IMG/VR virus record: IMGVR_UViG_3300036719_001118
Location: 1 to 24,574 of that record
Origin: a virus
Lineage: Duplodnaviria; Caudoviricetes
Direction: 5' to 3' (one strand)
DNA length: 24,574 nucleotides
Under the pieces are notes generated by a model that saw only the letters and a list, made by a program, of their open reading frames with translations, was not told the origin of the DNA and did no database searches. Made by a program: the position numbers and the translations under genes. Positions within the stretch are counted from its first letter, which is position 1; the number at the start of each line of letters is the position of its first letter. This document shows positions 1 to 24,574 of the stretch, one piece after another.

Positions 1-2
1 CA

Positions 3-248
3 CAGTCGCCGGCCGCTTCGGCCACGGATCTGGTGGCAGCCGCACGTCAGGCGGTGCAAAGGACGAACAGCGTTGAACTGCTGGCCGCCCTACGCGATCG
101 CGTGAACCAGCGGCACTCCGAAGGGACATTTGCCGACCAGCAGCGGGACGAGTTGGTGCACCTGATCGACACAAAGTGCGAGTGGCTGGAAGGTGACACC
201 GGCACAGAGTTTCCGCACGAAGCCGCAGAGCATGAGGTGCGTGCATGA
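3..248 (+). CDS. Hypothetical protein, C-terminal part (5' truncated by window edge)
   Basis: Frame is open from position 3 through the GTG at 33; stop overlaps next ATG (ATGA at 245-248). Confidence 0.6.
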   Translation, partial: QSPAASATDLVAAARQAVQRTNSVELLAALRDRVNQRHSEGTFADQQRDELVHLIDTKCEWLEGDTGTEFPHEAAEHEVRA

Positions 249-439
249 GCCAGACCGACGTGGTGTACCTGGCCGAAGAGATCCGCAACCGCTGCCTGCA
301 TCTGCAACTGTGGCTGACAGACGAGGCAGGCAAACGCCTTGCCGCTGCGGCGTGCACGTTGTCGGAGCAGTTGCTGGCGGAAATGCGTGGCGCTGCGCCA
401 ATGCCTGAAACCAAGCCGGGGAACTGGACAGGAGACTGA
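245..439 (+). CDS. Hypothetical protein (64 aa, helical)
   Basis: ATGA coupling with upstream gene, GAGGT upstream. Confidence 0.65.
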   Translation: MSQTDVVYLAEEIRNRCLHLQLWLTDEAGKRLAAAACTLSEQLLAEMRGAAPMPETKPGNWTGD

Positions 440-449
440 TCTTTGCGAC

Positions 450-585
450 CGGCACGCGATTGCCGCAGCGGCTTTGTCATCGGAGCCGCGTTCGCCAGCC
501 AGCCGGCAGTGCTGACAAACACCGGCAGTTGAAGCGGCTGTCATTCTCCAGCCGTGATTCAATCGGATGCCGCACGACACGCGGC
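450..585 (+). ncRNA. Putative structured RNA / cis-regulatory leader (five hairpins)
   Basis: Stems 450-454/461-465, 468-473/484-489, 502-506/522-526, 529-540/549-562, 569-573/581-585 fill the longest intergenic gap of the early region. Confidence 0.45.
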
Positions 586-606
586 CAATACACGGAAAGG
601 AATCCC

Positions 607-930
607 ATGAGCGACTACTACGCACAGGCCGTTGACTACGGCCCGCTGTTCGCAGAGCGAGCCCCGAGCGTCAACGGCTCAATCACGTCGGCCCAGGCCG
701 CCGATTCGCTCGGGCCGGCGACGCTCAACGCGCTCCAGCGGAAGGTGCTCGATCTGCTCAAGGCCACGCCTGACGGGCTGACTGACGAAGAGCAGCAGCG
801 GCTGCTGGAGATGAACCCCAGCACGCAGCGGCCACGGCGGATTGAACTTGCACGGCGTGGTCTTGTGGTGACGTGCGGCACCAGGCGGACGGCGTCCGGA
901 CGGAATGCGGATGTTTGGAAAGCAATTTGA
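607..930 (+). CDS. Winged-helix DNA-binding protein
   Basis: LQRKVLDLLKATPDGLTDEE...STQRPRRIELARRGLV...RTASGRNADVW is a typical phage wHTH pattern; AAAGGA RBS before ATG 607. Confidence 0.75.
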   Translation: MSDYYAQAVDYGPLFAERAPSVNGSITSAQAADSLGPATLNALQRKVLDLLKATPDGLTDEEQQRLLEMNPSTQRPRRIELARRGLVVTCGTRRTASGRNADVWKAI

Positions 931-944
931 AAGGAGTCTGTGCA

Positions 945-2363
945 ATGACTGCGACTGCGACTGCGACTGAACTGAAAAACCATCCTGCGGCCGATGCGTT
1001 CCCGATGATGGACGACGGCCGGTACGGCGAACTGCTGGCGGATGTGCGGCACAATGGGCAAGTCATGCCCATCACAGTCTGCGACGGCATGATCCTCGAT
1101 GGGCGCAACCGCTACCGCGCGTGCGTCGAGTTGGGGATTGAGCCAGAGACTCGCGAATACAGCGGCGACCCGTGGGCCTACGCTTGGTCTATGAACGGGG
1201 CTCGGCGCGACCTCGAAGCCACCGTCCGCGCGTTGATCTTCAAGCGGTGTGAAGACGGGTCGGCGAAGCGTGCTGCGAAGATTGCTGAGGAAGGCAACAG
1301 GAAGAAATCAGAAGCGGCTGCGGCAGGAAAGGTCGGCCGTGCAGCAGCAAAATCTAAGAGTTCAGACGCATCTCACGATGATGTGCGTCTAAAAAAGAGC
1401 GGAAAGAACGTCGCGCTGCCGGCTCGCGCCGCCGAAGCTAAGGTATCGCCGGCCACGATGGCCCGCGCTGACCAAATCGCAAAGCGGCCAGACCTTGAGA
1501 AGAAGGTTGTGGCCGGAAAGATGAAGCCCGCCGAGGCGCTACGCGAGATCCGCAGCACGAAGCGCCGCCAGGAGCTTGACGAGGCTGCTGCCAAGGCTGC
1601 GGCCGAGCGTCACAAGTCGGATCGCCCGAAGTGGTCGATTATCAACGGCGACGTGATCCAAGGGCTTGAGTCTGTCCGCGATGAGCACGGCCCGGCGCGG
1701 CTCATCTTTACCGACCCTCCATACAACATCGGCATCGACTACGGCGACGGCGAGCAAGCCGACCGGCTGTCTGACTCCGCCTACATGAAGTGGGTGCGGC
1801 AGTGGTTCGCCCTGTGCTGGGACTGCCTGACCGATGACGGCTCGCTGTGGGTGATGATTGGCGACGAGTACGCCGCTGAGTACGCCGTCGAACTCAAGGC
1901 CACGGGGTACACGGTTCGCTCGTGGATCAAGTGGTACGAGACGTTCGGCGTGAACTGCTCGAACAAGTTCAACCGTACCAGTCGGCACATTTTCTATGCC
2001 GTCAAAGACCCTGCGGCGTTCGTCTTCAATCCCGAGGCAGTGACTCGCCCCAGCGACAGGCAGGCCAAGTACGGCGATAGCCGCGCGTCAGCGGGCGGGA
2101 AGATTTGGGATGACGTGTGGCAGATCCCACGGCTGACCGGCACCTGTTCCGAGCGGATACCCGACTTCCCGACGCAGCTGCCGTTGGCCCTGGTCGAACC
2201 GATCGTGCTTTGCGCCTCAATGCCCGGCGATCTTGTAGTTGATCCGTTCAACGGCAGCGGAACTACAGGAGTGGCTTCGGTTCGGAACGCACGCAAGTAC
2301 GTCGGAATTGAGAAGAGCGAAGCGTTTGCAGACATGGCAAGCAAGAGGATCACAGCGTCATGA
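945..2363 (+). CDS. ParB-like N-terminal domain fused to beta-class N4-C/N6-A DNA methyltransferase
   Basis: N-term HPAADAFPMM...ILDGRNRYRAC (ParB/Srx-like); catalytic TDPPY precedes SAM-binding DPFNGSGTT; AAGGAG RBS before ATG 945. Confidence 0.9.
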   Translation: MTATATATELKNHPAADAFPMMDDGRYGELLADVRHNGQVMPITVCDGMILDGRNRYRACVELGIEPETREYSGDPWAYAWSMNGARRDLEATVRALIFKRCEDGSAKRAAKIAEEGNRKKSEAAAAGKVGRAAAKSKSSDASHDDVRLKKSGKNVALPARAAEAKVSPATMARADQIAKRPDLEKKVVAGKMKPAEALREIRSTKRRQELDEAAAKAAAERHKSDRPKWSIINGDVIQGLESVRDEHGPARLIFTDPPYNIGIDYGDGEQADRLSDSAYMKWVRQWFALCWDCLTDDGSLWVMIGDEYAAEYAVELKATGYTVRSWIKWYETFGVNCSNKFNRTSRHIFYAVKDPAAFVFNPEAVTRPSDRQAKYGDSRASAGGKIWDDVWQIPRLTGTCSERIPDFPTQLPLALVEPIVLCASMPGDLVVDPFNGSGTTGVASVRNARKYVGIEKSEAFADMASKRITAS

Positions 2364-2803
2364 CAGAGAACGACCTTCATCTGTGCTGCGCAATCCACAG
2401 GGCGAATCTTGGTGGCGGCGACAGGCCAACTAAGGACCAGCGCGAACGCGCTGCAATTTCAGTTGTCATTGAATGGATCGACCTGACTGGTGACTCATTT
2501 TTTCCGTTCACGATTGATCAGATCGCGCAATGGAGCATCAGTCTTCGTAAGTCCAAAGAAATGCAAATGAAGGTCGAGATTGCTCTGGCGCACGGAACCG
2601 ATTGCTACTTCAAGCATCGCGGAAAGGGACCATGCTCGGACGAGGTCGAGGCAGGACATGTTTGGCAGCGGTGCAAGGGAGGCCCGCTGACTGTTGAGAA
2701 CGGGCAGATTGAGTGCCGCGCCCACAACAATCAGCGGCGAGAGATGTCCATTGAGGACTACTTGAGGAGCGACCTGACAACGGAGGCCACGGATGGCCGG
2801 TGA
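2360..2803 (+). CDS. HNH endonuclease-like protein
   Basis: EAGHVWQRCKGGPLTVENGQIECRAHNNQR resembles HNH core (H..P...GG....N....C..HN); ATGA coupled to MTase. Confidence 0.65.
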   Translation: MTENDLHLCCAIHRANLGGGDRPTKDQRERAAISVVIEWIDLTGDSFFPFTIDQIAQWSISLRKSKEMQMKVEIALAHGTDCYFKHRGKGPCSDEVEAGHVWQRCKGGPLTVENGQIECRAHNNQRREMSIEDYLRSDLTTEATDGR

Positions 2804-3641
2804 ATGGATTCCCCTTGACTGCAACCTCGGGACAAAGCCCGAGGTGCTCGAGCTGGTGGACGAAACCGGACTGCCTGTTGAGGTGGTCTGCTGGCGTCTC
2901 ATCCAGTTGTGGTCATGGGCCTCCATGAACACCGCAGACGGCACAATCCGTGCGACCGCGTCACGGATCGCGACGGCCTGCGGCGGTGACGAGGCGTTTT
3001 GGCTGGCTGTGGCTCGCGTGGGCTGGCTCCGTTTTGACGGGCCGCACGCGACTATTGAGGGCTGGGAAAAGCGGTTTTCCCGTGCTGCCAAGGCTCGCAT
3101 GGAAGACGCACGCCGGAAGGCTGCTGACAGGGCTGTCCGGCGTTTGTCCAGCGGTGCGTCCGAAATCTGTCCAGAAAAAACCGGACTAGAGGAGAGGACA
3201 ATACAAGACAGGAGAGAAGAGAAGAAAGACATACCGGCTGCGCCGGTTCCCACGAGCGATCCGGCAAAGCCGTCACGCTCGCGGGCGAAGTCTGCCATCT
3301 CGTGGAATGCTGACGCAGGGTGGCAGGGCATCACCGACGCCGACCGGCAGGAGTGGGCCGCCGCCTACCCCGGTGCCGTGATCGACCAGGAGCTCGCCAA
3401 GGCGACCGCCTGGCTTAAGGCGAACCCGACCCGTGCCGGCAGACGCAACTGGCGACGCTTCGTCGTGGGCTGGCTGCAACGCTGCCAGGACAAGGGCGGC
3501 ACGCACCGCGAGCCTGGCCGGCGGCCAGACGAGAAGCCGCCGCCACAGGTCTGGCGTGACCAGTACCGCCCTGCGCCGTACCGCCGGCCCAAGGAGGTCG
3601 AGGAGCTTGCGGCGGCACTCAAACTCAAGGACGAGCAATGA
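2793..3641 (+). CDS. Phage replication initiator / replisome organizer
   Basis: N-term MAGEWIPLD..L.TKPEV and C-term ELAKATAWLKANPTRAGRRNWRRFVVGWLQRCQDKGG resemble lambdoid-type initiator domains; low-complexity linker. Confidence 0.7.
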   Translation: MAGEWIPLDCNLGTKPEVLELVDETGLPVEVVCWRLIQLWSWASMNTADGTIRATASRIATACGGDEAFWLAVARVGWLRFDGPHATIEGWEKRFSRAAKARMEDARRKAADRAVRRLSSGASEICPEKTGLEERTIQDRREEKKDIPAAPVPTSDPAKPSRSRAKSAISWNADAGWQGITDADRQEWAAAYPGAVIDQELAKATAWLKANPTRAGRRNWRRFVVGWLQRCQDKGGTHREPGRRPDEKPPPQVWRDQYRPAPYRRPKEVEELAAALKLKDEQ

Positions 3642-3859
3642 CACAAGAAACACGCCAAGCACTGACGCCACGCCAGCAGGAAGCCTTTGATTTCATCAAG
3701 GCGAACGCCTGCCTGTACGGGCCAACCGTCCGCGAGATAGCCGCTGGGCTATCGATCAAGCACCACAACGCTGCGGCACGTCACATCGAGCAGCTGGAGG
3801 CCAAGGGCTACATCAAGCGCATCCCAGGAAAAGCACGTGGTATTGAGGTGATCGCATGA
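3638..3859 (+). CDS. LexA-type DNA-binding (wHTH) domain protein lacking the S24 peptidase domain
   Basis: LTPRQQEAFDFIK...GPTVREIAAGL...HIEQLEAKGYIKRIPGKARGIEV matches LexA N-terminal domain; protein ends at 73 aa. Confidence 0.85.
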   Translation: MTQETRQALTPRQQEAFDFIKANACLYGPTVREIAAGLSIKHHNAAARHIEQLEAKGYIKRIPGKARGIEVIA

Positions 3860-4050
3860 CAAACGACAACCCGTACGAACTACCGGCCCCTTCCGTTGTT
3901 GCCGACCTGTGTGCTCAGCGTGCGTGGGATGACCACGTGGATGATGACACGCGGGTGCGGCTGGAGTTTGCTGCCGACACCATACGCCTGCTGATGAAGC
4001 GTTGCGTGGAGTTGGCCGGTTTGTTTGAGCGATTGGAGGCGGAACTGTGA
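3856..4050 (+). CDS. Hypothetical protein (64 aa)
   Basis: ATGA coupling, GAGGTG RBS. Confidence 0.65.
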   Translation: MTNDNPYELPAPSVVADLCAQRAWDDHVDDDTRVRLEFAADTIRLLMKRCVELAGLFERLEAEL

Positions 4051-4331
4051 GCCTCGAGCAGATCACCGCCGTGTGCATCGGCATGACGTTCAACGCCTGC
4101 ACTTTCGTGCTTGGCGTGTTGGTTGGTTGTTCTCTACGAAAGCGAAAGGATTCCCATGAGCACAGCGACGAAGGAGCGAAAAAAGACCAAGGCTGGTGGC
4201 ATCACGTTGAGCGCCGCCACGTTGAAACAGGCACTGGCTCAGGTGAGCGCAGCGGTTCCCAGCAGGCACGCCAAGTTGATCCTGGCGAACGTCCTGCTAT
4301 CGGACGGCGTGTTGACCGGCACCGACCTTGA
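4047..4331 (+). CDS. Putative small membrane protein, overlapping the clamp gene
   Basis: GTGA coupling, GGAGG RBS, hydrophobic N-terminal segment followed by RKRK; 3' 176 nt overlap the next gene. Confidence 0.4.
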   Translation: MSLEQITAVCIGMTFNACTFVLGVLVGCSLRKRKDSHEHSDEGAKKDQGWWHHVERRHVETGTGSGERSGSQQARQVDPGERPAIGRRVDRHRP

Positions 4332-5271
4332 GGTGCGGATCGACGCGGAGATTGACTACCACGGCCCTGCAATGCTGCTGCCGCATGGCAGGCTGTCGGC
4401 AATCCTGTCGGCCGCTGGTGGCGACGAAGTCACACTGACGCAGGAAGACAGCAAGTGCACTGTGTCCTGCGGCAACGGAACGTGGACGCTGCCAACGGAA
4501 GATGCTGCCGAGTATCCGACGTGGTGCGTGACTGGCGGAAAGCCTGTGTGCCGGCTGCCTGCTGACCAGTTCTGCCGTGCTGTTGCTGGCGTGGTCTACG
4601 CCTGCGATGAGGAAAGCAGTCGTTACGCACTGGGCGGTGTGTGCCTGGATGTGCATGGAGGCACGGTTACGCTGGTGGCCACGGACGGCCGCCGGCTTTC
4701 TTCTGTTGAGTGTGAGGTTGACCAGGCTGTTGATGACGGCCAGACGCTGGTGCCGGCCCGTGCACTGGGAGTCATGCAGCGACTGGCAGCCGGCAGCGAA
4801 AGCGCCGTGCAGCTGGAGGCCAGCGGCACTGAGTGCGTGATGACCGTGGATGGAATTACGGTCACGGCACGTCTGCTTGAAGGCAAGTTCCCGAAGTGGC
4901 GGGACGTGATCCCCACCCGTGACGCCAAGTGCACCACGGTGACCAGCAGCGAATTGCTGTCCGCCACCAGGGCGGCGGCAATCGTGACAACGGAAGATTC
5001 ACGCGGCGTGCAGTTCGCATTCAACGGCGAAGGCATCTGGCTGCACGGGCAGTCGGCCGTTGCCGGCGAGTCATCCGTGACGTGCCCGGTTGTCGAGTCG
5101 GGCCAGGCGTGCAGCGTCAAGCTAGATCCCGTGTACGTTAGGAACTGGCTGACGGGCCTGCCAGCAGACGGCGAGCCTGTGGTGAGCGTTGAGGCCGTGG
5201 ACCGATCCAGCGCCGTCGTGTTCCGGTGCGGCGAGTACACCGGCGTCGTGATGCCGCTGGCACTTGACTGA
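4156..5271 (+). CDS. dnaN: DNA polymerase III beta subunit (sliding clamp) homolog
   Basis: GTDLEVRI, SSRYALGGV, LVATDGRRL, RLLEGKFPKWRDVIP, C-terminal VVMPL; AAAGGA RBS before ATG 4156. Confidence 0.93.
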   Translation: MSTATKERKKTKAGGITLSAATLKQALAQVSAAVPSRHAKLILANVLLSDGVLTGTDLEVRIDAEIDYHGPAMLLPHGRLSAILSAAGGDEVTLTQEDSKCTVSCGNGTWTLPTEDAAEYPTWCVTGGKPVCRLPADQFCRAVAGVVYACDEESSRYALGGVCLDVHGGTVTLVATDGRRLSSVECEVDQAVDDGQTLVPARALGVMQRLAAGSESAVQLEASGTECVMTVDGITVTARLLEGKFPKWRDVIPTRDAKCTTVTSSELLSATRAAAIVTTEDSRGVQFAFNGEGIWLHGQSAVAGESSVTCPVVESGQACSVKLDPVYVRNWLTGLPADGEPVVSVEAVDRSSAVVFRCGEYTGVVMPLALD

Positions 5272-5282
5272 GTACATACGGT
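5264..5282 (+). promoter_or_regulatory. Putative promoter, TTGAC-N8-TACGGT
   Basis: Same spacing recurs at 7527, 14683, 21067, each at a gene boundary. Confidence 0.45.
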
Positions 5283-5317
5283 GGCTGTGGGTTTCATCAC
5301 CAAGGAGGGCATAGCCC

Positions 5318-5623
5318 ATGCGGTCGATTCTGTTAGCAGTTCTGGTTTGTCTTTCTTTCATCAGTGCCGCCTATGCGGAGCGGTACCACAGCCGCACGGT
5401 AGTGCGTACCACGGCACAGCAGGATGCTGACGATATGGCACGCACCGGCCGCTTTGGGCATCGCGGGTGCTGCGGTTGTCGTGAAGGCATTGGCATGGGC
5501 AGCACGCCCGAGGATGCTTTGGCGCGCTGTTGCTACAACGACGGCCGCTACGTGATCCGTGAGCGTGCCGTTGCTCGAGGTGCCAACGGTCGGTGGTATG
5601 CGGTCATTCGTTACGCCAACTGA
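5318..5623 (+). CDS. Small secreted Cys-rich protein, possibly a minimal CAP/SCP-like fold
   Basis: Signal peptide MRSILLAVLVCLSFISAAYA; AQQDADDMARTGRFGH...EGIGMG...VARGANGRWYAV echoes CAP-domain motifs. Confidence 0.6.
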   Translation: MRSILLAVLVCLSFISAAYAERYHSRTVVRTTAQQDADDMARTGRFGHRGCCGCREGIGMGSTPEDALARCCYNDGRYVIRERAVARGANGRWYAVIRYAN

Positions 5624-5828
5624 TGCCGAGCCAAACCGGTGGCGGTGGATTCCCATTGCGGAAACACCGCCGCCGGAAGGCCGGATCATCATCTGCCGAG
5701 ACATCAACGGCAACAAATACGTGGACATGATTTCGTACGTGCCAGACGATCCGGCAGGGCTTCCGCCTCTGCCGACGCTCAAGCACGTGACACATTGGAT
5801 GTTGGCACCAGAGGGACCACATGGCTGA
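5598..5828 (+). CDS. DUF551-like phage protein
   Basis: WIPIAETPP...VTHWMLAPEGP signature; start uncertain (ATG 5598 or GTG 5559). Confidence 0.7.
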   Translation: MRSFVTPTDAEPNRWRWIPIAETPPPEGRIIICRDINGNKYVDMISYVPDDPAGLPPLPTLKHVTHWMLAPEGPHG

Positions 5829-6108
5829 TCGCGTCTGTATCGTTGGGCATCGAAAGCGCACTGTGGATCGTGAGTTGCTCAAGCAGTTGTGGTTCGATGA
5901 GTCGCTGACGATCGTGCAAATTTCCGTACGCCTGCACTGCTCAAGCCCCACGATCTACAGCGTGGCCAAAGAAATGGGATTGCCGAACCGCAGGTGCCTG
6001 ATGGGCCGGGAGTGTTTCTTTCCGGTGACAGACCCGACACCTGAAGAAATTGCCCAGCGTGCGGCTGAACAGCGGGCGCTTCGCGGGCCTGGGTGGGTCA
6101 TGAAATGA
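5821..6108 (+). CDS. HTH protein with C-terminal DPTPEEIA motif
   Basis: LLKQLWFDESLTIVQISVRLHCSSPTIYSVAKEMGLPNR HTH-like; similar architecture to 9354-9731. Confidence 0.7.
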   Translation: MADRVCIVGHRKRTVDRELLKQLWFDESLTIVQISVRLHCSSPTIYSVAKEMGLPNRRCLMGRECFFPVTDPTPEEIAQRAAEQRALRGPGWVMK

Positions 6109-6154
6109 GAACGGCTGCGATCAGCGGCCCGTCCGCTGCATCGCTTGGTTCTCA
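6106..6154 (-). other. attC-like recombination hairpin (49 bp)
   Basis: Minus strand reads TGAGAAC-CAAGC-GATGCAGC-GG-ACGGG-CC-GCTGATC-GCAGCC-GTTCTCA: AAC, 5 nt, 8-nt L'' with one extra base, 7-nt L', 6 nt, GTT. Confidence 0.6.
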
Positions 6155-6166
6155 TGAATAAGCGAC

Positions 6167-6406
6167 ATGAAATACGACGCACTTATCGCGAACCTTCGCT
6201 GCCAGTACGAACGCTATCGCGGCAGCGGAACTCGCATGGAACAAATGCTGAAGGATGCTGGTGCTGCACTAGCGAAGGCGAGGCTTACCGACGATGAACG
6301 TGAGGCGATTTCAGAAGCGGTCGGAGCGTACAACGACAACGACGACGACGAGGAATGTGCGAAGATCGCAGCCACGCTTCACGGCCTACTGAAGCGGCTA
6401 GGCTGA
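6167..6406 (+). CDS. Hypothetical protein (79 aa), putative cassette cargo
   Basis: Only compact ORF between the two TGAGAAC sites; stop codon lies in the second TGAGAAC. Confidence 0.7.
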   Translation: MKYDALIANLRCQYERYRGSGTRMEQMLKDAGAALAKARLTDDEREAISEAVGAYNDNDDDEECAKIAATLHGLLKRLG

Positions 6407-6453
6407 GAACCACTGTTTATACGTCACCGTTAGCGCTCACCGTGTCGTATAAC
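6404..6453 (-). other. attI-like site
   Basis: Minus strand GTATAAA-CAGTG-GTTCTCA (7-5-7 simple-site spacing) plus an upstream GTTATAC repeat; TTATACG/CGTATAA inverted repeat at 6417-6423/6446-6452. Confidence 0.4.
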
Positions 6454-6516
6454 GCGCCGAGAATTCACGCCGGGCGGCCGAGAAACAGCACGGCCCGCGA
6501 TTAACACGCAAGATAA

Positions 6517-7545
<1,029 letters not shown>

Positions 7546-7551
7546 CCGGCC

Positions 7552-7953
7552 ATGCGTCCAATCACGTTCAGCGTGCCAGGTGATCCAGTGCCGCAGCCAC
7601 GTCCGCGAGTCTCAACGCGGGGAGGCTTCGGGCGTGCATACGTCCCGAGCACGCATCCTGTGCACCACTACAGGAAATGTGTTGCTGCCTGTGCCGTCAA
7701 CGCTGGGCTCACGGCCACCGATCAGCCCATCAGCGTCATCATTGACGCGGTATTTGTCCGGCCTAAGTCTCACATGAACAAGTCAGGCATCAAGCCGGCT
7801 GCACCGCAGTTGCCAAGGCCCGATGTGGACAACGTCGCTAAGGCCGTGCTGGATGCCTTGCAAGACGTGATTGGCGACGACACCAACGTGGCACGTTTGG
7901 TGATTGAAAAATCCTACGGCACCGAGGCCCGCACAACGGTACGTATCCAATGA
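7552..7953 (+). CDS. rusA: RusA family Holliday junction resolvase
   Basis: VPGDPVPQPRPR, RPDVDNVAKAVLDAL, DDTNV catalytic aspartates. Confidence 0.92.
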   Translation: MRPITFSVPGDPVPQPRPRVSTRGGFGRAYVPSTHPVHHYRKCVAACAVNAGLTATDQPISVIIDAVFVRPKSHMNKSGIKPAAPQLPRPDVDNVAKAVLDALQDVIGDDTNVARLVIEKSYGTEARTTVRIQ

Positions 7954-8480
7954 GCAATGCCAGCCTGCACGATTACCTGCGTGACCACTGCCAGCTGCAC
8001 GACGTGTGGCACTACTTGGAAATCGGAGTGCGTGACGGCGATTCATTGCGGGTCGTGGTCGAGAACGGCCACGCGTTGCAATCTGTCTGGCTGTCCGATA
8101 CGTGGGGCGGCGAGTACGGCGGCACCAATCGTGGCAGCCACTGGCACATCGAAAAACTTCTGGACGAATTCCCCTTCTTGGGCCGGATCGCATTCCTAGA
8201 CGGCGACAGCCGAGTAACCATCCCAGCGTTGATGCCCCAAAAGGCTAATGCGTTCGACCTGGTGTTGGTGGACGGCGACCACTCTGCCGCCGGCGCCATG
8301 GCGGATCTTCAAAACGTCTGGCCGCTGGTCAGGCCAGACGGTTGCGTTGTTTTCCACGATACCAATCACCCGGCCCACCCTGAACTGCGGCAGGTGTTTG
8401 ACGCGTTCGTCGTTCAGCACAGGGCACCGCACATGGTGAACGACGCCGGCTATGGATTGGGTGTCGCATGGAAAAACTAA
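7950..8480 (+). CDS. Class I SAM-dependent methyltransferase (Methyltransf_24-like)
   Basis: YLEIGVRDGDS, FDLVLVDGDHS, LVRPDGCVVFHD. Confidence 0.88.
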   Translation: MSNASLHDYLRDHCQLHDVWHYLEIGVRDGDSLRVVVENGHALQSVWLSDTWGGEYGGTNRGSHWHIEKLLDEFPFLGRIAFLDGDSRVTIPALMPQKANAFDLVLVDGDHSAAGAMADLQNVWPLVRPDGCVVFHDTNHPAHPELRQVFDAFVVQHRAPHMVNDAGYGLGVAWKN

Positions 8481-9379
8481 CGGTTCCAGATTGGCTTGTG
8501 TTTCCTATGGAAATTTTTGCCGAAGACATGGAGCGGCACATTAAGCACGGGCTCACGGTGCTGGCACGCTCCAAGATCGCAATGGTTGGTCTTGCCAGGA
8601 ACTGTGCACCCAACCTTGAGCGGAACCTTGGCAACGCTCAGCACTTGGCACGGCTGTGCCGAGATTGGTGCCTGCACATCGAGGAAAACGACAGCACCGA
8701 TGAAACGGTGCAAGTTCTGTCCGACTACTGCCGCGACTTCCCCAAGGCCACGTTCACGTCACGGCGATTAGGTCGCAAGCAGTACAGCACAGAGTTTGCC
8801 GGTCGCCGCACGATCGCGCTTGCGGAGTACCGCACAGCGTGCCAACGGTGGGTGAAAGATTGTGCCGCAGACGCAGACTTCGTTGTGATGATTGATTGGG
8901 ACCAGTTTGCGTGGTCGCATCACGGCGTTGTGCACGGATTCGGCGCGATGGCAGAAACGCCAGACGCATCCGGCATGGGCAGCGTGTCACTGCTTGAGGC
9001 AAACGTGGCGGAAAGCGACGGGACGAACATTCGGCAGAAGCGTGGTTGGCTGCACTACGACTGCTGGACGCTGCGAATCAACACGTGGTGGGACGATTAC
9101 ACAGCCGGACAGGGTGCGTGGAAGCACCAATGGTTGCCGCCGGTTGGTTCGCCCCTAATTCCGGTGTGCACGGTATTTGGCGGGCTGGCGATCTACCGCA
9201 CCGCCGACTACCTGCAGGGAACCTATGACGGCACGACAGACTGCGAGCACGTGACGCTGCACAAGACGATTGGCGAAAGGACAGGCAAAAGGATGTACAT
9301 GAACCCAGCGCAACGCTGCGTGATGCAATTTCTACAGCCTGTCGAGGCCACGGATGGCGGGAAACACTGCGACGATTAG
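8468..9379 (+). CDS. GT-A fold glycosyltransferase (CAP59/GT69-like or GT2-like)
   Basis: GLARNC, ENDSTDET, RTIALAEYR, DxD (MIDWD), FGGLAIY, CEHVTLH, YMNP. Confidence 0.75.
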   Translation: MEKLTVPDWLVFPMEIFAEDMERHIKHGLTVLARSKIAMVGLARNCAPNLERNLGNAQHLARLCRDWCLHIEENDSTDETVQVLSDYCRDFPKATFTSRRLGRKQYSTEFAGRRTIALAEYRTACQRWVKDCAADADFVVMIDWDQFAWSHHGVVHGFGAMAETPDASGMGSVSLLEANVAESDGTNIRQKRGWLHYDCWTLRINTWWDDYTAGQGAWKHQWLPPVGSPLIPVCTVFGGLAIYRTADYLQGTYDGTTDCEHVTLHKTIGERTGKRMYMNPAQRCVMQFLQPVEATDGGKHCDD

Positions 9380-9731
9380 CCTGACGGCGTTTCGCGCCGA
9401 TTGGTTGACGCATATGCCGATGCGGTCGCTGTGTGATCGGTACACGATCACGCGTGACCAAGTCATCAGGCTGAAGCACGTCTGGTCGTTGCCGCCCAGG
9501 CATGACCGGCGATTCCGAGCCAAGCCGCTACGGCAGGCAGACCCAACGCCGGCCGAGATAGCAGCCGCCTGCATTCGCCTGCAGGCATCATGGGACGAAA
9601 AGACACGCGAAGACCGCCGCGTGCAAAAGACACAGCACGTGACGCTGCGAGTGGTGCCGATCTACGGCGACGAACTACGGCACGAACTGCCCGACTCGCA
9701 GAGCATTGCTGATGCAATGGACGATCAATGA
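9354..9731 (+). CDS. HTH protein with DPTPAEIA motif
   Basis: FRADWLTHMPMRSLCDRYTITRDQVIRLKHVWSLPPR HTH-like; paralogous layout to 5821-6108. Confidence 0.65.
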   Translation: MAGNTATISLTAFRADWLTHMPMRSLCDRYTITRDQVIRLKHVWSLPPRHDRRFRAKPLRQADPTPAEIAAACIRLQASWDEKTREDRRVQKTQHVTLRVVPIYGDELRHELPDSQSIADAMDDQ

Positions 9732-9997
9732 TCGAAAAGCCAGCAGACACCGTCTACCGCCGCATCGTCATCGAGTACGGGCAGGTGTACGCCTACGCGT
9801 ACTACCTGAACGAAAACGGAAAGATTTTGGCTGAAGAGTGCTGGAAGCAGCCCTTTCGGCTGGACCGCCGCGACGTGCAGGACGAGGCCGGCGATACGTG
9901 GGATCTGATCTACCAGCACCTGCAGGACACGGTGCTGTGGTCTGCAAGTGACGCCGAGGACCTGGGCAAGATGGAACCAGACCCACCAGAGGAGTAG
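9728..9997 (+). CDS. Hypothetical protein (89 aa)
   Basis: ATGA coupling; fills gap in operon. Confidence 0.65.
   Translation: MIEKPADTVYRRIVIEYGQVYAYAYYLNENGKILAEECWKQPFRLDRRDVQDEAGDTWDLIYQHLQDTVLWSASDAEDLGKMEPDPPEE
9942..9972 (+). promoter_or_regulatory. Putative late promoter CTGCAAG-N18-CAAGAT
   Basis: Motif recurs at 13864 and 19670 shortly upstream of gene starts. Confidence 0.35.
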
Positions 9998-9999
9998 CC

Positions 10000-10302
10000 A
10001 TGCCCAACTACGAAGCCACGCCAGAAGAACTTGCCCAGTACGGCGCCGGGCTGTCGATCTGGCAACAGATTGCGTTGCTGCAGGCGTGGTCGCCGCTGAT
10101 TGGCTACGGCCAGCGGTTCATCAACGAAATGGACCCGTACAAGCGTTCCGTCATCGTAAGCGAAGCGGCCGAATGGCTGGCATCCAAGACCAAGTCGCAA
10201 GCGGATGACCAATTGGTGCGATTGCTGGCTGACGTACTGAAGACAACGCAGGGCGAATCACTCGTGAGGTGGTGTCTTCTGCAGGTGGAGGCTAGCAGGT
10301 GA
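10000..10302 (+). CDS. Hypothetical protein (100 aa)
   Basis: GAGGAG RBS; GTGA overlap with next gene. Confidence 0.75.
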   Translation: MPNYEATPEELAQYGAGLSIWQQIALLQAWSPLIGYGQRFINEMDPYKRSVIVSEAAEWLASKTKSQADDQLVRLLADVLKTTQGESLVRWCLLQVEASR

Positions 10303-10907
10303 ATGCTGACACTGCATTTCGTGCCGCTGCCGTCATTGTGGCGGTGGTTCTGGCGGCTGCTCCCTACTGGCCGCAAATCAGTGCCGCCGCAGGTCGTGCG
10401 ATGGAAGCCGCAAAAGAAAAAGCCGGCCTGATCGGTCGTGTGGCCGCCATCGCACTTCTGTTGGCCGCTGCCTACGGCAAGGTGCCGCTGCCTGCCATGC
10501 CGTCTATGCCTGCTGCCGGCGTCAACGTGGAGACTCCCGCCGTGGAGATGCAGCAGTTAGTGCGGCCGGTGGCCGAGGCCATGCGGGAAATGCCGTACGG
10601 TGACCGGATGCTTTGGGCTGCCACGTGGAGCAAGGCAGCCGTGGTCGTAGCCGGCGATGCCGTCAGCACTGAGGTCGTGTTAACTGACACCAGATCGCTG
10701 CGACTGTTCACCACGCTGGCCCTAGACATTGCGTGGCGGCGGATCGGCCAGCACGTGCCAGGTGGCAACGAGCCGCTGCGGAAGGCCGTGGAAGCCGCCT
10801 ACGGGCAGGCCGTAGGCACTGACGTGGTGCCGGTCACTGCGGACGTGCGTGCCCGGTACGGAGCGTTTTCCAAGGCCGTGGCATGGGCCGGCGTCAACGG
10901 AGGCTGA
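10299..10907 (+). CDS. Membrane protein with two N-terminal hydrophobic helices and a helical soluble domain
   Basis: AAAVIVAVVLAAAPYW and VAAIALLLAAAYG segments; GGAGG RBS. Confidence 0.75.
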   Translation: MNADTAFRAAAVIVAVVLAAAPYWPQISAAAGRAMEAAKEKAGLIGRVAAIALLLAAAYGKVPLPAMPSMPAAGVNVETPAVEMQQLVRPVAEAMREMPYGDRMLWAATWSKAAVVVAGDAVSTEVVLTDTRSLRLFTTLALDIAWRRIGQHVPGGNEPLRKAVEAAYGQAVGTDVVPVTADVRARYGAFSKAVAWAGVNGG

Positions 10908-10910
10908 CGC

Positions 10911-11828
10911 ATGGCCGACTTCCTGCCATTGATGGGCTACTCGCCCAACCGTGAAGGCACTGACGCGTTTCTGGCGTCGTTGCCTAGGCCAACGCTGGCG
11001 CAAGCCGGCCCGGATCTCGCGCTGGATGAAAGCCGCGATGTGTTCCTTGGGTCGGCACTGCTGAAGTGCGACCCGTCGTGGAAGCGTGGTTCCCAAAAGA
11101 TCGGCAGTTGTGTCGGATGGGGCTGGAGCCTGTCGTGCGACATTCTCGCGGCCTGTGACATCTTGCTGCGGAATGAGCCAGAAACGTACGGCGGTCGCGT
11201 GCTCGAGGCCAGCGTGTACGGGTTCAGCCGGGTGGAGGTGAGAGGCCAGCGAAATCTAGGTAGCGATGGGTCTTACGGTGGCGCTGCCGCCAAGGCGGTC
11301 ACCAAGTACGGCACGCTGCACTACGGACAGGACTACGGCGGCCAGACATTCACCGACAACAGCGGCACGCGAGAGAAGGAATGGGGCCGGGACGGCGTTC
11401 CCGACGCATTGGAAAAGTACGCAGCCGAGCACACCGTCAGCAGCGTGGCATTGGTCAGGACGTTTGAAGACGCTGCCCGAGCGATCCAGAACGGCTATCC
11501 AGTGGCCGTGTGCTCCATGCAGGGCTTTTCCATGACGCTCCGCGACGGCGGCTACCTGTCGCCAATGGGGTCGTGGGCACATTGCATGATGTTTGCCGGC
11601 GTTCGATGGAAACCGTATCCGGCCGTGTTGTGCGTCAATTCATGGGGAGACTGCTACAGCGGCGACGTTGACACGGCGTTGCCAGTGCAGTTTCAGAGGT
11701 CTGCCGGCTGGGTGCGAGCCGAAACGTGCAGCCGGATGCTGTCCGGTGAGGATTCGTTTGCCCTGTCTGGCTACAGCGGCTTTGCACCACGGACGCTGCC
11801 CGCCAACTGGCTGGAGGGGATTCTGTGA
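10911..11828 (+). CDS. Papain-like (C1) cysteine peptidase
   Basis: QKIGSCVGWG (catalytic Cys), WAHCMMFAG (His), VNSWG (Asn); AIQNGYPVAV. Confidence 0.85.
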   Translation: MADFLPLMGYSPNREGTDAFLASLPRPTLAQAGPDLALDESRDVFLGSALLKCDPSWKRGSQKIGSCVGWGWSLSCDILAACDILLRNEPETYGGRVLEASVYGFSRVEVRGQRNLGSDGSYGGAAAKAVTKYGTLHYGQDYGGQTFTDNSGTREKEWGRDGVPDALEKYAAEHTVSSVALVRTFEDAARAIQNGYPVAVCSMQGFSMTLRDGGYLSPMGSWAHCMMFAGVRWKPYPAVLCVNSWGDCYSGDVDTALPVQFQRSAGWVRAETCSRMLSGEDSFALSGYSGFAPRTLPANWLEGIL

Positions 11829-12064
11829 GATACATGCTGCTTCCGCTGGCGATCGTGGCCGGCTGCGTTGCGACATTGCCAGACGATCACACGGTCACCG
11901 CAGACCTCGCGTGCGAAACGGCCCGCTTGGTCGTGCAGTTGCGTAACGAGATCGCCCCCAGCCCGGCAAGCGACGAGTGCGACAACTGCGATGGCACAGG
12001 CAAGATTGGCGATGGCCGCATTGTGCTGACCTGCCCTGTTTGCAAAGGCACTGGCAAGAAATGA
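11825..12064 (+). CDS. Small lipoprotein with two CxxCxGxG motifs
   Basis: Lipobox-like IVAGC after hydrophobic leader; CDNCDGTG and CPVCKGTG. Confidence 0.7.
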   Translation: MRYMLLPLAIVAGCVATLPDDHTVTADLACETARLVVQLRNEIAPSPASDECDNCDGTGKIGDGRIVLTCPVCKGTGKK

Positions 12065-12423
12065 ACGCCACAGCAGAGCCATCGGCCACGCTCGAGCAGT
12101 TGCAGGCACACGTCTGGCAGCGGCTTAGCCTGCAGAAGCACGTAGCCGGTAGACGCATTGTGGACCGGATCACAAGACGTGCCGTGCGTCAGTGGCCCGT
12201 GCCTGTGCTGCTGCAGTGTGACCCCGCCCAGGCCAACGTGGTGGGAACCTACTACACACGCACGATCACTAGGCAGTCACGCCAGGAATTCGGCATGGGC
12301 ATCATTCTGACGCTGATCCTCGGCGCTTTGGTGCAGGAAATTATCAAGTTGCTGGTGGCGTGGTGGATCGACCACCGCAGCGAAATGATTGCCATTGTGA
12401 GCAGGTGCAGCCATGACAGCTGA
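12061..12423 (+). CDS. Membrane protein (C-terminal TM helix)
   Basis: ATGA coupling at 12061; GMGIILTLILGALVQEIIKLLVAWW. Confidence 0.7.
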   Translation: MNATAEPSATLEQLQAHVWQRLSLQKHVAGRRIVDRITRRAVRQWPVPVLLQCDPAQANVVGTYYTRTITRQSRQEFGMGIILTLILGALVQEIIKLLVAWWIDHRSEMIAIVSRCSHDS

Positions 12424-12706
12424 GGAACTGAAGCAGGGCGTGCTTGACACGTTTCTGCGGATTGCTGATCGGTTTGGCGTTCCGTGCGTTGTGCTGGCCG
12501 TCGTGCTGTACTTCGGCCGCGAGGCTTGCCAGGTGCTCTACAGTGGGGCAGTTGAGCCCGTGGTGAAATCGCACATCGAGTTCTTAGAGGCCACGAGCGA
12601 AACGCTGCACGAGATTGGTGCCGTGCAGACACAGCAGGCGAAGACGCTGCAAGAATTGGCACAAGGCCAGCACGAAATCAAAACGGCCATTTCGCAGAGG
12701 AACTGA
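12413..12706 (+). CDS. Single-TM protein with coiled-coil tail (holin/antiholin/spanin-like candidate)
   Basis: RFGVPCVVLAVVLYFGR TM followed by heptad-rich C-terminus. Confidence 0.6.
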   Translation: MTAEELKQGVLDTFLRIADRFGVPCVVLAVVLYFGREACQVLYSGAVEPVVKSHIEFLEATSETLHEIGAVQTQQAKTLQELAQGQHEIKTAISQRN

Positions 12707-12709
12707 CGC

Positions 12710-13486
12710 ATGGCAATGAGCCCAAAGCTATTGCGCCCACGACAAACCAGCCAATTCGCCGCGCTGCGGAATGGGCTGGCAGGTTACTGGGCGTTTAACG
12801 AATCAGCCGCCAGCGGTGACGTGAGTGCGACGAACTATGTCACCGGTGGCGTGTCGCTTACGTCGGTGAATTCCGTGCCATCAACCACCGGCATTCAAGG
12901 AAACGCGAGAAACTTCACGACAGCCAACAGCGAACGACTCTATGCGTCCATCAGCGGCAATGCCAGCCTGACGCTTATAGGACCAACGGCGTTCAGTGTG
13001 GCCTTTTGGTTCCGTCCCAACGGCAACGCATCTGCCGCAAACACGTATGGACTGGTTTCCAACGACTCATTCCCAACGGAACGTGGAATGGCTATTGGCA
13101 TGCCATCAAGCGGGTCAACGTCGTGGAACATGCCGCATTTGTACATTTTTTACACGGACAACACCACCGACACGTACAACCCGTGGAACGGAATTCTGCC
13201 CGCCACCATTGCCAAGGATGTGTGGCACTTCATCTGTATTCGCCGGGACGGCAACACTGTTTCATCGACATTCAATGGCACTGCCGGCACTCCCATTACG
13301 CTGACTAAGACGCCGCGTGCATCGCGCACCAACCTGCATGTTGGAATTCGATATGGCACGTCTGGCGCCGGTGCGGACTTCTTCAACGGTGATGTGGACG
13401 AGCTTGCCATATGGAGCCGTGCCCTAAGCGATTCGGATGTGTCTAGCCTGTACAACAGCGGCGCAGGAATTGACCTGACAAAATGA
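12710..13486 (+). CDS. LamG-like / concanavalin A-like jelly-roll protein, likely virion-associated
   Basis: GLAGYWAFNE, FSVAFWF, WHFICI, FNGDVDELAIWSRALSDSDVSSLYNSG. Confidence 0.85.
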   Translation: MAMSPKLLRPRQTSQFAALRNGLAGYWAFNESAASGDVSATNYVTGGVSLTSVNSVPSTTGIQGNARNFTTANSERLYASISGNASLTLIGPTAFSVAFWFRPNGNASAANTYGLVSNDSFPTERGMAIGMPSSGSTSWNMPHLYIFYTDNTTDTYNPWNGILPATIAKDVWHFICIRRDGNTVSSTFNGTAGTPITLTKTPRASRTNLHVGIRYGTSGAGADFFNGDVDELAIWSRALSDSDVSSLYNSGAGIDLTK

Positions 13487-13851
13487 GCACACCAGCAATA
13501 GACGGCATGATTGCGGATCTGTGGCCCAATCTCGCAGCCGCCCAAGACGCGCACCACGCCGCGCACGGCGTGTACTTCCAATGCCTGTGGACGCACGCAG
13601 CGGCACCAGACACTGACGCAGCCCCTGATCTACAGGGCATTACGCCTGCCGGCCAGGCGGAAGTGCCAACAGACTGGTTGCCGCAATTGATTCGGGCACG
13701 CCTGTCAGTTGACACGTACGGCCAACCTGACGGCTGGACGCTGACAGCACAGGCAATCGTGGACGGGCAGACCGTGCTGCGAAGGTGTGACTGTGGCATT
13801 GATGGAACGCGGTCGTGCGAATGGCAAGTGCCGCAAGTGGCCCCTGACTGA
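13483..13851 (+). CDS. Hypothetical protein (122 aa)
   Basis: ATGA coupling with LamG gene. Confidence 0.65.
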   Translation: MSTPAIDGMIADLWPNLAAAQDAHHAAHGVYFQCLWTHAAAPDTDAAPDLQGITPAGQAEVPTDWLPQLIRARLSVDTYGQPDGWTLTAQAIVDGQTVLRRCDCGIDGTRSCEWQVPQVAPD

Positions 13852-13863
13852 CCGAAGCCTCTA

Positions 13864-13893
13864 CTGCAAGACACCACGTGCACCCCATAGCCT
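13864..13893 (+). promoter_or_regulatory. Putative late promoter CTGCAAG-N17-TAGCCT
   Basis: Intergenic; followed by AAGGAG RBS and ATG 13914. Confidence 0.45.
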
Positions 13894-13913
13894 AAGTACA
13901 AGGAGACAGCCAA

Positions 13914-14270
13914 ATGCCCGACGCCCAACTGTACCGCCGCACACGCACCGTCGATATCACCCTGTCCACGGCCACCTCGAGTGCCACCACGCTCAGGCTA
14001 GATGACATGGCAGGTGCTGTCGTGTCGTTTGGCACCATGTCCACCAGTGCCACCACGCTGCAGATGTGGGGCTGCGACACGGAAAGTGGCGCCTACAAGC
14101 GGGTGTACAAGGCCGATGGCAGCGTGGCTGACGTTACGCTGGCCCCCTCGACTGCGGCGGGCAGGATATACGCCATGCCCGACGAGGTGTACGCCCTGCC
14201 ATTCGTGAAGATCCTGAGCGCCCACACGGCGGCAACAGGCGTGGCTGGTGTCGTGGTGTTCAAGAGCTAG
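13914..14270 (+). CDS. Hypothetical beta-rich protein, possible capsid decoration/spike
   Basis: Strong RBS; Thr/Ser/Ala/Val-rich alternating beta pattern. Confidence 0.7.
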   Translation: MPDAQLYRRTRTVDITLSTATSSATTLRLDDMAGAVVSFGTMSTSATTLQMWGCDTESGAYKRVYKADGSVADVTLAPSTAAGRIYAMPDEVYALPFVKILSAHTAATGVAGVVVFKS

Positions 14271-14274
14271 GGCC

Positions 14275-14601
14275 ATGCCCCAGCGGATACCAACGCACAG
14301 GCCACTGCGTCTGCGTACGGCGCAACGCAGGGATGAGTCTGGGCGGCCCAATGCGGCGGCGCGTGGGTACTGCTCAATTGCGTGGTTCAAGATCCGCCAG
14401 GGTGTTCTCACACGTGACGCCTGGCAGTGCCAAGAGTGCGGCCGTGTGTGTGCGAACAAGCGCGAGGCGCACGTCGATCACATAACGCCGAAGGTGAACG
14501 GCGGCACGGATGACCTGGCCAACCTGCGTACGCTGTGTATCAGGTGCCACAGCCGCAAGACAGCACGGGAAACTCGGTGGGGAGGGCGGGTTGGATCGTA
14601 A
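14275..14601 (+). CDS. HNH endonuclease, HK97 gp74-like packaging cofactor
   Basis: AAARGY...W...R..VL.RD...CQECG...VDHITPKVNGGTDDLANLRTLCIRCHSRKT; position upstream of terminase. Confidence 0.9.
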   Translation: MPQRIPTHRPLRLRTAQRRDESGRPNAAARGYCSIAWFKIRQGVLTRDAWQCQECGRVCANKREAHVDHITPKVNGGTDDLANLRTLCIRCHSRKTARETRWGGRVGS

Positions 14602-14680
14602 CGACTCGCATTGAGCGAAACCACGGCGTTTCCTTCAAAATTTGTGCCCGCACCTAACGGCATGGGGGTAGGTACTGAAC
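14575..14680. other. Probable cos/packaging-initiation region
   Basis: Positional inference (between gp74-like HNH and terS in HK97-like phages); G-rich GGGAGGGCGGGT followed by non-coding DNA. Exact cut site not identifiable. Confidence 0.3.
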
Positions 14681-14682
14681 AT

Positions 14683-14701
14683 TTGACAACGTCCGCATTC
14701 T
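14683..14701 (+). promoter_or_regulatory. Putative promoter TTGAC-N8-CATTCT, 6 nt before ATG (leaderless)
   Basis: Identical geometry to 7527-7554. Confidence 0.45.
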
Positions 14702-14707
14702 GCAGGC

Positions 14708-15643
14708 ATGTCACTCACATGCTGCGATTGCGGTGCCGCGATTTCTCGGAGCGGCGTTCGCGGAAGAAACCCAAAGCGTTGCCCGAAATGCCGTTCAGCG
14801 TTTAGGGCTGAATCCGAGCGGTGCCGTGTTCGCCTGCGGCATCCAATCCATAAGCATGAGTGCCGAACGTGCCGAAAAAGTTTCTCCACGTTTCGGAAAG
14901 TGCAACATTTCTGCTCTTATTTGTGCATGCACTTGGGGCAAAGGAGCCGCGTCTTGATGCCATGCGGCGATCCGGCTTGCGCTAAGCAAGTTGAGAGAAC
15001 GCCTAGCAAGCTCGCTAAGGGCAAGGTGTACTGCTCCAACGCATGTGCAGAGTCGAGGTTCCCGCCACCGCATGTATGCCAAAACCCTAAATGTGGCCGT
15101 CGCTTCCGCATGAAGCACGTCACAAAGAACCCCTGGCAGAACAAGGGCAAGTATTGCTGCCCAGATTGTTACCGGGACCACCGCTGGGGAGATCATCGGC
15201 CTAGGAGGAAACGGAGCCCGCTGGCTAGGCGAGCGGCGGCCGACAAGGCGCTTGTCACCTCGCTTCGAAAGCGGTGCAAGGTGTTTGGCGTGACGTTCGA
15301 CCCGGCTTGCACGAGAGGTGCCGTGCTGGAGCGTGACGGCTGGAGATGCCAGAAGTGCCGCGTGTTGTGCAATAAAGAATATGTGCTAGATGCCGTCACG
15401 AAGTCTCCGCACAAGCTTAATGCAGAGCACGACCACATTATTCCGCTGTCCTCGCCAGGCAGCCTAGGAAACGTGTTTGAAAACTCGCAGTGCCTTTGTC
15501 GGCAGTGCAATGGAGCGAAACGCGATAAGCCAGAAGGACAGCTGCGGCTGTGCCTTGAGGAGGAAGCATGGGGCGCAGGGGTCCGCGTCCGCAGCCAACG
15601 GAACTCAAAATCCTGCGAGGAAATCCGGGTCACCGTCCTCTAA
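14708..15643 (+). CDS. Zinc-finger-repeat HNH endonuclease (homing-endonuclease-like)
   Basis: Four CxxC...(F/Y)CSxxC-type repeats, then VLERDGWRCQKC...EHDHIIPLSSPG...ENSQCLCRQCNGAK. Confidence 0.85.
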   Translation: MSLTCCDCGAAISRSGVRGRNPKRCPKCRSAFRAESERCRVRLRHPIHKHECRTCRKSFSTFRKVQHFCSYLCMHLGQRSRVLMPCGDPACAKQVERTPSKLAKGKVYCSNACAESRFPPPHVCQNPKCGRRFRMKHVTKNPWQNKGKYCCPDCYRDHRWGDHRPRRKRSPLARRAAADKALVTSLRKRCKVFGVTFDPACTRGAVLERDGWRCQKCRVLCNKEYVLDAVTKSPHKLNAEHDHIIPLSSPGSLGNVFENSQCLCRQCNGAKRDKPEGQLRLCLEEEAWGAGVRVRSQRNSKSCEEIRVTVL

Positions 15644-16059
15644 ACAAGGCCGAGCCACAGCCGCCGGCGGATGGCGTGGTGATGCCGTCGCACCTGGGTG
15701 CAGTGGCGGTCGACAAGTGGAACGAACTGCTACCGCTGCTCCAGGCGGTGCGAGTGATGACCCGTGCCGACATCGAAGCGCTGGCCAGGTACTGCGACAC
15801 CTACGAATGGTGGCTTGCGACGCGTGCAAAACTCAAGGCGGAAGGCGACACGTACCCGATTCTGAATGACAAGGGCGACGTGAAGTACATCGCACAGCGG
15901 CCCGAGGTATCGATAGCAAACAAATTAGCGACGCAGCTGCGGCAGTTAGAGAGCGATTTTGGCTTGTCTCCTGCAGCCAGAACGAGCCTCAAGGTTGAGC
16001 CGGATGCCAAGGAAGAAAGCACGTTGGCCAAGTTCCTTGCCCGTCGCGCGAAGGCGTGA
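15568..16059 (+). CDS. terS: Terminase small subunit (P27 family)
   Basis: MGRRGPRPQPTELKILRGNPGHRPLN...LESDFGLSPAARTSL; GAGGAGG RBS. Confidence 0.93.
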   Translation: MGRRGPRPQPTELKILRGNPGHRPLNKAEPQPPADGVVMPSHLGAVAVDKWNELLPLLQAVRVMTRADIEALARYCDTYEWWLATRAKLKAEGDTYPILNDKGDVKYIAQRPEVSIANKLATQLRQLESDFGLSPAARTSLKVEPDAKEESTLAKFLARRAKA

Positions 16060-17623
16060 GTGGGTTGACGGGTTCACGTACGAACCGGCAGACCCAAGCC
16101 TAGTCGTCGAGTTTCTTGAGAGCGTCTGCGTCCACACCAAAGACGGCGCCACGACGAGGGCCGGCGATCCGGTGCAACTTCTGGAGTGGCACCGCGACGA
16201 AGTCATCAACCCGATCTACGGGTGGAAAGACAAGGACAACCGCCGCCGCTATCGCGTCTCCTACCTTGAGGTGCCAAAGAAAAATGCAAAGAGCACGCTG
16301 CTTTCCTGCCTGGCTATTTGGCATCTGGTGATGGAAGGCCATGGCGAACTGGGTTGCATTGCTGCCAAGGACCGCAACCAGGCCGCCATTATCTACGACG
16401 AAACGGCCAAGATGATCCTGGGGTCGCCGGAACTGCGTGGCGTGCTCGAGGTGATTGACAGTCGCAAGACGATCGTGAACCGCAGCAACAACAGCAGCCT
16501 GCGCGTCATTTCCCGCGATGCTGGTTCCGCTGAAGGTCCGTCGTATTCGTTCGTGTTTTTTGACGAGTTGCACGCTCAGCCAGACAGGAAGCTGTGGGAA
16601 GCCCTTCGGTACTCAGGTCGCTCCAGGCCGCAGCCTCTGATCTGCACGATCACCACGGCAGGAAGCGACAGGCAATCAATCTGCTGGGAGCAGCACGAGT
16701 ACGCGGAGCAGGTGATTGCAGATCCTGCCTACGACCCACGTTTCTACGGCCGCATATGGGCGGCACAGAAAGACGTGGACGACTACTTTTCGCCAGCCGT
16801 GTGGAGGAAATGCAATCCAGGCATGGGTGTGACGATGACGGAAGAGTCGTTCGCAGCTGATGCCATGGAGGCTAAAAACAAGGCCACTAAATTAAATGGG
16901 TGGCTGAGATATTCGCTTGGAATTTGGACAGAGACAAGCAATCGGTTTCTGGACCCTGACAAGTGGGCCGGGTGCGCGTTGCCGCCTGTTGTGCCGCTGG
17001 CTGGCCGACCGTGCATCATCGGCATGGACTTGAGCAAGAGCACGGATCTTTCGGCGGTCGTGGCTTTATTCCCGCATGAGGATGGCACCTTCGATGTTGA
17101 TGCCATGCTGTTCAGCCCGCGTGATCTCATCATGGAACGCGAGCGAACCGATCGCCAGCCGTTCCAGCACTGGGTGGATTCTGGCTACATCACGGCCACA
17201 AGCGGCAACGTCATAGACCACGGCGTGATCCGTGAGTACGTGCTGAAGTACGCCAAGGCACACAGCGTTGAGCGTGTGCTAATGGACATGACCGGTGCCG
17301 TGCAGTTGGGTGTGGAACTGCAAGGAGCGGGCCTGACTGTGGAATCATTTGGACAGGGTTTCCGCTCAATGAGCAGCCCTACCAAACTGCTGGAGAGCTT
17401 GGTGCTTCAGCAGAAAATACGCCACGCAGGCAACCCAGTGCTCTCGTGGATGGCTGCAGGCGTGACGGTTGAGACAGGAGCCTTTGAGGACATTCGCCCT
17501 GTTAAGAAAAAGAGCACATGCCGGATTGACGGGATTGTCGCTCTGATCTTTGCGCTTGGCGGCTGGGAAGCGAACAGCATAAAGAAGGCCACAGAACAGT
17601 CCTGGGACATGATGACGCTATGA
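16004..17623 (+). CDS. terL: Terminase large subunit
   Basis: Walker A-like VPKKNAKST, Walker B FVFFDELH, ITTAG, nuclease IIGMDLS and RIDGIVA; start uncertain (ATG 16004 or TTG 16037). Confidence 0.96.
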   Translation: MPRKKARWPSSLPVARRREWVDGFTYEPADPSLVVEFLESVCVHTKDGATTRAGDPVQLLEWHRDEVINPIYGWKDKDNRRRYRVSYLEVPKKNAKSTLLSCLAIWHLVMEGHGELGCIAAKDRNQAAIIYDETAKMILGSPELRGVLEVIDSRKTIVNRSNNSSLRVISRDAGSAEGPSYSFVFFDELHAQPDRKLWEALRYSGRSRPQPLICTITTAGSDRQSICWEQHEYAEQVIADPAYDPRFYGRIWAAQKDVDDYFSPAVWRKCNPGMGVTMTEESFAADAMEAKNKATKLNGWLRYSLGIWTETSNRFLDPDKWAGCALPPVVPLAGRPCIIGMDLSKSTDLSAVVALFPHEDGTFDVDAMLFSPRDLIMERERTDRQPFQHWVDSGYITATSGNVIDHGVIREYVLKYAKAHSVERVLMDMTGAVQLGVELQGAGLTVESFGQGFRSMSSPTKLLESLVLQQKIRHAGNPVLSWMAAGVTVETGAFEDIRPVKKKSTCRIDGIVALIFALGGWEANSIKKATEQSWDMMTL

Positions 17624-18894
17624 GCGAAAACGCCGCCGCCGACTTCAAGATGATTGACCTTCGTGGCATCGACTGGCCCGAGGTTTCGCCGTCTCGCACG
17701 CCGTCTGGCATCCGTGTCAACGCCGACAACTCAATGGCATGCTCGGCCTACACGGCTTGCATCCGCGTCATATCGGATGCCGTTTCTGCACTTCCGCTGC
17801 ACGTCTACGAACGCATGGCCAACGGCGGCAAAACCAAAGCGGCAACGCATCCTGTGTATCGATTGCTGCACCAGCAGCCCAATCCCTGGCAGACAGCCCA
17901 GGAGTTTAGGGATTGGATGACCGGCATGTATCTGCACTACGGTGCGTCGTATGCCGAGATCCGCCCAGGTGCTCGAGGTGCCGTATCTGAGCTGTGGCCG
18001 CTGCACAGCAGTCGCATGGAGCCCGAGCGGCTGGAGGACGGCACGGTCCGCTACAAGTACCGCGAGCCCAGCGGCCGGCAGACGGTCTACTCACAGTCGC
18101 AGATCTTCTGCCTGCGGTTCACGACCGAGGACGGCATTAAGCCGATCCCGACCTACAAGATTTTCCAGAACGCCATCGGCCTGGCCCAGGCTCTTGAGGC
18201 CCACGGCAGCACCTACTTCGGCAACGGTGCCCGGCCGGGGATCGTGCTGGAGAGTGACAACCCGATTCCGGCCGAGGCGGCTGAGCGGCTACGCGAGCAG
18301 TGGGAACGGATGCACCGTGGGCCGGACCGTGCTCACCGCACTGCGGTCCTGCCCAACGGCGTAAAGGCTCACGAGCTCAGCGGCAGCAACGAGGCTGCCC
18401 AGTTCCTTGAGACGCGGCAGTACCAAGTCATTGAGATTTGCCGTGCGTTCCGTGTGCCGCCGCACATGATCCAAGACCTGACACGCAGCACCTATTCCAA
18501 CATTGAGGTGCAAGGCACCGAGTTCGTGCAGCACTGCCTGCTGCCGCATCTCAAGCGGTGGGAAGCGGCCATCAGCCGTGACCTCATCGTGGACGATGAA
18601 ACGTATTTTGCCGAGCACAGCGTGAGCGGCCTGCTGCGTGGCGACCACGCCAGCCGGTCGGCCTACTACGTTTCCGCGCTCCAGAACGGGTGGATGACCA
18701 TTAACGAGATTCGGGAACTGGAGAATCTGAACCCGATTGGGCCGGAAGGCGACAAGCACTTTGTTCAGTTGAACATGACCACGCTGGACAAGGTGGGCGC
18801 GGAGCCGCCGGCACCAGCCGCTGAGGCTGAAGACAGCCCAGCAGATGACGCCGAAGACCAGTCCGAACAGGAGGACACGACCGATGGAAATTGA
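17620..18894 (+). CDS. Portal protein, HK97 family
   Basis: ACIRVISDAVSALPL, PNPWQTAQEF, FGNGARPG, QFLETR, ICRAFRVPPHMI, GWMTINEIRELENL. Confidence 0.96.
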   Translation: MSENAAADFKMIDLRGIDWPEVSPSRTPSGIRVNADNSMACSAYTACIRVISDAVSALPLHVYERMANGGKTKAATHPVYRLLHQQPNPWQTAQEFRDWMTGMYLHYGASYAEIRPGARGAVSELWPLHSSRMEPERLEDGTVRYKYREPSGRQTVYSQSQIFCLRFTTEDGIKPIPTYKIFQNAIGLAQALEAHGSTYFGNGARPGIVLESDNPIPAEAAERLREQWERMHRGPDRAHRTAVLPNGVKAHELSGSNEAAQFLETRQYQVIEICRAFRVPPHMIQDLTRSTYSNIEVQGTEFVQHCLLPHLKRWEAAISRDLIVDDETYFAEHSVSGLLRGDHASRSAYYVSALQNGWMTINEIRELENLNPIGPEGDKHFVQLNMTTLDKVGAEPPAPAAEAEDSPADDAEDQSEQEDTTDGN

Positions 18895-19528
18895 GCGCCG
18901 CGATTTCGCTTTTGAAGAAGAAAACGAACTTGTGGTGGAAAGCCGCGCCGACGGGCGAGCGGCCATTGTTGGCTACGCGGCCGTATACAACCGTCTGTCC
19001 CTCGACCTTGGCGGCTTCCGAGAAGAGATCCTGCCTGGTGCATTCGACAAGATTCTCAGCCGGCAGCGTGGTCGGCAGGACGTGGTTGCCCTGTTTAACC
19101 ACGACAGCAACATCGTTCTGGGCCGCACCTCGAGCGGCACGCTGGAGTTGTCCACGGATGACAAGGGCTTGCGGTACGTGGTGACTCCACCAGTGAGCCG
19201 TGCCGATGTGCTGGAACTAATCCAGCGTCGTGACGTTCGGGGATCTTCCTTTGCGTTCACCGTTGACAAGGGCGGCGAAGGCTTCCGCCAGGGCGATGAC
19301 GGCAAGGCCGTGCGGCAGATCCGCGAGGTGTCTGGCCTGTATGACGTTGGCCCTGTGCTGGTTCCTGCGTACCCGCAGACCAGCGCTGGCGTGGCCATTC
19401 GTTCCTACGAAGCTTGGATGGCTTCGCAGTCGCAGCCTGAGCCCGAGGCGGTTGCCGCTGCTATCGCCAAGCGTTCCTTGGTCCGTGACGCCGCTGCGGC
19501 GTGGTCACTGAGGCTGCGCCGTGTCTGA
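18884..19528 (+). CDS. Prohead maturation protease, HK97 family
   Basis: GYAAVYN, FREEILPGAF, ALFNHD, GSSFAF, PAYPQT; GGAGGA RBS before ATG 18884. Confidence 0.95.
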   Translation: MEIERRDFAFEEENELVVESRADGRAAIVGYAAVYNRLSLDLGGFREEILPGAFDKILSRQRGRQDVVALFNHDSNIVLGRTSSGTLELSTDDKGLRYVVTPPVSRADVLELIQRRDVRGSSFAFTVDKGGEGFRQGDDGKAVRQIREVSGLYDVGPVLVPAYPQTSAGVAIRSYEAWMASQSQPEPEAVAAAIAKRSLVRDAAAAWSLRLRRV

Positions 19529-19691
19529 GGCCCGCTGCACCTGCGGCGAAAAACTGCGGTGCCGTTCCAGCCGCCCATGCGGTGACGAGCGGCAGCGGTA
19601 CATGCGTTGCCCAAGGTGCGGTGCACGCGGTGTCGTGTTTGTGAAAACAACACTTTCCGAAGTGCGCTTCTGCAAGAGGCCGGCACGCTAG
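19521..19691 (+). CDS. 56-aa zinc-ribbon protein (Ogr/Delta- or NrdR-ribbon-like); not in supplied ORF track
   Basis: GTG start; MSEARCTCGEKLRCRSSRPCGDERQRYMRCPRCGARGVVFVKTTLSEVRFCKRPAR*; fills the protease-capsid gap. Confidence 0.65.
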   Translation: MSEARCTCGEKLRCRSSRPCGDERQRYMRCPRCGARGVVFVKTTLSEVRFCKRPAR

Positions 19692-19700
19692 TGGCACTGT
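19670..19700 (+). promoter_or_regulatory. Putative late promoter CTGCAAG-N18-CACTGT upstream of major capsid gene
   Basis: Recurrent motif, about 40 nt before MCP start. Confidence 0.4.
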
Positions 19701-19739
19701 GGACTCCATCGGCAATACCGCCGGCGGAGAACTCACACA

Positions 19740-21056
19740 GTGGACAACCTCAAGAAGCTGCAGGACGAGGCCGTTAACCTCGCCAACCGTATCGACGCCG
19801 TGCGGGCCATTGAAGGCGACGCGGACAAGATTGCCGAGCGTGACCTCGAACTTGAGACGCTGACGGCCGATGCCGCCAAGCTGGCCAAGAAAATCGAGTT
19901 TGAGAAGTCGGTGGCCGAGTCGGCCAAGAGCCTGCGGTCGGTGGTGGATCGCTGCACCCCGGCTCCCGAGGTGCGTGCCGAAGAGCCCAAGGCCCGGATT
20001 GAGGCGGTTCCGTTCTCTGGCCGGCTGCGTGCGTTTGAGAACGCCAAGGATGCCTACTCGGTCGGCATGTGGTTCAAGGCCAAGAGCGGCGACGCCGAGG
20101 CCCGCCGGTGGTGCCAGGATCATGGCATTGAGGCCCGTGCCCAGGGTTCGACCGGCAGCACCACTGGTGCGGCCTTCGTGCCTGACGTGCTCTCCTCGAC
20201 CGTCATTCGGCTCGTCGATCAGTACAGTGCATTCGCTCAGAACGCCACGAACGTGGTGATGCCGAGCGACGTGCTGCTGTTCCCACGACGGACGGCCGGT
20301 GCGACCGCGTACTGGATCAACGAGAACGCTGCCATCACTGCCAGCGACCCGACTTCCAATCAGGTCACCCTGACTGCGAAGAAGGTCACGGGCGCGGTGA
20401 CGATTGCGAGCGAGCTGCTGCAGGACTCGATCGTGTCGATTGCCGACTGGATCGCTGCAGAGCTGGCACTGACGCTCTCCAACGCCGTGGAAGAAGCTGC
20501 GTGGAGCGGGAACCCGAGCAACGCGCCAGCGGTCGCCGGGCTCGTCACGACCTACACGGGTGGCCTGCTGGCGGCGTCTGCTGCCACCTACGCCGCCTCG
20601 CTCGTGACGGCTGCCGGTGATACGCCAGACGAAGTGACGAAGGCCAACCTGCTGGCCATGATGGCCAGGGTTCCGCAGCACAGCCGTGCCGGTGCCAAGT
20701 GGTTCTGCTCGCCGTTCTTCTTCGCCACCTGCATGCAGAACCTCGACCTCGCCCAGGGCGGTTCGGTTGGTCTGTCGCAGGGCATGGGTCCGACGTTCCT
20801 CGGCTCGGAAGTGGTTCTCACCGACCGGCTCCCGAGCGGTGCGGACTCGACGGGTGCGATCATGGCCCTCTACGGGAACATGGCGAACTCGAGCTACTAC
20901 GGCATCCGCCAGGCCATCGAGATCGCCAGCAGCGATCAGGTGAACTTCCTGTCGGACCAGACCGTGATCCGTGCGGTGGCCCGCGTGGCCATCACGCACG
21001 CGAACCTGGGAAGCGACACCGTCGCCGGCCCGATGATCGGCCTGGTGGGTGCGTGA
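19740..21056 (+). CDS. Major capsid protein, HK97 fold with N-terminal coiled-coil delta domain
   Basis: Helical N-terminus, GAAFVP, AYWINEN, VTLTAKK, IASELLQDS, LYGN; position after protease. Confidence 0.95.
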   Translation: MDNLKKLQDEAVNLANRIDAVRAIEGDADKIAERDLELETLTADAAKLAKKIEFEKSVAESAKSLRSVVDRCTPAPEVRAEEPKARIEAVPFSGRLRAFENAKDAYSVGMWFKAKSGDAEARRWCQDHGIEARAQGSTGSTTGAAFVPDVLSSTVIRLVDQYSAFAQNATNVVMPSDVLLFPRRTAGATAYWINENAAITASDPTSNQVTLTAKKVTGAVTIASELLQDSIVSIADWIAAELALTLSNAVEEAAWSGNPSNAPAVAGLVTTYTGGLLAASAATYAASLVTAAGDTPDEVTKANLLAMMARVPQHSRAGAKWFCSPFFFATCMQNLDLAQGGSVGLSQGMGPTFLGSEVVLTDRLPSGADSTGAIMALYGNMANSSYYGIRQAIEIASSDQVNFLSDQTVIRAVARVAITHANLGSDTVAGPMIGLVGA

Positions 21057-21066
21057 GCCTGACGGC

Positions 21067-21085
21067 TTGACGAGTGTGCAATTTT
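21067..21085 (+). promoter_or_regulatory. Putative promoter TTGAC-N8-AATTTT
   Basis: Fourth copy of the motif, intergenic after MCP. Confidence 0.3.
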
Positions 21086-21127
21086 GAACGGGCGGCATGC
21101 CACACGGTGTGCCGCCCGTTCTCGTTT
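21086..21127 (+). terminator. Strong hairpin after major capsid gene (terminator/attenuator or mRNA stabiliser)
   Basis: GAACGGGCGGCA/TGCCGCCCGTTC 12-bp perfect stem extendable by G-U pairs to a 4-nt loop; weak T tail (TCGTTT). Confidence 0.7.
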
Positions 21128-21137
21128 AGAGGCACGC

Positions 21138-21890
21138 ATGATCGTCAAGGTAGGTGGCACTGAAGTTGACATCAGGGTGGAAGCCATCCTGTCGATGCCT
21201 AGGCTTTCGTTTACGGCCAACCATTTCGCCTGGGCTCAAGCACTCATGCCGCTGGGCATTCGCCCCACAATGGGCACCGGTGCGTTCTGGGATCAGGTCA
21301 ACACCAGAGTGATGGAGCAATTCATCGACAAGGCCGAATATTTGCTCACCATCGACTACGACACGTTTTTCACCAAGGAAGACATTGAGCACCTGTTTGC
21401 CCTGGCGATGACGTTTCAGTGCGATGCCATCACAGGCTTGCAGACCAAGCGTGAAGATGGGCGGCCGATGCTCACGCTCAAGGGGATGCTGGACAACCCG
21501 CCGGAGGGCGGCAAGACGCAGGTGGAAAAGTCGTGGTTTGCCGAGCCAGTGCAGGAAGTGGACAGCGCACATTTTGGATGCACGGTCATCAGCACGGCCG
21601 CCCTGAAGCGGGCTAAGAAACCGTGGTTCTGGAGCAAGCCCGACAGCGAGGGCGGGTGGAACGACGGAAACGCGACTCGCCTGGGGCGTATAGACCCTGA
21701 CATTTACTGGTGGCGGAACTGGCGTGAAAGCGGCAATCGAGTTTTTGTCTCTCCACGCATCGTGCTGGGCCACGGCGAATACGTGGTGACGTGGCCCGGC
21801 CAGGAACTTGGGTCGCCCGTGTTCCAGTGGGCCACGGAATTCACCAACACGCTGAAACGTCCAGAAACTGCATGGAGCGTGCCGCAATGA
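21138..21890 (+). CDS. GT-A fold glycosyltransferase-like protein inside head gene cluster
   Basis: YLLTIDYDTFF (DxD), EVDSAHFGCTVI, KKPWF, DPDIYWW, VFVSPRIVLGH; GAGG RBS before ATG 21138. Confidence 0.75.
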   Translation: MIVKVGGTEVDIRVEAILSMPRLSFTANHFAWAQALMPLGIRPTMGTGAFWDQVNTRVMEQFIDKAEYLLTIDYDTFFTKEDIEHLFALAMTFQCDAITGLQTKREDGRPMLTLKGMLDNPPEGGKTQVEKSWFAEPVQEVDSAHFGCTVISTAALKRAKKPWFWSKPDSEGGWNDGNATRLGRIDPDIYWWRNWRESGNRVFVSPRIVLGHGEYVVTWPGQELGSPVFQWATEFTNTLKRPETAWSVPQ

Positions 21891-22126
21891 GGAAACTGAA
21901 ATTCACCCGCGCATGGCGTGGATACCGCACAGGCCAGGTGGCCGAGGTTCCCGGCGGCATCGCACAGCAGCTGCTGGCCATGCGTGTGGCCGTCGAAGAC
22001 ACGCAGCAGACCCTGATTGAAACCGCGTCTGTTGACCACGACGCGGAGACAGCAGACGCCACGCCACGCAAACGAGGACGCCGTGCAGTACCGAAGCCTG
22101 ACACGCCAGACGCCGCCGGCCGTTGA
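21887..22126 (+). CDS. Small head-associated protein
   Basis: MRKLKFTRAWRGYRTGQVAEVPGGIAQQLL pattern common for small genes after MCP; ATGA coupling. Confidence 0.7.
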   Translation: MRKLKFTRAWRGYRTGQVAEVPGGIAQQLLAMRVAVEDTQQTLIETASVDHDAETADATPRKRGRRAVPKPDTPDAAGR

Positions 22127-22697
22127 ACCAGTTACGCTGGCAGAGGCTAAGGCCCACCTGCGTGTGGACACGTCTGACGATGACACCTACATCGGGACGC
22201 TGATCACGGCTGCCCGCGAATGGTGCGAGCAGTACCTAGACCGCACGCTGGTGCATACGCAGTGGGCGATGCGGTTCGACACGTTCCCGCCTGACGGGAC
22301 GCAAGACATTGAGCTTCCACGCCCGCCAATGGCTGCCGCTGGCACGACCACGGCGGTGGCCCTGACGTTCACGTTTGAGAACGGCACTACTTCTACATAC
22401 TCCACGGCCAGCTACCGCGTGGACCGGGCCGGCACGCCTGGCACCGTGAAGACTCTCTACGGCCAGACGTGGCCGCCGCACTTGATGGATGACAACGCAA
22501 TCAGCGTGACATGGTGGGCTGGCTATGGAGCCACAGGGGCAAGCGTTCCCGCCACGATTCGCCACGCGATCCTGATGCTGGTTGGCCACTGGTACGACGG
22601 TGCCCGTAGCGGCGTTGTCATGGGCAGTATCAGCAAGGAAGTGGAGTTCGGCGTGAAATCCCTGCTCGACTCGCAACGCTGGGGATCGTACCGATGA
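22083..22697 (+). CDS. Head-tail connector (gp6/phiE125 gp8-like adaptor)
   Basis: PAVEPVTLAEAKAHLRVD...DDTYIGTLITAAREWCE...VPATIRHAILMLVGHWY; GAGGA RBS before GTG 22083. Confidence 0.92.
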   Translation: MQYRSLTRQTPPAVEPVTLAEAKAHLRVDTSDDDTYIGTLITAAREWCEQYLDRTLVHTQWAMRFDTFPPDGTQDIELPRPPMAAAGTTTAVALTFTFENGTTSTYSTASYRVDRAGTPGTVKTLYGQTWPPHLMDDNAISVTWWAGYGATGASVPATIRHAILMLVGHWYDGARSGVVMGSISKEVEFGVKSLLDSQRWGSYR

Positions 22698-23011
22698 TTA
22701 AGGCCGGTGATCTCCGCGAACGCGTCACGGTGCAGATTGCCAGCGGCAGCACAAATGCCCTTGGCGAAACCGTGCTTTCGTGGAGCAACAGCACTGCGGT
22801 GTGGGCAAGCGTTGAGGGTGCTTCGGCGCGTGAGGCGCTTGCTGCTGGCCAACAAGAAACGTCCGTGACGCACAAAGTTCGGATGCGTTACCTGCCGGGT
22901 CTAACTCAAAATATGCGGCTGTCGTGGCGTTCCCGCACGCTGGACATCGTGAGCCTGCTCGAGCACAACAACCGCAGTGAGCACGAAGCCATCTGCCAGG
23001 AAACCACCTGA
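22694..23011 (+). CDS. Head closure / head-tail adaptor (SPP1 gp16-like)
   Basis: AGDLRERVTVQ...VWASVE...THKVRMRYLPGL. Confidence 0.9.
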   Translation: MIKAGDLRERVTVQIASGSTNALGETVLSWSNSTAVWASVEGASAREALAAGQQETSVTHKVRMRYLPGLTQNMRLSWRSRTLDIVSLLEHNNRSEHEAICQETT

Positions 23012-23764
23012 ATGGCTGGCATTATCGTCACCGCGAAAATCGACAACCTCACTGAGTTGCGGGAAAAGCTTAAGCAGTTCCCAAACGTGGTTGCCAGCAA
23101 GCTGCTGGCCAGTGCGTTGCGCAAGGCCATTAAGCCAGCCGAGGCGGCGCTGCGTGCCGTGACTCCGCAGGGGCCAACCGGCAACCTCGCGCGGGCCGTG
23201 AACACGAAGGTAAAGACCTACACGAAGGACGGTGCGGCTGTCGGCCTAGTCGGATTCAACCGATCCGGAAAGGGCGCTTCGCGGTCTGCGGCTGGTGGCT
23301 CAGTGGACGCAGGCACAGACAGAGCCTTCCACCAAGGCTTCGTGGAGTTTGGCACGAAGCAACGCCTCATTGATAAGTTCTCAGACAAGCCTTATCAGCG
23401 GAAAAGCAAGAAGGGGCTAGTGCACTGGGTCAGTGGGCAAAACGCCTACATTGCATCCTCTTTCAACTGGCTCGGCCCGTTCAAGATGCTTCCGACGCCA
23501 CGCCCGCCGCGTGGCAAGAGAGGGCACCGCGTCGAGACAGACCCTGCCTACCAAAAGGCGTTTTTCAAAAAGTCCCGCAATCCAATCGTGCTGAACGCGA
23601 TGCCGCGTGGCGGCAAGTCCGGCAATCCGCCCATTGAGGCCGCCTGGCGAAACTCGCAGGGTGAGGTGGCACAGATCCTGAGCGACGAACTCAGTGTGTC
23701 GATTGACGATGCGCTTCAGGCGGTTGCCATGTTTATGACCAAGACCGTGAGCGGAGGAAACTAG
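23012..23764 (+). CDS. HK97 gp10-like tail completion protein, with long insertion
   Basis: LTELREKLKQF...ALRKAIKP...PQGPTGNLARAV...FVEFGTK; synteny. Confidence 0.8.
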   Translation: MAGIIVTAKIDNLTELREKLKQFPNVVASKLLASALRKAIKPAEAALRAVTPQGPTGNLARAVNTKVKTYTKDGAAVGLVGFNRSGKGASRSAAGGSVDAGTDRAFHQGFVEFGTKQRLIDKFSDKPYQRKSKKGLVHWVSGQNAYIASSFNWLGPFKMLPTPRPPRGKRGHRVETDPAYQKAFFKKSRNPIVLNAMPRGGKSGNPPIEAAWRNSQGEVAQILSDELSVSIDDALQAVAMFMTKTVSGGN

Positions 23765-23766
23765 GC

Positions 23767-24183
23767 ATGTCCCTCAAGTCGCCTGAAGCCGCATTGCGGA
23801 GCCAACTCGTGGCCAATGCCGCAGTCACCGCAATAGTCGGAAGCCGCGTCTACCCGCTGCTCGCCCCATCAGACGCGGCGTTGCCATTCGTGACGTGGAG
23901 GCGGTCAGGCATCGTGCGGCAGCATTCGCTTGCCGGCCCCGTTGGGTCGCCAACCGTGAGCGTTGAATTTCAGCTGTACGCGGAAACGTACAACGCCGTA
24001 AGGGAACTGGCTGACAAGGCACGGCAGGTTCTGGATGGCTGGGGTGGCACCGTGGACACTGTAGAGGTGAAGCACGTGTCGCTGGAACAGGAGTACGACG
24101 GTTTCGTGCAACTGGCCGGCAGCGAGGTTCCGCCAATTTACACGGTAGTTCAGGTCTACAACGCACTCTGGCAGGAGATTTGA
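23767..24183 (+). CDS. Tail terminator (DUF3168-like)
   Basis: AIVGSRVYPLLAPSDAALPFVTW...FQLYAETYNAVRELADKARQVLDG; synteny. Confidence 0.85.
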   Translation: MSLKSPEAALRSQLVANAAVTAIVGSRVYPLLAPSDAALPFVTWRRSGIVRQHSLAGPVGSPTVSVEFQLYAETYNAVRELADKARQVLDGWGGTVDTVEVKHVSLEQEYDGFVQLAGSEVPPIYTVVQVYNALWQEI

Positions 24184-24186
24184 TAA

Positions 24187-24570
24187 ATGGCCGTTACGCC
24201 GCATGATGGTGTCGGAACCACATTCACGTTTGCTGGGACCGGGTACACGGTCACCAACATCGTCATCACGAACACGGACCCGAACGTCGAAAACACGATC
24301 GACGTGTCGCATCTTGGGCTGACCACCGGCGCTTCCGTGCTGACGCAAGACCGCCCGCTTGGCGGATCGACCACCAGCACCGGCCAGACCGTGCAGGTTG
24401 ACTATCTCGGAAAGTCCTTGATTGCAGACGGTTCCACCGGGACGCTTGTTGTATCGCACAACAGCGTGACGCTGCTGAGCCGTGCCGCCACCGTCAGTTC
24501 CAGCACGCTGACATTCGCGGTCAACGACGCCGTCAAGGGTTCCGCCACGTTCCGCATTGCCAGGTCGTGA
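24187..24570 (+). CDS. Major tail (tube) protein
   Basis: GTTFTFAG, IDVSHL, GSATFRI beta pattern; follows tail terminator; AGGAG RBS. Confidence 0.75.
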   Translation: MAVTPHDGVGTTFTFAGTGYTVTNIVITNTDPNVENTIDVSHLGLTTGASVLTQDRPLGGSTTSTGQTVQVDYLGKSLIADGSTGTLVVSHNSVTLLSRAATVSSSTLTFAVNDAVKGSATFRIARS

Positions 24571-24574
24571 GCCT

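Follow-up and report, generated by a model that had tools for sequence, protein, structure and literature searches.

Why would a tailed phage that encodes no integron integrase in the sequenced region carry a small gene bracketed by one attC-like and one attI-like site? The DNA that raises this question (the window, 24,574 nt, the whole stretch analysed) is part of a tailed-phage genome in which every gene lies on the + strand; its products include a replication initiator, a DNA methyltransferase, a sliding-clamp-like protein, RusA, a terminase and, later, structural proteins. Near-identical DNA occurs in 24 lake-water metagenome runs, and no match to the window was found among annotated phage records. 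A sequence-only reading had proposed an integron-like cassette, inverted relative to its sites and moved by a borrowed IntI-type recombinase, and its coordinates were all correct (Table 1). Our analysis suggests that the locus, with good probability, belongs to a type of mirror-image integron that phages carry without an integrase; it has one cassette, which host IntI acting in trans would move.

Table 1. Features of the cassette locus, in window coordinates
Feature	Position	Strand	Description
Upstream fixed gene	5821..6108	+	95 aa, HTH-like; ORF call, weak PHROG 36 match
attC site	6106..6154	-	49 bp; top strand is minus, bottom strand is +; fold z -4.3
Cassette	6112..6409		298 bp, between two crossover points that part A from C; hairpin ahead of the gene, stop codon at the far end
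Cargo gene	6167..6406	+	79 aa; antisense to attC/attI polarity, co-directional with the phage operon
attI-type dock	6404..6453	-	R box 6410-6404, 5-nt spacer, L box 6422-6416, extra GTTATAC box 6453-6447
GC-rich element	6454..6520		Directly after the dock; same motif in 7 viral loci
Downstream fixed gene	6526..7530	+	Nucleotide-sugar epimerase/dehydratase family (gmd-like), 334 aa; PHROG 540, E 3e-87

Read on the minus strand (6154-6106), the left-hand site comprises R'' (6154-6148), 5 nt, L'' GATGCAGC (6142-6135), a 9-nt centre, L' GCTGATC (6125-6119), 6 nt and R' GTTCTCA (6112-6106), with one unpaired (extrahelical) base at position 4 of L'' (6139). The R''-L''-L'-R' layout claimed earlier for this palindrome is borne out, with a small refinement concerning the strand of the unpaired base: on the bottom strand, the one that recombines and here +, this base is C, as in IntI-bearing host loci. 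Folded as single-stranded DNA, the site reaches -16.1 kcal/mol, a stability that none of 200 shuffles equals. A finder written for strict attC geometry, used in place of the IntegronFinder/HattCI models, calls this one site in the whole window, whereas 20 shuffles average 0.1. The only Rfam match was a chance one distant from the attC, and no relevant match was obtained. The stretch 6106-6154 is a genuine attC-type site. Two caveats raised against it are accurate as descriptions but have lost force: 49 bp is indeed short for an attC, but sites of 48-51 bp account for 41 of 128 phage cassette sites, and the core is indeed GTTCTCA rather than GTTRRRY, but non-GTTRRRY cores vary with the incoming cassette. 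The TGAGAAC repeat is also present as reported, at 6106 and 6404, 298 bp apart, with each copy containing the TGA of the preceding + strand gene (5821-6108 and 6167-6406). This 7-mer is not rare alone (five copies on the + strand of the window), and comparison with relatives therefore carries the argument.

The product of the upstream fixed gene matches the PHROG 36 transcriptional regulators weakly (E 0.003), and eight of its nine distant relatives lack an attC nearby; the attC/dock platform is an optional part of these phages. Further left, 5318-5623 encodes a 101-aa protein with a hydrophobic N-terminal stretch and no PHROG match, relatives of which adjoin a dock or array in three loci (L047, L188 and L191), and 5559-5828 holds a small gene weakly matching PHROG group 924/7704, a common cassette cargo in relatives that here stands without an attC. 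To the right, the row at 6526-9379 contains the gmd-like sugar enzyme, rusA, a methyltransferase and a 303-aa protein without a known family; the genes past rusA differ among relatives L173-L180, all of which are without attC. A weak test called no sigma-70-like promoter in 5200-7000.

The right-hand site has the character of an attI. Its minus strand reads GTATAAA-CAGTG-GTTCTCA (6422-6404), with GTTATAC at 6453-6447, just as had been described, and its hairpin is weak (z -1.9 and -0.6 on the two strands), as expected of attI. A profile of 14 distinct host attI sites, of the form AAC, 5 nt, (A/T)TT(A/C/T)T, finds its best match on either strand of the window at 6408 (10.0 bits; runner-up 4.7) and scores at least 10 bits in 27 of 54 distinct phage top matches, all 27 of which sit 231-1788 nt past the last attC, although the test is partly circular because the host sites were chosen with a motif shaped by phage sites. 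Once unrelated low-GC sequences had been removed from the short dock-pattern matches by a GC 58% filter, 53 distinct dock homologues were counted; attC lies upstream in 38 of the 41 with enough upstream DNA and downstream in 0 of 41. The dock sits ahead of rusA or, in other phages, ahead of the portal gene, and the GC-rich motif behind the window dock is conserved behind most phage terminal sites, with none seen behind host attI. The profile rank, the polar position and an empty dock in another phage locus (L191, discussed below) together place an attI at the entry end of the array. By sequence, the dock is a phage copy of the attI found beside true IntI genes in planctomycete genomes.

Relatives of the window site form a large family. 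The 19-nt arm of the attC recurs in 46 viral loci, mostly as rows of sites one gene apart, the largest array having 15 attC in one fetched locus; set against the definition of a CALIN (at least two attC without a nearby integrase), the window has one attC and its relatives have up to these 15. The loops vary, and sites measure either 48-58 or 84-91 bp. The antisense orientation of the gene, which the sequence-only reading had singled out as unusual, is the pattern of the family: among 128 distinct phage cassettes, 101 are clearly inverted, with the gene on the bottom strand, none is canonical and 27 are unclear. Genes of an ordinary integron read away from attI, from a nearby Pc promoter; no phage cassette gene clearly has this direction. 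The window site is of the short type, and its gene starts 12 nt past the attC. In 54 of 72 long phage sites, an ATG in the loop is the start of the cassette gene, and 47 of these 54 also have a ribosome-site motif; among long host attC, 2 of 76 combine such a motif with a loop ATG, in a test that was not identical to the phage one. Most cargo is unfamiliar: 99 of 125 proteins have no PHROG match at 1e-4, and the matches include three DNA methyltransferases, two Mom-like proteins, one HNH nuclease and one phosphoesterase. Thirteen phage cassettes carry members of one uncharacterised group (PHROGs 924, 7704 and 60). Many different cargo genes have in common a C-terminal module, LTD.EREAI ... A..L..LL.RL (window 6310-6406; L047, L050, L057, L188 and L222), which also occurs in genes outside cassettes and points to recombination inside genes.

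Several comparisons indicate that cassettes move as units. Twelve near-identical cargo pairs (93-100%) exist among 130 cassettes; in all 12 the upstream 60 nt are unrelated and identity leaps to 100% at AAC, and in 11 the downstream DNA differs as well. Locus L191 is an empty dock, and L222 is the same locus with a single 843-nt, two-cassette insertion beginning exactly at AAC, the flanks matching at 232 of 260 positions in a pairwise alignment with cheap gap extension. The left flank of this pair also occurs in L193, L247 and L255, followed by one, two and one other cassettes, respectively. Both variable cassette number next to a common flank, now seen in these three loci and L222, and an empty site with its breakpoint at AAC had been predicted for relatives of the window. 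L227 was considered as a further empty allele because it has no upstream attC, but its flank match is a common cargo end and it was not counted. In one array, the same cassette is present twice (L122:1068-2557; 96% identical), as expected of repeated insertion. Finally, the 4-nt stretch inside R'' can base-pair with the far end of its own cassette in 109 of 128 cases, as against 22 of 128 for the end of the neighbouring cassette, a pattern that demands a circular intermediate opened at the core. On this comparative evidence, the sites, the mobility of cassettes as units, the empty and filled states and the crossover at AAC are established features of the family, with units moving by crossover between G and TT as in integrons.

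These data also bear on two other accounts. The hairpins could be mere gene-border repeats that serve homologous recombination and thereby the exchange of genes. In these lakes the site family is highly abundant, with a summed contig depth of 640-1370 at the hairpin versus 18-60 for the phage, and the C-terminal module common to many cargo genes points to intragenic recombination as well. Against such exchange, however, the L222 insertion begins exactly at AAC where a second hairpin is absent, R'' mostly pairs with its own cassette's far end, and arrays are strictly polar with respect to the dock; we regard exchange of this kind as improbable. Alternatively, the hairpin could serve transcription termination or RNA processing and nothing else, with the second site a product of chance. 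The hairpin does lie between two co-oriented genes and would be present in the mRNA, but no terminator-like site was called at 6106-6154, and the same site family occurs in IntI-bearing host integrons. The mobility, circle-signature and empty-site data contradict a terminator-only function, which we consider extremely improbable; the hairpin may have a side role in RNA.

How far does the family's behaviour extend to the window itself? Relatives of its cargo gene occur in 23 viral loci and, as predicted, other phages carry the 79-aa cassette flanked by such sites. The cargo protein has no PHROG match at 1e-4 and no Atlas match of at least 0.9. The two ends of the window cassette are fully complementary (CTCA/TGAG). 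Copies of it in L001/L103 and L104 match its DNA at 96-97% identity and have upstream DNA that is unrelated right up to AAC; identity of this order implies a recent move. An expected empty junction (6111-6410) or circle for the window phage, by contrast with the relatives, failed to appear in the assembled contigs of 8 of the 24 runs, a search confined to assembled contigs, which drop rare forms. A joint at 6152-6449 (22-letter side, unknown letters between) was traced to a related phage, not to excision, and one related-phage contig rejoins the window at 6406 after 294 other letters. Of the 27 phage docks that reach 10 bits, the window dock scores lowest. It is one of the most diverged, and when positions 16-30 are scored alone it comes 93rd of 655 AAC sites; it may therefore be decaying. 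An exact 22-mer of the dock has no match in metagenome contigs. One could thus suppose that the family system is real and the window copy a relic, its cassette having entered once via IntI and its dock having decayed since. The low dock score and the lack of a variant junction in the contigs of the 8 runs favour this supposition, but the near-identity to other phages' copies and hence the recent move, together with an intact R box, L box and hairpin, speak against it; we think a relic unlikely, though a possibility to be taken seriously, and one that does not conflict with our main explanation for the family.

Which enzyme would act on these sites? The related attC pattern is found at 44 loci in bacterial genomes, many of them Planctomycetota, and several of these loci adjoin an IntI that passes the TIGR02249 threshold (5 of 5 tested genomes). 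Such an IntI is present in 76 of the 176 genomes of the family to which genome G041 belongs. An attI-type motif lies no more than 450 nt from the end of the IntI gene in 19 of 30 fetched IntI loci; the DNA next to this motif varies on the cassette side and is conserved on the opposite side. Many planctomycete integrons have attI past the 3' end of intI, which places intI and the cassette genes on one strand (L149, L150, L159 and L161, from the set L141-L170); the usual divergent layout is seen in L085, L141 and L143. An ‘inverted integron-integrase’ layout has been described (Cury et al. 2016, PMC4889954), and the host arrays resemble it, as described there, in that IntI is often on the cassette-gene strand. 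From site similarity only, we infer that the phage host would be a planctomycete.

Gene direction in the host arrays calibrates that in the phages. Among 60 host cassettes, 24 are canonical, 30 unclear and 6 were called inverted. Three of these six calls are false, the genes in L090, L143 and L151 running in the normal direction, and another, L069, is a 1.3-kb phage-like contig in a genome titled Methylocystis, which has three phage-format sites with inverted cassettes and is probably a mis-binned phage piece. The normal gene direction in host integrons fixes the top strand and means that the phage genes are truly inverted. The two calls that stand are both in L066 (L066:112-795), a planctomycete chromosomal integron with two inverted cassettes at attI and with IntI, ABC-F ATPase and sulfurtransferase genes alongside. 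The attC of one cassette shares 96% identity with a phage site over 96 nt; the companion cassette carries a gene matching PHROGs 924, 7704 and 60, as do the 13 phage cassettes noted above. This pair suggests transfer from phage to host, and the clearest indication that host IntI acts on cassettes of the phage format comes from L066, one metagenome-assembled contig.

The phages themselves seem to lack such an enzyme. As had been noted from sequence, the window, a partial genome, has no integrase: tblastn with four phage recombinases and one host IntI found no tyrosine recombinase in it at E 0.01. Among 50 phage contigs with an array or a dock, of which 16 have a completeness of 90% or more, none has an IntI above the TIGR02249 cut-off, and an IntI linked to the array, as in a complete integron, was not found, whereas planctomycete genomes supply the matching IntI and attI that the idea of a borrowed host enzyme called for. 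It could be argued that the phages' own tyrosine recombinase moves the cassettes, as a PF00589 gene is present in 23 of 39 phage contigs and in 10 of 12 near-complete ones. Yet two near-complete contigs are without one, the gene lies several kb or more from the array where the array position is known, and the dock matches host attI. None of the seven proteins tested exceeds 21.7 bits on TIGR02249, for which the cut-off is 265 and a host IntI scores 454, and by inspection they lack the IntI-type insertion. We infer that these proteins are lysogeny integrases, and we find their involvement in cassette movement improbable. A divergent family of 288-337-aa tyrosine recombinases common to these phages (L131-L140) scores at most 55 bits on all NCBIfam models. 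Because the phages are without IntI, cassette swapping is likely to be carried out by the host integron enzyme, and host IntI in trans is the probable catalyst for the window cassette.

In integrons, IntI joins the folded bottom strand of attC to double-stranded attI. This attC-by-attI mechanism is summarised in PMC9892861 and PMC5371416. Applied to the phage locus, host IntI would fold the + strand (bottom) hairpin of a circular cassette, and the folded cassette would be joined to the double-stranded dock between A and C (6409/6410), so that every new cassette would be added at the tail of the row, beside the dock. Genes inserted in this way point at the dock and would thus be read by the phage's own rightward operon without a Pc promoter; each hairpin would precede its gene, and long sites would often provide the ribosome site and start codon, so that the cassette format appears adapted to such reading. 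In the reverse reaction, 6111 would be joined to 6410. The TGA of the upstream gene (6106-6108) lies immediately left of the crossover AAC, and this stop would therefore outlast cassette loss. Inversion of the cassettes might place the recombining strand on the lagging-strand template, a position that raises excision (Loot et al. 2017, PMC5371416); in the window the GC skew is flat and a replication origin was not located. The likely benefit is that co-occurring phages could rapidly exchange small accessory genes, including DNA-modifying ones. More broadly, we lean towards the view that a group of lake planctomycete phages has given rise to a parasite of host integrons, consisting of an attI copy and mirror-image cassettes with hairpin start signals, and that host IntI shuffles a pool of these cassettes between phages and sometimes into the host chromosome.

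The phage system is integron-like in its working but is not a complete integron, as it has no IntI and the opposite gene direction. With the sedentary chromosomal integrons of planctomycetes (L066, L077, L085, L100 and L141-L170), it has in common the attC family, the attI layout, the attI-to-attC polarity and the crossover between A and C. In those integrons, however, IntI lies beside attI and genes run in the normal direction, whereas the phages have no IntI and their genes face attI; the newest cassette is predicted to be last in the phage transcript but is first in a host integron. Filamentous phages that exploit XerC/D carry a mimic of a host site and no enzyme of their own, and the whole phage integrates via the host recombinase. 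The phages studied here likewise imitate a host recombination site, without encoding the enzyme that acts on it, but, in contrast, are proposed to shuffle single genes within the phage instead of integrating whole.

Clusters of attC in phages have already been published. Qi et al. 2023 (PMC9892861) list 17 CALINs in 10,705 genomes, none of those described there being from planctomycete phages; IntI1 recombined five of six phage attC with attI1, and one active site is about 50 bp long by our count from their Table S3. One Shewanella prophage CALIN in that study has an attI, beside a complete integron. Like those CALINs, the arrays analysed here are phage attC clusters without integrase and with methyltransferase cargo. 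Unlike the CALINs as described in that work, they have genes inverted relative to attC, a host-like attI that regularly ends integrase-less arrays, empty and filled alleles, and start codons in attC loops. A literature search, with most subscription journals outside its scope, found no report of the inverted, dock-ended, integrase-less layout.

There are several biological implications. First, the system would provide a precise mechanism for phage genome mosaicism, in which genes are swapped one by one at defined sites by a borrowed host enzyme. Second, the usual view of integrons as anti-phage stores would be reversed, as phages would exploit the same machine; 5 of the 125 cargo proteins are DNA methyltransferases or Mom-like modifiers. 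Finally, the arrangement bears on the origins of cassettes, as translation starts in attC loops imply that cassettes were made or refitted for phage use.
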